Shown here: positions 1 to 64,000 of the stretch, piece by piece
Numbering within the stretch: the first letter of the stretch is position 1
How the letters are laid out: the number at the start of each line of letters is the position of its first letter
Assembly: GCA_041739995.1 (NCBI GenBank)
Contig: JBGSMV010000047.1
Location: 160,001 to 224,000, forward strand
From: Bdellovibrionota bacterium
Lineage (GTDB): Bacteria > Bdellovibrionota_C > UBA2361 > JBGSMV01
Direction: 5' to 3'
Length of the DNA: 64,000 nt
Made by a program: the position numbers and the translations under genes
Notes under the pieces: generated by a model
Databases searched by the model: none
Told to the model about the DNA's origin: nothing
Seen by the model: only the letters and a program-made list of their open reading frames with translations

Positions 1-333
1 GTAGGGGCAACATCAGCAGCTCCAAAAGCAGCTTGACCGTTAAGTGCGTAATGTAGCCATGAGTGGCTCATTACTCCGGTAGGGTGCCCCACACCTCTAC
101 TGAGGAAACCTACTGTGCAAGTTGCATGCCTGGCGGCTTGTTCAGTCTGCGGGTCGCAGGGAACCGGTTGATAGAGAACTAGGTATTTATCTAGTGAGCT
201 CGCGAGGCTGGCGGATTTGGTTGAGCAACCTGACTAGGGCCAATTTGCTCTTACGCTCAATGGCGAAGTAACGTTAGGGATATCCTGTTCTGGGTCGCCG
301 ACGCTCCCCAGAACAAAATGAGTTGGGGTACCT

Positions 334-1782
334 ATGCTTCTTCGACGGATCTATGACGAGAATCTAGCTGCGGCCACTTATTTGATTGGCTGTCAGCGAA
401 CAGGGGAATCTATCTTGATTGATCCTGAGAGAGATATCGACCGCTATCTCTCCATTGCGACGCGTGAGGGGCTCCGTATCACCGCAGTGACTGAAACCCA
501 TATTCACGCAGATTTCCTCTCTGGTACCAGAGAGGTGGCGGAGCAAACTGGTGCGACCGTGTACGTTTCCGATGAGGGCGGCCCGGATTGGAGCTACCAG
601 TGGCTAGATAAGAAAGCGTCTGGAGGCTCTTATAAACACGAGCTTTTGAAAGATGGGGCTATCTTTAACGTCGGGAACATTGAATTTAAGGTTCTTCACA
701 CCCCAGGACACACTCCAGAGCACATCTCATTCCTTGTAACCGACAAGGGCTCCGGCGCTACCGAACCGATTGGAATCGCCTCGGGAGACTTTCTCTTTGT
801 TGGAGATCTCGGAAGGCCTGACTTATTAGAGACCGCGGCAGGCAGAGTTGGATCTGCCGACGAGTCAGCTCATGTCCTCTATAAGTCTGTACAAAAGCTG
901 AGGAGTTTGCCCGACTTTGTGCAAGTGTGGCCTGCTCATGGCGCAGGAAGTGCGTGCGGAAAATCGTTGGGCGCGGTGCCGGTCTCAACTATTGGATATG
1001 AGAACCGCTTTAACCCCGCTATCAAATCTGCAACTAACGAAAGGGGCTTCGTTGATTATATTCTAGCAGGACAACCTGAACCGCCGCTCTATTTTGCACG
1101 GATGAAGCGAGAAAATAAGATTGGGCCGAGAATCCTCGGAGCCCTTCCTGAGCCGCGCGCACTCACTCTCTCAGACTTAAAAGGTATCAATACCAAAACT
1201 GACGTTCTGATTGACACGCGTGACTGGTCTCAGTTTCGAGCGGGGCACATTGCAGGATCTTTTTTCCACCCGTTTAACCGAAGTTTTGTTACCGATATCG
1301 GTTCAATGGTTGGGGACGACCCCAAAATCTATTTGATTTGTACTAAGAGCGAGCTCGAAGAGATTTCTCGAAACCTAGTCCGAATAGGCTTGGATCAAAT
1401 CTTAGGTTGGATTGAACCTTCAGCGGTTTCTGAGTTTGCTCAACAGGGAGGCCCGCTGATTAAAATACAAGAAGAAAGCGCGGCAGACCTTCGAAAGAAA
1501 ATTGACGCAGGCTCTGTCCACGTGCTTGATGTGAGAGGATTATCCGAATATCAAGAGGGTCACATTAAAGGGGCGCAACACATCGCGCACACGCGACTGG
1601 CTGGTAAACTGAAGGATGTCCCGACAGAGAAATCCCTAGCCGTTCATTGCAGGAGCGGGGTGCGTGCCTCGTATGCCTGTGCATTGCTGACGAGAGCTGG
1701 GTTCGACGTTATTAATCTTCGTGGCGGGATACTTGAATGGGAAAAGACGGGCTGCCCGACAGAGAAACAAAAAGAGGGGTGA
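334..1782 (+). CDS. MBL-fold persulfide dioxygenase fused to two rhodanese domains (CstB/Blh-like)
   Basis: THIHADFLSG metallo-beta-lactamase motif, HTPGHT, GDFLFVGDLGRPDL, PAHGAGSACG; C-terminal rhodanese GHIKGA...HCRSGVRA. Confidence 0.9.
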   Translation: MLLRRIYDENLAAATYLIGCQRTGESILIDPERDIDRYLSIATREGLRITAVTETHIHADFLSGTREVAEQTGATVYVSDEGGPDWSYQWLDKKASGGSYKHELLKDGAIFNVGNIEFKVLHTPGHTPEHISFLVTDKGSGATEPIGIASGDFLFVGDLGRPDLLETAAGRVGSADESAHVLYKSVQKLRSLPDFVQVWPAHGAGSACGKSLGAVPVSTIGYENRFNPAIKSATNERGFVDYILAGQPEPPLYFARMKRENKIGPRILGALPEPRALTLSDLKGINTKTDVLIDTRDWSQFRAGHIAGSFFHPFNRSFVTDIGSMVGDDPKIYLICTKSELEEISRNLVRIGLDQILGWIEPSAVSEFAQQGGPLIKIQEESAADLRKKIDAGSVHVLDVRGLSEYQEGHIKGAQHIAHTRLAGKLKDVPTEKSLAVHCRSGVRASYACALLTRAGFDVINLRGGILEWEKTGCPTEKQKEG

Positions 1783-1785
1783 ATC

Positions 1786-2343
1786 ATGAATCAAGCGCTT
1801 GAAGTAGATGTAAATACCGCGAAGCAGTGGATTAGTGACGGCCAGGCCGTTTTGGTGGACGTTCGTGAGAATGATGAATTCGTGGCCGAACATGTTCCGG
1901 GTGCCAAGCTTAACCCACTGTCAATTTTCGATCCCGCAGCTGTTGCACGAGAAGCGAAGGACGGAAATCAGAAAATTCTCTTGATGTGTAGGAGCGGAAA
2001 GCGTGCGAGCGATGCCCTGGTGCGATTAAAGAATGCAACTTCAGCTCAGGCTTACTGCGTGAGTGGCGGGATTGTCGCTTGGAAGAACGCAGGCTTTGAA
2101 ACCAAAGCGCTCGCCAACGCACCCATTTCGATTATGCGGCAAGTTCAGATTGTTGCGGGCTCGTTGGTAGTCGTCGGCATTATTTTAGGCGAAGCCGTCT
2201 CCCCTACCTTTCGCCTTGTTTCAGCCTTTGTTGGTGCTGGGCTTGTATTTGCAGGCGCTACAGGAACCTGTGGTTTAGCGGCAGTGCTGTCTTTCATGCC
2301 GTGGAATCGATGCGTCAGGGACTGCGCGCCTCAAAAGAGTTAA
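1786..2343 (+). CDS. Membrane-anchored rhodanese with DUF2892-type C-terminus (YgaP-like)
   Basis: DVRE..EHVPGA, CRSGKRA active-site loop; RQVQIVAG...GTCGLA..MPWN membrane tail; 3 nt after the upstream gene. Confidence 0.85.
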   Translation: MNQALEVDVNTAKQWISDGQAVLVDVRENDEFVAEHVPGAKLNPLSIFDPAAVAREAKDGNQKILLMCRSGKRASDALVRLKNATSAQAYCVSGGIVAWKNAGFETKALANAPISIMRQVQIVAGSLVVVGIILGEAVSPTFRLVSAFVGAGLVFAGATGTCGLAAVLSFMPWNRCVRDCAPQKS

Positions 2344-2365
2344 GAGTTAGGAGTTGCAAAATTTC

Positions 2366-2560
2366 CTATCTCTTAACTGGAGAAAGGACATCAAGAACGA
2401 AGTGATGAAAAATTCTTGTCCAGCCATCACTGCCTCGGCGCGAATCACTTCTCGCTACTGCCGAGGCCACATCATTATAGGTATTTCGATAAATAGATTG
2501 CGAGGTCTTGGAAGCGCACCCAGTGGAGATTAGGAGTATAAAGACAACAAGGCATCGCAT
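2366..2560 (-). CDS. Possible small lipoprotein
   Basis: MRCLVVFILLISTGC resembles a signal peptide II/lipobox; no homology recognised. Confidence 0.25.
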   Translation of the reverse strand: MRCLVVFILLISTGCASKTSQSIYRNTYNDVASAVARSDSRRGSDGWTRIFHHFVLDVLSPVKR

Positions 2561-2861
2561 AGTGATGATACTATAGCACACAAGGTGCCACTACCGAATG
2601 TTCGCCGCCGGTGATGTGACGACTATGCCTACGAACTTGTTTCCCCCTTAGATCAGTGAAATGACGAATCGTTTTCCTTCTGATGAGCCAAATTCTGCTG
2701 GAGGGTGCTTCTCGAATCTCTTAGAAAGGAACGCTGACACCCGACAAGTTCATACGGCGAACACGGCGCGATCGTCTACGGTTGCATATCGAATCGTGAC
2801 CACGCATCTTTGTACCAGACTCGCCGGCTAATTGTCTGCAAGAGAGGAATGCGAGCACGCG

Positions 2862-3821
2862 CTATGGCAGTGCAGAGAATCCAACCCACGCAGGAGCTGA
2901 GGGTGACGCAAAAATGTAAATGATGGTTCCGAGCGCTAAATACGGGCCAAACGGAAGTTGATACGTCATGCGCTTGCCTGACACTAAGATCAGCAATAAG
3001 CCAAGAACCGAACCCAACAAAGACCCAATGAACATAGTATAGAGCGCTCCGGGTAAACCGAAGAATGCGCCCGTAAGTGCGAGGAGCTTTACATCCCCAA
3101 GCCCAAGACCCTCACGCTTTCGTACGCGATAATAAACTTCCGCAATGAGGAACAGCACGCCGCCACCGAAGGCAACCCCAAGCAGTGAGTCGACGATACC
3201 TGGGGCAAAGGGCCAGCCAAGAATTTCAGTATATTCATTTACGATTGCAAATAGGACTCCAAGAATAGTTCCTGGAATCGAGATGACATCAGGGATGATG
3301 TAGTAGTCGATGTCGATAAAACTTATCACTATCAGCATCGCGCAAAAGAGGAACACGAAAAGAGCGGTCCAGGTGAGACCAAATGCTAAGAGTGAAAGTG
3401 CCGCGGTACTTGCAGACAGGAACTCTACCAGCGGGTATCGAAATGGAATCGAGGTTGCACAGAAGGCGCACTTCCCGCGAAGAAATAACCAGCTTAAGAG
3501 TGGAATATTGTGGTACCAGCAAAGCTGCTTTTGGCATGAAGGGCAGAATGAGCGAGCAGGATACGTCAGAGAGAGTTCGCGTTCTTCGGGCTGCTGCGGA
3601 GCCGATTCTTGAGGATGGGCTTGCGAAGCGGTTTGCGGCGTCGAGTTTTCTTCAGATGCTAGCGCAACGTTTTCAGGGGCACCCTCCCCTCCTTCTTGAC
3701 CTGCTTCTTCTAGCCCCCAATCCGGCGGTCCTTTCTGTCGTCCGTAGGGAATGCGGTAAATGCAGACAGAGAGAAAGCTGCCAATGATGAGACCCAATAT
3801 GATTGTGAAGATGAGAGACAT
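2862..3821 (-). CDS. pilD: Type IV prepilin peptidase (A24A) with low-complexity insertion
   Basis: GSFLSVCIYRIP, two CxxC pairs (CPSC, CAFC), IDIDYYIIPD, GLGDVKL, PFGPYLA. Confidence 0.9.
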   Translation of the reverse strand: MSLIFTIILGLIIGSFLSVCIYRIPYGRQKGPPDWGLEEAGQEGGEGAPENVALASEENSTPQTASQAHPQESAPQQPEERELSLTYPARSFCPSCQKQLCWYHNIPLLSWLFLRGKCAFCATSIPFRYPLVEFLSASTAALSLLAFGLTWTALFVFLFCAMLIVISFIDIDYYIIPDVISIPGTILGVLFAIVNEYTEILGWPFAPGIVDSLLGVAFGGGVLFLIAEVYYRVRKREGLGLGDVKLLALTGAFFGLPGALYTMFIGSLLGSVLGLLLILVSGKRMTYQLPFGPYLALGTIIYIFASPSAPAWVGFSALP

Positions 3822-3840
3822 GATCAACTTGAACGAAAGA

Positions 3841-3891
3841 TATTCCTAGAACGGTATTCCTAGAACACTGCTTCCTAGAACACTGCCTAGA
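3841..3891 (+). repeat. Short tandem repeat of about 14 bp (core TTCCTAGAAC), 3-4 degenerate copies
   Basis: tattcctagaacgg tattcctagaacac tgcttcctagaacac tgcctaga. Confidence 0.7.
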
Positions 3892-4080
3892 GCTCAAAAT
3901 CCAGCCTGGAATTCTAGGTAGGCGAACAAGCAAGCTAGCCAACACTGGCGAAGATACCCCCGCACATTCCAGAGGCCCTAGGATGCACCGCTTAGGGCGC
4001 TCTGCCTAGCGGGCATCTTTTCTCAAGGGGGGCGAAAAGCTCGAAATCGAGGCGGAGGAAGAAGGCCACGATGGTAGGGG

Positions 4081-4779
4081 TTAGCCTGCTTTATCGCGGA
4101 GCTTCTGCATAAGCCCACTAAACTCTTCCTTTCGAATGATCCCCGCAAACTCGCTGCGGTAATTGGCAACAAGACCGATGTTTTCAACCACCACGTCGTA
4201 GACTCTCCACTCTCCTTCAACAAATTGCAGCTTGTAATCAATGGGAAACGACTCTCCGCGAGAGGTAACCGTTGTTCTCACAATGGCGCGCGGATACTGC
4301 ACTTTCTCTTTGTCGACCGTGAGCATGTCTCGAGTGGCAGTTTCAACGCGGTCGAGATAGGTAGAGGCGAGAAGCTTAGAAAAGATACGGGAGAATTCAG
4401 CCTGCTCTTCTTTCGTGCGCTTAGGCCATTCAGGTCCAAGTGAGCGCTTCGCCATTTCGTCAAAATCAAAGCGAGGTTCTATGATACGTCTGAGCTCGTC
4501 TCTACGTTCTTTGGTGTGAGCGTCGCCCATCAGCCTTTCGTTGGTAGCAACCACCTGGTCAAGCGTGATTTTCACCTCTTTCAGAGGTGATGTGGCTGCA
4601 GCTTCTTTTTCCTCGGCGGAGCGGTTCTCAACAGTTGAAGCGGCATCAGCTAAAGCAGGTTCTGTGTTTGCGGTGGCAAGCGCGACCAGGGTGGCCAAGG
4701 AAAAAGCAGTGACCAGTGCAGCACGAAGAGGGTTTAAACTAATCACAAAAGGCGCACCCAGAAGTAAGGAAAATTTCAT
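4081..4779 (-). CDS. mlaC: MlaC/Ttg2D phospholipid-binding periplasmic protein
   Basis: FDFDEMAKRSLG, WRVYDVVVENIGLVANYRSEF; last gene of the mlaEFD cluster. Confidence 0.9.
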   Translation of the reverse strand: MKFSLLLGAPFVISLNPLRAALVTAFSLATLVALATANTEPALADAASTVENRSAEEKEAAATSPLKEVKITLDQVVATNERLMGDAHTKERRDELRRIIEPRFDFDEMAKRSLGPEWPKRTKEEQAEFSRIFSKLLASTYLDRVETATRDMLTVDKEKVQYPRAIVRTTVTSRGESFPIDYKLQFVEGEWRVYDVVVENIGLVANYRSEFAGIIRKEEFSGLMQKLRDKAG

Positions 4780-4883
4780 AACCAGCTCCGAAAGTACTTA
4801 AAGGAGAAACGAGAGTCTTTCAACGCTTGTTCCTAGACTCGTTCATTAGGGCGAGCTCATTCCCGATCAGACAAGGAAGGGCT

Positions 4884-5783
4884 TTACTTCTCTTCCTCGT
4901 CACCGCTTGTCATACTATGGATGATTTTCCCGATAATATCTTCGAAATCGACTGCTGATTCGGTTTCCGTCATTTTCCCATTTGGAGGCACCATGTCCTC
5001 AGAACCGCCGCGGGAGATCCTCACGTAACGAGCTCCAATGAGACCCTTAGAGCGAATAGCGGCGATATCATCATCTCGTATCTGCACGTCTTTCTGCAGG
5101 CGCATGGTAACAATAGCGGCTGGATCTTCAAAGGTAATGCCACGAACTTCTCCGACTTGTACGCCTGCAATCTCAACGCTCGCACCAATAGAGAGCCCCG
5201 CGATGCTATCAAATTCAGCAAACACATCGTAGGAGTCTGCAGCGTTGAGCTTGAAGCCCTGGCCACCGCCACCGAAGCTGCGAGTAAGATTGCCTACCAA
5301 GTCTTCAATATCCACAGTGGACTCAGTGTCGAGAAGAACCTGCCCCTCTTCAAGCATGGTGCTGGACGCTCCCCGTACAATTTTCACATAACGGTCGCCA
5401 ATGACTCCTTTCGTTCGAATGGCGGCGAGATCGTCAGAGCGAAGCTGAACACCCTTTCGAAGACTTAAAGTCAGGCGCGCTTGAGGGTCATTAAGTGATA
5501 TTGCTGTCACTTCTCCCACCTGTACTCCGGCTATTTCGACTGACGCGCCCTCTTTCAGACCGGCGATATTTTCGAAGTCTGCATATATCGAGTAGCTGCT
5601 TGAGCCAAAGATTTTTAAATCGCCAAGGCCAACAGAAAGGTACCCGGCAGCGGCGACACCAATCATCGTGAATAGCCCAACGAAGAACTCTGTCGAAAAT
5701 GACCGACTAGGCATCGGAATCTGGGCATGGGCGGGAACTTCTTTTGAAGCTACGCCTGGATTACTGGATTTGGATTGGTCCAT
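4884..5783 (-). CDS. mlaD: MlaD family protein with two tandem MCE domains (start may be ATG 5714)
   Basis: N-terminal TM helix (EFFVGLFTMIG...); two copies of IAGLxxGASVEIAGVQVGEV...AAIRxKGxIGxRYV. Confidence 0.9.
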   Translation of the reverse strand: MDQSKSSNPGVASKEVPAHAQIPMPSRSFSTEFFVGLFTMIGVAAAGYLSVGLGDLKIFGSSSYSIYADFENIAGLKEGASVEIAGVQVGEVTAISLNDPQARLTLSLRKGVQLRSDDLAAIRTKGVIGDRYVKIVRGASSTMLEEGQVLLDTESTVDIEDLVGNLTRSFGGGGQGFKLNAADSYDVFAEFDSIAGLSIGASVEIAGVQVGEVRGITFEDPAAIVTMRLQKDVQIRDDDIAAIRSKGLIGARYVRISRGGSEDMVPPNGKMTETESAVDFEDIIGKIIHSMTSGDEEEK

Positions 5784-6510
5784 CTACACTCCCACTCAAG
5801 AACTGCACTACAGCAGGGTTTTTAGAGCTCAGCAACTCATCAGGGGTTCCTTCGCAAATAATGCTTCCCCCCAAAATCATCGCCACACGATCAGAGACTT
5901 GAAATACTTCTGGTAATTCATGACTGATTACCACGCCGGTGAATCCCCAGAGCGCCTTGCTCTCCCGAATCAGGTCGTATACCTCCTGGCCAGTTAAAGG
6001 ATCCAGGCCGGTATTCGGCTCATCAAAAAGCAGCACTTTTGGCTCGGTAACGAGGCTACGAGCCATGCCGACGCGCTTCCTTGTAGCCATGGATATCTGT
6101 TGCGGCAACAGTGAGACGTAGTCTTCGAGGGAAAGCTGGTCAACCACAGCGCACACGCGGCGATGAACTTCCTCGGTGCCAAGGTGCAGGCGTTCTCTAA
6201 GACCGAAGGCGATATTGTCGTAGACCGTCAGTGAGTCAAAGAGTGCTGCCGACTGAAAGAGCACCCCCAGAGACGATCGGATATCGTTCTTGGTGGACTC
6301 AAGGCGCGCCTTTGTGATGCTTCGACCATCGATCAAGATCTCGCCGTCGTCTGGCTGCAAAATGCCCATGATGAGTTTAAGAAGCACGGATTTTCCAACA
6401 CCGCTCGGCCCTACGACCGCAGTGGTTTTCCCAGGAGCGATTTCGAGACTCACGTCCCGTAACACCACCTGAGTACCAAAGCTTTTAGAAATATTTCGGA
6501 CAGAGATCAT
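5761..6510 (-). CDS. mlaF: MlaF ABC ATPase
   Basis: Walker A GPSGVGKS, FQSAALFDSLTV, Walker B LLFDEPNTGLDP; lies between mlaE and mlaD. Confidence 0.88.
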   Translation of the reverse strand: MISVRNISKSFGTQVVLRDVSLEIAPGKTTAVVGPSGVGKSVLLKLIMGILQPDDGEILIDGRSITKARLESTKNDIRSSLGVLFQSAALFDSLTVYDNIAFGLRERLHLGTEEVHRRVCAVVDQLSLEDYVSLLPQQISMATRKRVGMARSLVTEPKVLLFDEPNTGLDPLTGQEVYDLIRESKALWGFTGVVISHELPEVFQVSDRVAMILGGSIICEGTPDELLSSKNPAVVQFLSGSVDGPIQIQ

Positions 6511-6517
6511 TTAAACC

Positions 6518-7324
6518 TTAGTCCATGAAAGCTCTGGTAAGAATGCTGGTGAGGAAGTAGTCGATCACCAATACCGCGACGGAAGCAGTCACCACACATT
6601 GAGTGGTGGCCTTGTTGACGCCAACTGCACCGAAACCACAGGTGTAGCCTTTGTAGCAAGAAACCCAACCGAAGATGACGCCGAACACCAAAGCTTTGAT
6701 GAGGCCAGAGGAGACATCAGTCATGGTGACCGCAGACTCCATCTGAGAGAGGAATGTTCCTGAACTTAATCCAAGCAATCCAACCGCGACGATGTAGCCA
6801 CCAAAGATGCCGACCACGATGTTCAAAGAGGCAAGAAGCGGCATCGCAACTACGCCGGCCAGAAAACGTGGTACCATCAAATAGCGAATGGGGTCTACGG
6901 CCATGGATCGTAGTGCATCAACTTGTTCGGTGATTCTCATAATGCCGAGCTCAGCAGTGATCGCTGAGCCCGCACGACCGATCACCATGAGAGCAGTAAG
7001 TACCGGGCCAAGTTCGCGAATGAGACTAAGCGCCACGGCAGAGCCGGTGTATGCGGTGGCCCCAAACTTACTCAAGGTGTACTCACCTTGCACGGCGAGC
7101 ACGGCACCGGTGAAGAGACCAATCAGTGCGATGACCAGCGCCGAGTTAGCCCCGATTTGAAGCATTTGTGTCAGAAACAGATGCCAGCGCATCGGTGGGG
7201 TAATGCAGCCGATAATGATTCGAAAGAAGAACACCCAAGATCGCCCCCATCCCTCGAGGATATCGAGCATGAATCTGCCGAGTTTTTCAGTGGCAGTGAT
7301 GGCGGGCGAGAAAGTGCTCAACAT
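6518..7324 (-). CDS. mlaE: MlaE ABC permease
   Basis: RELGPVLTALMVIGRAGSAITAELGIMRITEQVDAL. Confidence 0.93.
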   Translation of the reverse strand: MLSTFSPAITATEKLGRFMLDILEGWGRSWVFFFRIIIGCITPPMRWHLFLTQMLQIGANSALVIALIGLFTGAVLAVQGEYTLSKFGATAYTGSAVALSLIRELGPVLTALMVIGRAGSAITAELGIMRITEQVDALRSMAVDPIRYLMVPRFLAGVVAMPLLASLNIVVGIFGGYIVAVGLLGLSSGTFLSQMESAVTMTDVSSGLIKALVFGVIFGWVSCYKGYTCGFGAVGVNKATTQCVVTASVAVLVIDYFLTSILTRAFMD

Positions 7325-7412
7325 GGAAGAGTAGTTAATTCAGGAAATAAAATTATTCTGAAATTTCGCAAAGCGGCCTCCGGCTATTCTTCGCCCTTAA
7401 AGCCACTGTTCC

Positions 7413-8021
7413 CTAAGAACCCTGCCCCTTAAATCCAGAGCCCACCACATAGAATTCATTCGAGGTTTTCCTGGTGGCATCCAACTCAGAGCGGCTGACT
7501 TTATTAAACATTGGCCGAATCATTTTGACAAACTGTTCAGCTTCATTGCTTTTAAAAAGTTTGATGATGAGAGTGCCGTCATTTTCAAGGGTTTTTGTCG
7601 CAATGTGAAAGGCCAATTCAGCGCACCCTATGGTGGCGGCGCGGTCGGCCTCTTTGATGCCGGTGAGTTTTGGCGACATATCCGACAAAACTGCCTGAAA
7701 CTTCCCACCGGCGATGCCGAAGGCCTGAGATTGGACATCTTCGTCCGCAGCATCTCCGGTAATCAGGCGAACTTGAGGAAATGGCAGCGGTTCTATAGCT
7801 ACCAAATCTATGCCCACGACTACTCCAGAGCTCCCCACTAGGTCGGCGGCTACTTGAAGCCAGCCACCCGGCCAAGCGCCAAGGTCCAAAACTCGACTCC
7901 CTGGGCCTATGGCTTTAAAGCGCTTGTTAAGCTCAATAAGCTTATAGGCCGCGCGCGACCGAAAGCCTTCTTCCTTGGCCTTGCGATAGAGATGATCGGT
8001 TCGGTTATAACCCCCTGACAT
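7413..8021 (-). CDS. rlmE: 23S rRNA Um2552 methyltransferase
   Basis: KAKEEGFRSRAAYKL, VLDLGAWPGGW, VLSDMSP. Confidence 0.92.
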   Translation of the reverse strand: MSGGYNRTDHLYRKAKEEGFRSRAAYKLIELNKRFKAIGPGSRVLDLGAWPGGWLQVAADLVGSSGVVVGIDLVAIEPLPFPQVRLITGDAADEDVQSQAFGIAGGKFQAVLSDMSPKLTGIKEADRAATIGCAELAFHIATKTLENDGTLIIKLFKSNEAEQFVKMIRPMFNKVSRSELDATRKTSNEFYVVGSGFKGQGS

Positions 8022-8300
8022 AACCAAGCTTTCTATCAGGCCTGTAAAAAAGAGTCATTCCTAGCACCTCAGTTAGTAGCAAAAACCTCGCAGACAATGC
8101 GTCCACGGCCCTTCGATTCGGAGACCCGGAGCGTGCCGCCGCTCGCAAGGACCTCCTGTAATATCAATAACTTCTAGTTATACTCGATACTAGAAAAAGA
8201 CTTGAAGCTTCATCGATTGTTTTGTATAGAATAAGACTAGAAGTCGGCGGGTTTGTAGACGCTGAGTTTGGCAGGGCGTTACGTAATTGTAGGGGCACTT

Positions 8301-8492
8301 ATGTTGTATGAAGTCGATCTAAGCTTGGGTCTTGATGTGTTACTCACCCTTTTGACCGCATTTTACCTGGTTTGGTTGCTGTTCAAGGAAGGCCTGATTG
8401 CGAGGGGTGAAATGTTTAGCCTTGGTGCAGGCAATTTTTATTCTTCAGAAAAGCGCTCTTTGAGAAGTCAGAGGCTAGAAGTCAGAGGTTAG
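8301..8492 (+). CDS. Possible small membrane protein
   Basis: AGGGG about 5 nt before the ATG; hydrophobic segment LGLDVLLTLLTAFYLVWLLF; 3' end runs into a tandem repeat. Confidence 0.25.
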   Translation: MLYEVDLSLGLDVLLTLLTAFYLVWLLFKEGLIARGEMFSLGAGNFYSSEKRSLRSQRLEVRG

Positions 8493-8504
8493 AAGCAGAG
8501 GTTA
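8463..8504 (+). repeat. 14-bp tandem repeat AGAAGTCAGAGG(C/T)T x3
   Basis: agaagtcagaggct agaagtcagaggtt agaag-cagaggtta. Confidence 0.75.
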
Positions 8505-8680
8505 AGCGGTCAGCACTGATAATCTGCACTGCCAGAGAAGCAGCATTAGGGAGTGCGGCGTAGTCATCCCGACATTGTGAGCGCGATCAGCTGACGCGTT
8601 CTTGAAGCTCATTTCAAAATAAGCGTCTAATATATTGATGCACTCTCGCCGCCTCGAGCTATCCTTTTTCACTGGTCAGT

Positions 8681-8725
8681 ATTTCTTGCCTCTATGTTTC
8701 TTGCCGCTATGTTTCTTGCCTCTAT
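8681..8725 (+). repeat. 15-bp tandem repeat (G/A)TTTCTTGCC(T/G)CTAT x3
   Basis: atttcttgcctctat gtttcttgccgctat gtttcttgcctctat. Confidence 0.85.
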
Positions 8726-9058
8726 CCCAGCGGCTTCTCCGGTAATCGCCCACTTCGCAGCTGAATTACTTGTTGTAGGAGTCTCTGCAAACGGGTGGGT
8801 GTCGGACGCAACTTTAATCAAAAACCTTGGATAATAGAGCGTTGGCTGAGAGCAACGGCACTGTTGTTGTGCTTTTCACTATAATGAAGGGCTCGCAATA
8901 AATGGATTTGATTGCCTCGTGAGTGCTAGTTTGGAGGTCGGTAATTGCGTTATGTGGCCGAGTATTTAGGTGCATAATTAGGAGCAACGACCAGCAGCCG
9001 CCTCAGCAAGCAGCTCTTCTGTTCTAGTTCGTTTTCTCGTAGGTGCATAATTTAAATT

Positions 9059-11188
9059 ATGGAAGACACTCTTGCTAATCTCAACGAAGCTCAGCAAAAA
9101 GCAGTAGAGCACTTTAAGGGCCCTATTCTCGTTCTTGCGGGTGCGGGTAGCGGCAAAACGAGAGTGCTCACACGGCGCATCGCGCATTTGATTCTCAAAC
9201 ATCACGTTCATCCCGAGCAAATTCTGGCGGTCACTTTTACAAATAAAGCCACCGAGGAAATGCGCGAGCGCCTCAAGGACATGCTGGGAGACCGCGCAAC
9301 CAATCTCTGGGTTTCCACTTTCCACTCCGCTTGTTTGAAAATACTGAGGAGATCCGCCACAGAGCTTGGGTATCTCAATGATTTCGTGGTGTACGACGAC
9401 CAAGATTCGCGTGGAGTAATGAAGCAAGTTCTTAAGGATTGCTCAGTCGACGATAAGAAATTTCCAATTCAAGGATTCACTAAAGCCTTTGACCAAGCCA
9501 AGAACTCTGTAATCACTCCTGATGAATTCTATCGCTGGGCGTCAGGGAAAACTTCCAGTTGGAAGGGGCACGGCACAGAAGGACTCTCTGTGAGAGGTGA
9601 AGCGATTGAGTATCAGCTGAAGCTCCAAACGGAAGTCTATGGATTTTACCAAAAGGCACTAATGCGAGCGAACGCCATGGATTTTGGCGACCTACTCATG
9701 AATGCCGTGCTGTTGCTTGAGGGGAATCCTGAAATCCGCGCCTTCTACCAAAGGCGATTACAATTTGTGTTGGTGGACGAGTTCCAAGACACCAATGAAG
9801 CGCAGTACCGCTTTATTCGACTCATTTCCGACACGCATCGAAATCTACTGGTGGTGGGAGACGATGATCAGTCTATCTACGCGTTCCGCGGCGCGACGAT
9901 ACGAAACATTCTTGAGTTCGAGAAGGACTACGAGAACACCACAGTAGTAACACTGGACCGAAACTATCGCTCTACCGGCAATATTCTCGAAGCCGCTTAT
10001 GGCGTCATTCGCCACAACAAGTCGAGAAAAGAGAAGAAGCTTTGGACCGACGCTGAGCCTGGCAGCACGCTTAAGCTGTTTGTCGGTGCGGATGAAATGG
10101 AAGAGGCGCAATTCATCGCCGACCAGGTTTCCACTTTTCGTACCAACGGTGGGTCTTTAAAGGACGTCGCAATTTTCTACCGCACTAACGCCCAGTCGCG
10201 CGTGCTCGAAGAATCATTTATTAACGCGGGAATTCCGTACAGAATATTCGGCGGACTACGCTTTTATGATCGCAAAGAAATTCGAGACATTCTCGCCTAT
10301 CTTCGACTTTTGGTTAACGTTTCAGACGATCAAGCCTTTCTCCGCGTAATAAACACACCTCCGCGTGGCATTGGTAATCAAGCGCTGGACTCCATGCAGA
10401 AACATGCACGGCAGCAAAAAGTTCCGCTGCTTGAAGCCGCTCGTGAGCTCTCTCGGTCCAATAAGAAAATAGCGGCGTTTGTGCAGCTTTTTGATCATCT
10501 GCATCAGAAGAGCACAGAAGCACCTTTGTCTGAACTAATTCGCGAAGTGATTGAGAGGTCGGGGTATCGGGCGAAGTTAAAGGAGACCCACGACGCAACG
10601 GCCGAATCTCGCTTGGAAAACTTAATGGAACTCGAAGCGATTGGGCGCGCGGCATCTGGCGCTGGAGAAACTCCATCAGAGAGTCTTCGAATGTTCTTAG
10701 ATAAAATAGCGCTTACCAGCTCGGCAGAGCTTCCAAAAGGCGACGGCACGCTTGGTTCAGATAAGGAGAAAGAAGATCCTGCGAATTCTGTATCTTTCAT
10801 GACTCTTCATCTGGCTAAAGGTCTCGAGTTCCCAATGGTATTTCTTGTTGGATGCGAAGAGGGATTACTTCCGCACTATCGTTCGCTGTATGACCCAACC
10901 GAGTTAGAGGAAGAGCGACGCTTATGTTACGTGGGAATTACGAGAGCGATGCGTGACTTGTATCTCACCAGGGCGATTACTCGTGGGATGTTTGCCATGG
11001 GAGACAGCGGCGGAGGTCTATACCGTGAGCCAAGTCGGTTTCTTAACGACATCCCTCTTGAGCTTCAAGAGCAACTCGGATTCAACCGTGATGCCTGGGA
11101 CAGCTCGGAGGAATGGGACGATGGGGTCGATGTTGACAGCACTCTTGGTGAGGAGTCCATCGGCGAGGAAGTCTGGGACAAAGAGTAG
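9059..11188 (+). CDS. pcrA: ATP-dependent DNA helicase PcrA/UvrD
   Basis: LAGAGSGKT, VTFTNKA, LVDEFQDTN, VGDDDQSIYAFRGA, NYRST, AKGLEF, EEERRLCYVGITRA. Confidence 0.93.
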   Translation: MEDTLANLNEAQQKAVEHFKGPILVLAGAGSGKTRVLTRRIAHLILKHHVHPEQILAVTFTNKATEEMRERLKDMLGDRATNLWVSTFHSACLKILRRSATELGYLNDFVVYDDQDSRGVMKQVLKDCSVDDKKFPIQGFTKAFDQAKNSVITPDEFYRWASGKTSSWKGHGTEGLSVRGEAIEYQLKLQTEVYGFYQKALMRANAMDFGDLLMNAVLLLEGNPEIRAFYQRRLQFVLVDEFQDTNEAQYRFIRLISDTHRNLLVVGDDDQSIYAFRGATIRNILEFEKDYENTTVVTLDRNYRSTGNILEAAYGVIRHNKSRKEKKLWTDAEPGSTLKLFVGADEMEEAQFIADQVSTFRTNGGSLKDVAIFYRTNAQSRVLEESFINAGIPYRIFGGLRFYDRKEIRDILAYLRLLVNVSDDQAFLRVINTPPRGIGNQALDSMQKHARQQKVPLLEAARELSRSNKKIAAFVQLFDHLHQKSTEAPLSELIREVIERSGYRAKLKETHDATAESRLENLMELEAIGRAASGAGETPSESLRMFLDKIALTSSAELPKGDGTLGSDKEKEDPANSVSFMTLHLAKGLEFPMVFLVGCEEGLLPHYRSLYDPTELEEERRLCYVGITRAMRDLYLTRAITRGMFAMGDSGGGLYREPSRFLNDIPLELQEQLGFNRDAWDSSEEWDDGVDVDSTLGEESIGEEVWDKE

Positions 11189-11227
11189 AAACTCCTCCTA
11201 AAACAATTCACTGAGATAGGTCTCCGC

Positions 11228-13765
11228 ATGAGTTCCGAACTCGTTATCGAGAAACGCATACCGGAGCTCCTCGCGTTGCTAAGCGCGAGAAACCAGTTGC
11301 TAGTGAGTGCTCCCCCAGGAGCAGGTAAAACAACAGTCGTACCGTTAAGCCTCTTAGACCAGGAATGGAGTCGGGAGAAGAAGATTCTCCTGCTTGAGCC
11401 CCGAAGAGTTGCAGCGGTGGCGGCGGCAGAATTCATGAGCGAAAGAGCCGGCACTGCTGTAGGCGAATTAGTTGGTTATCGCACCAGAGCAGCATCCCGA
11501 AGTTCATCTCGTACCCGGGTCGAAGTAGTCACCGAAGGAATTCTCACTCGTATGTTACTGGACGATCCGGGACTCGAGGAGTACGCCGCAGTAATTTTCG
11601 ACGAGTTCCATGAACGTAGCATTCATGCCGACTTAGGCTTAGCACTTTGTCTTCAAAGCCAGGAGACACTTAGACCAGACCTGCGGATAGTGATCATGTC
11701 TGCCACGGTGGACATTGCAGAGCTGCAAAAGATGCTTGCCAGTGCCGTGCTGTTTAGCGTCGAAGGTAGGTCATTTCCAGTTGAAGTTACCTATCGCCCA
11801 GTGGTGAAGAGTCTCTCGCTTGAAGAGCAGGTTAGTGCAGCAATTCACCAAGTGTACGCCACACGGAATGGAGATGTTTTAGTTTTCTTGCCTGGACGAA
11901 GGGAAATTCAAGCGGCGCAGCGGTTTCTTGGCAAGAGTCGCGAGTTATCGAACAGCGATATCTGCACGCTTTCAGGGGAAACGCCGATCGGAGAGCAGCG
12001 TGGAGTACTGCGCGGTGCCTCCGCTGAACGCAGAAGAATCATTCTTTCGACTAACATTGCAGAGACTAGCGTCACCATTCCAGGCGTTACTATTGTCATA
12101 GACAGTGGACTGATGCGGGTTTCTCAGCTGGATCATTCAACCGGAATCCCCAAGCTAGTGACGGTTCGCGTGGCCCAGACAAACGCTACTCAGCGCGCGG
12201 GGCGAGCGGGGAGAACCGCACCAGGGGCGTGCGTTCGATTATGGAGTGAAGCCGAGCAGCGAGCACTGCGCCCATTTGGAGAGCCTGAAATTCTCCGCGC
12301 TGATATCGCACCGTTACTGCTTAACCTGGCAGAATGGGGAGTGCGGTCACCGTCGGACTTAAAGTTTCTTAGTCCCCCGAGCGAAGCGGCAGTGGACGAA
12401 GGGTGGCGCCTACTCAATACTTTAGGTGCCGTTGACACCGAGCGGCGCATTACCTCGCTTGGAAAACAAATTGCGCGTCTTGGTGTGCACCCACGTCTGG
12501 GCAGCATGTTGATTCGAGCAAAGCTTGCCGGAGTGTCCGCGGTAGCTTGTGATCTCGCAGCACTTCAAGAGGAGGAAGACTCGCTTCGAAAGAGTGGAGG
12601 TGAGATCGATGTTGCAGCTCGTTGGCATGCCCTGCAACGGTTTCGTGAGCGAGGCGGAGAGAGTCGAGTTTTGGAGCGAGTAGCGCGCAATGCGCAGCGT
12701 TTAGGAGAGAGGGTTAAAAACCTAACCCTTGAGACCTTTCGAGGCGGCTTGGTCGAAGCAGATCTGGATTCAGGCTTATCCGGAGATCAACATCTGGGCC
12801 TTCTTCTTGCGTGGGCCTATCCCGATAGGATTGCCAAAAGACGCGCTGAAAAGTCAGAAGCTTATTTGCTTGCGAATGGGGTTGGAGCGAAGCTCCCTCA
12901 AGGAAGTGCAATGTCGAGGCACGAGTACTTTGTTGCAGCGACTGTGGTCGGTGGGGCCGAGAGAGCAATGGTTCATTTGGCAGAAGCACTTTCGAGCTCC
13001 GATATCGAGACACTGCTTGAGTCAATAGGCACAAGCGAACAACAAACCACGTGGGATTCCAACACAGAATCAGTGCGAGCCTTTGAGGAGGAGCGCCTCG
13101 GCGCTATCTCAGTGCGGCGGCGCTATGTGGAACCTGATCCAGAAAAGGCTACGCAGATTATTCTTGATGTAATTCGGGCAAAAGGACTCGACTTTCTTCC
13201 GTGGTCCAAAGATGCATTGAGCTTAAGAGAGCGAGCTAGTTGGGCGCTCGACAATGGGCTTGTTCCCTTAGAGTTTCCGGATCTTCGCTCTGCATGGTTG
13301 CTAGATAACTTGGAGCACTGGCTTGTCCCGTATTTGGCGAAGGTGTCTTCATTGAAAGAATTAAGAAAGCTCGACATGGGGCAGGTTCTACGCAACTTGC
13401 TTTCTTTTCAGTACGGAGCACTGCTCGAATCGCTCGCTCCCGCCACGTTGGTACTTCCCACTGGCACACACGCGTCGATATCCTACGACAGCGCACCAAC
13501 CATTGAAGTGATGCTTCAAGAGCTTTTTGGAGTGGTGGATAGTCCGTGTATCGCGAATGGCAAAGTGCCCCTGAGCATCGCGCTACTCTCACCCGCGAGG
13601 AGGCCTCTACAGATTACTAAGGACCTAAGATCGTTTTGGACGACCACTTATCAGTCCATTCGCGGAGAGATGCGAGCTCGGTATCCGAAGCATCTTTGGC
13701 CCGAAAAACCCCTGGAATGTGCCCCTCATCGAGGCCCTCGCCGAAAGCCACGAACAGCTACATAG
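11228..13765 (+). CDS. hrpB: ATP-dependent RNA helicase HrpB
   Basis: APPGAGKTT, DEFHERS, MSAT, TNIAETS, QRAGRAGR; C-terminal LLSPARRPLQIT..RYPKHLWP. Confidence 0.93.
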   Translation: MSSELVIEKRIPELLALLSARNQLLVSAPPGAGKTTVVPLSLLDQEWSREKKILLLEPRRVAAVAAAEFMSERAGTAVGELVGYRTRAASRSSSRTRVEVVTEGILTRMLLDDPGLEEYAAVIFDEFHERSIHADLGLALCLQSQETLRPDLRIVIMSATVDIAELQKMLASAVLFSVEGRSFPVEVTYRPVVKSLSLEEQVSAAIHQVYATRNGDVLVFLPGRREIQAAQRFLGKSRELSNSDICTLSGETPIGEQRGVLRGASAERRRIILSTNIAETSVTIPGVTIVIDSGLMRVSQLDHSTGIPKLVTVRVAQTNATQRAGRAGRTAPGACVRLWSEAEQRALRPFGEPEILRADIAPLLLNLAEWGVRSPSDLKFLSPPSEAAVDEGWRLLNTLGAVDTERRITSLGKQIARLGVHPRLGSMLIRAKLAGVSAVACDLAALQEEEDSLRKSGGEIDVAARWHALQRFRERGGESRVLERVARNAQRLGERVKNLTLETFRGGLVEADLDSGLSGDQHLGLLLAWAYPDRIAKRRAEKSEAYLLANGVGAKLPQGSAMSRHEYFVAATVVGGAERAMVHLAEALSSSDIETLLESIGTSEQQTTWDSNTESVRAFEEERLGAISVRRRYVEPDPEKATQIILDVIRAKGLDFLPWSKDALSLRERASWALDNGLVPLEFPDLRSAWLLDNLEHWLVPYLAKVSSLKELRKLDMGQVLRNLLSFQYGALLESLAPATLVLPTGTHASISYDSAPTIEVMLQELFGVVDSPCIANGKVPLSIALLSPARRPLQITKDLRSFWTTTYQSIRGEMRARYPKHLWPEKPLECAPHRGPRRKPRTAT

Positions 13766-13889
13766 TAGTCGAGGCTACAGAAGCACTAAAGTTGGTTTAA
13801 AAAACGGTTAAAAAACAGTGAGTTAGGGCGCCAAAAAGCCACGCATTGCCTAAGTCATATCTGCTAGAATTAGTTACATATTTTTAATT

Positions 13890-16421
13890 ATGGCTGAAGC
13901 CCCGAACCCTAACCTGGCAAGGCTCAAAGGCGCTGCGCCCGTAGAGCTTTCTGACGGCTCGCTCCCTCTGTGGGGAGATGGCGTTCGTGCGTCCGTACCT
14001 GGTACTTCGGTGGGCACTTCGGTCGAGGGTCGCTCGATGGGACCTGGCTTGTCTTCTGGAGTGGACAGCGGAGGAAGCTCCCTCGGCGCTCAAGCTGGAA
14101 GAAACTCATCCGGCACTAGTAGCGGCGGTTCAACAACGTCAGGTACTTCAAGTGCTGCAAGTTCTTCTGGTTATTCCGGGGGCGTGACTTCAGGAGGCGG
14201 TGCTGGCGACAGTGTCGGCTCGTTATCTACTCCCGCAGTGGCACGACCGCAGAATCAAAGTGAAGAACAATCTCGGCAGCCACAAAGTCCTGCGGTTAAC
14301 CCTACTCCTTCAGCTGCCCCGGCTTCTCTTGGCCAAACAGGTTCTTTTGATTCAACGACACTTCCTAGAACCTCAGCGGAGCAACCAGGACAAAACAACA
14401 ACAATGCTCAGCACAGAATTGAACAGGCGCTTCGACCTGACGCTTCAAATGCAGCGCCTGTGGAACGCGCTGCGCCATCTCGGGAGCCTGCACCTCAAAC
14501 TAGCCCCTCACCTGCACGCCCTGAGCAGGAAGTAGCCCGTGCTCGGGAATCGCTTAACCAACAAACGATAGTGGAGCGTCCTGCAGAGCGCTCGACAGAA
14601 AGATCAAAACTAGAGCCTGAGAAATCCATTTATTCTGCACCGACCCTCGCGGAAAAAGAGCAAGCACGACTCTCAGGGCGGGAACGCGAAGCGGTCTCCC
14701 CATCAGAGCGAGTGAGCGCCAGAGACGGAGTTGCCGAGCGGGCACCTGTTGCGCCAGACCGCGTACCGGGTGCCTTGTCTGAGCGAGTTATTGAGAGTCG
14801 GCCCCGAGTCGACAGTGCAACACAATCCAGCGATAGAGAGGCTATTAGAACTCCTCCACAAGTCACTGGCCCAGAGTCTCGTGTGGAACAGCGCACCGAT
14901 ACCCGATCGGCTGAGCCCACTCTGCGCGACCTAGACATTCGGCGACCGCAGGCTACTGAATCAAATCGCGAACCAGTGGCGGCACGGACTGAGCCAATTT
15001 CTCCGCGCAATGTTGAGCGCAACGAAACTCCTCGAAATATCACGCCCACACAACGAGAGTTGCCGGTAGAGCGCAGCGGCGGAAAATCGGGCGAACCTTC
15101 TGTTTCAAGAGCGGAGCCTCAGATTTTGAAGCCTCAAACACGAACTCTAGAAAATCGGCGGCCTCTTTCGCGAGATCCTCAAGCTGGCGAAAGAAATGCG
15201 GCGTCATCAAGTATTCGCATAAGGGATCGTGCACCGAAGACCCGTCAACAATCCGCGGCAATTCCTGGCAAGGGCTCAGAGCAAGCGGTAGCCAAGACCG
15301 GAGTGCGAAGCATTGCAGATAGGATTAAGGAGTTGGCAGGAGTTAAGAGACCGGGCCTTAAAGAACGAGTTACTAAAGAAGGGAAAGACGCCGCTCAAGC
15401 GCGAGCGAAACATCAGATGGACAAAGCGGGACGTGGCACCGCGGGCGATAGACCAGCGCGCGCCTCTGGAGAACGCTCACCCAATTCGCGCGACAGGGGC
15501 ACTGATGTACGTGGTCTAAAAGGGAAAGCTCAAGCAAAAGACGGAAAGATAGATTCTGGAAAATCCTACTCTGACCGAGTTAAGTCAGATACAGCCACTA
15601 AGAATGAGACCAGAAAGGCGGGCTCGGGCAGATCGCTGAGCGACCGAACTACTTCCGAAAAAAGTATCAGAGACGGACAGACTGCAGCCGAACGGCAGGC
15701 TGCGCGCGAAGATCGAACTGCCGGTAGAGTAATAAATGGACAGCGCAAGGACGAAGGAGAGATTTCGCCTGGCGTGAAGCGACTCAGGGAAAGAGCACAA
15801 CAATCCCCGATAAAGCTTGGGAAAGATGGCCTAAGGACTGAAGACCTTGGGGGTCCGCGAGGAATTGATCGGCTGCGCGATCCTGCGTCCAAGGAGCAGC
15901 GTGCTGGTACTTCACTGACGGAACGCGTTCGACAGGGCACAGCCAGTCCAGTGGAGCGAGTAACTCATGAAGTAGTTGAGTTCATGAAAGGAATTTTCGG
16001 CATTCAAGATAACGAACAGGTTGAAGTTCCGAATTCTCTCCAGGAGCAGTCGGGCACCGATCTTGAAAATCAGGAGCTTAAAATCGAAGAAGAAGATTTA
16101 CGTGAAGATCTTGAGCACTCCACTGAAGAGCAGGAGCTTGAACTTGCGCTTAGTGATGGGCAAGTTGCTCGCGTCTACAGTATCAGGGGTAAGGTCGTTG
16201 AATTTGCTTCTGCGAAACCTCTTTCCGGCATTACTGTTGAGTTGGCCGGATATTCCACCTGTCTTACGGATGTGCGTGGTGAATACGTCTTTGAGGACAT
16301 TCTGGAGGGAACGCAATATCAGATTCTAGTGCAACCCTGCGCCTATGACTTCACTCCAGATAGAGTCTCCGGGGTGGTGTCGGGATATGCCACGCACCAC
16401 TTCTTTGGAAAGCAACACTAA
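13890..16421 (+). CDS. Large low-complexity protein with a C-terminal carboxypeptidase-regulatory-like beta domain
   Basis: 843-codon ORF rich in S/G/P/R/E; C-terminus YSIRGKV...PLSGITVEL...TDVRGEYVFEDI...YDFTP. Confidence 0.65.
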   Translation: MAEAPNPNLARLKGAAPVELSDGSLPLWGDGVRASVPGTSVGTSVEGRSMGPGLSSGVDSGGSSLGAQAGRNSSGTSSGGSTTSGTSSAASSSGYSGGVTSGGGAGDSVGSLSTPAVARPQNQSEEQSRQPQSPAVNPTPSAAPASLGQTGSFDSTTLPRTSAEQPGQNNNNAQHRIEQALRPDASNAAPVERAAPSREPAPQTSPSPARPEQEVARARESLNQQTIVERPAERSTERSKLEPEKSIYSAPTLAEKEQARLSGREREAVSPSERVSARDGVAERAPVAPDRVPGALSERVIESRPRVDSATQSSDREAIRTPPQVTGPESRVEQRTDTRSAEPTLRDLDIRRPQATESNREPVAARTEPISPRNVERNETPRNITPTQRELPVERSGGKSGEPSVSRAEPQILKPQTRTLENRRPLSRDPQAGERNAASSSIRIRDRAPKTRQQSAAIPGKGSEQAVAKTGVRSIADRIKELAGVKRPGLKERVTKEGKDAAQARAKHQMDKAGRGTAGDRPARASGERSPNSRDRGTDVRGLKGKAQAKDGKIDSGKSYSDRVKSDTATKNETRKAGSGRSLSDRTTSEKSIRDGQTAAERQAAREDRTAGRVINGQRKDEGEISPGVKRLRERAQQSPIKLGKDGLRTEDLGGPRGIDRLRDPASKEQRAGTSLTERVRQGTASPVERVTHEVVEFMKGIFGIQDNEQVEVPNSLQEQSGTDLENQELKIEEEDLREDLEHSTEEQELELALSDGQVARVYSIRGKVVEFASAKPLSGITVELAGYSTCLTDVRGEYVFEDILEGTQYQILVQPCAYDFTPDRVSGVVSGYATHHFFGKQH

Positions 16422-16590
16422 GCTTTCAACTGTGACTCTACGGCTTGAAATAATACATTCCTACCATCGAATAATCCGCGCTGCATCGCAGACTTGGTGA
16501 GATCTGAGAGGAATGTCTTGTAAGTTGATCAGAGTTTCGGAATTTTAACGCGGAGAAGTGGAGGTCACGGAGAGGGACTAGCCGGACTCC

Positions 16591-17712
16591 TCAGTGAAGT
16601 CTGATTCCTTGCCCACGTTTGACTACGTGCAGATGCGCCTCTGAATAGTTGCCATTCGGGCCAGTGCTAAAATCAACCCGCCCACTTTCTCCAGGGTAGA
16701 TTACCTTGAGCATTCCGACCTCTGGCCTATTTGGATCTAGTGCGAATGCTTTAAGCAAAGACCGCGCAGCTTCATATCCTTCGACTGCGTTCAGCATCGG
16801 CGCTTTCTTAAACCTGCTCTCAAATCGCGTCACAAAAGCATCACTTGGGGTCCAATCAGTGTAGTAGATCCCCTCACTAAGTTCCTCAGAAACAGATTTT
16901 AGTTTTAGTTCCTCGACAACATTGGAGGTGGTGAGAATCTTTGGATGTAGTCCCAGCTCGCGCAGTCGCTTTAGGATTCGGTCTGCCTGATATCCAAAAA
17001 TAACGGCGTCCGGCCGTTTGACCGAGATCTTAGCCACTTCAGCACGCCAATCCGTTCCCATATCCAGTGAGCGTTGGACCGACACAATTGTGACTCCGGC
17101 TTTCTGAGCCGCTTCGCTCCAGACCCTTTCATAGGCATGGCCCCAATCATTGTCCCAGCTGAGAATGGCCGCTGTTTTTAGCTCCGGATTGAGTTCAAAG
17201 AATCGATCGACGGCATCATGCGCCGAGGCGATGCGCGGCCCAGTGGTGAAAAAATATGGGGACCGTTCGTGTGTAGATTGGTCAATGATAGTGGAGACTA
17301 AGAGCACCTTCGACGATCGCGAAAGTGCGATAAGTGGCGAGGTAAGAAAGTCCCACACATCACCAAGCGTTGCGTCGACACGATCGACGCTCACCAGCTT
17401 TTTGTACGCACTCACTGAACCAGTCGGGTTAGTGCGACTATCCTCTAACATGAGCTCGACCTTGCGGCCAGTCACGCCTCCGGCGGCGTTCGCCTCTTCA
17501 ATGGCGAGTTCCCAACCAAAGCGAGCCATCTCTCCCCAGCCGGCAGCGGGGCCAGTAAGTGAGACTATTCCTCCAACTCGCAGGGGTTTGGAGGCAACTT
17601 CGCTCACCTCAGGCTGCTGCGAACCGACAACCGAGGGAAAGGTTACAATCAGCAAGCTTATGAATAATTTCCAAAATGGTCTTTTCGCTTCAGTCGCAGA
17701 CGTGTCGAACAT
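16591..17712 (-). CDS. LivJ/LivK-like ABC substrate-binding protein (orphan)
   Basis: Signal/TM segment, then LRVGGIVSLTGPAAGWG...AIEEANAAGGVTGRKVELMLEDS. Confidence 0.8.
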   Translation of the reverse strand: MFDTSATEAKRPFWKLFISLLIVTFPSVVGSQQPEVSEVASKPLRVGGIVSLTGPAAGWGEMARFGWELAIEEANAAGGVTGRKVELMLEDSRTNPTGSVSAYKKLVSVDRVDATLGDVWDFLTSPLIALSRSSKVLLVSTIIDQSTHERSPYFFTTGPRIASAHDAVDRFFELNPELKTAAILSWDNDWGHAYERVWSEAAQKAGVTIVSVQRSLDMGTDWRAEVAKISVKRPDAVIFGYQADRILKRLRELGLHPKILTTSNVVEELKLKSVSEELSEGIYYTDWTPSDAFVTRFESRFKKAPMLNAVEGYEAARSLLKAFALDPNRPEVGMLKVIYPGESGRVDFSTGPNGNYSEAHLHVVKRGQGIRLH

Positions 17713-17985
17713 AAATTTCCTTTTTGGCGGAAGGCGTTCAGGATTGCCTGCATCGGTGATAGGTGTTCAGACGCTTTGTGTAATCCAACTTTTGCAGACG
17801 TCCAAGCAGGCGAGGGATAGTTTTCATCGAGGGATTCTATTTATCTCGTGCAGCACTTTTGTGCGATACGATGGACGAAATGGCCGTGAGAACGTCGCGA
17901 AGGCGTTTATAGTCGCTATTGTGGCGAATTCACCTCTCATACAAATTTCCTGATTATATTTTGGAGTAGGGGTAAAATTACAACC

Positions 17986-18176
17986 ATGAGGCGCTATCTA
18001 GCTGAAAAGATTAAAAAAGACCTTACAGAAAAATGGTCTTTTTGGCCGGTCCTCGGCAAGTGGGGAAGACTACGTGTGAGGCGTGGCAACTCACCGCCGT
18101 CAAGGGGCGAGAGTTTCAAACTCCGGAGGGGATTCGAGTGGCGTGGGCACCAGAGTTTCTCAAGACGTTAATTTGA
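17986..18176 (+). pseudogene. Remnant of an AAA_14/DUF4143-type ATPase (frameshift plus large internal deletion)
   Basis: MRRYLAEKIKKDLTEK, frame change in the A run at 18029-18033, then MVFLAGPRQVGKTT (Walker A) joined directly to CEAWQLTAVKGREFQTPEGIRVAWAPEFLKTLI*. Confidence 0.7.
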
Positions 18177-18236
18177 GCTATCTGATGGAGTTGATGAAGG
18201 GAAAATGCACACTGCGTGAATAAGCCCTGTCGAATT

Positions 18237-18728
18237 CTAATGCACACCAGGCGCGAGTAACCGCTCGAGCGCGTCGGCTCTTTGGAGCTTGCTTTGTCCT
18301 AAAATTCTTGAGGTCTCGGTTATGTTTGCATCCTTCAAGATTTCCTCAGCCTCAGCACGCAACTGAGAGATCTTGGTCACATCAAACTGACCAGGCAGGT
18401 CTACTTGATCGGCTAGTATGGTGAGTACTCCATCGGAAAAACTACAGAAACCGCCCGATACAACTAAAAGATTTTTTCCTGAAGCTGCTTCAGTCGACAA
18501 AGAGTCGTATTTGAGCAGCCCAGTTCCCAAAATCCCGTTGTAGGAAACGTGTCCAGGAAGAACTCCAATCTCGCCGTCAGCGCCAGGCAGCGAAACGTTA
18601 GAGACTGGCTCTTCAAATAGTAGTCCCAGAGGGGTAATTACCCGCAGAAGGAACCGATCGGAACTTTTATTAGTACTGGTAGTAGTCGAACCCGATGCGC
18701 TCGACTGACCCTCTGCAGGAATCGCCAT
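18237..18728 (-). CDS. atpC: ATP synthase F1 epsilon
   Basis: LRVITP, LPGADGEIGVLPGH, VSGGF; follows atpD. Confidence 0.92.
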   Translation of the reverse strand: MAIPAEGQSSASGSTTTSTNKSSDRFLLRVITPLGLLFEEPVSNVSLPGADGEIGVLPGHVSYNGILGTGLLKYDSLSTEAASGKNLLVVSGGFCSFSDGVLTILADQVDLPGQFDVTKISQLRAEAEEILKDANITETSRILGQSKLQRADALERLLAPGVH

Positions 18729-18768
18729 GTCTATAATTCTCCCAAACTAGCCCGCCATACAGGCGCTG

Positions 18769-20229
<1,461 letters not shown>

Positions 20230-20307
20230 TTATCTCCTAAACGAAATTTTACACTATGTGTTGTTAAAAATGGCCCTGCAGAAATAACACTGCAAAGGCT
20301 GGGTTCC

Positions 20308-21201
20308 TTACTGAACCGCCTCCGCGCCACCAATAATATCGAGCAATTCCGACGTAATTCGTGCTTGGCGAATCTTGTTGTGTTGCAGCTCTAACTTTCT
20401 GCTCAACTGCTTTGCATTCTTTGTCGCAGAATCCATCGCAGTCATTCGTGCCGCAGTCTCACTGGCCTTGGCATCAAGACAATACTGACGAATTTTTGCG
20501 CCGAGAATTCTTGGCATCAATGCAGCGAAGACTGCTGCGATTGAGGGCTCAAACAAGGTAACCCCAGACGCCTTTCCTACGCTGGCTTGCGCTGCTGCAT
20601 CGGCCACAATATTCGGATCAAGCGGAAGGAGTTTTTCCAGCTGTACTTGCTGCGAAATTGCTGAGCGAAAGCGCGTGTACACCACCCAAACCTCGTCGAA
20701 GTCACTCGCACAAAAGCCGTCGCCAAGTTCTCGGGCCACTTCCTCAATTGGCCAAAGAGCGGCACTCTCAGGAAGCTCCTCTAGCGCCTTGAGGTACTTG
20801 TGACTTCGTCGACGAAAGTATTCTGCTGGCTTTTTACCTAAGAGAAACGCAGTAACATCTACTCCTTCAGAGCGCTTCTGGGTCAAGAAGCTCTCAGACT
20901 TCTTATTGACGTTCGAGTTATACCCTCCGCAAAGACCACGCTGACCGCCTACTACGAGCAGTGCGACTTTACGCACACTTGCTCGCTTCTCGAGTAGCGG
21001 ATGCGAGGTCTCGGAGCCTTCAAGTTCAGCTGAAAGCTGGGTAAGAAGCCGGTTAAGCTCGTTCGTATAGTCACGAGAGCTGGCGACCGCGTCTTGCGCT
21101 TTACGCAGCTTCGCCGCCGACACCAGCTTCATGGCGTAGGTGATCTTTTGCGTATTCTTAACCGACCGCAGTCGGCGCTTAATTTCTTTAAGTCCGGCCA
21201 T
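20308..21201 (-). CDS. atpG: ATP synthase F1 gamma
   Basis: KITYAMKLVSAAKL, GLCGGYN, RQARITSELLDIIGG. Confidence 0.97.
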   Translation of the reverse strand: MAGLKEIKRRLRSVKNTQKITYAMKLVSAAKLRKAQDAVASSRDYTNELNRLLTQLSAELEGSETSHPLLEKRASVRKVALLVVGGQRGLCGGYNSNVNKKSESFLTQKRSEGVDVTAFLLGKKPAEYFRRRSHKYLKALEELPESAALWPIEEVARELGDGFCASDFDEVWVVYTRFRSAISQQVQLEKLLPLDPNIVADAAAQASVGKASGVTLFEPSIAAVFAALMPRILGAKIRQYCLDAKASETAARMTAMDSATKNAKQLSRKLELQHNKIRQARITSELLDIIGGAEAVQ

Positions 21202-21267
21202 AATGCCTTCCCCTCTCTCCCCGGTGCGTTACCTGAGCTGGCGGTGTTTCACCGTGGTGCTCTTTAG

Positions 21268-22872
21268 TTAGGCGTGCGCTGCTGGTGATGATGAAGTCCC
21301 CTTCCCTTTGGTCTCTTTGTGAGGTGTTGCGCCATTCGAAGTGACTGCCGCTTTCGCCTTCATACCCGCAGAGAACTCGGTTACATACGCTGCGATAATC
21401 CTTCGAAGATCCGCGTCGATTTCCTTAGTGAGTTCCTTCTTAGTTCGAAGGGCGTCGAGAGTCTGAGGATGGACATTTGCCAAGTGCGCATGAAGTCCAG
21501 TTTCAAACTCACGCAACTGCGCGGTAGGCAGGTTATCGGTAAGACCGCTCGATACTGCAAGTAGTGAGAGCACCTGCAATTCCACCGGCATAGGTTTGTA
21601 TTGCTCTTGCTTAAGAATCTCGACGAGGCGCTCACCGCGTGCGAGCTGAGCACGAGTGGCGGCATCAAGGTCTGAGCCGAACTGAGCGAAAGCCTGCTTC
21701 TCACGGAATTGTGCAAGGTCAAGACGTAAGGTCCCAGCCACCTTCTTCATGGCCTTTACTTGAGCCGCACCACCTACTCGCGACACTGAAAGACCGACGT
21801 TTACTGCTGGTCTGATACCAGAGTTGAACAAGTCAGCTTCAAGGTAGATTTGCCCGTCCGTGATTGAAATCACGTTCGTTGGAATGTAAGCCGAAACGTC
21901 CGCTTCAAGCGTTTCAATGATCGGCAAGGCCGTCATGGAACCAGCACCCATCGCATCGCTCAACTTTGCAGAACGCTCGAGCAAGCGGGAGTGCACGTAA
22001 AACACGTCTCCAGGATATGCTTCTCGTCCTGGTGGGCGACGAAGCAGCAGCGACATGCTGCGGTACGCAACCGCGTGCTTGGAGAGATCATCAAACACGA
22101 TGAGAACGTGTTTGCCCCTCTCCATGAAGTACTCACCCATTGCACAACCAGAATACGGTGCGAAGAAAGCCAGTGGCGCAGGCTCAGAAGCGGTTGCCGC
22201 TACTATGATGGTATGCTCAAGCGCCCCGTGTTCTCGGAGTTTTTCCACTATCTGAACAACCGACGAGCGCTTTTGCCCAATCGCTACGTAAATGCAGATT
22301 ACGCCATTACCCTTTTGATTGATGATGGTGTCGAGCGCTACCGCAGTTTTGCCAGTCTTTTTGTCTCCGATGATGAGCTCTCGTTGGCCTCGTCCTACCG
22401 GGGTCATGGAGTCAATGGACTTGATACCGGTCTGCATCGGCTCATGCACTGACTTACGCTTTACAATGCCAGGAGCTTTAAGCTCAATTCGGCGAGTCTC
22501 TGAACTCTTGATGTCACCAAGACCGTCGATAGGATTGCCCAAAGCATCCACTACTCGTCCGATCAGAGCGTCACCGACTGGCACCTCAGCAATTTTCCCG
22601 GTGCGTTTTACGGTGTGTCCTTCGCGCACGCGAGTGGTTTCACCCATGAGCACGATACCGACTGAATCTTCTTCAAGGTTCAACGCAACGCCGCGTAGGC
22701 CATCGCTAAATTCAACGAGCTCACCTGAAGCAACTTTCCCAAGGCCGTAGGCCTGACAAATTCCGTCACCTACAGAGATGACAGTTCCTGTTTCTGAAAC
22801 CTCTGCGCCTGCGTCGAAGTTGGCGATGCGTTCTTTTAGAATGCTGCTAATTTCTTCGGCCTTTGTACTCAT
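21268..22872 (-). CDS. atpA: ATP synthase F1 alpha
   Basis: [43 protein letters not shown]. Confidence 0.98.
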
Positions 22873-22964
22873 ACGTTTCTCTTCCTATTTCTTTCCCATT
22901 TTCTGTCGGTTGAACTTTTATCGGCCCAACTTCTATTGAATTAATATTGCGATATATCTTCAAA

Positions 22965-23522
22965 CTATGAGGCAACACCTCGCGCTACTCGCTCAAGTGA
23001 GCCCGACAAGGAGCCGTCTAGAACTGAATCTCCAGCCTGTATAACCATGCCACCGAGCAGGTCTGAATTTTCCGCCCACTCCATCGACACGAGAGACGCG
23101 TACTCTTTCGGCACCTGATTACGGACATCAGTCTCTAGTCTTTGCCGTTCAGCTTCAGAGAGAGGGAACGCGGTAGTGATTTTGAGTCCGAGCGCTTTCA
23201 TAAACTCAGCAATCATTTGGGAGAAGGAGGCAAGTGTTGCCTCAAGCGCGGAGAGCCTTCCGTTGACCAGCATGGTGGCAAGGAAATTTGCGAAGACTGC
23301 GTCTCCAGGGCGCACCAGTTGAGCAACATCCTTTGCAACCGCAGCGCGCGCGGAGGGCGAAACCGCAGGGTTGGCCATAGCTTCTCTTAACTGCTTGTGT
23401 TCTTGAGCAATCTGAACGAGCTGAGACAGAGCATCACGACGACCTTCAAGCTCGTCAGGTTTACAGAGCTCGAATAACGCTCTGGAATACCGTTTTGCTA
23501 TTCTTCCCACACTCTTTGCCAC
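22965..23522 (-). CDS. atpH: ATP synthase delta
   Basis: IAKRYSRALF, LLGGMVIQAGDSVLDGS; position in the operon. Confidence 0.92.
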   Translation of the reverse strand: MAKSVGRIAKRYSRALFELCKPDELEGRRDALSQLVQIAQEHKQLREAMANPAVSPSARAAVAKDVAQLVRPGDAVFANFLATMLVNGRLSALEATLASFSQMIAEFMKALGLKITTAFPLSEAERQRLETDVRNQVPKEYASLVSMEWAENSDLLGGMVIQAGDSVLDGSLSGSLERVARGVAS

Positions 23523-23578
23523 GTCAAAGCCCCACTAAATCTTTTCTAAGTTCTCGCTCTTTAAACCGCCCCAATCCG

Positions 23579-24223
23579 CTACTGCATCATTTGATTTGGC
23601 TGATTAGGAATCAGAGCTTTTACTTTTCGAGCGGTCGAATCTCTAAATTGCTGGTCCGCCTGAAGAGAGTTTTCGCGAACGAGACGCTCGCGCGCCAGCA
23701 GCAATGCCGACTCAATCAGCTCTTCACGCACCATTGACTCCATGGCGCGCAGCTCAGCCGCGGCGGAATCTTGAGCCAATCGCCCGATGCGCTCCACCTT
23801 AAGCTTCGCTTCCTGTTCAATAACTTTTATTTCAGTAACGGTCTCGGCGCTGATCTCTGTAGCGACCCGCTCTAGCTCTGAGCGAACTGAACTTAATAGG
23901 GTTTTGGCTTCTTGCAGCTCAGCTTCTGCAGCAGCCAGAGCTCTTGCACCTGCGAGCACTTTCTCTTCAATTGCAGAGCGACGTGCGGCGAAAGCAAGCC
24001 GGAGAGGCTTTCGAAGGACGAAGAAGAGAATCAGGCAGAAGCAGGCGAAGTTGAAATAATACACCCCAAGCCCGGCAACGAAATCTCCAAGTGGTGGGGG
24101 CGGCGTTGGCCCGTGCCCGCCAGCAGCCAATGCGGGCGAAGCTGATACAAAAAAAGTTGCGGCAATCACGCGGAGGAAAGTTTTGTAGTTCAAGAGATCT
24201 CGTGAGTTTATCAACATATGCAT
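23579..24223 (-). CDS. atpF: ATP synthase F0 subunit b (start uncertain)
   Basis: Signal-like N-terminus, YFNFACFCLILFFVLRKPL TM segment, RR..IEE coiled coil; directly upstream of atpH. Confidence 0.85.
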   Translation of the reverse strand: MHMLINSRDLLNYKTFLRVIAATFFVSASPALAAGGHGPTPPPPLGDFVAGLGVYYFNFACFCLILFFVLRKPLRLAFAARRSAIEEKVLAGARALAAAEAELQEAKTLLSSVRSELERVATEISAETVTEIKVIEQEAKLKVERIGRLAQDSAAAELRAMESMVREELIESALLLARERLVRENSLQADQQFRDSTARKVKALIPNQPNQMMQ

Positions 24224-24315
24224 TTTTGCGCTGAAAAGAGTCGTAACTGGCCGGTCTTCGCTAATTACAGTCTTCCTTAATTACTCTGCGTTCTCCGACG
24301 AAGCGTCTCGCGAAC

Positions 24316-24774
24316 CTACGCCAACAGCGAACCTCTCGCTTTATCGGCAAACGCTTGTGCGAGCCCATCGGATTCGCGCATCGCCTGAGTGCGGAGCTCC
24401 TTCAATTTGGTTTCTGCCTGGACGTGGGCTTGCTCAAGCGTTTTCTCAGCGGTTGACTCTGCTTGTGCCACTAACTGAGCAGCCGCAGCCTTAGATTTCG
24501 CCACCGCCTCAAACTTAAGTTTCAAATGCTCTATACGCGCATTAGTGACTTGCTTCTCGAAGTTCTCGCGCAAGTCGCTAGCCTCAGCTCGAACAGCGCT
24601 CGAGCGATCCTCGGCGCCGAGTGTGGCCTGCTCTCGTTCGGCAACCAGGTCAGCGAATGGCTTTACCACCCCCATCCCGAAAGTTCTCCAAAACACGAGA
24701 AACATGAGCGACCCGATCGGAATCATGATCGCGTCGATCAGCGTCAAGTCAAACATTTTAAGGATTTCGTTCAT
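24316..24774 (-). CDS. ATP synthase F0 subunit b'
   Basis: N-terminal TM segment, KPFADLVAERE, long Ala/Glu coiled coil; upstream of atpF. Confidence 0.8.
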   Translation of the reverse strand: MNEILKMFDLTLIDAIMIPIGSLMFLVFWRTFGMGVVKPFADLVAEREQATLGAEDRSSAVRAEASDLRENFEKQVTNARIEHLKLKFEAVAKSKAAAAQLVAQAESTAEKTLEQAHVQAETKLKELRTQAMRESDGLAQAFADKARGSLLA

Positions 24775-25014
24775 TCCTATCCCTAGAATTCTGGTCGTCG
24801 ATGCTTAATCGCCAACCTTAGTTTCAGCGACCAAAGTCGCCACACAATTCTTAAATTCTCTCAACCTCAGGCCTCCCGCGCTGCTTCCGGCTATTTGGAA
24901 GTAAATCTTACGGAGCTCTTAGATTCTGCACCACCTAGGCGGGCGTCTGACTAAGGGGTTAATGTCACCAAATCCTAACGAGCATTTGGTGAGCACGGTT
25001 ACTTCAACAAGAGC

Positions 25015-25500
25015 CTAAGCCGTAGCGCCAAGCTTCTCAGAGCCCAATGGTCTTACTGCACTGGACTTGGAATCGAGGCTCTTTGCTGCACCGGCGCCCA
25101 TTCCACTTGCTGTTGCGCCTGAGGCCATCGTCGATTTGCCTTCGAAGATTACCCCCTCTTCTATGCTGAGACTCGTGGTCGAAATATTTCCTACAATGCG
25201 AGCCGGACGTCGAAGCGAAAGTCTCTTGCTTGCAGAAATGTCGCCGTTGACTGTGCCCTTGACGAGAACTTCAGCGCCAGTGATGCGTGCATTGATAACA
25301 GCCGATTCTCCAATCGTCAGTCTATCTTGAGAAATGATTTCGCCTTCGACGTAACCGTCAAGTTCGACTGGTCCGGAGAAGGTTAGAGTTCCCACAACCT
25401 TGGATCCTTTTCCCAAAAAGGCTTCAACTTTATCCGCGGTAGCACCTCCAGCGGTTAAGCTGCTGCTCAAAGAATTAGTTCCCGAAGTTGAATTGGTCAT
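25015..25500 (-). CDS. Bactofilin (polymer-forming cytoskeletal protein)
   Basis: AFLGKGSKVVGTLTFSGPVELDG...GTVNGDI...LSIEEGVIFEG beta-helix repeats. Confidence 0.92.
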   Translation of the reverse strand: MTNSTSGTNSLSSSLTAGGATADKVEAFLGKGSKVVGTLTFSGPVELDGYVEGEIISQDRLTIGESAVINARITGAEVLVKGTVNGDISASKRLSLRRPARIVGNISTTSLSIEEGVIFEGKSTMASGATASGMGAGAAKSLDSKSSAVRPLGSEKLGATA

Positions 25501-25861
25501 GGCTGCACGTCCTCAAACTAAAGAACTCAAACTATAGAATCGCCAGAAAGCGAACCAACACAGAAAAAATACAGAAGCGACAAAGCCTCCTTTCTCGGCG
25601 GTAGTAGTCGCTCGCCAAGAAAACCCACGGTCTCGATGACCCACTGTCTCAATGAGCCGGGGAGTATGCTCCTGAGCCTGCATTCTGGCCCAAATAGAAC
25701 CGTGTAAAGGCTATCTGCTACCATTCGAAAAATCAATCGAAGTGGCAGCGAGACTGGCTAAAAATGTGAGTCTTAGCGGTTGCTTGAGAGATAAGGCCTG
25801 TCACGAATGGAAGATTTTTAAGGTCCAATGTGCGAAGGCCTCGTTCCCGAGGGGGAGAGGC

Positions 25862-27079
25862 CTAGGTCTGCTGAGGCGCACGCGAAAGCTGATCTACCAG
25901 ACGGTCTAGCTCTTCTTCTGAGAAGTACTCGATATCGATGCGCCCTCGACCTGACTTCGTATGCAAAATTGAAACCTTAGTCCCAAGCACTCTTCTTAGG
26001 CGGTCAGTTACTTCGGGAAATCGGAGCTGTGAGGTCTTTCCGTTGGAATTCGACAATGAGGCATTGTCTGTATCGAGTACCCCGCTTTTCCTTTTTCCGG
26101 TATCAAGCACGACGACCTTGGCTACGAGAGATTCAAGTGCGCGAACTGAGAGAGCATCTTTAATTACTCGGCGCGCGAGACTTATTTGTGCGGCAGGTTC
26201 ACGCAGAGAAAGAATAGCTTTTGCGTGTCCCATGCTCAGAGCGCCTTGTCGAAGTAGTGCGAGCACTTCTTCGGGCAGCTTCAGTAAGCGCATGAAGTTG
26301 GCGACACTGGCGCGGTCCTTCCCTACCCTTTCTGCGATTTCTGCCTGATTTAGGCCAAATTCTTGAGAAAGTCGTTGGTATGCGAAGGCATGTTCAACTG
26401 GATTCAGGTTTTCGCGCTGTAAGTTTTCAATCAACGCGAGCTCAAGAGTTTCTCTGTCAGAGAGTTCTCGAATGATGACCGGCACCTGTGTGAGTTCAGC
26501 TAACTGCGCAGCTCGCCAGCGACGCTCGCCGGCTACGATTTCATAGCGCACTGCTGAGGATGAAGTGCCCGTCGGGTCGGGGGTAACCGGACGCACTAAG
26601 ATCGGCTGGAGTAGCCCGACAGTTTTTAATGATGAAGCAAGCTCGGAGAGTTCTGCATCGCTGAAATCTTGGCGCGGCTGCTTGGGGTTCGGCGCCAGCA
26701 TCGAGGTGTTTAGGTATTTCACTCCGGACGAAGGGCTTGGTGAGTCGCCTGACTGAGATGATTCAACCGGCGGCGACTGCTTTGATGTCGCGGCGAACGT
26801 GGCTTGAATTTCTTGATTAGGGGCTCTCTCCGCTGCATTGCGGTTGGTCGTGTTACGTTCGAAAGCGGCTCGGTCGAAAGATATGACCTTGTTCTCTTCT
26901 TCCCCAGTTTGAGAATTCTGAATACTGACACTCGGATTTGCGGTCGGCTCAGCAACTATCGAATTAGACTCCGCTTCTTCTACGCTTGGCGTGATTGAGA
27001 CCGGCGGAGCCGAAATAAGAGCGCTTAAACCTCTCCCCAGGGCTGTCCTACCGCCAATTTTGAGTTTTCTATCTGTCAT
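25862..27079 (-). CDS. parB: Chromosome partitioning protein ParB
   Basis: ALGRGLSALI N-peptide, NPKQPR, GLLQPI, VAGERRWRAA, ENLQRENL, HTH; ATG 27079 preferred over the track start 27094. Confidence 0.95.
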   Translation of the reverse strand: MTDRKLKIGGRTALGRGLSALISAPPVSITPSVEEAESNSIVAEPTANPSVSIQNSQTGEEENKVISFDRAAFERNTTNRNAAERAPNQEIQATFAATSKQSPPVESSQSGDSPSPSSGVKYLNTSMLAPNPKQPRQDFSDAELSELASSLKTVGLLQPILVRPVTPDPTGTSSSAVRYEIVAGERRWRAAQLAELTQVPVIIRELSDRETLELALIENLQRENLNPVEHAFAYQRLSQEFGLNQAEIAERVGKDRASVANFMRLLKLPEEVLALLRQGALSMGHAKAILSLREPAAQISLARRVIKDALSVRALESLVAKVVVLDTGKRKSGVLDTDNASLSNSNGKTSQLRFPEVTDRLRRVLGTKVSILHTKSGRGRIDIEYFSEEELDRLVDQLSRAPQQT

Positions 27080-27115
27080 AACGTTGTTCCACAAACAGTG
27101 TTCGATAGATTTAAA

Positions 27116-27131
27116 TGTTCCACGTGGAACA
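27116..27131. promoter_or_regulatory. parS: parS centromere-like site
   Basis: Perfect palindrome TGTTCCACGTGGAACA between parA and parB (extends to AAATGTTCCACGTGGAACATTT). Confidence 0.93.
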
Positions 27132-27192
27132 TTTTGTAATATTTGAAATCAGCTCTAGCTTGTTTCCGGCAAACCCTATCAGGCCAATGTTG

Positions 27193-27993
27193 TTAGCTAT
27201 TCGCAGCAACAGATTTACTCTCAGAAGTTAGATTTAGTCGGATTACAAATTCATCAGTAAGACTTAAGTAGGCCTTCGCCCCGGCGGAGCTTGGATCGTA
27301 CAGACAGATTGGCTTCGAGTGACTTGGAGCTTCGGAGAGGCGAATGTTCCTTGGAATTCTAGTCTCCATCAAGAGAGGGCCAAAGTACTGCTTTGCCTCT
27401 GCTTCGACTTGTAGGGAAAGATTGGTGCGGGCATCGAACATAGTCAGAAAGACCCCCAGTAGCTCCAACTTTGGATTGAAGGTCTGTTGAACGAACTGAA
27501 TGGTCTTCATCAGGGCGGTCAGACCCTCAAGTGCGTAGTACTCGGACTGAAGCGGGACGAGCACTCTTTCTGCAGCGCCAAGAGCGTTAAGAGAGAGAAG
27601 TCCGGAAGAGGGAGGGCAGTCTATGAGGATTACCTGATACCGACGCTTCAAGAGCTCCAGCTGAGATTTCAATATGAGCTCTCGGCCTGCCACCTTTCCG
27701 AGCTCGATTTCAATGCCAACCAGGTCAGCGGAAGAGGGGGCTACGTCAAGCCCAGGAATCACTGACGGACGAATGATCTTCTCTAGGGAGGATTTGCCGA
27801 GGAACATATCGAAGAGGTCTTCGCCGGCTTCTCGAAGCTCAACTCCAAGGCCGCTTGTGGCGTTTCCTTGTGGGTCAAAGTCAATCAAGAGAGTTTTTAT
27901 GCCTTTTTGCCCCAGTTCGGCCCCGATGCTTACAGCAGAGGTCGTTTTTCCAACGCCTCCCTTTTGATTTGCGATTGCAATAGTAGTGGTCAC
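27193..27993 (-). CDS. parA: Chromosome partitioning ATPase ParA/Soj
   Basis: NQKGGVGKTT, DFDPQGNAT, IDCPPS, QSEYYALEG, IPRNIRLSEAPS. Confidence 0.96.
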   Translation of the reverse strand: MTTTIAIANQKGGVGKTTSAVSIGAELGQKGIKTLLIDFDPQGNATSGLGVELREAGEDLFDMFLGKSSLEKIIRPSVIPGLDVAPSSADLVGIEIELGKVAGRELILKSQLELLKRRYQVILIDCPPSSGLLSLNALGAAERVLVPLQSEYYALEGLTALMKTIQFVQQTFNPKLELLGVFLTMFDARTNLSLQVEAEAKQYFGPLLMETRIPRNIRLSEAPSHSKPICLYDPSSAGAKAYLSLTDEFVIRLNLTSESKSVAANS

Positions 27994-28037
27994 AGCAGAT
28001 TCGTATCATGCGCCTCTGGAGAACTGAAGATGAAAAG

Positions 28038-28053
28038 TGTTCCACGTGGAACA
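28038..28053. promoter_or_regulatory. parS: parS centromere-like site
   Basis: Second identical TGTTCCACGTGGAACA, about 45 bp upstream of parA. Confidence 0.93.
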
Positions 28054-28221
28054 TTTTCCAATTTAGTGTTCTTTGGCTCCGTGGGCTCTAGAGAGGGCAT
28101 GAATCCTTAAACTCGGGACGGGCAGAGAAATAGACTCAGCCAAGGAGTTACTTCTTGGGAGCCATAGGAGGTACCGTCCATCTTGCAGAAGAACTGCCTA
28201 ATTCGAAAGGAGGTCCAGAAC

Positions 28222-29454
28222 TCAGCTAGCTAGTCTGATTCTAGAATGTACCTCAGAGAAAGCCTTAACTGCAGAGATAATCGCTTGTTCATCAATAGCC
28301 TGAGTGACTATGAACCTAACTGAGCCACTTTGAGATAGCAGTCCGCGGTGTTGAATGGCGTCGACCAATATATTCTTCGAAAACAGCGCGTCAGCATACT
28401 CCATTGCGCGCCCAAACTTATCGCAAGGAATCGTGACCAGCGGGACTGATGGTGAAGAGGAGGATCTGCCTAAGACTTCCGATATCCCACGATCGAGTTT
28501 GAGTGCAGACTCTAAAAGTAACACGCGCTGGACGCTCATCACTTCGGCCAGATCGATAGCTTCGGTTAAAGCGGCGGCTTGGGCAGGGGCAGGGGAACAT
28601 TCCGTTCCAAACGCCCTGGAGCGCTGAGCTACTAGAGCCGTGAGATCAGAAGGGCCGCAAAGTGAGCCCAAAGAGACTCCCGCCAAACACTCTAAGCTAT
28701 TGATATTACATAGAATTTTGGGATTACGCATCGCGTGCGTTTCTTCAAGGAGGCCAGAGCCACGAAGCCCCAAACATCCAATTGCGAAGCTCTCATCCAC
28801 TACTAAATAGGCGTCGTAGCGGTCACACAACTCGAGTAGTGGGGGCAGCTCCAAAACAGAACCCCTCGATCCTGAGACTGACTCAACTACGATAATCTTT
28901 CTTCGTGACTGCGAGGCTCTCTGCAGATCAGCGGAAAGTCTGGAAAGATCGCCGCGTGGAAAAGCTTGGAACGGAGCGTTCACCAAGTAAGAAGCATCAG
29001 CGGCAGGAAGTAAAATATCCTCTTCTGCAAATACTGCGTCGCGCTCACCAACAAGAGAAGTGAGCAGAGAAAGCGCTGCTTGGCTCTTCGACGAAAAAAG
29101 CAGCGCGGCCTCTGTACCGAAAAATTTACTGAGGCGCATTTCAACCAGCAGGTGAGGGCGATAGGTGCCTGATGATGCGCGCGGTGTTGCGGTGCCAACA
29201 CCGTCAGATGCAATGGTCTCTTGTGCGCAGCGTTTGACGCGATCGTTGGAGGCAAGATTCAAATAGTCCCACGAGCTAAAGTCGATGAGCGTGCGACCTT
29301 TGAAATCAACACGACCACTCTTGCGGCGTGCGGCAACATGAAACTCGCGCTTGGGGAACGCACCCCAAAGCGACTCAAGCTCACGTTTAATATCATCTAA
29401 AATCACCGGCTTTACCCGTTTGTATCTTCGCCCTAGATGGGGCAGTAGCTCCAT
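28222..29454 (-). CDS. Alpha-oxoamine synthase family protein (BioF/SPT-like) lacking the PLP lysine; start uncertain
   Basis: DFSSWDYLNL, GVGT..R..SGT..H..E..L.KFFGTEAALLF, IVVESV, LVVDES..GCLG..G.G; the usual TLSKA position reads NSLEC. Confidence 0.75.
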   Translation of the reverse strand: MELLPHLGRRYKRVKPVILDDIKRELESLWGAFPKREFHVAARRKSGRVDFKGRTLIDFSSWDYLNLASNDRVKRCAQETIASDGVGTATPRASSGTYRPHLLVEMRLSKFFGTEAALLFSSKSQAALSLLTSLVGERDAVFAEEDILLPAADASYLVNAPFQAFPRGDLSRLSADLQRASQSRRKIIVVESVSGSRGSVLELPPLLELCDRYDAYLVVDESFAIGCLGLRGSGLLEETHAMRNPKILCNINSLECLAGVSLGSLCGPSDLTALVAQRSRAFGTECSPAPAQAAALTEAIDLAEVMSVQRVLLLESALKLDRGISEVLGRSSSSPSVPLVTIPCDKFGRAMEYADALFSKNILVDAIQHRGLLSQSGSVRFIVTQAIDEQAIISAVKAFSEVHSRIRLAS

Positions 29455-29460
29455 CTAGGG
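29431..29460. other. Strong hairpin downstream of prfB
   Basis: CCCTAGATGGGGC-AGTA-GCTCCATCTAGGG; no U-tract. Confidence 0.5.
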
Positions 29461-29589
29461 TCCTCAAAAATAGAGCAATATTATTATAGAGGCGGTCAAG
29501 TTTGCGCGTAAGCTGCCTTCGTCAAACGGGTGACTTCACTGATACTGAAGCCACTAGTGGCTGCGCAAACTTGCCCCCTCTACTAAATC

Positions 29590-30712
29590 TTAACTGCTCT
29601 TTGAGGGCTCACTCATCAGATACGATTCTATGAACGGGTCGATGTCTCCATCAAGCACGTTATTTACGGCTGAGGTCTCGAAGTCCGTTCTGAGATCCTT
29701 TACTAGTTGATAGGGCTGCATCACGTAAGAGCGAATCTGGCTACCAAAATCAATGGTTTTTCGCTCACCCTGTATAGATTTGACCTTATCAGCAGTTTCA
29801 CGCTGCTGAAGCTCGAACAGTTTTGACCTGAGCGTCTTCATCGCTCGGGCGCGGTTTTTGTGCTGAGAGCGTTCATTTTGGCAGGCCACCACAATGCCAG
29901 TCGGAATATGTGTAATGCGAACGGCGCTGTCCGTTTTGTTCACGTGCTGACCACCAGCACCAGAAGAACGATAGGTATCAGTTTTAAGATCCTTTTCATC
30001 AATCTCAACTTCAACATCATCGTCTAGTTCAGGCGTGACCATGATCGAAGCAAAGGAAGTGTGTCGTCTGGCATTGGAATCAAACGGGGAGATTCTCACT
30101 AAGCGATGCACTCCAATTTCAGAACGCAGATACCCGTATGCAAAATCTCCCTGAATGCTAAGCGCCGCACGCTTAATTCCGGCACCTTCTCCTGGTTGAT
30201 AGTCCAATTCCTCGAGCTCAAATCCTTTGCGCTCCGCCCAGCGGATGTACATGCGCAGCAACATTTCTGCCCAGTCTTGAGCCTCGGTGCCACCAGACCC
30301 GGCATTTATTTCTATGATGGCATGTGATCGATCGAATTCGCCTCGCATCTTGCGAAGGAATTCATGACGTTCGATTTCTTGCGCGAGTTTTTTGGCAGAC
30401 GCAAAGGCTTCGCGCAGCATGTCTTCGTCTTTGGATTCACGCCCAAGTTCTAGAGCAGCAACTGAGTCGCCATACAGTTCTTCGAGACGCAGAAACAAAG
30501 AGATGACCGCTTGAGCTTCCGAGCGCTCTTTCATTATTAGAGCGGCTTTTTCTGAGTTGTTCCAGAGGTCAGACTGTTGAGAGAGGGCTTCTATTTCGGC
30601 AATGCGGTGTTCTTTTGAAGCGACGTCAAAGAAACCCCCTCAGGGCATCCACTCGCCCTCGAAGCTCTTCAAGTTGATTTCGGCATTCATTCGGATCAAG
30701 TAGGTCGACCAT
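29590..30712 (-). CDS. prfB: Peptide chain release factor 2, +1 programmed frameshift after codon 28
   Basis: Frame 0 MVDLLDPNECRNQLEELRGRVDALRGFL*; +1 frame DVASKEHRIAE... continues into the track ORF with SPF and GGQ motifs. Confidence 0.96.
30625..30640 (-). promoter_or_regulatory. prfB frameshift signal (internal SD plus slippery CTT-TGA-C)
   Basis: Minus strand AGGGGG-TTT-CTT-TGA-C. Confidence 0.95.
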
Positions 30713-30768
30713 TAGGCGAACCGTAACAAAAGTAGGCCAGTTTGCGAAGGGAAGACCGTAGAAGACTG

Positions 30769-31473
30769 CTATTTGCGTTTACTGATGAGGCTGGACGAAA
30801 GCTCTCTATGTTTAGCGAATAGGCGTCGCTCAATGCGACGCATGAGTTCAGCGTCTTTGCGGTCTACTCGCTCGTGGTCGTATCCGAGTAAATGCAGCAC
30901 CCCATGCAGCAACAGCCGGATCAGCTCCTCTCCAAGGCTCCAACCATATCGTCGGCTCTGAACTGCTGCGGTATCCAAGGACACCACAATGTCCCCAAGA
31001 GAGTACTGCACTTCATCAATCGCCAGCTCTCCGTAGTCCTTTGGGGTGACGGTTGGAAAGGAGAGCACGTCGGTAGGCTTGTCCTTCTTGCGGTAGGAAC
31101 GGTTCAGTTCGTGAATCTTTGGATCGCCCACAAAGGAGAGTGAAATGATGCGTACCGACTTAGGCGGAAATGGCAGCATGCCGCGCGTTCGAATGCCGCG
31201 TGGTGCAGGGTGCTCAAGGGAGTAGAGCGCTGACTGAATAAGGCGCCGCAAGACTGAGCGGTCGATTGGCGGTGTTTTTCGCTCACAAACGATGTCGACA
31301 ACCCACGGCGACTTTGGAGTCGCTGGTGGGCGCCGCGCTACGGGCGCTTTCGTTGCCTTTGATGATCTGCGGCTGAATAACTTAGAGCTGCGCCTGAGCT
31401 TTCGCTTTGTGGATAGAGGGGCGGCTCCTTTTCCCTTTCGCCTACGATGGACCGCCCGAGCTGCCTTTGCCAT
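30769..31473 (-). CDS. ybeY: Endoribonuclease YbeY with basic N-terminal extension
   Basis: LNRSYRKKDKPTDVLSF, LGDIVVS, HGVLHLLGYDHE. Confidence 0.9.
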   Translation of the reverse strand: MAKAARAVHRRRKGKGAAPLSTKRKLRRSSKLFSRRSSKATKAPVARRPPATPKSPWVVDIVCERKTPPIDRSVLRRLIQSALYSLEHPAPRGIRTRGMLPFPPKSVRIISLSFVGDPKIHELNRSYRKKDKPTDVLSFPTVTPKDYGELAIDEVQYSLGDIVVSLDTAAVQSRRYGWSLGEELIRLLLHGVLHLLGYDHERVDRKDAELMRRIERRLFAKHRELSSSLISKRK

Positions 31474-31535
31474 AATCGATTGTCTTATAACCTGAGTCTC
31501 TTATCCGAAACTCAGGTTTATACGAACTAGTAAGA

Positions 31536-33071
31536 ATGCGCGAGGATCAAGAAGTGGGAACGAATCAAGAAGTTGTAGAGGAGACCGCTCCAATTGTTCA
31601 TGGGCGTTCCGAGCAAGAGCTCGTGCGCATGAAGAAGCTCGTCGAACTTAGGGAGAAGGGCTTTGGGTTCCCAAACGACGCGAAAGTTACCGCAACCTCG
31701 CGAGTGATCAGGGAGTCCTCCGCAGTTGCTCCAGAAGAAGCGCCTCGCTACACCATCGCCGGACGCATAGTGCAAATGCGCGTCATGGGTAAGGCCACTT
31801 TTGTGCACCTACTAGACGTTGACGGCAAGGTGCAAGCCTACGTTAAGAAAGACGACGTCGGAGAGGATTCATACGCAACTTTTAAGACATTCGATCTTGG
31901 CGACATTATTGAGGTGCGCGGCTACCCCTTTGTTACCAAGACCGGAGAGCCAAGTTTGCACGCTGAGAGCGTTCGATTGCTGACGAAGTCGCTCATTCCT
32001 TTGCCAGAAAAGTGGCATGGACTTTCTGATGTAGAGACACGCTACCGTCATCGCTACGTTGACCTTATCTCTAACTTAGAAGTGAGAGACCTGTTTAGGA
32101 AAAGAACACGAATTATTAAGTTCATCCGCGACTTTCTAGATAGCCGCCAGTTTCTTGAAGTCGAGACTCCAGTGCTGGAGTACACTCAAGGTGGCACCAC
32201 GGCAAAACCGTTTCGCACATTCTTTAATGCGCTTAGTACCGACATGGTACTTCGCATCGCGCTGGAACTTCCGCTGAAGAAACTCATCGTCGGCGGCCTT
32301 GAGCGCGTGTATGCGCTCGGGACCGTTTTCCGTAATGAAGGGCTCTCTAAGAAGCATAATCCAGAATTCACCTTGCTTGAGTTCTATCAGGCTTACGCCA
32401 CTTACGAAGACCTGATGAATTTCACCGAAGAGCTCTTAGTGCAGCTTGCACAGGACACTTTAGGGACCCTGCAAATTCCTTACGGTGAGCACCAGGTAGA
32501 CTTTACGCCGCCGTATCGTCGCATCTCCATGACTGAGTCCTTGCATGAGATTGGCGGCATTCCGCAGGACGTTGACGTTACTTCGCTTGAAGTATTGCTC
32601 GGCATTTGTGCGCGGCACCACATCGAGCCGAGGGACAAGACAGATTGGGGACACACACTCGAAGACGTTTGGGGTGAGCTGGTTGAACCAAAACTCATTA
32701 ATCCTACATTCGTGATGCATCATCCGTTCTCTACTTCGCCGCTCGCACGCAAGAACGACAAGAACCCCAAAGTGGTCGATCGCTTTGAGCTAATTATTGC
32801 GGGCATGGAAATGGCGAATGCGTTTTCAGAGTTGAACGATCCAGTTGACCAGCGCGAACGTATGGAGGCTCAAGCAGCTCGAAAGGAGAAGGGCGACGAA
32901 GAAGCCTGCGACGTAGACGAAGATTTCTTAAAGGCGATTGAGTACGGCATGCCGCCGACCGCAGGGCAGGGGATTGGTATTGACCGATTGGTCATGTTGC
33001 TCACGAATTCAAAGACGCTTCGAGAAGTGATTCTGTTTCCGCACCTTAAGGTAGAGGTTGCGGGGGAGTAG
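31536..33071 (+). CDS. lysS: Lysyl-tRNA synthetase (class II)
   Basis: OB-fold N-terminus, LPEKWHGL, FRNEG..HNPEFT, EYGMPPTAGQGIGIDRLVM. Confidence 0.97.
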   Translation: MREDQEVGTNQEVVEETAPIVHGRSEQELVRMKKLVELREKGFGFPNDAKVTATSRVIRESSAVAPEEAPRYTIAGRIVQMRVMGKATFVHLLDVDGKVQAYVKKDDVGEDSYATFKTFDLGDIIEVRGYPFVTKTGEPSLHAESVRLLTKSLIPLPEKWHGLSDVETRYRHRYVDLISNLEVRDLFRKRTRIIKFIRDFLDSRQFLEVETPVLEYTQGGTTAKPFRTFFNALSTDMVLRIALELPLKKLIVGGLERVYALGTVFRNEGLSKKHNPEFTLLEFYQAYATYEDLMNFTEELLVQLAQDTLGTLQIPYGEHQVDFTPPYRRISMTESLHEIGGIPQDVDVTSLEVLLGICARHHIEPRDKTDWGHTLEDVWGELVEPKLINPTFVMHHPFSTSPLARKNDKNPKVVDRFELIIAGMEMANAFSELNDPVDQRERMEAQAARKEKGDEEACDVDEDFLKAIEYGMPPTAGQGIGIDRLVMLLTNSKTLREVILFPHLKVEVAGE

Positions 33072-33183
33072 TCCCCCGATCGTCAACCGACATCACTTTG
33101 ATACCGGCCAGAATTACCCTGATTCATGCGGTATATGATGAAGGTGTAAGGTATGTAGTGTTCAGTACTGCCGGTTCTGATCT

Positions 33184-33858
33184 CTATTTACAGTGACTAG
33201 TGATTGCGTCGAATAGCGCTTGGGCCTCTGAACCCTCAAGACGCATTACCTTACTGTAGTCTCCACGACTAACCGCGAGTTCTACTGTTGGCTCTTCGCC
33301 GGCTAGTTTCTGAGCAAAGACAGATACGCCATCAAGACGCCCGACGAAACCAGCTTCGCAATTGATCATGTTGTTGCCGCCCGCGCGCGCGCAGAACGAT
33401 CGACGTACTCCCCCAAAGTTAAACTCTCCGCCCATATATTCAGAGCGCGGGCCTTTCTCCCATTGCTCGGGAACACTTCCAGAGACCAGCGCGTGAATTT
33501 CTTTGTTCCTCGCGGTGAGAGTCGCGCCCGTATCAGAAACGATTGCTGAGGCTATTTTATCAAATAGCGGATGTTTGGAGTTCCAGTGATGCTGTCCCAT
33601 CGCTGAACTAAGCTCGTCAGGCCGCTGGCCATCTCTATAGGAATAATCGGTTGCGACGAGCCGGGCTTCTTTTCCATCCACTCGAGCAGCAAGTGTGGTA
33701 GCTCGGTAGTCTACATCACCACTTGATGGACTGGATCTTAGGACTGTCCAATCACGTGCGGGGATGGCGAGAATCTGTGCGTCCGAAAGGGTGCTCGCTG
33801 CTGGATCTCGTGGAGTCGCCGTTGCTGCTGCAGTTGAGGTTGGCATAGAGGTATCCAC
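33184..33858 (-). CDS. Hypothetical protein
   Basis: 224-codon ORF filling the gap; no family recognised. Confidence 0.55.
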   Translation of the reverse strand: MDTSMPTSTAAATATPRDPAASTLSDAQILAIPARDWTVLRSSPSSGDVDYRATTLAARVDGKEARLVATDYSYRDGQRPDELSSAMGQHHWNSKHPLFDKIASAIVSDTGATLTARNKEIHALVSGSVPEQWEKGPRSEYMGGEFNFGGVRRSFCARAGGNNMINCEAGFVGRLDGVSVFAQKLAGEEPTVELAVSRGDYSKVMRLEGSEAQALFDAITSHCK

Positions 33859-34109
33859 GATGGGAACGGGTTTGGCCCGATTGGCATAGTCTTGAATGGT
33901 TATCGCGAGCCGGACTTAGAAAGTAACTTAGGAACCAGCTCGGACAGTGAGGCGACTTACGCGACTTAATCAGCTGTTAATTCAATAGGTTGAGAGCCCG
34001 ACAGGCGCACTCGCGCTCGATCCAAACGAACGAGACACGCGCTGACAGGCGGCCTGAACATCCCAAAGAGCATTCTTAGGGATCGACATGGTGGTAACTT
34101 CGTTCGGCG

Positions 34110-36149
34110 ATGAATCCTCACATAGACGCCACACAATCAAACCGCTCGACCGAGACACTACCGGGCCTTCCTGCCGCTGTGAAAAATGAAGCAGGCAGAA
34201 ATCCCCTCGTAAAACTCTCTTTGTCACAGGCGGCTGAGATGCTGTTGAACGATTCAAGTCGCAAGGCCATTCAAGCCTCGCCTGAAGCGCTAAGTCAGTT
34301 TGTATCTGCGATCACTGATCCGGTATGCACGGTAGTCGAGGTGACTTCAAAAATCCGTGCATTTAGCAAGGCAGGTAAGGCGCGCGTCCTGTGTGAGGCT
34401 CGGCTACCCACACTGGTTCAGGCTTATTCTCCTCGAAACGGGGACCCGATCGCCCATTTTGTGCTTGCACTCACGGATGAGAGCGTCTCCGAGTTGCGCA
34501 TGTCGGAACAAGATATAATGAAGAGGATCTCCTCTTTGGTGCGTTCGGGATCCAAGGAAATTGACGAACTGGAAAAGCTTGAGTGCCCGGCGTTCGAAAC
34601 GCTCGAAGAGTCATCGATCGAGGAGGCGGAATTACTTAAAGATTTAGATCTCACAGTTGGTGCAGCTTTAGAAGGATCTTCTGGCGCGAGTATCAGCGAA
34701 GTACCGATCTCTGAGCGAAGCTTGGAGGTCCGCGAATTAGAAAGGCAACTCCGGCTTGAGGAATACAATGCGGAGACCCTAAGAGTGCTCTTTGGCGACA
34801 TGGAGCCCCAAGATCAATTAATGACGGAGCTCTATTTTCTACATGGATTTAACAGTGAAGACATTGCTGTGGTGATTGATAAATCAACGACAGAAACGGA
34901 AAAGATGCTAAAAAATGCACGAGAGTGGTTTATTCCGCGGCACCAGGATGAGCAGCTCTCGAGTCCAGGCAATCAAGTGCGGCGCACCATTGATCGGGAG
35001 GACTTGAACATCACTGAATCGCAGGGAGTAGCGCTTCTGCGTAGCCTTCTGAACGAATACCCAAATCTTCGATACACCGTGGAGCTGTTGGATTTGGTGG
35101 TAGACTCGTTTCAGTTCTTCGGCGATCTTCGGAATACAAAGGATCCGCAGCTCAGCGACTTTCTGAAAGGCATACTCACTGACACAGGCTTGCCTATTCG
35201 CAGCGGGTCATCTGCACTATGCGGAGTGATTGAGAGAGAGTTGCATCGACGCTACCCAACTGCAGAGAGCGTTTGTTACGATCCAGAATTTTCCTGGATT
35301 CTGGGAGCTAACCGCCACAAAACGGAGAGTGGACAACCGGCTGATAGTGATGGGCATTTTCTAAAATGTTGCATCGAGCAAAAATTTTACTCACCCAAGG
35401 CATCACACGACGCCCCGCTAACCGTTCCTCGAAATGGAGCGGAGGGAACGCGATTCGTCCGCAATCCACTCACACGCTCTGACGTAGTGCCAGAGATCTG
35501 GGCCATGCGTAACGCCCGCTTCATGTTGCAAAGAGACACTCCTCATCTCGATGCGATTAAGGGACATGTCGCAGTATTTCGACTTGCAAAGCCTATGCTT
35601 GGACTTCCGCACGACGCGACGGTTCGGGAAGTACAAGCGGCCTTTGTTGCGCATGATATTTGTAGTGGCCTTCTCCCCGATGACTATGAGCCGAAGTCAT
35701 CGGCGAGCGCTTACTTCGTGGAGCAGGTAGTAAAGGAGAAGCTTCAAGAAAACCGAGAGCGTATGATTAATCGACGATGGGCGAACATTGACGACCCAGA
35801 CGGCGGCGACGCATTCATGGCCCGTGTGCTTGGAGTGCCAGCGACGGTCGATTCTCTTGCATCTGAGGCTGCAAAGGTCTTTGGGTTAGAGATTCCGACC
35901 GGACACTCATTCAAGTATCACCTACGAACCGACTCGCGCTATTTTGATGCGGCTTTGACAGGGGAGGAATTAGCGGAAGCTAATCTTCAGAAAGCATTGC
36001 AGGATACTTTCACTGACCTTTCAAAATTTACTTTTAAGGCAGTGAAGCGGGATGTTGGATTGCTTCGCATGGCGCGTCTTCTTGGAGCCAAAAGCGTGTC
36101 GTTCGGAGAGATGCGACAGAAGGTGATAGAGGAGGGCTACCTTGACTAG
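34110..36149 (+). CDS. Hypothetical protein with an internal sigma70 region-4-like HTH
   Basis: 679 codons; LFGDMEPQDQLMTELYFLHGFNSEDIAVVIDKSTTETEKMLKNAREWF. Confidence 0.6.
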   Translation: MNPHIDATQSNRSTETLPGLPAAVKNEAGRNPLVKLSLSQAAEMLLNDSSRKAIQASPEALSQFVSAITDPVCTVVEVTSKIRAFSKAGKARVLCEARLPTLVQAYSPRNGDPIAHFVLALTDESVSELRMSEQDIMKRISSLVRSGSKEIDELEKLECPAFETLEESSIEEAELLKDLDLTVGAALEGSSGASISEVPISERSLEVRELERQLRLEEYNAETLRVLFGDMEPQDQLMTELYFLHGFNSEDIAVVIDKSTTETEKMLKNAREWFIPRHQDEQLSSPGNQVRRTIDREDLNITESQGVALLRSLLNEYPNLRYTVELLDLVVDSFQFFGDLRNTKDPQLSDFLKGILTDTGLPIRSGSSALCGVIERELHRRYPTAESVCYDPEFSWILGANRHKTESGQPADSDGHFLKCCIEQKFYSPKASHDAPLTVPRNGAEGTRFVRNPLTRSDVVPEIWAMRNARFMLQRDTPHLDAIKGHVAVFRLAKPMLGLPHDATVREVQAAFVAHDICSGLLPDDYEPKSSASAYFVEQVVKEKLQENRERMINRRWANIDDPDGGDAFMARVLGVPATVDSLASEAAKVFGLEIPTGHSFKYHLRTDSRYFDAALTGEELAEANLQKALQDTFTDLSKFTFKAVKRDVGLLRMARLLGAKSVSFGEMRQKVIEEGYLD

Positions 36150-36258
36150 AGCGAGGGTGAACCAGGAGTTTAAAAATTTGATTAGTGAGGACCTTGCCTT
36201 TTTTGAGCTGGATAGGCTTCACTCAGCAGAAATCTAGCTTTCTTTGTTCCTGGTCTTA

Positions 36259-38292
36259 ATGAATACCGGTTTCTCAAATAATGCCCGCTTAGGATTTACA
36301 CTTGAAGCCACAGACGCATGGTCTAAGGCGCGCGCCGCCACGTTTTCAACCTCACATGGTAGAGTTGCGACTCCAATCTTCATGCCCGTGGCAACACGCG
36401 CTGCTCTACGAGGCATTGATACGGCGCTGGTAGAAGACATGGGATACCAAGTCCTTCTGTCGAACACCTTTCATTTGCTGCTCCGTCCCGGGCCAGACCT
36501 CTTTAGGCAAGTAGGTGGAATTCATAGTTTCATGCGTTGGCCACGAGCTATTCTGACTGACTCAGGAGGATTTCAAATCTTTTCGCTCTCCAAGCAGCTC
36601 ACCTTAAGTGAAGAAGGAGCGCGCTTTCGTAGTTATGTTGATGGCGTGCAGATTTTACTTACTCCCGAAGTGAGTATTGCGACTCAACAGGCCATTGGAA
36701 GCGACATCATGATGGTGCTCGACCATTGCATCGACGCAACTTCGGACGAAGCGACTTCAAGAAAGGCCCTTGAGTTGACGACGCGCTGGGCTAAGCGAAG
36801 TCTCGCTGCGCGTGGCTCAAGTGCTCAAGCGCTATTTGGCATTGTGCAAGGCGCTTGTTTTCCTCACCTTCGGCGTGAAAGTGCTCAGCAGATTTGCGAT
36901 ATTCCATTTGACGGCTATGCCATTGGAGGACTCGCAGTCGGGGAGACGAGAGCCGAGCGGGAAGACATGGTGGAGCATACCGCGCCGTTGTTGCCGACTG
37001 ATAAACCGCGCTACTTGATGGGAGTCGGTACCCCCATTGATTTGCTGGAGGCAGTGAAGCGCGGAGTCGACATGTTTGACTGCATCATACCGACTGCCTT
37101 TGCTCAGCAAGGAGTGTGTTTCACTTCAATGGGGAAAGTGGACTTAAGGCGCGGCATTTTCAAGAGCAGTGAGCGAAAATTAGATGAGGCTTGTCAGTGC
37201 TCAACCTGTGAACGCTTTAGCAGAGCATACCTCCATCACTTAATACGCTCAGGGGAGTTCTTGGTACACCAACTCTGCGCGGTTCATAACTTAAGCTTCT
37301 ACAAGAGCTTCATGGCCAATATGCGCCAGAGCATTCTCGCCGGGGCGTTTCGGGAATTCTATTTCGCGCACAAAGACCGAATTGTTGTAGGAGAAGAGGA
37401 ATTTCCGGCGGCGCGTCCAAAGATTCGTAAACGGGCAGCTTCGAACCTACTCGGCGACTACGAGATCGTATCGCATCCATCTGGCTATGGAAGTATTAAG
37501 CAGATCTCATCTGGGGAAGTGATGCATTCGGTGGTGAACCCTGGAGAGGAAGCTCGAGCTCTCTATATTGCGCAGTCGCAATTGCTTGAAAGCGCGCAAG
37601 CTCCCGGGGAAGAACTCGTCATCTGGGATGTGGGCCTTGGCGCTGCCACTAATGCGATGACACTAATTCTTGAACTTGAGCGAGTCGCTGAGGTTAAACG
37701 AAAAATAGTACTAGTCAGCTTCGAGCGAGATACCGATCCTTTGAGCTTGGCGCTCAAGCAGCCGGCACTGTTTGAACATGTTCGACACGCCGCCCCGCAC
37801 GCAATACTAAATCATGGCGCATGGCAGCACCCAACCAAACCGATATTTTGGACTCTTTTGAAGGGAGATTTTCGAGGGACAATGTCGCAAGCCCTTGCCC
37901 CCGAGGTGGTGTGGTACGATCCCTTTTCTTATAAGGTCGATTCTGAGTTGTGGGCCATTGAAGTGTTCAAGCAAGTGCTGCGGGCATCCGACAGGAAGAC
38001 CACCCGCATGTTCACTTACTCGGCTTCAACTGCGGCACGCGCGACGATGCTTGCAGCCGGATGGTATGTAGGTGCAGGAATCGCTACAGGTCCAAAACAA
38101 GAGACCACCATCGCTTATAATGAGAACGCTCGCGAGCAGTGGCAGCCTGCGAGTTTACTCGGGGCGAAGTGGTTAGAGCGCTGGGAGAGAAGCGACGCCA
38201 AGCAGCCCTTCGGGAATGCTGACGTATCCCTGCTTGAAGCGATTCGAACGCATCCTCAGTTTGCTGGCGCCGAGGGCGACTTTGGTTTTTGA
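36259..38292 (+). CDS. tgt: tRNA-guanine(34) transglycosylase fused to an MnmC/MnmD-type methyltransferase domain
   Basis: TPIFMPVAT, TDSGGFQIFSL, GGLAVGE, DMFDC, CQCSTC/HNL zinc site; C-terminal GEVMHS..EEARALY, WDVGLGAATN, YDPFS..LW, TYSAS. Confidence 0.9.
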   Translation: MNTGFSNNARLGFTLEATDAWSKARAATFSTSHGRVATPIFMPVATRAALRGIDTALVEDMGYQVLLSNTFHLLLRPGPDLFRQVGGIHSFMRWPRAILTDSGGFQIFSLSKQLTLSEEGARFRSYVDGVQILLTPEVSIATQQAIGSDIMMVLDHCIDATSDEATSRKALELTTRWAKRSLAARGSSAQALFGIVQGACFPHLRRESAQQICDIPFDGYAIGGLAVGETRAEREDMVEHTAPLLPTDKPRYLMGVGTPIDLLEAVKRGVDMFDCIIPTAFAQQGVCFTSMGKVDLRRGIFKSSERKLDEACQCSTCERFSRAYLHHLIRSGEFLVHQLCAVHNLSFYKSFMANMRQSILAGAFREFYFAHKDRIVVGEEEFPAARPKIRKRAASNLLGDYEIVSHPSGYGSIKQISSGEVMHSVVNPGEEARALYIAQSQLLESAQAPGEELVIWDVGLGAATNAMTLILELERVAEVKRKIVLVSFERDTDPLSLALKQPALFEHVRHAAPHAILNHGAWQHPTKPIFWTLLKGDFRGTMSQALAPEVVWYDPFSYKVDSELWAIEVFKQVLRASDRKTTRMFTYSASTAARATMLAAGWYVGAGIATGPKQETTIAYNENAREQWQPASLLGAKWLERWERSDAKQPFGNADVSLLEAIRTHPQFAGAEGDFGF

Positions 38293-38389
38293 TTTACTCA
38301 CTGATTAACTCGAGAGTAGTCTTAAATGAACTGAAGAAGAATTCTGATTTCTGTTTGTAGCTGAAATCTGCGCTTGTGGAGGCTCCTCG

Positions 38390-39478
38390 ATGGTGATGCG
38401 TAAAATTGTTGCTGGAATAATTGCGTTCTTCTTGGTGCCAGTTGGCGCATTTGCCGAAGACGTTTCTGGAGTTTCGGTCGGAGTGGCCACTGTCCTGACG
38501 GGGGACGCTGCAATCATTGGGGACAATATTCAAAAGACTATCGAAACCTATGAGAAACGCTATCTCCGCCACCCGATTAAATTCAAATACGAGGATGCAA
38601 AGAAAAGCAGCGTTGATGGGTTAGCAGCGTATCGCCGATTGATAGAGGGCGATCGTGTCAGTCTTTTAATTGGCGGAACCACTTCAAATGGAACTCTAGC
38701 TGCAGCCCCGCTAATCAATAAGAGCAAGACGGTCCTCATTACACCGCTCACCGGTGGGTCGAATATCGATTCTGCGGGACCCTACATTTTCCGCATCGGG
38801 AACAGTGACATTCTAAACGGGTATCAGCAGGCCGACCTGTTATTAGCGCGTGGTTTTAAGCGTGTTGCCTTGGTGACCGAACAGACGGAGTACACCACTG
38901 ATATTTCCAAGTTCTTTAAAGAGCGTTTCCTTGCCGGAGGAGGTCAGCTGGTGGTGGAAGAGGAGTTCCTTCCCGACACGACAGACTTTCGTTCGTTGAT
39001 TGTGCGAATCAAGCATGCAGAGCCACAGGCGTTGTTTATGTCAACTCAGACGGGGGTGGCATTTGGAATTTTTGTCAAACAATTGCAGCAGCTCAGAGGG
39101 GAGAAAGCCCTCGAAGTTCATACCAATTTCCTTTCTGCGGACAATCCTGACGCCCAGTCGGTGGCTGAAGGCGCGCTCAAAGGCGTTCATTATATGGCTC
39201 CAGCCTATGATCAGAGTAGTGATCGGTTGAAGAAGTTTCTAGAAGAATTCAAATCCGATCATGGAGCCTTACCTGCCATCACGTTCCATACCGCGGGAAC
39301 CGTTGATGCGCTCGATATGCTTCAGCTGTATCTCGATACAGGCTCACCTTTCGATAGCGATGGGTTTCGCCAGTACTTACTCACCAACATACGAGGCTAT
39401 GCAGGCCTAATGGGTACATATTCCTTTGATAGCGAAGGAAACGCTGACATTGGGTTCTTGCCAGCAGTTATACCTTGA
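38390..39478 (+). CDS. LivJ/LivK-like ABC substrate-binding protein (orphan)
   Basis: Signal peptide, VGVATVLTGDAAIIG, GPYIFRIG, TDFRSLIVRIK, GLMGTYSFDSEGN. Confidence 0.82.
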   Translation: MVMRKIVAGIIAFFLVPVGAFAEDVSGVSVGVATVLTGDAAIIGDNIQKTIETYEKRYLRHPIKFKYEDAKKSSVDGLAAYRRLIEGDRVSLLIGGTTSNGTLAAAPLINKSKTVLITPLTGGSNIDSAGPYIFRIGNSDILNGYQQADLLLARGFKRVALVTEQTEYTTDISKFFKERFLAGGGQLVVEEEFLPDTTDFRSLIVRIKHAEPQALFMSTQTGVAFGIFVKQLQQLRGEKALEVHTNFLSADNPDAQSVAEGALKGVHYMAPAYDQSSDRLKKFLEEFKSDHGALPAITFHTAGTVDALDMLQLYLDTGSPFDSDGFRQYLLTNIRGYAGLMGTYSFDSEGNADIGFLPAVIP

Positions 39479-39505
39479 CCAAATCCAGGGGAGCGAGACT
39501 AGGAA

Positions 39506-39961
39506 ATGAGTGAGCTTGATGTGCGCTTTCAATGTGCCCGCATATCAGAACTAAGCGCATCTGATATGCACTCGATTCTGTCCGCTCGATCAGAGGTATT
39601 TGTTGTTGAACAGAACTGTGTCTATCAGGACCCAGACCAATATGACCGAATTTCGTGGCACCTATTAGCCTGGGTAGGAGATGAGTTGGGAGCCTATTTA
39701 CGTATCGTAGATCCCGGGTGCAAGTATGCTGAGCCATCCATTGGCAGAGTTATAACGAGAGCCGCCCTTCGTGGAACTGGTCTTGGGCGAACTCTCATGG
39801 CCGAAGGCTTACGCCAGGCTGATCGGCTATTCGCAGGAAAAGGCCTTCGAATAAGTGCCCAGGAATACTTAGTGCGATTCTATGAAAGTTTTGGATTTGT
39901 GCCCGAATCTGAGGTGTATTTAGAGGATGATATCCCGCACGTGGAGATGTTTCGGGCGTGA
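39506..39961 (+). CDS. elaA: ElaA-type GNAT acetyltransferase
   Basis: RSEVFVVEQNCVYQD, SIGRV, RGTGLG, FYESFGF, YLEDDIPH. Confidence 0.88.
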   Translation: MSELDVRFQCARISELSASDMHSILSARSEVFVVEQNCVYQDPDQYDRISWHLLAWVGDELGAYLRIVDPGCKYAEPSIGRVITRAALRGTGLGRTLMAEGLRQADRLFAGKGLRISAQEYLVRFYESFGFVPESEVYLEDDIPHVEMFRA

Positions 39962-40014
39962 GAGGCAGCGACATCCGGGGGCTAGTAAGTTTTGACATCG
40001 AGAGAGCGCTTAAT

Positions 40015-40284
40015 ATGGATGAAGATCTTCTTACCATGTCTAAGGAAGAGTTAGTTGCCGAGCTGCAGAAGCTTAGGGCCGCCATTCGCGAGCATCGCGA
40101 TAGCACTGGACACAATCTGTGTTGGTATCATCCTGAGCTCTATGCGCTCCTTCCAGAGCCCCCAGCCCAGAAGCCAACCGTTCCTGAGTGGCCCGAGTTC
40201 ATGAAAGGGTGTGTCCTCTACCGGCAATCGCTCGATGAGGAAGCGCCACATCTTTGTAGGACTCGAGAGCAACCTCCCGAGTAG
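40015..40284 (+). CDS. Small conserved-looking hypothetical protein
   Basis: MDEDLLTMSKEEL..LRAAIREHRDSTGHNLCWYHPEL..VPEWPEFMKGCVLYRQSLD; tight operonic spacing. Confidence 0.7.
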   Translation: MDEDLLTMSKEELVAELQKLRAAIREHRDSTGHNLCWYHPELYALLPEPPAQKPTVPEWPEFMKGCVLYRQSLDEEAPHLCRTREQPPE

Positions 40285-40292
40285 GGTGATGT

Positions 40293-40712
40293 GTGTATAA
40301 AAAATACCGTGAAATCACGTTAGCGCAGACGTTTCTCGAGTTAGACAGAAATGGCGTGCCTGCACCAAGGCGTCTTAAGGTTTGCGTCGCACTGCTTCTT
40401 TTTCAGATGGCTCGTGCAGATGGCGCGATGAGTCGTGCCGAGTTTCAAGAAATCATTAGAGGACTGAACAGCGAGTTTCATGAAGTGGGTCAGGCCTCTG
40501 TGAAGTATCTAGATGCCGCGGCGTTGTTGGCAACGGAGGAGGCCCACTTTGATCAGTTTATTGGCGACCTAAATCGCGCCTTTGATAGCGAGCAACGTGA
40601 GCACCTATTCGACATGCTCATTAAAGTGGCACAAGCGGATGGCACAATTCGTGAGAGCGAAAAGTTCCTGGCGTTGCGTTTGCGCGAGAAGCTCAATTTG
40701 CCGTTGCGCTGA
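40293..40712 (+). CDS. TerB family protein
   Basis: Two ADG motifs: MARADG..AE and VAQADG..SE. Confidence 0.82.
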   Translation: MYKKYREITLAQTFLELDRNGVPAPRRLKVCVALLLFQMARADGAMSRAEFQEIIRGLNSEFHEVGQASVKYLDAAALLATEEAHFDQFIGDLNRAFDSEQREHLFDMLIKVAQADGTIRESEKFLALRLREKLNLPLR

Positions 40713-41082
40713 GCTGATTGTCTTTTCAGTTTCCATTTCACCACTGATGGCTCAGAGGATCAAAGCGGGAGGAAATTTCTTCTACCTTCTGAGTCCACCG
40801 TGACCCCTGTGTTTAAAATATCTTCAGGTACCACCACGGCAGCTAAGAAATTACGCTAGGATCTTCTGAGAGTTGTGCTCCATTTCAACTTCACCCCCAC
40901 AGCAGCAATCGCAGTAAATTTGGCTCGTTTTGCCGTTCCATAAGCCTCGTACCTTTGGTGCTCTTGTTTCAATTATTAGACTAATGTTAGCTTTCGCTCT
41001 CTCATAAGTGCCTGATTGGGCATCAATATTTGGTAGATTGTGATTCTGCGCACCTTGCCGAGAGTGAGAAACTGTCGGCGAG

Positions 41083-41913
41083 GTGCGGATGATGGAACAA
41101 GGTTTTAAGAAGCCATGTGGCTTCTCCTTTTTGTTCAGTTCGTCGCCCGCTTCAAAATCCAGATCGGAGTGCAACATGGACGCAGCAAAGAGTGTTGGGG
41201 TTCTTCCAAAGGGGACGCGAAGGACTGACAAGGCGAGTGTCGCCGTTCAGGTCTCGGTGAGACCAGGGTTCGCCCACCCGATGATCGGGGCAGGTGGATT
41301 TGAGGATCATTGTGTGCTTCTCAGTCCGAACAGAAGCCTGTCATCTCGGAGCAAGGTCAACGGTGAGATCCGTCCCCACGGTGTTTCGCGAATAATGAGG
41401 GCTAAGCCGAAGCCGGAACTGTTCGTGCGACGAGCTCCCAGCGGAGTGGAGCTCAGCCTTCTCAATGCAATCGTGATGGTGAGCAGAGGGGACGTGAGAA
41501 TCTCCTCAAGCAGCAGCGATACAGCGAAGGACATCTCTGCCGAGGTGGTGCGAGAGTGGTATCGCGTGGCCTTTCAGATTGCCACTACCGGAGAGAAAGA
41601 TTCTGCTCTGCGGCGAATGGAGCAGTTGGCGGGACCGCACGGATGTGGATGGAGGCTCTTTAGGCCCGAGAAGCCGAGAAGTCTCTTTCGGGGAGCTCGG
41701 ACAGAGCTTCAGTGGTTTTCGCTCGACCCCAGAGTTAGCATCCGACTGCTGCGAGCCGTGATCGCTCTCGCAGGGCATGTGCCGACGCCGCTTACGATTC
41801 GAACCAGGTTAGGCAAAGACCGACGCCTGGCCCTCCCTCGGATTACGGGAGCGCAGGCCGACCAAGTCGAAGAACTGATCGGTGCTCGTCTGTGTGGTGT
41901 CGAAGGATTCTGA
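41083..41913 (+). CDS. Hypothetical protein (start uncertain, maybe ATG 41176)
   Basis: Longest ORF in the gap; no family recognised. Confidence 0.4.
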   Translation: MRMMEQGFKKPCGFSFLFSSSPASKSRSECNMDAAKSVGVLPKGTRRTDKASVAVQVSVRPGFAHPMIGAGGFEDHCVLLSPNRSLSSRSKVNGEIRPHGVSRIMRAKPKPELFVRRAPSGVELSLLNAIVMVSRGDVRISSSSSDTAKDISAEVVREWYRVAFQIATTGEKDSALRRMEQLAGPHGCGWRLFRPEKPRSLFRGARTELQWFSLDPRVSIRLLRAVIALAGHVPTPLTIRTRLGKDRRLALPRITGAQADQVEELIGARLCGVEGF

Positions 41914-42234
41914 TCGAAGTGCATGCCAGCGAACGCGCAACGGGGGTTTCGTCTCAAAAGGTGCATATGAATTCCATCATGCCGCCCCCGCGTGTATCGC
42001 ACTGCGCAGCATTCATCGGCTGAGGTCGTCGCTTTGCTTCACCGGCACTTCTCTCACGACGTGCTCAAGGAAGGAGAATCTCGATGCTCCATATTCAACG
42101 ACGAGACGATCCCCTTAAAGCGCTCTCTCGGTTTGAGGAGCTGGCGCCACGTCTTACTCTACAAAGGCCTTTGACCTCAGTGTTTTTGCAGAAACAATTC
42201 TAGAATTCGGTGCACGTCGGCGCGACAGCCTTGA

Positions 42235-43899
42235 CTACATCCCAAGGCGTTTGAGGTTCTCAGGTTTTCGTGCCGATGGAGCCTCTGGCTTCTGTGCTTC
42301 GCCATTTGTGGCTGGGGCCTGCTCCTCTTTTACCTTCTCGGCAGGCTCATGGTAGGCGATGCGTTGGTGATATATTCCCGTGAGCACGCGGGTGAAACTG
42401 CGCGCAATTTTATTAAGGTCTTTTAGTGTAAGGTCACATTCATTCAGCTCGCCGCTCGAAAAAACCTTATTGATCATCTTCTGCACTAACCCTTGAATGC
42501 GGTCGTGAGTTGGATCGGAAAGGGTTCTTGTCGCCGCTTCGATGCCGTCTGCGAGCATAAGAATTCCCGCCTCGCGCGTCTGTGGCCGAGGTCCGGGATA
42601 GCGGTAGAGACTCTCGTCAACTGAATCAAGCGGGAGTCCCGCTTCTTCGGCCTCTTTAATGGCTTTGTCATAAAAGAACTCAATGCGTGAAGTGCCATGG
42701 TGCTGGGGGATCATGTCTTCAAGCGCCTTGGGCAGTCCTTGCTTGCGCGCGAGCTCAATGCCGTCTTTTACATGACTGCGAATGATCAGTGCGGACATAG
42801 AAGTGCTCAAGCGCTCATGGCGGTTTTCCCCTGGAGGAGCATTCTCTATAAAATAAAGCGGCTTCTTAATTTTTCCGATGTCGTGAAAATAAGCACCTAC
42901 GCGTGAGAGCACCGGATTTCCGCCAATCTCTGAAGCAGCGGCTTCAGCCATCATGCCCATCACGGTAGAGTGATTCCATGTTCCAGGTGCTTGTACACTG
43001 AGCTCTTTAAGCAGTGGATGATCCAATGTCGCCATCTCAATCAGGCGCATATCAGTAACGTATCCGCCTAAGTGTTCAATGAGAGGCGCACAGCCAGAGA
43101 CCACAAATACGCATAAAACACCGCCAAGAAAGGTGGCGATAAGAGCGGTGATGCCGACAGACGGCGCGGGGTGCTCGGCTCCAAGAAAGAAAGCGAGCGC
43201 AAAAGGAAGAGCAACTAAAATAATCTGCATGCCGGCTTTGACGTTTGCCGAGCGGGAGCGAAACTGAGAAAGGCTTAAGCAACCCACAAGGCAGGTCACC
43301 AGCACAAAGGGTGCAGTTACTCCGGCTGCAGGCGAATATACTGCCACAGTGAAGGCGAGCGTGAGGGTAAAGAGCAGTCCGTAGTGAAAGCCCAAGACCG
43401 ATTGCAGCAGCATTGCACCAGCTGCGTATGGAATCGCAAATGCCAGCGCTTCGGCAGGTACCGAATTCACGGATTTCCCGGCCCCGAAACGAAAGAAGGC
43501 AGAAACGCTTTCAGCCACTAAAGTGCCGAACCAAATCATCGCAATCGAAAGCAATACGACGATGGTAAGCGAAGAAAGGTCCCTCACGGTTGGGTGGTAG
43601 GTGGGAGTGCTGATGGCGATAAAACGCTGCAAAAAGAAAAAGGCGACGAATAACGTCACGACTCTGCCCACCGCAGCGAGTGACCCAGTCGCCCCCACTA
43701 CTTCTTGCATAGAAAACTGATGCAGCATTGCTTCTCCGGCGAATGCCGCTACGAACGCAAACAACAATCCGTGGAGAGTGACCGAATAGAGAAAGCTTTT
43801 TGAAGAAGCGGAAGAGCTCCCAGAGCTTGGCGCAGACACACTCGAAGTCGACGTCGATGCCGCTGGTGCCGCGGGAGCATTGGGGGTTGAATTACTCAT
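42235..43899 (-). CDS. 7TM-HDIG phosphohydrolase (PgpH-like) without a large extracellular domain
   Basis: Several TM helices, then HPLLKEL..APGTWNHS, YFHDIGK, QHHGT, YPGPRPQ, MLAD..EAA. Confidence 0.88.
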   Translation of the reverse strand: MSNSTPNAPAAPAASTSTSSVSAPSSGSSSASSKSFLYSVTLHGLLFAFVAAFAGEAMLHQFSMQEVVGATGSLAAVGRVVTLFVAFFFLQRFIAISTPTYHPTVRDLSSLTIVVLLSIAMIWFGTLVAESVSAFFRFGAGKSVNSVPAEALAFAIPYAAGAMLLQSVLGFHYGLLFTLTLAFTVAVYSPAAGVTAPFVLVTCLVGCLSLSQFRSRSANVKAGMQIILVALPFALAFFLGAEHPAPSVGITALIATFLGGVLCVFVVSGCAPLIEHLGGYVTDMRLIEMATLDHPLLKELSVQAPGTWNHSTVMGMMAEAAASEIGGNPVLSRVGAYFHDIGKIKKPLYFIENAPPGENRHERLSTSMSALIIRSHVKDGIELARKQGLPKALEDMIPQHHGTSRIEFFYDKAIKEAEEAGLPLDSVDESLYRYPGPRPQTREAGILMLADGIEAATRTLSDPTHDRIQGLVQKMINKVFSSGELNECDLTLKDLNKIARSFTRVLTGIYHQRIAYHEPAEKVKEEQAPATNGEAQKPEAPSARKPENLKRLGM

Positions 43900-43907
43900 C
43901 TTTGAAG

Positions 43908-44933
43908 CTATGACTCGAGGCGCTCTTTGTTCTCGTATGCAGCGACAATCCTTGCTACCACCGGATGGCGAATTACATCCGTGTCGGAGAAGTATACGAA
44001 AGATATATCGGCAACGCCGCGCAAAGTATTGACCGCTTCGGACAGCCCAGAGCCCTGGCCGCGCGGTAGGTCAATTTGAGTAATGTCTCCTGTTACCACG
44101 CACTTAGAGCCGAATCCGAGTCGAGTAAGGAACATTTTCATTTGAACCGGAGTGGTATTTTGCGCCTCATCTAAAATTACAAAAGCGTTTGAAAGTGTTC
44201 TACCGCGCATAAAGGCCAGTGGCGCAACTTCAATTACCCCCTTCTCAACTAGCTCTTTGGCCCTTTCAAAGTCCACCATGTCGTGAAGCGCGTCATACAG
44301 AGGGCGAAGGTAAGGGTTAACTTTCTCGGCCAAGTCCCCTGGAAGGAACCCTAGCTTCTCGCCGGCTTCAACCGCAGGGCGGCAGAGAATAATGCGTTTC
44401 ACTTCCTTTTGGGCGAGTGCGGCTACAGCCATTGCCATGGCGAGATAGGTCTTTCCCGTACCCGCGGGGCCAATACCAAAAACGATGTCGTGAGCCTTAA
44501 TTGCCTCGACGTAATTCTTCTGCTGAAAAGTTTTTGGGGTAATACTGTGCTTTCGACCAGCGACTTTTACCTGGTCTCTAAAAAGCTCTTCGAGACGAAG
44601 CTTCCTATCGCCCGAAAGCATTTTAATTGCTCTTTCAAGATCACCTTTGAAAAGCACTTCGCCTTTGTCGATGAGATCTCTTAGCTGTGCAAGTAGATCC
44701 TGAGCGAGATCGACTTCATAGTCTTGCCCGGAAAGAATGAGACCCTCACCGTCGCGGCCGATCTTGACGCCTAGTTCGTTCTCTATAATTCGAAAATTAG
44801 AATCCTGCTCTCCGCCCAATGTCTGAAGGGTTGAGGGGTTTGGAAAAGCGACGTGGACTCCTCGCTCATCACCGCACAGCTGTCCTGAACGCGGTTTACT
44901 TGATTTCGATCCTGATGAGCTAGTTCCTGCCAC
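43908..44933 (-). CDS. phoH: PhoH family ATPase (YbeZ-like)
   Basis: GPAGTGKT, RPAVEAGEKLGFLPG, AFMRGRTL, LDEAQN, GDITQIDLP. Confidence 0.93.
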   Translation of the reverse strand: MAGTSSSGSKSSKPRSGQLCGDERGVHVAFPNPSTLQTLGGEQDSNFRIIENELGVKIGRDGEGLILSGQDYEVDLAQDLLAQLRDLIDKGEVLFKGDLERAIKMLSGDRKLRLEELFRDQVKVAGRKHSITPKTFQQKNYVEAIKAHDIVFGIGPAGTGKTYLAMAMAVAALAQKEVKRIILCRPAVEAGEKLGFLPGDLAEKVNPYLRPLYDALHDMVDFERAKELVEKGVIEVAPLAFMRGRTLSNAFVILDEAQNTTPVQMKMFLTRLGFGSKCVVTGDITQIDLPRGQGSGLSEAVNTLRGVADISFVYFSDTDVIRHPVVARIVAAYENKERLES

Positions 44934-44956
44934 TACGCAATCCTTACCCTTTTAGT

Positions 44957-47602
44957 CTAAGAAAGCATCTCTAATATTTTTGCCAAAGATGCGGATAGTT
45001 GCGCGGGGTTCACGCCGCCCGCTTGAGCGAAATCTGGGCGTCCGCCACCTTTACCACCACCCACTTCTGCGGCTGCTTTAATTAGCTTTCCAGCGTGTAC
45101 AGAGCCCGTCAAGTCCGACGTGACCCCAGCCACAATTACACAAGCATCCCCTTGAGGGGCACCAAGCACAACCACTCCCGACCCAATGCTCACTCTTAAC
45201 TTGTCTACCATACTCCGCAGAGTGTCATTATCGGCGGCTTCAACTTTGCGGCTGATGATTTTAATGCCCTTAGGCGTGGTGTGAACTTCCTTGGCGAGGT
45301 CATCAACAGCACTGGCCGCCAGCTTGCCCCGAGTTTGCTCAAGCTCAGTTTCGAGCGAGCGCACACGTGACTGCAGCTTTTCTACTTTATCCAGAATCTG
45401 CTCTCGACTTCCTTTGAGTAAAGAGGCGAGTGCCTCTTGCCCTTGTTGATCGTGTACCAACGCTTCGTATGCAGCGCGGCCTGCCAAGCACTCGATGCGC
45501 CTGACGCCTGCAGCAATACCCGCCTCGTGCGCAATCGTAACAAACCCGATATCACCGCTACGGGTTACGTGAGTACCTCCGCACAATTCAAGTGAGCGCG
45601 GTCCGATGTGAACCACACGCACATGAGAGCCATACTTCTCGCCAAACAACGCCATGGCTCCTGACTTCATGGCTTCTTCAACCGGCATTTCCTTGGTGAC
45701 TACGGCATGATTCTCTCGAATCTCAGCGTTAACTATCGATTGAATTTCAGAAAGTTGAACCGAAGTCACCGGCTCAAAATGGCTATAATCGAAACGGAGA
45801 CTCGAGTCATCAACCTTAGATCCTGCTTGCTTCACATGAGTGCCGAGCACCTTGCGTAACGCCGCGTGTACTAAATGTGTTGCAGAGTGGTGAGCGCGAA
45901 TCTCGTTGCGGCGCGCCGTATCTATAACTAAGTGAGCCTTCTTGTTCAGAAGGGAATCTACCGCGGTGCTTATCGCTGCCTTGCAGTAATGTACAAAGAA
46001 CTTATCTTGAACTTTTTGAACGTCAATGACCTCTAAAGTAACGGCAGCCTTCCCCGAGCCGAAGGCAATAGAGCCAGTATCTGCGACCTGTCCGCCGGAC
46101 TCGGCATAAAACGGAGTAGAGTCAAAAACAAGGGCACACTCGTCAGCAGTCGCGCCCGGGAAGTGCTGCAACAGTGTGCACTCAGCTTCAGTCGAGTCGT
46201 AGCCAAGAAATTTGGTCGGCGCGACTGTAATTTGAAGAGTTGAAAAGCTTAAATTCTGACTCTTGCGATCATCTCTTGAACGAGATTTTTGAGCCTGCAT
46301 CTGCTCTTCAAAACCTGCGACATCTATCGTGCGCCCAAAGCTTTTCAGTGCATCTTGGGTTAAGTCCAAGGGGAATCCGTAAGTGTCATGCAGCAAGAAT
46401 GCCGTCGCACCAGGAAACTGTTCTGAAGAACTAAGTTTCTCAACTTCGCGCTTTAAGATTCCGAGGCCTGAGTCGAGAGTTTCATGGAATTTCCGCTCCT
46501 CGGCTTCTACTACACGCTCAATCACATCTCTTCGTTGTAAGAGCTCAGGGTAGGTATCCCCAAGAATTGAAATAACTGTTCCTGTGGTGGCACGAAGAAA
46601 GGGCTCTCTCAACCCAAGACTTTGTCCATGACGAATAGCGCGGCGCATAATGCGCCTTAGGATATATGCGCGACCGTCACTGCCTGGCAGCACACCGTCA
46701 GCGATAATAGCTGCCATTGCGCGGGAATGGTCGGCGATTACGCGCATGGCTACGTCGTGCACATATTGCGTATCTGCGCCGTGATGAGGAGCGTCAAAAC
46801 GCGAACCTTCGTAGCGATGCCCGCTCAATGATTCACAGGTCGAAATGATCGGTCGCAGAAGGTCTGAATCGTAATTGGACCGCGCGTTTTGCAAGACGGC
46901 TGCAACCCGCTCGAGCCCCATGCCGGTGTCTACTGACGGTTTCGGGAGGGGGGTTAGTTTTCCTGATGCGTTGCGATCGAACTGCATGAACACCAGATTC
47001 CAAATCTCAAGAAAGCTCGAATCGCCCGCTTTAAGCATAGCTTCGGTGTTTTTAGATTCATCGCTACCGCAGAAATAATGAATTTCGGTGCACGGACCAC
47101 AGGGGCCAGTGTCGCCCATGGTCCAAAAATTCTCGGCTTCGCCAAGACGGATAATGCGTTGTTTGTCGACCGAAGTTAAATCGGCCCAAAGTTTTCCCGC
47201 TTCGTCGTCCTTTTCGAATATCGTTACCCACAACTTTGAAGCGGGGATGCCTAATACCTTAGTCACAAACTCCCAGCCGTACTTTATTGCGTCTGCTTTA
47301 AAATAGTCGCCGAAGGAGAAGTTGCCGAGCATTTCAAAGAAAGTGTGATGGCGCGCTGTGACGCCGACGTTCTCAAAGTCGTTGTGCTTGCCCGCGATAC
47401 GCATCACTTTTTGGCAGGTCACGGCGCGGCGATAGGGGCGAGTTTCGGCGCCGAGAAAGCAGTCCTTAAACTGATTCATCCCGGCGTTGGTGTACATGAG
47501 CGTAGGGTCGTCGTGAGGGACAAGGGACGAGCTGGGCACTTCGGTGTGTCCGTTATCACTGAAGTACTTAATGAAGGCTTGGCGAATCTCTGAACTTTTC
47601 AT
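44957..47602 (-). CDS. alaS: Alanyl-tRNA synthetase
   Basis: HHTFFEMLGNFSFGDYFK, DTGMGLER, HSATH, ELCGGTH, GKGGGRPDFAQAG. Confidence 0.98.
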   Translation of the reverse strand: MKSSEIRQAFIKYFSDNGHTEVPSSSLVPHDDPTLMYTNAGMNQFKDCFLGAETRPYRRAVTCQKVMRIAGKHNDFENVGVTARHHTFFEMLGNFSFGDYFKADAIKYGWEFVTKVLGIPASKLWVTIFEKDDEAGKLWADLTSVDKQRIIRLGEAENFWTMGDTGPCGPCTEIHYFCGSDESKNTEAMLKAGDSSFLEIWNLVFMQFDRNASGKLTPLPKPSVDTGMGLERVAAVLQNARSNYDSDLLRPIISTCESLSGHRYEGSRFDAPHHGADTQYVHDVAMRVIADHSRAMAAIIADGVLPGSDGRAYILRRIMRRAIRHGQSLGLREPFLRATTGTVISILGDTYPELLQRRDVIERVVEAEERKFHETLDSGLGILKREVEKLSSSEQFPGATAFLLHDTYGFPLDLTQDALKSFGRTIDVAGFEEQMQAQKSRSRDDRKSQNLSFSTLQITVAPTKFLGYDSTEAECTLLQHFPGATADECALVFDSTPFYAESGGQVADTGSIAFGSGKAAVTLEVIDVQKVQDKFFVHYCKAAISTAVDSLLNKKAHLVIDTARRNEIRAHHSATHLVHAALRKVLGTHVKQAGSKVDDSSLRFDYSHFEPVTSVQLSEIQSIVNAEIRENHAVVTKEMPVEEAMKSGAMALFGEKYGSHVRVVHIGPRSLELCGGTHVTRSGDIGFVTIAHEAGIAAGVRRIECLAGRAAYEALVHDQQGQEALASLLKGSREQILDKVEKLQSRVRSLETELEQTRGKLAASAVDDLAKEVHTTPKGIKIISRKVEAADNDTLRSMVDKLRVSIGSGVVVLGAPQGDACVIVAGVTSDLTGSVHAGKLIKAAAEVGGGKGGGRPDFAQAGGVNPAQLSASLAKILEMLS

Positions 47603-47736
47603 TTGGAATCAATTCTAATCATTACTTACTAGGCTATAGCTTAGACACTATTTTGAGACAGAAATTGCAGTTTTGCATAGGAAAAACCGCTGATAACACT
47701 AAAAGTAGCTCTTAAGCCCCATACCGATGGCAAGCC

Positions 47737-49392
47737 TCATGTATTCACAAAATCGATCAGTTGAATATCCGGGTTTCGTTCCAGCATGAAGTTCTTCTCC
47801 CACTCGCCTGTGAACAATATGACCACGCGCCCCTTGGCATCGAGAGCCATAAAGGAGCTTTGCGGGCGGCGTAGATCGCGAGGATTTCCCCCTACCAGAT
47901 ATGAGCTAAAGCGATAGGGGAGAAGGTCGAGCTGGGTTTTAACCCCGTACTCCTCCTCTAATCGAAACTTCAGTACATCGAACTGCAATTGGCCAACGGC
48001 AGCGACATAAGGCGTGCCCTCAGGTTGCTCGAACGAGCGCAGTATTTGGACGGCGCCTTCAAGGCTGAGCTGCTCCATGCCTTTGATGAATGATTTATGT
48101 CGAAGTGCATCCAGCGGCCGAATCTGGGCGATTACTTCCGGGGGAAAACTTGGCATTGGCTTAAAATTGAAACCGCCTTCGAGGGAAATAGTATCGCCTA
48201 TAGCAAACGCTCCTGGGTTGATGACTCCAACCACATCACCTGGATAAGCGATGTCAGTGGTGTTGCGGTCTTGAGCCACCAAGCTGTAGGCCCGAGAGAG
48301 GCGAACTTCCTTGCCGAGGCGATGATGCTTCACCGACATGTCGCGTTCAAAGCGTCCGCTGCATATGCGAATGAACGCCATGCTGTCGCGATGCTTAGAA
48401 TTCATGTTGGCTTGTATCTTAAATACAAATCCGCTGAAGGCGTGTGTCGCAGGGTCAATCACCACTTCAGGCTGATCAGTGGCAACTTCGCCCAAGCCCC
48501 TTCCGCGATTCTCTGGGGCAAGGTTTGCTACATAAGAGCGAGGGCTAGGAGCGAGCGCAGTAAAACTGTCAAAGAATGGCTCTACACCGAAGTTAGTGAG
48601 CGCTGATCCAAAGAAAACAGGAGTAAGTTTTCCCGCAAGGAACGCTTCGTTATCAAAGGTATTTCCCGCAGCTTCTTGAAGTTCAAGATCTTCTTTAGCT
48701 TTGGCGAGCACGTCCGAATCGATTCGTTCCACTTTAGCGAGCTGGTCGAGTGCTATCTGTTCAACGATTGCCTTTTGAGCACCACCTTGTTGAGAGCGAC
48801 TAAAGAGCTGAACAGTCTTTGTCGCGAGCTCTACGACACCGACGAATGAGCGTCCTGATCCGATTGGCCAGTTCATTGGAGTTGCTTGAATGCCAAGCGC
48901 TTCCTCGACCTCGGTCATGAGGTCCAGAGGATCTCGACCAGGCAAATCCATTTTGTTCACAAAGGTAAGAATTGGAATGCCACGCATGCGACACACGGCG
49001 AACAGTTTTCGCGTTTGGTTTTCGACACCCTTGGCAGCATCAATCACCATGATGGCGCTGTCTGCGGCGGTCAGAGTTCTGTAGGTGTCTTCACTGAAAT
49101 CTTGGTGACCAGGAGTGTCGAGTACATTAATGACATGGCCCTTGTACTGAAACTGCATTGCCGAGGCGGTGATGCTGATACCGCGCTCTTGCTCCATCGC
49201 CATCCAGTCCGAGCTGGCTGCCTTTCCGCCCTTGCGCGCTCTGACCATGCCTGCGGTGCGCAGCATGCCTGAGTAAAGCAGCAGCTTCTCTGTCAGAGTG
49301 GTTTTACCGGCGTCGGGGTGACTGATGATGGCGAACGTACGTCTTAGAGAAGCTTCTGACTGTACTTCAGCGGGAGAGGCGAATTCTTGCAT
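47737..49392 (-). CDS. prfC: Peptide chain release factor 3
   Basis: RRTFAIISHPDAGKTTLTEKLL, DTPGHQDFSEDTYR, FKIQANM..HRD. Confidence 0.97.
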   Translation of the reverse strand: MQEFASPAEVQSEASLRRTFAIISHPDAGKTTLTEKLLLYSGMLRTAGMVRARKGGKAASSDWMAMEQERGISITASAMQFQYKGHVINVLDTPGHQDFSEDTYRTLTAADSAIMVIDAAKGVENQTRKLFAVCRMRGIPILTFVNKMDLPGRDPLDLMTEVEEALGIQATPMNWPIGSGRSFVGVVELATKTVQLFSRSQQGGAQKAIVEQIALDQLAKVERIDSDVLAKAKEDLELQEAAGNTFDNEAFLAGKLTPVFFGSALTNFGVEPFFDSFTALAPSPRSYVANLAPENRGRGLGEVATDQPEVVIDPATHAFSGFVFKIQANMNSKHRDSMAFIRICSGRFERDMSVKHHRLGKEVRLSRAYSLVAQDRNTTDIAYPGDVVGVINPGAFAIGDTISLEGGFNFKPMPSFPPEVIAQIRPLDALRHKSFIKGMEQLSLEGAVQILRSFEQPEGTPYVAAVGQLQFDVLKFRLEEEYGVKTQLDLLPYRFSSYLVGGNPRDLRRPQSSFMALDAKGRVVILFTGEWEKNFMLERNPDIQLIDFVNT

Positions 49393-49706
49393 GGAACCAA
49401 AAATTTAGACCAAAAGTTTAAAATTCTACTGGAAAACACTGCCGAAAGCCCCGAAGGACTCTGTGCGGTCGATTGCCCCCTACGGAGACGCCTAAAACTA
49501 TCTGGATTGAGGGATATTTGCTATCGCCTGAGGGCGTTCTGGGCGGGTTCTAAGGCAATACCAAGGGTGGGCGGGGGAGAGGACAAAAACGGCAAACTGA
49601 GGAAGAAAAGCCAGCCTTTCGCGTTTTGAGCGCTTCGGCTTGGTTATCTCCTAGATTTTCTGGGCTATATCTTCGGCTAGGCGCCTAAGAGAGTTCATAG
49701 CTCATC

Positions 49707-50162
49707 ATGACATCACCTCCTGTTGGATCTACCGTAAAACTTCGACGTACTCGTACGACCGGTATTGTCGAGAAAGTGAGCGGAGATTGGGTCGAGCTGT
49801 TGGTGGGCTCGGTACGGATGCGTGCCAGAATGTCGGAGGTTGAACTTAGTGCGCCAACTTCAAAGAAGGAAGAGACCACCACGCGATCCAAGCCATACAC
49901 TCTAGTAGCCGATTCAAGACATACGCCAGAATCGATAGATCTCCACGGACTCCGTGTTCATGAAGCGCTCTTGAAGACTGAAGAAGCCATAGACCGAGCA
50001 CTGCTTGCGGGGCTTTCTAGACTCTCGATAATTCACGGCGTAGGAATGGGAAAGATAATGGATGCGCTAGACGGGCTTCTGCCTCAGCTACCTTCTGTGG
50101 CGCATTTTGCAAGAGACACCAAGAATCCAGGCGTTACGCATGTGTATTTCCATGCGGCGTGA
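49707..50162 (+). CDS. Stand-alone KOW-like plus Smr domain protein (MutS2 C-terminus-like)
   Basis: VGSTVKL...GIVEKV..VELLVGSVRM; IDLHGLRVHEAL...IIHGVGMG...GVT. Confidence 0.8.
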   Translation: MTSPPVGSTVKLRRTRTTGIVEKVSGDWVELLVGSVRMRARMSEVELSAPTSKKEETTTRSKPYTLVADSRHTPESIDLHGLRVHEALLKTEEAIDRALLAGLSRLSIIHGVGMGKIMDALDGLLPQLPSVAHFARDTKNPGVTHVYFHAA

Positions 50163-50197
50163 GCGATGTGTGATCACCCGGTAGAGTGGTCTTTACA

Positions 50198-51382
50198 TTA
50201 CTCTGGATTGGCGACTTCTTGGAAGTTTTCTGCGAGAACCTCTCCAGTCAACTTGGCCACTTCCGTGAGCTCCTCTGCGCTGATGGTAAGCGGCGGCAGG
50301 AAGCGAATCACGGTAGGTCCGGCCGGAATCGCAAGCACGCCTCGTTCCATAAGCTTTGCGATATAGGGGGTGCTCTTTTCCTTTAGTTGCAAGCCAATCA
50401 TCAGTCCTAGATTTCGAATCTCTCTCACCTTAGGAGAGCTCAAGGCACGTAGTTGCTCTACGAAGGCCTTTCCCTTCTTAGAGGCAGTAGCTGCAAGATC
50501 ATGCTTTTGCATATAGCGGATAGTGGCGAGAGCGGCGGCGCAGGCAAGCGGATTTCCTCCAAAGGTCGTGCCGTGCTGCCCAATGTCCAAACATACTTTT
50601 GAGTTAGAAAGCACCGCGCCCATTGGAACGCCACCTGCAATGGATTTTGCGAGGCACAGAATGTCAGGCTCTACCCCATACTGTTCAAAAGCAAACATAG
50701 AACCCGTGCGACAAAACCCAGTCTGAATCTCGTCTAGAATCAACAGAGCTCCCCGCTCAGAGCAAATTTTACGTACTTGCTGCAAGTACTCTTGGTCTGC
50801 GACATAAACCCCGCCTTCACCTTGAACCACCTCAAGAATAACACCTGCCACCTTGTCATCGCAGGCATTACTGAAAGCTTCTAAGTTGTTAAAGGGCACG
50901 TGCTTAAACCCAGGAACCAATGGCTCAAAGCCTTCGCGGTACTTTGGATTATGCGTGGCGCTTAGCGCGCCCATGCTGCGGCCATGAAAACCACGCACTG
51001 CGGCAATGAAATCTGTGCGCCGCGTACTTGCCCGCGCAAACTTAATAGCGGCCTCGATTGCTTCTGTCCCTGAGTTGCAGAGAAAAACGCGATTCAGTGA
51101 CTTAGGGCCGAGCGAGGCCAGCAGCTCAAACAGCTCGGAGCGTGCCTGGTGGTGGAATATCCCGGTGCAGCTCAGTAGTTGACGCGACTGTGCGCAAATA
51201 GCTTCCACTACCTCAGGATTGCAGTGCCCGACATTTATGGAGCCGGAACCGGAAGAGCAGTCAATGTATGAGCGACCCGCGCTATCCCACAGACGCGATC
51301 CTTCACCACGGACAAGCGTGATTCCACGCTTAGGGTAAATCGCAAGCTCATACTGATCGGAGAGTTCGGCAGCGTTAACCAT
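50198..51382 (-). CDS. lysJ: LysW-aminoadipate-semialdehyde aminotransferase (class III PLP; LysJ/ArgD family)
   Basis: [39 protein letters not shown]; lysW operon context. Confidence 0.85.
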
Positions 51383-51419
51383 GGGAGAGCCTGTTAAAGT
51401 TGAAAATCGTTGAAAATTT

Positions 51420-51505
51420 AAATCTTAGTGGTCTTGGTGGTGCAAACAGAGCCTAGAAATCGCCCTAAATTTGATTAAACCACGAAGCCCAATAAGCGCA
51501 CGAAG
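51420..51505 (+). repeat. Intergenic REP-like element, copy 1
   Basis: AAATCTTAGTGG...TGCAAACAGAGCCTAGAAATCGCCCTAAATTTGATTAAACCACGAAGC...GCACGAA; inverted homolog at 53066-53137. Confidence 0.75.
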
Positions 51506-51576
51506 TTAGAAACATTGGTTGTTCAGAAGCTCCATAGGTCTACTAAGTTCCTGCTCATCGCCCTTTGAATACCTAC

Positions 51577-52368
51577 CTATTGAATAACAGTGCCTTGGCC
51601 CTCAAGCGCGCGCTGAAGCGGATTTGTCACGCGACCATCCGCAATCACCACTTTAGACTCGGACGTAGTCAGCAGACGCGAAATTGCCATTAGCTTACGA
51701 CGAAAGCGACCCTGTGCGGTGCTTTCACGCGCAGCAAGTTCAGAGCGAGTGAGTTTTGCAATGACTGAACCAGAATCTTCTGCATTATTCAGAAAACCTG
51801 GAGCTTCAATAAACTGCACTACGGTATCCGCCTTGCACGCGACCTGAAGCAACGCGACGATGTCGTCATTTTCCGAATTAATAGCATAACCATCCGCATC
51901 GAGAATGGGAACGGTGATAACAGGCACGTACCCATTGTCTAAAAGCATTTGAAGCAGCTGTTGGTTGACTGATCGTGGTTTGCCCGAAAAATCTCGCACC
52001 ATAATGGTCTTGCCATTCTGCCGCACGCGTATTCCCGCATTTCGCTCGCCGCGAATAAGCTGGCCATCAATACCTGAGAGACCAATCGCATTTACCCCGT
52101 GACGCTGAAAGAGCTCCACTAAGCGCTTGTTGCGTAGCCCGGCGTATGACATGCACATCAAGTCGATTAGTTCTTCGTCACTTTGAACACTCGAAATTCC
52201 TGAGGCGGATTCGAGCGTGGTTATGGTGGTACAAAGCTTCTTGGCAAGGCTGTCCCTTAAGGCATTGGCGCCGTGCACTACCAAAAAAGGCTGTTTGTAT
52301 TGGGCGAGGTCTTTAACAATCTCTTCGAGGTTAATCGAGGCACCTCCGCCGATTTTCACAATCATCAT
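51577..52368 (-). CDS. lysZ: LysW-aminoadipate kinase
   Basis: MMIVKIGG, VVHGA, GLSGIDG, amino-acid kinase fold; ATG overlaps the upstream TGA (ATGA). Confidence 0.9.
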   Translation of the reverse strand: MMIVKIGGGASINLEEIVKDLAQYKQPFLVVHGANALRDSLAKKLCTTITTLESASGISSVQSDEELIDLMCMSYAGLRNKRLVELFQRHGVNAIGLSGIDGQLIRGERNAGIRVRQNGKTIMVRDFSGKPRSVNQQLLQMLLDNGYVPVITVPILDADGYAINSENDDIVALLQVACKADTVVQFIEAPGFLNNAEDSGSVIAKLTRSELAARESTAQGRFRRKLMAISRLLTTSESKVVIADGRVTNPLQRALEGQGTVIQ

Positions 52369-53003
52369 CGGGTAAATACCTCCACAGTCCTTCTTGGTAG
52401 CTGTTCCCATCCACTGAGCGAAGGCAAAACCTCAGAGCAGACGGCAAGCTCTCTACCTTTATGGACGTGCAAAGTGAAATATTCTGGAGCTTCAGAAAAG
52501 TCAGAGTACAGATAGGCGCGAGTCTCGTCGGCAAGCAGGACGTTCATGGCGCGCACATAACGTGTGCGACTGGTGATGAGCTTCATGGCGTCACGTAGTG
52601 CCGCCCCCCAATCGCCTTGGTAGCAGCTGCGAATCACATTAAAGATCTTCTCTGCGCCGATTCTGCCCTGTTCTCTTATCCTGACCCCTTGTAGCTCGCC
52701 GTTGAACGCAAAAGTAATGCCGTCTGCGAAAAAAGGCATATTGTTTTCAACCACAATACCTTCATCCCTAAAAGCGCTGCGAGCATGAGCGACTACTTGT
52801 TGCGCACCGACCAACGAAGGCAGAGAGTTCTCCCAGATGGGACAAATGCGGTGATGCGAGTGTGAATCTGCTTTAGTCTTCCACGATATGCCGTATCCGT
52901 GCCCCTGGAACTCTCGGCTATTCTTGCAGGCAGTCGCAAACTCGTTGAGCGTGCGAGCGCAATCCGGAAGAGAATCTCCTGCGAGATAAAGAAGTCGACA
53001 CAT
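52365..53003 (-). CDS. Class II glutamine amidotransferase-like Ntn hydrolase (YafJ/EgtC/DUG3-like)
   Basis: MCRLL N-terminal Cys nucleophile, GHGYG, AHARSA, NNMPF, FNG; AGGAAGGA RBS. Confidence 0.85.
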   Translation of the reverse strand: MCRLLYLAGDSLPDCARTLNEFATACKNSREFQGHGYGISWKTKADSHSHHRICPIWENSLPSLVGAQQVVAHARSAFRDEGIVVENNMPFFADGITFAFNGELQGVRIREQGRIGAEKIFNVIRSCYQGDWGAALRDAMKLITSRTRYVRAMNVLLADETRAYLYSDFSEAPEYFTLHVHKGRELAVCSEVLPSLSGWEQLPRRTVEVFTR

Positions 53004-53065
53004 TGCGTTAGTGGTCCTTCCTAAATAGTAACTGATAGAAGAAAAGCTAGGAAACCTCTGTATAA

Positions 53066-53137
53066 TTCGTGCTTCTAGCTTCGTGGTTTAAGCAAATCTA
53101 GGCCCATTCCTAGAGTTTCTTTGCACCACTAAGATTT
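53066..53137 (-). repeat. Intergenic REP-like element, copy 2 (inverted)
   Basis: Minus strand AAATCTTAGTGGTGCAAAGAAACTCTAGGAATGGGCCTAGATTTGCTTAAACCACGAAGCTAGAAGCACGAA. Confidence 0.75.
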
Positions 53138-53293
53138 AGTCTTTAAGAATCTTTCGAGTGTCCTGAGTTAAGAGTTCGATGAATAGCTCTGGCCGAGCTC
53201 GCTGCTCTCTTTGTGAATGTATTTATTGAATTACACAATGAGTTCAGCGAGAACAGCGAGAAAAATACTAAAATGAACTTCTGATTCAGCACA

Positions 53294-54343
53294 CTAAATT
53301 GGGTGTAATCCGCCGAACTCAAGCCCAAGAGTTTCTTCTAGGCCGTGCATAATGTTAAACGCTTGGAGTGCCTGTCCCGCAGCGCCCTTCATCAAGTTAT
53401 CCATTGCAGAGATTACGACCAGGCGATTTGAGAACGGGTCAATCTCAAACCCCACATCGCAATAGTTGGTACCCCACAGCAGTTTTGGATCGGGGTAGCG
53501 GTACAGGCCTTGAGATTCTTTGACGATTCTTACGAAAGGCTCGCTTTTATAAGCTTCGCGATAGATTTGCCAAATCGCTCGTTCATCGAGCGTTTGGTTT
53601 AAAAATACATGCGAGGTCGCCAGCACACCGCGCACCATATCAATGGCAGTGGCAGAAAAGTGTACTTTAAGGTCCTGCCCAAAGGATATTTCTTGCAGAA
53701 TCTCTGCCGTATGCCGGTGTCCAGTAGGCTGAAAGGAACGCAGAGAGTGAGAACGCACGGGATGATGCGATCCGTCGTTTGATTCTGCTCCGGCTTCGCT
53801 AGAGCCGACTTTGACTTCAACCACTACTGATTGAGGTTCTACGACTTGCTGCTTCAGCAATGGATAAAGCCCCAAAATGGTGGCGGTAGCGTTGCACCCA
53901 GCGCTAGAAATATAGTGAGCGCTACGCATCTCTTCGCGATGAAGCTCAGGAATTCCGTAGACAAATTTTGAGAGATACTGTGGTGCTTGATGCGGAGCAT
54001 GATACCAGCGGGCGTATGCTTCTGGATCTTTCAGCCTAAAATCAGCACTGAGATCGATAATTCGTGGTGCCTTTTCCATGAGCGAAGGCATGTGTTGCAT
54101 GCTCTGTGAATGCGGGAGGCAGGCGAATATCACGTCGCACTCTTGAAGCTCGGTCAGAGGCGAAAACTTGAGCTCGCTGCGTTTGCGAAGTGGTGGGTGA
54201 GTGCGGTGGGCGTATTTGCCACTCAGCCGCTCAGAGGTCACTTGGCGAATAGTGACGCTGGGGTGTGCGAGGAGAAGCCGCAGCAACTCGCCTCCCGTAT
54301 ACCCGGAACCTCCGACAATACTGACCGCAATCTTTTCAGACAT
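53294..54343 (-). CDS. lysY: LysW-aminoadipyl-phosphate reductase (LysY/ArgC family)
   Basis: [44 protein letters not shown] 54343 overlaps the lysX stop. Confidence 0.9.
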
Positions 54344-55190
54344 CGCGATGTTCCGCAGCTCGTAGCGTGTAATCAACGATGTGTTGAGGAATATTTACCC
54401 CAGTAGTCTGGATAGAGTTCTTATACTCCATGGTGTAGTTGACCTCGTTCGCGAGCAGCCCGTCTGGTGTTTCAAAGATATCGATCGCTACTATGCCACC
54501 TCCGACGGCCTTCGCTGCTTTAATAGAAAAGTCACGCAGTTCATTAGTCAGTGGACAATTGGAGGCAACTCCGCCTTGGGCGGTATTGGTTATCCAGTGA
54601 TCGGAAGTGCGGTATATTGCGGCGATACACTCATCCCCAACGACAAAGCTTCGAATGTCGCGACCACGCTTTTCTACATACTTCTGGATATAAAATATAG
54701 AGTGATGGTAGCTGCCCAGCACGGTCTTATGCTCAAGGATGGCTTCGGCTGCGTCTCGATCGTTCACCTTGGAAAGCAAGCGTCCCCAAGAACCTACTGC
54801 GGGTTTGAGCACGACCGGGTAACCCATCTCTTCGATGGCGCGTAGCGCTGACTGTTCAGTAAATGCAACGCGCAGCTCGGGCTGTGGCACACCGGCAACA
54901 CCAAGTGCGACGGAGGTAAGTAGTTTGTCTCCACACACCGTAGCAACTGCTTGGCTGTTGACGCAGCGCACTCCAGAAGCCTCGAACAGGGTCAGCGCAT
55001 GTAAGGCGCGTGAGTGATTGATGCAGCGCTCGACTACTACATCGACTCCGAAGCCGCGCGAACCTACCTTAAAAGAAATCTCTCTATCATCAATCATGAC
55101 GAGCTTCACGTCGGGACGAGATTGAAACTCATTAATGAGAAACTTCTCATCTGGCCGAATGAGGGAATGAAGGAACCCAACTCTCGTCAT
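54336..55190 (-). CDS. lysX: Alpha-aminoadipate-LysW ligase (RimK-family ATP-grasp)
   Basis: [56 protein letters not shown]. Confidence 0.92.
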
Positions 55191-55192
55191 GG

Positions 55193-55357
55193 CTATTCCC
55201 CCCAGTCCTCTTCTTCCTTTGGAGCTTCGGCAAGCTTAAAGGGATTGATCGCGGTAACTTCAAGCTCAGCACCACACTCGCCGCATTCAAGCAGTTCGTT
55301 TTTTAGGGTGTCTGCGCCAAGCTGCACTTGGGCGCTACATAAAGGACATTCAGTCAT
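55193..55357 (-). CDS. lysW: Amino-group carrier protein LysW (54 aa; absent from the ORF track)
   Basis: [54 protein letters not shown]; two CxxC and C-terminal EDWGE; GAGG RBS. Confidence 0.96.
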
Positions 55358-55772
55358 ACTTTGCCTCAATGGATGGTGTATTGCGGACGCACTGTGGCAG
55401 GGGATGCGGTACTATTAAAGAGCCAAAGCGGAGAAAACTTTAAAACCCACTAATATTGTTACATTTGTAACGGGAGTCAGAAGTACCCGTCTCTTCACTA
55501 CAGATCTGCTTCGGTTCAAGCAATCGGGACCTTTCGGATCACCTGAACGGTGAACCAAGAAGGCGAGTCGCAGCTCCTTCGCTCGTATTGGTCGCACGGT
55601 TTCACCGTCAGTAACCACCGCTAAGAATTTTGCCTAGACGATCCCTCATAATGCTTGTGGGCATGTGAAGGACTGCAGTTTCGAGCAGTGGAATGTCAAT
55701 GCATTGGTCCGCTCAAACGACCTTAACAAGGCAATCTTTTGGACCCACTCACGGGTGACAAGGACGTACTCT

Positions 55773-57564
55773 GTGGCACCAATCAGTTTTAACAACGCTG
55801 CACAATTGTTGCCTTTACAGGGCAATCATTGGTCGAGTCACTGACCAAGTAGCGCGAGTGTACGAACGTCTTTCCAGTGGTCAACGTATCAACCGTGCTT
55901 CAGACGACTCCGCTGGACTATTGGTCAGCTTCGGGTTGCGCATAAAGAACGCGGTCTACCAGCAAGCGATAAGAAACGTAAACGACGTGACGAGCCTGCT
56001 TAACGTGGCCTCTGGAGCTACGGAACAGTTGTCGGGCCTACTTGAGCGAATGAACGAATTGGCTGAGCAGGCTGCTAACGGCACTTTCTCGATTGCCCAA
56101 AGGCATACGCTGAATGTTGAATCAAAGGCTTTGATTAACGAGTACAATCGGATCGTGGAATCCACCACATTTAATCGGCGCTCGGTTTTCAACGTAACGG
56201 GAGGAGGTGTATCCGCCCAGCTTGGATTCGGTTCAAACGTGCTTCACACCGAGGTGGGAAGTCAACTTGCTCGGTTGGTGGGTGACGGAACTTTTACTGA
56301 CTACGGGGCGTCCGGTGGGAGCCCCTCGGCGGTGGGTTATTTCAATAATGACGGATTTGATGACTTCGTCTCGGTGGGAAGCACTGTCGACGTGTATCTA
56401 TCGGACGGAGATGGGACCTTCTCGCAGGTTGCTGGGCCAGCAATTGACACTGGGATAGCCGTTACCGTTGGAGATTACAATGGGGACGGGGACCTAGACG
56501 CGGCGGTATACGATTCATTCCTCGGAACATTTTCATTCTACTTGGGTAACGGGACGGGGAGCCTTTCAGCTTCTAGCCAGATCGCCGCTGGATTCAGCAC
56601 AGGGGCACTATATTCAGGTGACTTTGACAACGATGGTGACGTCGATATTGCTACTCGAGTCGGTACGTCTGTCCGTATCGCGCAGAATGATGGAACCGGA
56701 TCCTTCACGCTTCTCGCTGCGATCTCTGGTGCCACGGATCTCACCGGTCTCGGAGACTTCAACGGGGATGGCAATATCGATATCGTTGGATCGGGACGAA
56801 TATTGTTGGGGAATGGCGACAACACCTTCACTGAAGCCGACGCGGTCGGCGGGGCCTATTCAGCAGGAGATTTGAACGGAGATGGCTATGACGACCTTGT
56901 AGGTGTTTCCGGTGGAAATCTGTTTGCCGCTTTATCTAATGGTGATGGAACGTTTTCTCAGCTCTCGCTCGGAACTATTGCGTCAAGCTCGAATGGAACC
57001 CGATTGCCGCTTATTGGAGATCTAAACGGGGATGGTTTGCTAGACATCTACCATGCAACGGGAGCGGCTAGTTTTCAGGTAGTACTACAAGACTCTAACG
57101 GCAACTTCAGCGCTCAGACCAGCGTCAGTCTCGCTTCGGGCACCGCCGTCACCCAATTTGGCGACTTTAATGGTGATGGGGTGGTTGATCTTCGAACATC
57201 CGCTCGAACTTTGCTCGGCGATACGGAGCAGTCGGCAGGGATCGCTCACTTCAGCATTTCAACGCAGGAGTATGCACAGGAGGCCCTTGATTTGATTGAG
57301 GCGCAGCGCGAGCTGGTTGGACGTGAACTCGGAGCTCAAGGGGCAAGCCTAAGTCGCCTGCAGAGCGCCGCTAGTGTGCTCATCAACATTACGTCGGAGT
57401 TTGCCGCGGCAGATTCCCGAATTCGAGATGTTGATGTCGCCCAGGAGACCGCTGAACTGGTGCGACTTCAAATATTGCAACAGGCGGGAGCGGCCGTACT
57501 TGGACAGGCGAACCTGTCCTTTCGGCTTGTCACAGAGCTGCTTGCTCCTCCTGCGACGAATTAG
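55773..57564 (+). CDS. Flagellin with seven FG-GAP repeats in the variable region; N-terminus apparently frameshifted near 55820
   Basis: ERLSSGQRINRASDDSAGL N-domain; AADSRIRDVDVAQETAELVRLQILQQAGAAVLGQAN C-domain; GD(F/L/Y)NGDG..D repeats; main ORF 55858-57564. Confidence 0.85.
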
Positions 57565-57780
57565 TGGTGATAGCTAATATAGTCGACCTTGAAGGCATGC
57601 CTTTATCTCGAGCTCTCCCTTAAAGAGCCGCCTGACCTGCTGCCGCAGCGCTGAGGCAAAGCGCCTCCGCATAGTGCCCAACTTGGCTCGCTGCGGCAGG
57701 ATTCTTAGCTCGCAGGTCTGAGAACGCTCGAAGGCGAAGCTCAAACATTTGCGAAAGATCGCTGAAGAGAGTTCGCTGCT

Positions 57781-59085
57781 CTAACTGGCCTGAAACACCG
57801 AAATAGTTTCCACGTGGTGAGTTTGAGCGAACATATCAACTACCCAAGTCTGCTGTAACTTATATCCGCGTGCTTGTAGTGTTTTAACGTCACGGCAGAG
57901 AGTTGGAAGAGAGCAACTGACGTAGATCACCTGTGGCGAGATTGAGGGTGTGAGCTGGCGCACCACGGCATCCGCGCCGGAGCGCGGAGGGTCGAGCACC
58001 ACACACGGGCGCGGGGTTGCTACTTCAAGATAGTTCTCGCAGGAGCTCTCAACAAAACTAAGTTGGGCGTCGGAGAGTCCTGCTTCAAACGAAGCAATTT
58101 TCCCTAAATGTACGAGCTCAGCGTCCAGTTCCACCGCTTCAACGAGTCTACCAGATTTTGCAATTTCAATCGCAAAGTTGCCTGCGCCGGCGAAGAGATC
58201 GGTTACCTGTTTGTGCTGAATGAGGCTGACCACTTGGGATTGAAGGAGTGCATTTCCCTCGGCATTCACCTGAGAAAAACGACCGACAGGAAATCGACGC
58301 TGAGTTGGAGGTTCTTCGAGCGAGTCATACTGAGAGAATATGGGGCGCTGGTTAGCCAAGACGCAGCAGTGCTTGAATGACTGCGCCAGCATCGCAATCG
58401 CAGGAGAATCGGCGTGATCCACATGTTCAAGTGCGTCCTCGCGTAGTTTTGCAGCGATGAAGACGTCGCCTTGATGCTCTTCAATTACCATTCCACCAAA
58501 AGACGACTCGAATTCAGAGAGCAGCGAGCGGAGTTTTGATAGAGTTTCATTGATCAGTGGCGAAGCGATTAAACAAGAATCAAGGTCTATCACTTCTCCC
58601 GTGCCCTCGCGATAAAAGCCAATTTCCGCGGGCTTGGGGCCAGCGCTGGGACTAAGGTGTAAGGAAATTCGTCGGCGATACTGATAGGCAGGCAAGTCCT
58701 GGCCCAACAGCGTCACCCCATTGACCGGTACCGCTTTTGCTTGCCGTTGTAGTGTGGTTTCCACCATCGAACGCTTTAAGGTGCGCTGAAGTTCAATCGG
58801 AACATACTGGTAGTTGCATCCACCGCAGCGTGCGAAATATGGGCAAGGTGGAGAGATGCGATCTGGTGAGGCTTCTTTAACCTCAAGGAGATTTCCTCGC
58901 CGAAAGTTCTTATGCTCTTCGGTTATGCTGACTAAGCCCTTTTCTTTCGGAATGAGGCCGCGCACAAAGATCTTTCGCATGTCGCCTTGAGCGGCTGGAC
59001 CGGACGTGTCGTCGGCGATTGGAGACGCGATAACCTCTCCGCCGTGGACGAATGCGATAGCCTGTACTTGAACTGATGAACCCAT
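57781..59085 (-). CDS. rlmD: 23S rRNA m5U methyltransferase (RlmD/TrmA family)
   Basis: TRAM-like N-terminus, CPYFARCGGC, FSQVN, DLFAGAG, DPPRSG, YVSC, DMFAQTHHVE; ATG 59085 preferred. Confidence 0.85.
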   Translation of the reverse strand: MGSSVQVQAIAFVHGGEVIASPIADDTSGPAAQGDMRKIFVRGLIPKEKGLVSITEEHKNFRRGNLLEVKEASPDRISPPCPYFARCGGCNYQYVPIELQRTLKRSMVETTLQRQAKAVPVNGVTLLGQDLPAYQYRRRISLHLSPSAGPKPAEIGFYREGTGEVIDLDSCLIASPLINETLSKLRSLLSEFESSFGGMVIEEHQGDVFIAAKLREDALEHVDHADSPAIAMLAQSFKHCCVLANQRPIFSQYDSLEEPPTQRRFPVGRFSQVNAEGNALLQSQVVSLIQHKQVTDLFAGAGNFAIEIAKSGRLVEAVELDAELVHLGKIASFEAGLSDAQLSFVESSCENYLEVATPRPCVVLDPPRSGADAVVRQLTPSISPQVIYVSCSLPTLCRDVKTLQARGYKLQQTWVVDMFAQTHHVETISVFQAS

Positions 59086-59310
59086 ATCTTCAACGTGTAT
59101 CGAGTAGAGGCATTCCTGGGAGTCTGTGACAGAGGCACAGACGACGACGTCCCGCCGAAGCCCCCTCGAATTTAAGGGCAGGGCAGGCACATGCGAGCGA
59201 AGGCGGACCCGAGTAAACAGGGCCGTGTCACAGACTCCTAGCGTGTAACGCGCGCTAGGTCTATCCGTGGAACGGCTTAGAGGGGTGTCTCGAAGCGTGA
59301 GAACGAGACT

Positions 59311-59874
59311 TTAGTCTGGGTTGGAGTTCTTGTTATGGTTAGTGGCGCGTCGAAACGAGCGCCAGCGCGCTCTTCGACGCTGCAAATCTGCAGAAACTTC
59401 CTGTACTGCCAGCGGGATGTCCATCGAAGGTAGAGTAATAATCCGGGGGGCGTCAGAAACCTTCCAATCATCAAGTCCAAGCCGCGAGAGAACCGTGTTC
59501 ATGACTTCTCGGTCATCTGCCAGGCCGCGGCTGCCATTTCTGTCTGGTACCGCATCGACTCGAAATGTCAGGTACCTGACTGCTCCTACGGCTAACGCTT
59601 TTTGTTCGGCGCTAAATTGAGAATAACGCTCTAAGAGCATTACGGCGCGAGCACACAGGTCGCTTGCTAAGTCCAAATCGGGGCCAGCTTTCTCTGCTTT
59701 AAATCCACAGAACCACTCAGCGGCATCCACGATCTTTTCTTTCAGTCGGGAAACGTCGTCGGCACTGTAGTGAACACAAAAGCCTCTAAAGACAACCTGT
59801 GCGCCAGGCATGTGTGCGAGTTCGGCGCACGCAAGCTCTAAGAGAGAGCCAGAGACTTTAGTGTCGGAATCCAT
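59311..59874 (-). CDS. Hypothetical protein with a YkvA/DUF1232-like motif
   Basis: AVGAVRYL...DAVPD....GLADD. Confidence 0.55.
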   Translation of the reverse strand: MDSDTKVSGSLLELACAELAHMPGAQVVFRGFCVHYSADDVSRLKEKIVDAAEWFCGFKAEKAGPDLDLASDLCARAVMLLERYSQFSAEQKALAVGAVRYLTFRVDAVPDRNGSRGLADDREVMNTVLSRLGLDDWKVSDAPRIITLPSMDIPLAVQEVSADLQRRRARWRSFRRATNHNKNSNPD

Positions 59875-59907
59875 TGAGGGTCAGGTCGGCAGGAAGTGGC
59901 CAGGGGT

Positions 59908-61239
59908 TTATTGTTCGGCGCTTTCGAGTTCTTGGGGCCAAGAACTTTGAAGGCTAAGTAGCTGTCTTCTCAGGATATCAAGGGCGGTGAAGGTAGCGAA
60001 ACGACGGATTCGGGAGCGTGAATTCGGGAAAATGCACTTAAAAGCGGAGCTCTGCGTGCCATTGCTGTACCCGACGAAAAAGGTGCCCACAGGTTTTTCT
60101 GGGGTGCCGCCTTCAGGTCCGGCGATGCCAGTAATTGATAGTGCAAGGTCAGATTGAAATTGTAGGCGCGCGCCATTTGCCATCGCGGCAGCTACCGGAG
60201 CACTCACCGCTCCATACTTGTCGAGGAGCTCATGTTTTACGCCCAGCACCTGCTGCTTGGCGGCATTGCTATAGGTGACCGCCGATCCAAAGAAGGCCCG
60301 AGAACTTCCAGACATTCTGGTCATGAACTCGCCCAACATTCCTCCGGTACAAGATTCGGCGACCGCAAGGCTCTGACATTTAGAGCCAAGTAGCTCATGC
60401 ACTACCATGTCGAGACTAACATCGAGCGACCTTGAAATCAGGAACTCAGGCCCAATTGCTTTGGCTAACTGTTCTGCGAACGCGTGCATCTGAGTAGTGT
60501 TGTATTTTCTTAAGCGGTCCTTAAGAAGTACATGAACTTCGGGAAAGGAAGCACGAAATGAAACAGTGAGCTCGGCGGGAAGGGGCACTTGACCAACCCG
60601 AGCGCCGACTTCTGCCTCAGGGAGACCGAACAGCCGCAACGCGGGTGGAGGCACAACTTCAAGAGGATGAGTTAAATTCAGAATCTTCTCTGAGATTAGC
60701 GGAAGCACCGAATCGTGCAGCATGGCAGCGAGTTCTCCAGGGACGCCAGGCAGCGCAAAAATCCAACAGCTGCTCTTGCCAATGGTTTTCTCGACAAGAA
60801 AACCTGGCGCAGACCCTCTTGGGTTTTTGATGATAAGCGCACCTTCGGGAAACAGCACCTGCTTGTGGTTGGACTGATCGAAGGTGCGCCCACGCTTGGC
60901 ATAGAACTCATGGAGCTGTTCCCTAGCTTCTGATCTTTCAGTCAGCGCTAGCCCGAGCCAGTCGCTCGCCGCTTCTCGGGTAAGATCATCGCTCGTGGGG
61001 CCCATTCCCCCAGAAATAATAATTATCTCTGAGTGGGCACTAAGAAAATCTAGACAGCTCTTGAGTGTCGGCAGGTCATCGGTGCAAGAGAGTGTGTGAG
61101 AGATTGAGAGCCCTGAGCTCGAGATCGTTTCAATTATCAAATGCGAATTAGTATCGAGGACTCGGCCATCGAGAATCTCTGAGCCTGATACGAGTACAGA
61201 GACACTGGGGAGGACGCTGGGGAGATGCTTATTTTTCAC
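59908..61239 (-). CDS. cinA: CinA (MoCF-like plus NMN deamidase PncC domains)
   Basis: GSEILDG..DTN, GGMGPTSDD, LPGVPGE; AVAESCTGG, TYSN, GAVS, ITGIAGPEGG..KPVG. Confidence 0.92.
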   Translation of the reverse strand: MKNKHLPSVLPSVSVLVSGSEILDGRVLDTNSHLIIETISSSGLSISHTLSCTDDLPTLKSCLDFLSAHSEIIIISGGMGPTSDDLTREAASDWLGLALTERSEAREQLHEFYAKRGRTFDQSNHKQVLFPEGALIIKNPRGSAPGFLVEKTIGKSSCWIFALPGVPGELAAMLHDSVLPLISEKILNLTHPLEVVPPPALRLFGLPEAEVGARVGQVPLPAELTVSFRASFPEVHVLLKDRLRKYNTTQMHAFAEQLAKAIGPEFLISRSLDVSLDMVVHELLGSKCQSLAVAESCTGGMLGEFMTRMSGSSRAFFGSAVTYSNAAKQQVLGVKHELLDKYGAVSAPVAAAMANGARLQFQSDLALSITGIAGPEGGTPEKPVGTFFVGYSNGTQSSAFKCIFPNSRSRIRRFATFTALDILRRQLLSLQSSWPQELESAEQ

Positions 61240-61311
61240 ATGGCGACGTTAACCCGCTCTACTTACATTTTCCATGAGGGAGTGGCTTGAAGGTTTTACT
61301 TGCCAGAGACC

Positions 61312-62181
61312 TTAAAGCTGGCGTTCCTCGACAACCACCGCCGTTCCACCGATAACTGGAGCGCCGGTCTTAGAGTCAAGCTTTACTGAAATAAGACTCG
61401 GGGAAGGAGCCTCCATGAGTTGCCCTTGTTCGATAACAAGTGAAGCAGGAAATTGGGTTGCTTCTGACTGGCACAACAGCGCCCCTAGAGCGCCTGCTGC
61501 CATGCCCGTTGCGGATTCCTCAGCGATGCCATACGCCGGAGCGAACATGCGCGCGATGGCAGCGTGCTCAGGGCTGTTGGCCTCCCGCGAGTACACGTAG
61601 TAGCCCACAAGGTCGAGTGCCTTAGATATTTCGAGGATACGTTCCTGGTCAGGTGAAATCGCAGCGAGAGCTGACTTTGTTGAAACTTCCACCATGAGAA
61701 AGCGACCACCAGTGGAAGCAATTACTGGAGCATTCACAAAGATTTCACTTGAGAGTTGCAGGGACTGCGCTACGGCCGTTCTGTTTTCCGGGGCGAGGAC
61801 TTCGGTTATCAACGGGCGCTGCGTCATGTAGGCCACTGAGCTGCGAACTTCGAGTTCGAGTGGTTCGACCATTGTCTCAAACGTGAACTTTTTAGGCGGG
61901 AGCAGTCCGCGCGATGCCATGAGTACACAGGTTGCGATGGTTGCGTGGCCACAAAGCGGAATCTGTCTATTCGGCGTAAAGAACTCAATGCGAAAGGCAT
62001 TTGGCCCCTGGGCACTTGAAACGAAGGCAGTCTCGGAGAGCTCAAGTGAGGCTGCGATTTCTTGTCGTGAAGAAGGCGAAAGGTGGTCTGCGTTAAGCAC
62101 TACCCCGGCAGGATTTCCGCCAGTCGGGGTGTCGGAAAACGCTCTGAGAATGGTTGCTGAGGTGTTGACGGAGTGCGGCAT
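61312..62181 (-). CDS. PhzF family isomerase/epimerase
   Basis: GGNPAGVV, SETAFV, FTP..PLCGHAT, GIAEESATG. Confidence 0.9.
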   Translation of the reverse strand: MPHSVNTSATILRAFSDTPTGGNPAGVVLNADHLSPSSRQEIAASLELSETAFVSSAQGPNAFRIEFFTPNRQIPLCGHATIATCVLMASRGLLPPKKFTFETMVEPLELEVRSSVAYMTQRPLITEVLAPENRTAVAQSLQLSSEIFVNAPVIASTGGRFLMVEVSTKSALAAISPDQERILEISKALDLVGYYVYSREANSPEHAAIARMFAPAYGIAEESATGMAAGALGALLCQSEATQFPASLVIEQGQLMEAPSPSLISVKLDSKTGAPVIGGTAVVVEERQL

Positions 62182-62260
62182 ATGAACTCAGGTAAGAGAT
62201 TAGACAAAGGCCTTCGAAGCTTATCATAGCTAACACACTCAAACGAATGGAGGCGGAGGA

Positions 62261-63709
62261 TTACCCCGTATGAGAGTGGCTCATGGTTGAAGCGACGCGT
62301 TGATGCTCGACACGAACGGCCTCAAGCGCGGCTAGCAGGTACTCGCGTGAGAGCGGGGCGACTTTCTCGTTCATTGCAGGAAGAGAGGTTTTCATAGGGT
62401 CAACATAACGCTCACGGTCGTAGAGGCTGAAATGCAGGTGAGGCCCAGTAGAGAGCCCTGTAGTGCCTACTGAGCCAATGACTTGGCCTCTGGTCACTCG
62501 CATTCCTGGACGAACGTCGCGTGAAATAGTGTGCAGATGAAGATAGGCTGTGGACCATCGATCGCCGTGGGAGATCTTAACCATGTTTCCCGCACCGCCG
62601 TTGTAACTAGCGATTCGAACGATGCCGTCTCCGACTGCGCGAACGGGTGTGCCGATAGGCGCCGCGAAGTCTACGCCGTTATGAGGGCGAGTGCGCTTTA
62701 ATACTGGATGGAAGCGCGCGTATGAAAAGGTTGAGGAAATTCGGCTGAACTTCAAGGGGTAACGCAAAAAGTAGTTGCCAAGCGGATTGCCCTGTTCGTC
62801 GAAATAGTGAATTTCGCCCTTCTCATTGGTATGGCGAACGGCGACTAAAAGTTTTCCGCCTGTATTAAGTGAGGCGGATGTAATTGAGCCCGGTCGAAGT
62901 AGTTCCCCAGTGCGCTGGTTGGTGCGTTCAAGGAAAGTAACCGAGAAAGTGTCACCGGATTGTAGGTCTCTGCGAAACTCAATTCGATTGGAAAACAGAT
63001 CGACGAATTCATCGACGACGATTGCCGACAAACCAACTTCCTTTGCCGCACTAGAAAGTGAAGATGAGATCACACCAGAAAGAGTTTTGGGTTGTTCTTC
63101 GACGAGGACTTCAAGAATATCGACCGTATATCCAGATTCGGCGGCGCCCGTAAGTGTCATGACGCGTCCGTCAGGGAGGGCGCGCCTAAGGAAAACCACT
63201 TCGCTTGTAGCACTGAGCTCAATCTCAAGTGACTCTCCAATGCGAAGGGCGCTTGCACTTCCTAATGATTTTCTCATGGCCTCGTGAGCGCGGAGTGCGG
63301 ATAGATGAGAGCCTCCAAGCTGAGAGAAGAGTTGTGCGAGGGTGTCGCCCGAGCGAACCAGTAACGCTTGTCGAGCAGGGTTCAGAGCTTCCACTGAGCT
63401 TTCAATGGAAGTTTCTAGGCTGGTGCCCTGAGGGCCGCTCGTGATGGCAGAAGTTTCGTCAGGAAGAATCGCGAGTTCGTCTGAGTCATCCAGAGAAAGA
63501 TCTGCCCCCTGAGAGACCGACACGTCCCCTGAGCGCCCAAGGAAGAATGGAGTTGCAATGGAGGACTTAGCGACTATCAAGCTCTTGGTTGATAGAGAGA
63601 GTGTGGCCGCCACCACAATGACTTGAAAGACCAGCAGTGCCCCAAAGAGCAGTGTAAGGCGTTTCGCCGATAGAACAGAATTCATAAGTCGCAAAGGTAA
63701 CTTAGACAT
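62261..63709 (-). CDS. M23 family peptidoglycan endopeptidase (MepM-like)
   Basis: N-terminal TM segment, GDTL, RISSTF..RFHPV..HNGVDFAAP, YLHL, STGPHLHF. Confidence 0.92.
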   Translation of the reverse strand: MSKLPLRLMNSVLSAKRLTLLFGALLVFQVIVVAATLSLSTKSLIVAKSSIATPFFLGRSGDVSVSQGADLSLDDSDELAILPDETSAITSGPQGTSLETSIESSVEALNPARQALLVRSGDTLAQLFSQLGGSHLSALRAHEAMRKSLGSASALRIGESLEIELSATSEVVFLRRALPDGRVMTLTGAAESGYTVDILEVLVEEQPKTLSGVISSSLSSAAKEVGLSAIVVDEFVDLFSNRIEFRRDLQSGDTFSVTFLERTNQRTGELLRPGSITSASLNTGGKLLVAVRHTNEKGEIHYFDEQGNPLGNYFLRYPLKFSRISSTFSYARFHPVLKRTRPHNGVDFAAPIGTPVRAVGDGIVRIASYNGGAGNMVKISHGDRWSTAYLHLHTISRDVRPGMRVTRGQVIGSVGTTGLSTGPHLHFSLYDRERYVDPMKTSLPAMNEKVAPLSREYLLAALEAVRVEHQRVASTMSHSHTG

Positions 63710-64000
63710 AGAGTAGTGAACAATACAGTAATGTTAGTAGGTTACCTTTTAACTTCAATATGCTCGCATCTTAGAAACGCTAAAATCACATGGCGGCGAA
63801 AGGGCGAAGGCTCCTTTACGCTGGTCTATAGGCAGAGTGCAACTAGACTGGAGCTGGATTTAGCAAGAGTTGCGCCATCTAGCTCGAGACAGCCAGTAGC
63901 TCTGGTTGCCTGCCATATAGGGACTTGTCGGTCTATGTACTGTTATAGTTCTGAAATATTTGCGAACTTTGACTGAGGAAAGCCGTAAGGCCGTTTAGAC

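Follow-up and report, generated by a model that had tools for sequence, protein, structure and literature searches.

A candidate cysteine Ntn hydrolase in place of the metallopeptidase LysK in LysW carrier-protein operons

Background

The LysW pathway is a textbook case of carrier-protein-mediated amino-acid synthesis, in which LysX requires a gamma-carboxylate on the terminal residue of LysW and in which the M20 enzyme LysK (TIGR01902/NF003367) is, to our knowledge, the sole release enzyme known so far. The canonical gene order, lysW-X-Y-Z-J-K, is that of a Deinococcus plasmid operon. Three described systems resemble the one presented here in other respects. EgtC (PDB 4ZFJ/4ZFK/4ZFL; TIGR03442), the gamma-glutamyl-hercynylcysteine sulfoxide hydrolase, is a stand-alone class II amidotransferase-like Ntn hydrolase of ~210-230 aa with an N-terminal Cys, and it frees an amine by cleaving a gamma-glutamyl amide. 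The glutaminase domains of PurF and GlmS and the YafJ-like proteins (PDB 1TE5, 3MDN) have the same fold; an Asp of other class II enzymes grips the free alpha-amine of glutamine. Dop, of the Pup-proteasome system, deamidates a terminal Gln to Glu for the ligase and later cleaves the gamma-glutamyl-amine isopeptide.

A literature search of titles, abstracts and text passages found no published account of an amidotransferase-like LysW-release enzyme. In related work, LysW and a GlmS-like domain are given only as separate viral genes (bioRxiv 2025.02.15.638363), LysX is the only member of the pathway mentioned (PMC3249071), LysK is taken as the hydrolase with no alternative enzyme named (PMC12998189), the terms lysK and amidotransferase occur 0 times (GapMind 2026, 10.1101/2024.10.14.618325), and a LysWXZYJ+Hcs locus without LysK is described in the genome of Caldithrix abyssi, its extra gene passing without comment (PMC5317091).

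Results and discussion

The operon and its additional gene

The stretch of Bdellovibrionota DNA that was analysed (64,000 nucleotides, hereafter the window) contains a LysW operon on the minus strand, with the following features in the order in which that strand is read.

55193..55357, minus strand: lysW, encoding the amino-group carrier protein; 54 aa when read from ATG 55357 (its longest frame begins at TTG 55369); PF21344 64.5 bits, TIGR01206 63.1 against a cut-off of 53.2; tail ...EEEDWGE
54336..55190, minus strand: lysX, ATP-grasp ligase loading the amino acid onto the C-terminal Glu of LysW; RimK and LysX_preATP_grasp domains, TIGR02144 345.6 against 275.6
53294..54376, minus strand: lysY, ArgC-type reductase, longest frame; TIGR01850 400.3 bits; translation probably begins a few codons further in, as the family match begins at residue 17
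53004..53293, no strand: spacer of 290 bp between lysY and the hydrolase gene, 39% G+C, with a weak palindrome at 53097-53114 and no Rfam match
52365..53003, minus strand: candidate hydrolase gene, 212 aa; its product is a stand-alone Cys hydrolase resembling class II (Ntn) amidotransferases, for which hydrolysis of LysW-gamma-lysine (or -ornithine) and deamidation of LysW-Gln are proposed
51577..52368, minus strand: lysZ, [LysW]-aminoadipate kinase; NF010659 239.3 against 223; start codon and hydrolase stop share the sequence ATGA
50198..51382, minus strand: lysJ, class III aminotransferase, with which the operon ends; TIGR00707 440 against 410

The Zn-ribbon carrier with its EDWGE tail, LysX, LysZ, LysY and LysJ all score over or at the curated cut-offs. 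An earlier note on this DNA had pointed to a 212-aa open reading frame with an N-terminal Cys and an ATGA overlap to lysZ, and both the frame and the overlap were confirmed: the product, encoded between lysY and lysZ, begins MCRLLYLAG, and its TGA stop (52367-52365) overlaps the in-frame ATG at 52368-52366, the start of a LysZ beginning MMIVKIGGG (a longer lysZ frame, from 52410, is in the list of open reading frames). After lysJ comes a Smr-domain gene on the opposite strand, and lysK is missing 3′ of lysJ. The claim that every LysW step except LysK is encoded proved true of the carrier-bound steps only; the host assembly, 91% complete, yielded no homocitrate synthase, homoaconitase, second isocitrate-type dehydrogenase (Iso_dh) or lysA. 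No Rfam match at E <= 0.1 was obtained in the operon region, a promoter and terminator scan of it gave no signal above that of shuffled sequences, and the G+C content of the operon (50.5%) is close to that of the window (51.5%) and thus gives no sign of recent transfer.

Fold and active site of the hydrolase

The AF2 model of the 212-aa protein (pLDDT 89.9) has the four-layer alpha-beta-beta-alpha Ntn fold. Foldseek returned 81 PDB matches at E <= 0.001, led by EgtC, PurF, 1TE5, 3MDN and GlmS; the best is EgtC (TM 0.71-0.76), followed by the glutaminase domains of PurF and GlmS. Membership in the EgtC family was considered and rejected on a TIGR03442 score of 30.3 against 218.65 and a neighbourhood of lysW/X/Y/Z/J without egtA/B/D/E; EgtC has 17-18% identity to the hydrolase and acts on a small molecule whose alpha-amine is free, whereas the hydrolase is proposed to act at the C-terminal residue of a protein. 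Pfam GATase_4 (PF13230) matches the 212-aa protein with 15.5 bits, below its gathering cut-off of 23, and is present in the precomputed annotation of many homologues; PF01546 and the M20 NCBIfam models do not match the protein.

Four motifs, AHARSA (residues 72-77), NNMPF (87-91), FNG (100-102) and IGAE (115-118), are invariant or nearly so across 24 homologues. M1-C2 is invariant in all 24, and in 18 of 18 sequences when a divergent subfamily (see below) is included; H73, R75, N101 and G102 are invariant among the aligned homologues. In HMM alignments the HxR and Asn-Gly residues pair with HVR/AVR and HNG in 3MDN and EgtC, and in a MAFFT alignment they pair with HTR/HVR and HNG in the host's own GlmS and PurF, upholding the pairing of the HxR, NxxPF and xNG motifs previously made by eye. 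The HxR arginine is presumably the binder of the substrate alpha-carboxylate, and Asn-Gly is taken to form the oxyanion hole. The hydrolase thus resembles PurF, GlmS and the YafJ-like proteins in fold, Cys1, HxR arginine, NxxP and Asn-Gly motif, but it has no synthase domain. Where host GlmS and PurF have TDTE and ADTE, it has G-x-I-G-A/S-E/Q-K with nothing acidic before the Glu. In the window this stretch is G113-R-I-G116-A-E118-K119, in which G113, G116 and K119 are invariant in the aligned family members. The loss of the amine-binding Asp asserted in the earlier note stands insofar as MAFFT places no acidic residue ahead of E118; the exact pairing of columns is uncertain, gap placement near the Asp being arbitrary in this approximate alignment with host GlmS and PurF. 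An hhalign comparison of the family alignment with the single N-terminal domain of host GlmS gave no match (probability 0.4).

Linkage of homologues to lysW operons

The gene lies between lysY upstream and lysZ downstream in 68 of 80 homologous loci from many phyla, among them Bdellovibrionota, Ignavibacteria and other Bacteroidota, Acidobacteriota, Calditrichota, KSB1, Thermodesulfobacteriota, Gemmatimonadota, Binatia, Gammaproteobacteria and Planctomycetota. At least one lys gene is present in 78 of the 80 loci and all five in 54; the genomes of the two loci without lys genes carry lysW elsewhere. Linkage to lysW operons, which the earlier note had proposed as a check, is almost universal in this sample. 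In 36 of the 80 loci the gene after lysW is homocitrate-synthase-like, which identifies the homologous operons as lysine (aminoadipate) operons. Ten queries found no M20 or M42 gene within ~8 kb of the hydrolase homologues (0/80 loci).

A divergent subfamily, ~30% identical and retaining C2, R75, N101, G102, G116 and K119, is located after lysJ, the slot of lysK. A set of genomes of ~1 Mb labelled Methanosarcinales (G018) contributed five further loci of the order lysX-Y-GAT-Z-J, as well as a single divergent copy that follows lysZ/lysJ-like genes. A match on a Thermomicrobium plasmid was set aside, comprising a lone lysX only.

Mutual exclusion with LysK

No LysK-grade M20 protein is encoded in the host assembly (3.8 Mb, 91% complete), where the best TIGR01902 score is 23.4 bits against a cut-off of 163.1 and NF003367 reaches at most 39.2 against 363, in agreement with the genome-wide absence of LysK that the earlier note had wished to see confirmed. 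The host does encode M20 proteins, three in number, and a single M42 protein; among these is an ArgE/DapE-like protein of 443 aa, whose gene lies on contig 27 in an unrelated gene context.

The exclusion of lysK by the homologues, likewise raised there, was found in every sample that could bear on it, the counts being samples and the metagenome-assembled genomes possibly incomplete. Among 50 genomes carrying the hydrolase gene, none has a LysK over the TIGR01902 cut-off (best 106.5 against 163.1), and none of 80 metagenomic LysK loci has a match to the hydrolase. In 201 Acidobacteriota genomes the hydrolase gene occurs in 15 (10 strongly) and LysK in nine, with no overlap; the 21 of them with a true LysW tail comprise nine with the hydrolase, one with a divergent copy, nine with LysK, one with a partial LysK and one with neither. 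The 151 genomes of the G018 set have no LysK over the cut-off and so are unable to test exclusivity.

Matches to TIGR01902 below the cut-off (E <= 1e-5) occur in 47 of the 50 carrier genomes, and the four best of these that were examined are DapE/ArgE- or YgeY-like. Such generic ArgE/DapE-like M20 proteins could release lysine in trans. Two genomes (G172 and G169) have M20 genes that adjoin argB-like genes and look like the ArgE of an arg cluster.

Carrier termini and the modelled complex

Of 70 LysW carriers linked to the hydrolase gene, 20 have Gln as their last residue, as against none of 37 linked to LysK (Fisher p = 1.2e-4, with related genomes not independent). Gln-ending carriers need a gamma-deamidase, given the gamma-carboxylate that LysX requires. 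It might accordingly be proposed that the hydrolase serves only in maturation or repair, deamidating Gln-ending (or amidated) LysW, while an unlinked ArgE/DapE-type M20 deacylase of the kind found in the host and in most carrier genomes releases lysine in trans. The restriction of Gln-ending LysW to operons with the hydrolase gene agrees with this explanation, but it is improbable: the gene is also retained alongside the other 50 linked carriers, that of the window included, which terminate in Glu and so have no use for deamidation; LysK-grade enzymes are absent exactly where the gene occurs; a subfamily occupies the LysK slot; and all 80 operon neighbourhoods are free of M20 genes.

A model of the complex between the hydrolase and LysW, which the earlier note had suggested building, passed its controls and placed the carrier tail in the Cys pocket of the active site. 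Its ipSAE was 0.71 in three of three runs, against 0.01 for the best control; among reference sets, the mark applied is attained by 116 of the 157 solved complexes and by two of the 215 mismatched pairs. The runs agreed in at least 98% of contacts with a partner pLDDT of at least 83, and the modelled interface joins hydrolase residues 1-2, 75-78, 100-110 and 115-117 to LysW residues 45-54. The model supports binding of LysW by the hydrolase; we know of no solved complex of a class II amidotransferase with LysW.

A somewhat less probable alternative than maturation is a proofreading or regulatory hydrolase that strips misloaded amino acids from LysW or cleaves a small gamma-glutamyl compound, the main release being done otherwise. 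The closest fold is indeed that of an enzyme cleaving a small-molecule gamma-glutamyl amide, and the upstream aminoadipate genes are missing from the host's incomplete assembly; such a role would leave the exclusivity with LysK and the subfamily in the LysK slot unexplained, the modelled pocket holds the LysW tail rather than a free-ligand site, and the hydrolase lacks an equivalent of the Asp to which a free alpha-amine binds. That the protein is a true glutamine amidotransferase subunit supplying ammonia to a neighbour such as the coupled LysZ is very improbable in spite of the ATGA coupling, the greater likeness to the window's LysZ of LysZ from hydrolase operons (~50-58%) than from LysK operons (32-40%), and one 477-aa database protein joining an N-terminal part of the hydrolase family to an amino-acid-kinase domain, because the pathway has no ammonia-requiring step (its amino group comes from LysJ), the Asp for the alpha-amine of glutamine is missing, the post-lysJ subfamily is not adjacent to lysZ, and the 477-aa protein, whose match covers residues 1-128 only, may be a frameshift artefact.

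Proposed mechanism and function

The preferred reading is that the hydrolase is a Cys-Ntn enzyme that performs the last step of the LysW pathway instead of the metallopeptidase LysK, with a probability of roughly three in four; from the conserved residues, the operon linkage and the modelled complex we infer the following chemistry and substrate. Removal of Met1 would leave Cys2 as the free N-terminal nucleophile. The acidic tail of LysW (...EDWGE) would enter the cleft, where Arg75 would hold the free alpha-carboxylate of its last residue and Asn101-Gly102 would form the oxyanion hole, and the small residues Gly116-Ala/Ser117 at the place of the Asp would give space for the peptide chain of LysW (Gly53, Trp52). 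Cys2 would attack the gamma-carbonyl of the terminal residue, the leaving amine being lysine (or ornithine) when LysW-gamma-Lys is the substrate and ammonia when LysW ends in Gln, and hydrolysis of the gamma-glutamyl thioester would restore LysW-Glu for LysX. The reaction and pathway position proposed are those of LysK, which employs a dinuclear metal centre instead of Cys-Ntn thioester chemistry and has an unrelated fold.

The hydrolase probably also deamidates LysW-Gln. A broader interpretation, for and against which the chances appear about even, is that the family is the two-in-one enzyme of a second, widespread carrier-protein lysine pathway, in which a Gln-ending pro-carrier that LysX cannot load would be deamidated to Glu and the gamma-glutamyl-lysine isopeptide then cleaved in each cycle. 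This would be an independently arisen Cys-Ntn counterpart of the logic of Dop, with which it would share a small carrier or tag ending in Gln or Glu and a single dual-role enzyme; Dop is a glutamine-synthetase-like, ATP-binding protein of unrelated fold, and the role of Pup is to mark proteins for degradation, that of LysW to protect an intermediate of biosynthesis.

Conclusions

The proposed replacement of LysK is directly testable, the parts being small, soluble and easily expressed. If true, it would be a clean case of non-orthologous gene displacement inside one conserved operon, it would extend the substrate range of class II amidotransferase-like hydrolases to a protein C-terminus, and it would give a reason for the terminal Gln encoded in some carriers; should the two-in-one interpretation also be true, Gln-ending carriers would be a possible control point of lysine synthesis. 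If release is indeed the function of the family, tools for annotation or gap filling that insist on LysK would err on genomes carrying the hydrolase, and lysine prototrophy would be under-called in Ignavibacteria, Acidobacteriota, Calditrichota, Thermodesulfobacteriota, Gemmatimonadota, Binatia and other lineages.

The LysW operon

Six co-directional genes occupy the minus strand, and with curated models all five lys genes of the window score at or above their cut-offs.

55193-55357, minus strand: lysW, protein tail EEEDWGE (TIGR01206, 63.1 against a cut-off of 53.2)
54336-55190, minus strand: lysX (TIGR02144, 345.6 against 275.6)
53294-54376, minus strand: lysY (argC model, 400 bits)
53004-53293: spacer between lysY and the 212-aa ORF, 290 bp, 39% G+C
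52365-53003, minus strand: 212-aa ORF of the putative hydrolase, starting Met-Cys
51577-52368, minus strand: lysZ (NF010659 '[LysW]-aminoadipate kinase', 239.3 against 223)
50198-51382, minus strand: lysJ (TIGR00707, 440 against 410)

The stop of the 212-aa ORF overlaps the lysZ start codon in an ATGA, the coupling described in the earlier note. Directly beyond lysJ comes a Smr-domain gene on the opposite strand; therefore, the operon within the window contains no lysK, as had been claimed. The lysY-hydrolase distance is a few bases in most other loci, in contrast to 290 bp here; the spacer contains a weak palindrome (53097-53114), no match to Rfam and no promoter signal above chance, and could harbour an internal promoter or regulatory element. 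Adjoining the operon is a 568-aa ORF (55858-57564, plus strand) that by eye has flagellin-like N- and C-terminal segments and a middle of repeated DGDG/FG-GAP-like units.

The proposed genome-wide absence of LysK was borne out in the assembly (3.81 Mb, 81 contigs, 91% complete), where no protein scores above 23.4 bits with TIGR01902 (cut-off 163.1) and the M20-type proteins reach at most 39.2 against 363 with NF003367. The four matches to the Peptidase_M20 model are an M42 aminopeptidase, two dipeptidase-like M20 proteins (466 and 511 aa) and a 443-aa ArgE/DapE-like protein under every cut-off, whose gene is flanked by a large ORF and by flavoprotein and MgtE genes, with ftsW further upstream and no lys or arg genes nearby. 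On contig 22 (52000-70000) a separate N-acetyl arginine cluster comprises argB, N-acetylornithine carbamoyltransferase (NF003384, 384 bits), argC and argG, and so the lysW operon is not the sole ArgB/ArgC-type set; no deacetylase was found within this cluster. Also in the cluster are a 239-aa DUF7523/ACT protein and a 354-aa ORF that matches no family.

Family and fold of the putative hydrolase

The 212-aa protein scores 15.5 bits with Pfam GATase_4 (cut-off 23), and membership of the EgtC family was rejected at 30.3 bits with NCBIfam EgtC (cut-off 218.65). Of 2937 candidates in a word-indexed search, 2830 proteins pass E <= 0.001, and the top 120 of them span 201-235 aa at 45-52% identity; an exhaustive search of representatives yielded 264 clusters at E <= 0.001. 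Residues invariant in 24 sequences include M1, C2, R3, Q33, G34, G36, G38, P55, W57, H73, R75, S76, N87-F91, F100-L104, G113, G116-K119, N154, Y175 and W199. In one 477-aa predicted protein of the representative library (P0165), the first ~128 residues of the hydrolase family are linked to a domain of the amino-acid-kinase type (residues 215-401); it may represent a fusion of the hydrolase with LysZ, or else an artefact of a frameshift.

The AF2 model (pLDDT 89.9, pTM 0.88) best matches the ergothioneine amidohydrolase EgtC in the PDB (4ZFL/4ZFJ/4ZFK; TM 0.71-0.76, query- or target-normalised) at 17-18% identity, followed by PurF, YafJ-like 1TE5, 3MDN and GlmS glutaminase domains. In class II amidotransferases the arginine of HxR binds the glutamine carboxylate, Asn-Gly forms the oxyanion hole, and in glutaminases the free alpha-amine of glutamine is gripped by the Asp of TDTE/ADTE. 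In HMM alignments, GhGwG, HaRSa, NNmPF and fNGe of the hydrolase fall on the corresponding motifs of 3MDN and EgtC, and a MAFFT alignment with the genome's own GlmS and PurF aligns the Cys, HxR, NxxP and Asn-Gly, in agreement with the earlier reading that the nucleophile, the carboxylate-binding Arg and the NG motif are kept. That reading also held that the amine-binding Asp is lost: the counterpart of the TDTE/ADTE stretch, G-R-I-G-A-E-K, indeed has nothing acidic before the Glu, but the exact column is uncertain because MAFFT places an 8-residue gap there.

Conserved linkage to lys genes

Scanning a single genome of each species confirmed 530 relatives among 600 pattern matches, and the best 80 loci, from many phyla, were searched by tblastn with the proteins of the window. 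The predicted co-occurrence with lysW operons was found: at least one lys gene is present in 78 of the 80 loci and all five in 54. In 68 loci the hydrolase gene stands between lysY upstream and lysZ downstream, each no more than 1 kb away; six more have lysZ downstream without lysY upstream (lysY is absent in three and the contig ends in three), and three keep lysY upstream but are cut off on the downstream side. L026 has only lysJ, after the hydrolase gene, and at L010 and L013 lys genes are missing from the neighbourhood, yet both genomes encode a LysW above the cut-off elsewhere. A homocitrate-synthase-like gene follows lysW in 36/80 loci (in a Melioribacter isolate it scores 343.6 bits with TIGR02146, under the cut-off of 413.55, but this is its best family), and therefore those operons are tied to lysine synthesis via aminoadipate.

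Identity to the LysZ of the window is about 50-58% for LysZ of lysY-hydrolase-lysZ operons (L009-L088) and 32-40% for LysZ of LysK operons (L185-L264), although LysX, LysY and LysJ are similar in both operon types; LysZ may have co-diverged with the translationally coupled hydrolase.

Homologues with 141-164-bit scores form a subfamily ~30% identical to the hydrolase of the window. Its gene ends the orders lysW-lysX-lysY-hcs-like-lysZ-lysJ-GAT (genomes G243 and G263), lysY-lysZ-lysJ-GAT (G187, of a phylum other than Acidobacteriota) and lysW-hcs-lysX-lysY-lysZ-lysJ-GAT (G344), where GAT is the hydrolase gene and hcs homocitrate synthase. The canonical operon of a Deinococcus plasmid consists of lysS, two homoaconitase genes and then lysW-X-Y-Z-J-K; the subfamily, placed after lysJ, therefore stands in the place of lysK. 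Residues invariant throughout the two subfamilies and in five distant members from databases are M1, C2, R3, Q33, G36, G38, P55, W57, H73, R75, F78, P90, F100, N101, G102, G113, G116, K119, N154 and Y175.

Mutual exclusion with LysK

The expectation that the hydrolase and LysK exclude each other agreed with every sample. No M20 or M42 gene was found at the 80 best hydrolase loci (10 queries, E <= 1e-6), and in none of 50 genomes from these loci did a protein exceed the TIGR01902 cut-off (best 106.5 bits); an M20 match of some kind (E <= 1e-5) occurs in 47 of the 50, the four best examined being generic DapE/ArgE-family or YgeY-like proteins. Conversely, LysK relatives were gathered starting from the Deinococcus plasmid operon, 20 were aligned and metagenome contigs were scanned; the hydrolase was detected at 0/80 of the best LysK loci (tblastn, E <= 1e-3).

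In a sample of 201 Acidobacteriota genomes, partly incomplete and, where related, not independent, the hydrolase gene is present in 15 at E <= 1e-10 (10 scoring at least 239 bits, three at 141-164 bits and two weaker), LysK above the cut-off in nine, and both in none. Twenty-one have a LysW tail of EDWGx or EDWNE: nine with a strong hydrolase gene, nine with LysK, G344 with a divergent hydrolase copy, G368 with a partial LysK adjoining lysW, and G259 with neither. Without the unpublished genome G352, the ten strong hydrolase genes become nine and the nine that accompany lysW become eight. The lysW-like gene of G259 (L169, end EDWNE) is a lone one: lys genes are absent for about 9 kb around it. 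Many Acidobacteriota also encode LysW-like zinc-ribbon ORFs (L172, L176-L184) under the lysW cut-off, with no lys genes nearby, in which long Asp/Glu-run tails ending in Tyr or another residue (e.g. ...DDDDEY) replace EDWGE.

Carriers that end in glutamine

Hydrolase-linked LysW ends in Gln in 20 of 70 tails (13 of 58 parsed from the 80 genome loci, with L057 masked; 6 of 8 from further Acidobacteriota; 1 of 3 from slot-type operons; 0 of 1 in the window), versus 0 of 37 LysK-linked tails (26 from metagenome loci, 10 from Acidobacteriota, one from the Deinococcus plasmid; Fisher's exact p = 1.2e-4, the genomes being related). LysX joins an amine to the Glu gamma-carboxylate at the LysW C-terminus, as established for Thermus, and therefore carriers with a Gln end would have to meet a gamma-deamidase before they could be loaded. 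A class II enzyme of the glutaminase type, able to take a terminal residue still linked to its peptide, fits this role exactly. The Gln-ending carriers are independent evidence that the enzyme would act at the gamma-position of the last residue of LysW.

Complex model and proposed mechanism

Modelling of the complex with LysW, suggested in the earlier note, used alignments of both chains (24 rows for the hydrolase, 20 for LysW) and gave an ipSAE of 0.71 in all three runs versus 0.01 for the best control, passing a mark that 116 of 157 solved complexes attain, as do 2 of 215 mismatched pairs (a rough guide only, own alignments having been used). Contact agreement between runs is at least 98% and partner pLDDT at least 83. 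The confident interface joins LysW 45-54 to hydrolase residues 1-2, 75-78, 89, 100-110, 115-117 and 119-120; Trp52 of LysW packs on L104, V107, G116, A117, K119 and I120, and Gly53 on F78, F100, G102, I115, G116 and A117. The model supports a predicted binding of LysW by the hydrolase. To our knowledge no structure of this fold bound to LysW has been solved, and so the model seems unlikely to have passed by reproducing a known complex.

From family knowledge and the model, we infer that removal of Met1 would expose Cys2 as the N-terminal nucleophile. The LysW tail would enter the cleft, its terminal alpha-carboxylate held by Arg75 and the oxyanion stabilised by Asn101-Gly102, and the small Gly116-Ala117 patch would leave room for the preceding peptide where glutaminases grip the free amine. 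A gamma-glutamyl thioester on Cys2 would then free lysine (or ammonia from a Gln end), and water would regenerate LysW-Glu.

The original observation is thus confirmed and its interpretation, non-orthologous replacement of LysK, is supported: we put the probability that the 212-aa protein is the LysW release enzyme in place of LysK at roughly 0.75, and that it is a dual enzyme, both LysW-Gln deamidase and release enzyme, is about an even bet. A search of literature outside subscription journals found no paper that connects LysW with a protein of the amidotransferase-like or Ntn type. No alternative to LysK is named in passages from a 2025 FEBS J paper on Thermus LysZ/LysY (PMC12998189), GapMind 2026 (10.1101/2024.10.14.618325), a nanohaloarchaeal virus preprint (bioRxiv 2025.02.15.638363), a 2011 review (PMC3249071) or the Caldithrix abyssi genome paper (PMC5317091), which describes an eight-gene LysWXZYJ+Hcs locus and passes over the extra gene.

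Input and product of the operon

Among 40 relatives of the organism (G401-G440), the hydrolase is found only in the one same-genus genome; the distribution of the operon in this order is patchy, despite a G+C that matches the genome. The 91%-complete assembly shows no aminoadipate supply and no diaminopimelate route to lysine: homocitrate synthase, homoaconitase, a second isocitrate-type dehydrogenase and a lysA above the cut-off were not found in it, the sole HMGL-like protein is of the HMG-CoA-lyase type, and there is just one aconitase and one Iso_dh. Two other genomes that carry the hydrolase gene but no hcs in the operon (G001, G003) also have no homocitrate/isopropylmalate-synthase-like match at E <= 1e-30, a threshold at which three complete genomes have two each. 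The input of the operon could be aminoadipate of unknown source, glutamate, or a product of genes lying in the 9% that the assembly lacks. Whether lysine or ornithine is made would not alter the chemistry of release.
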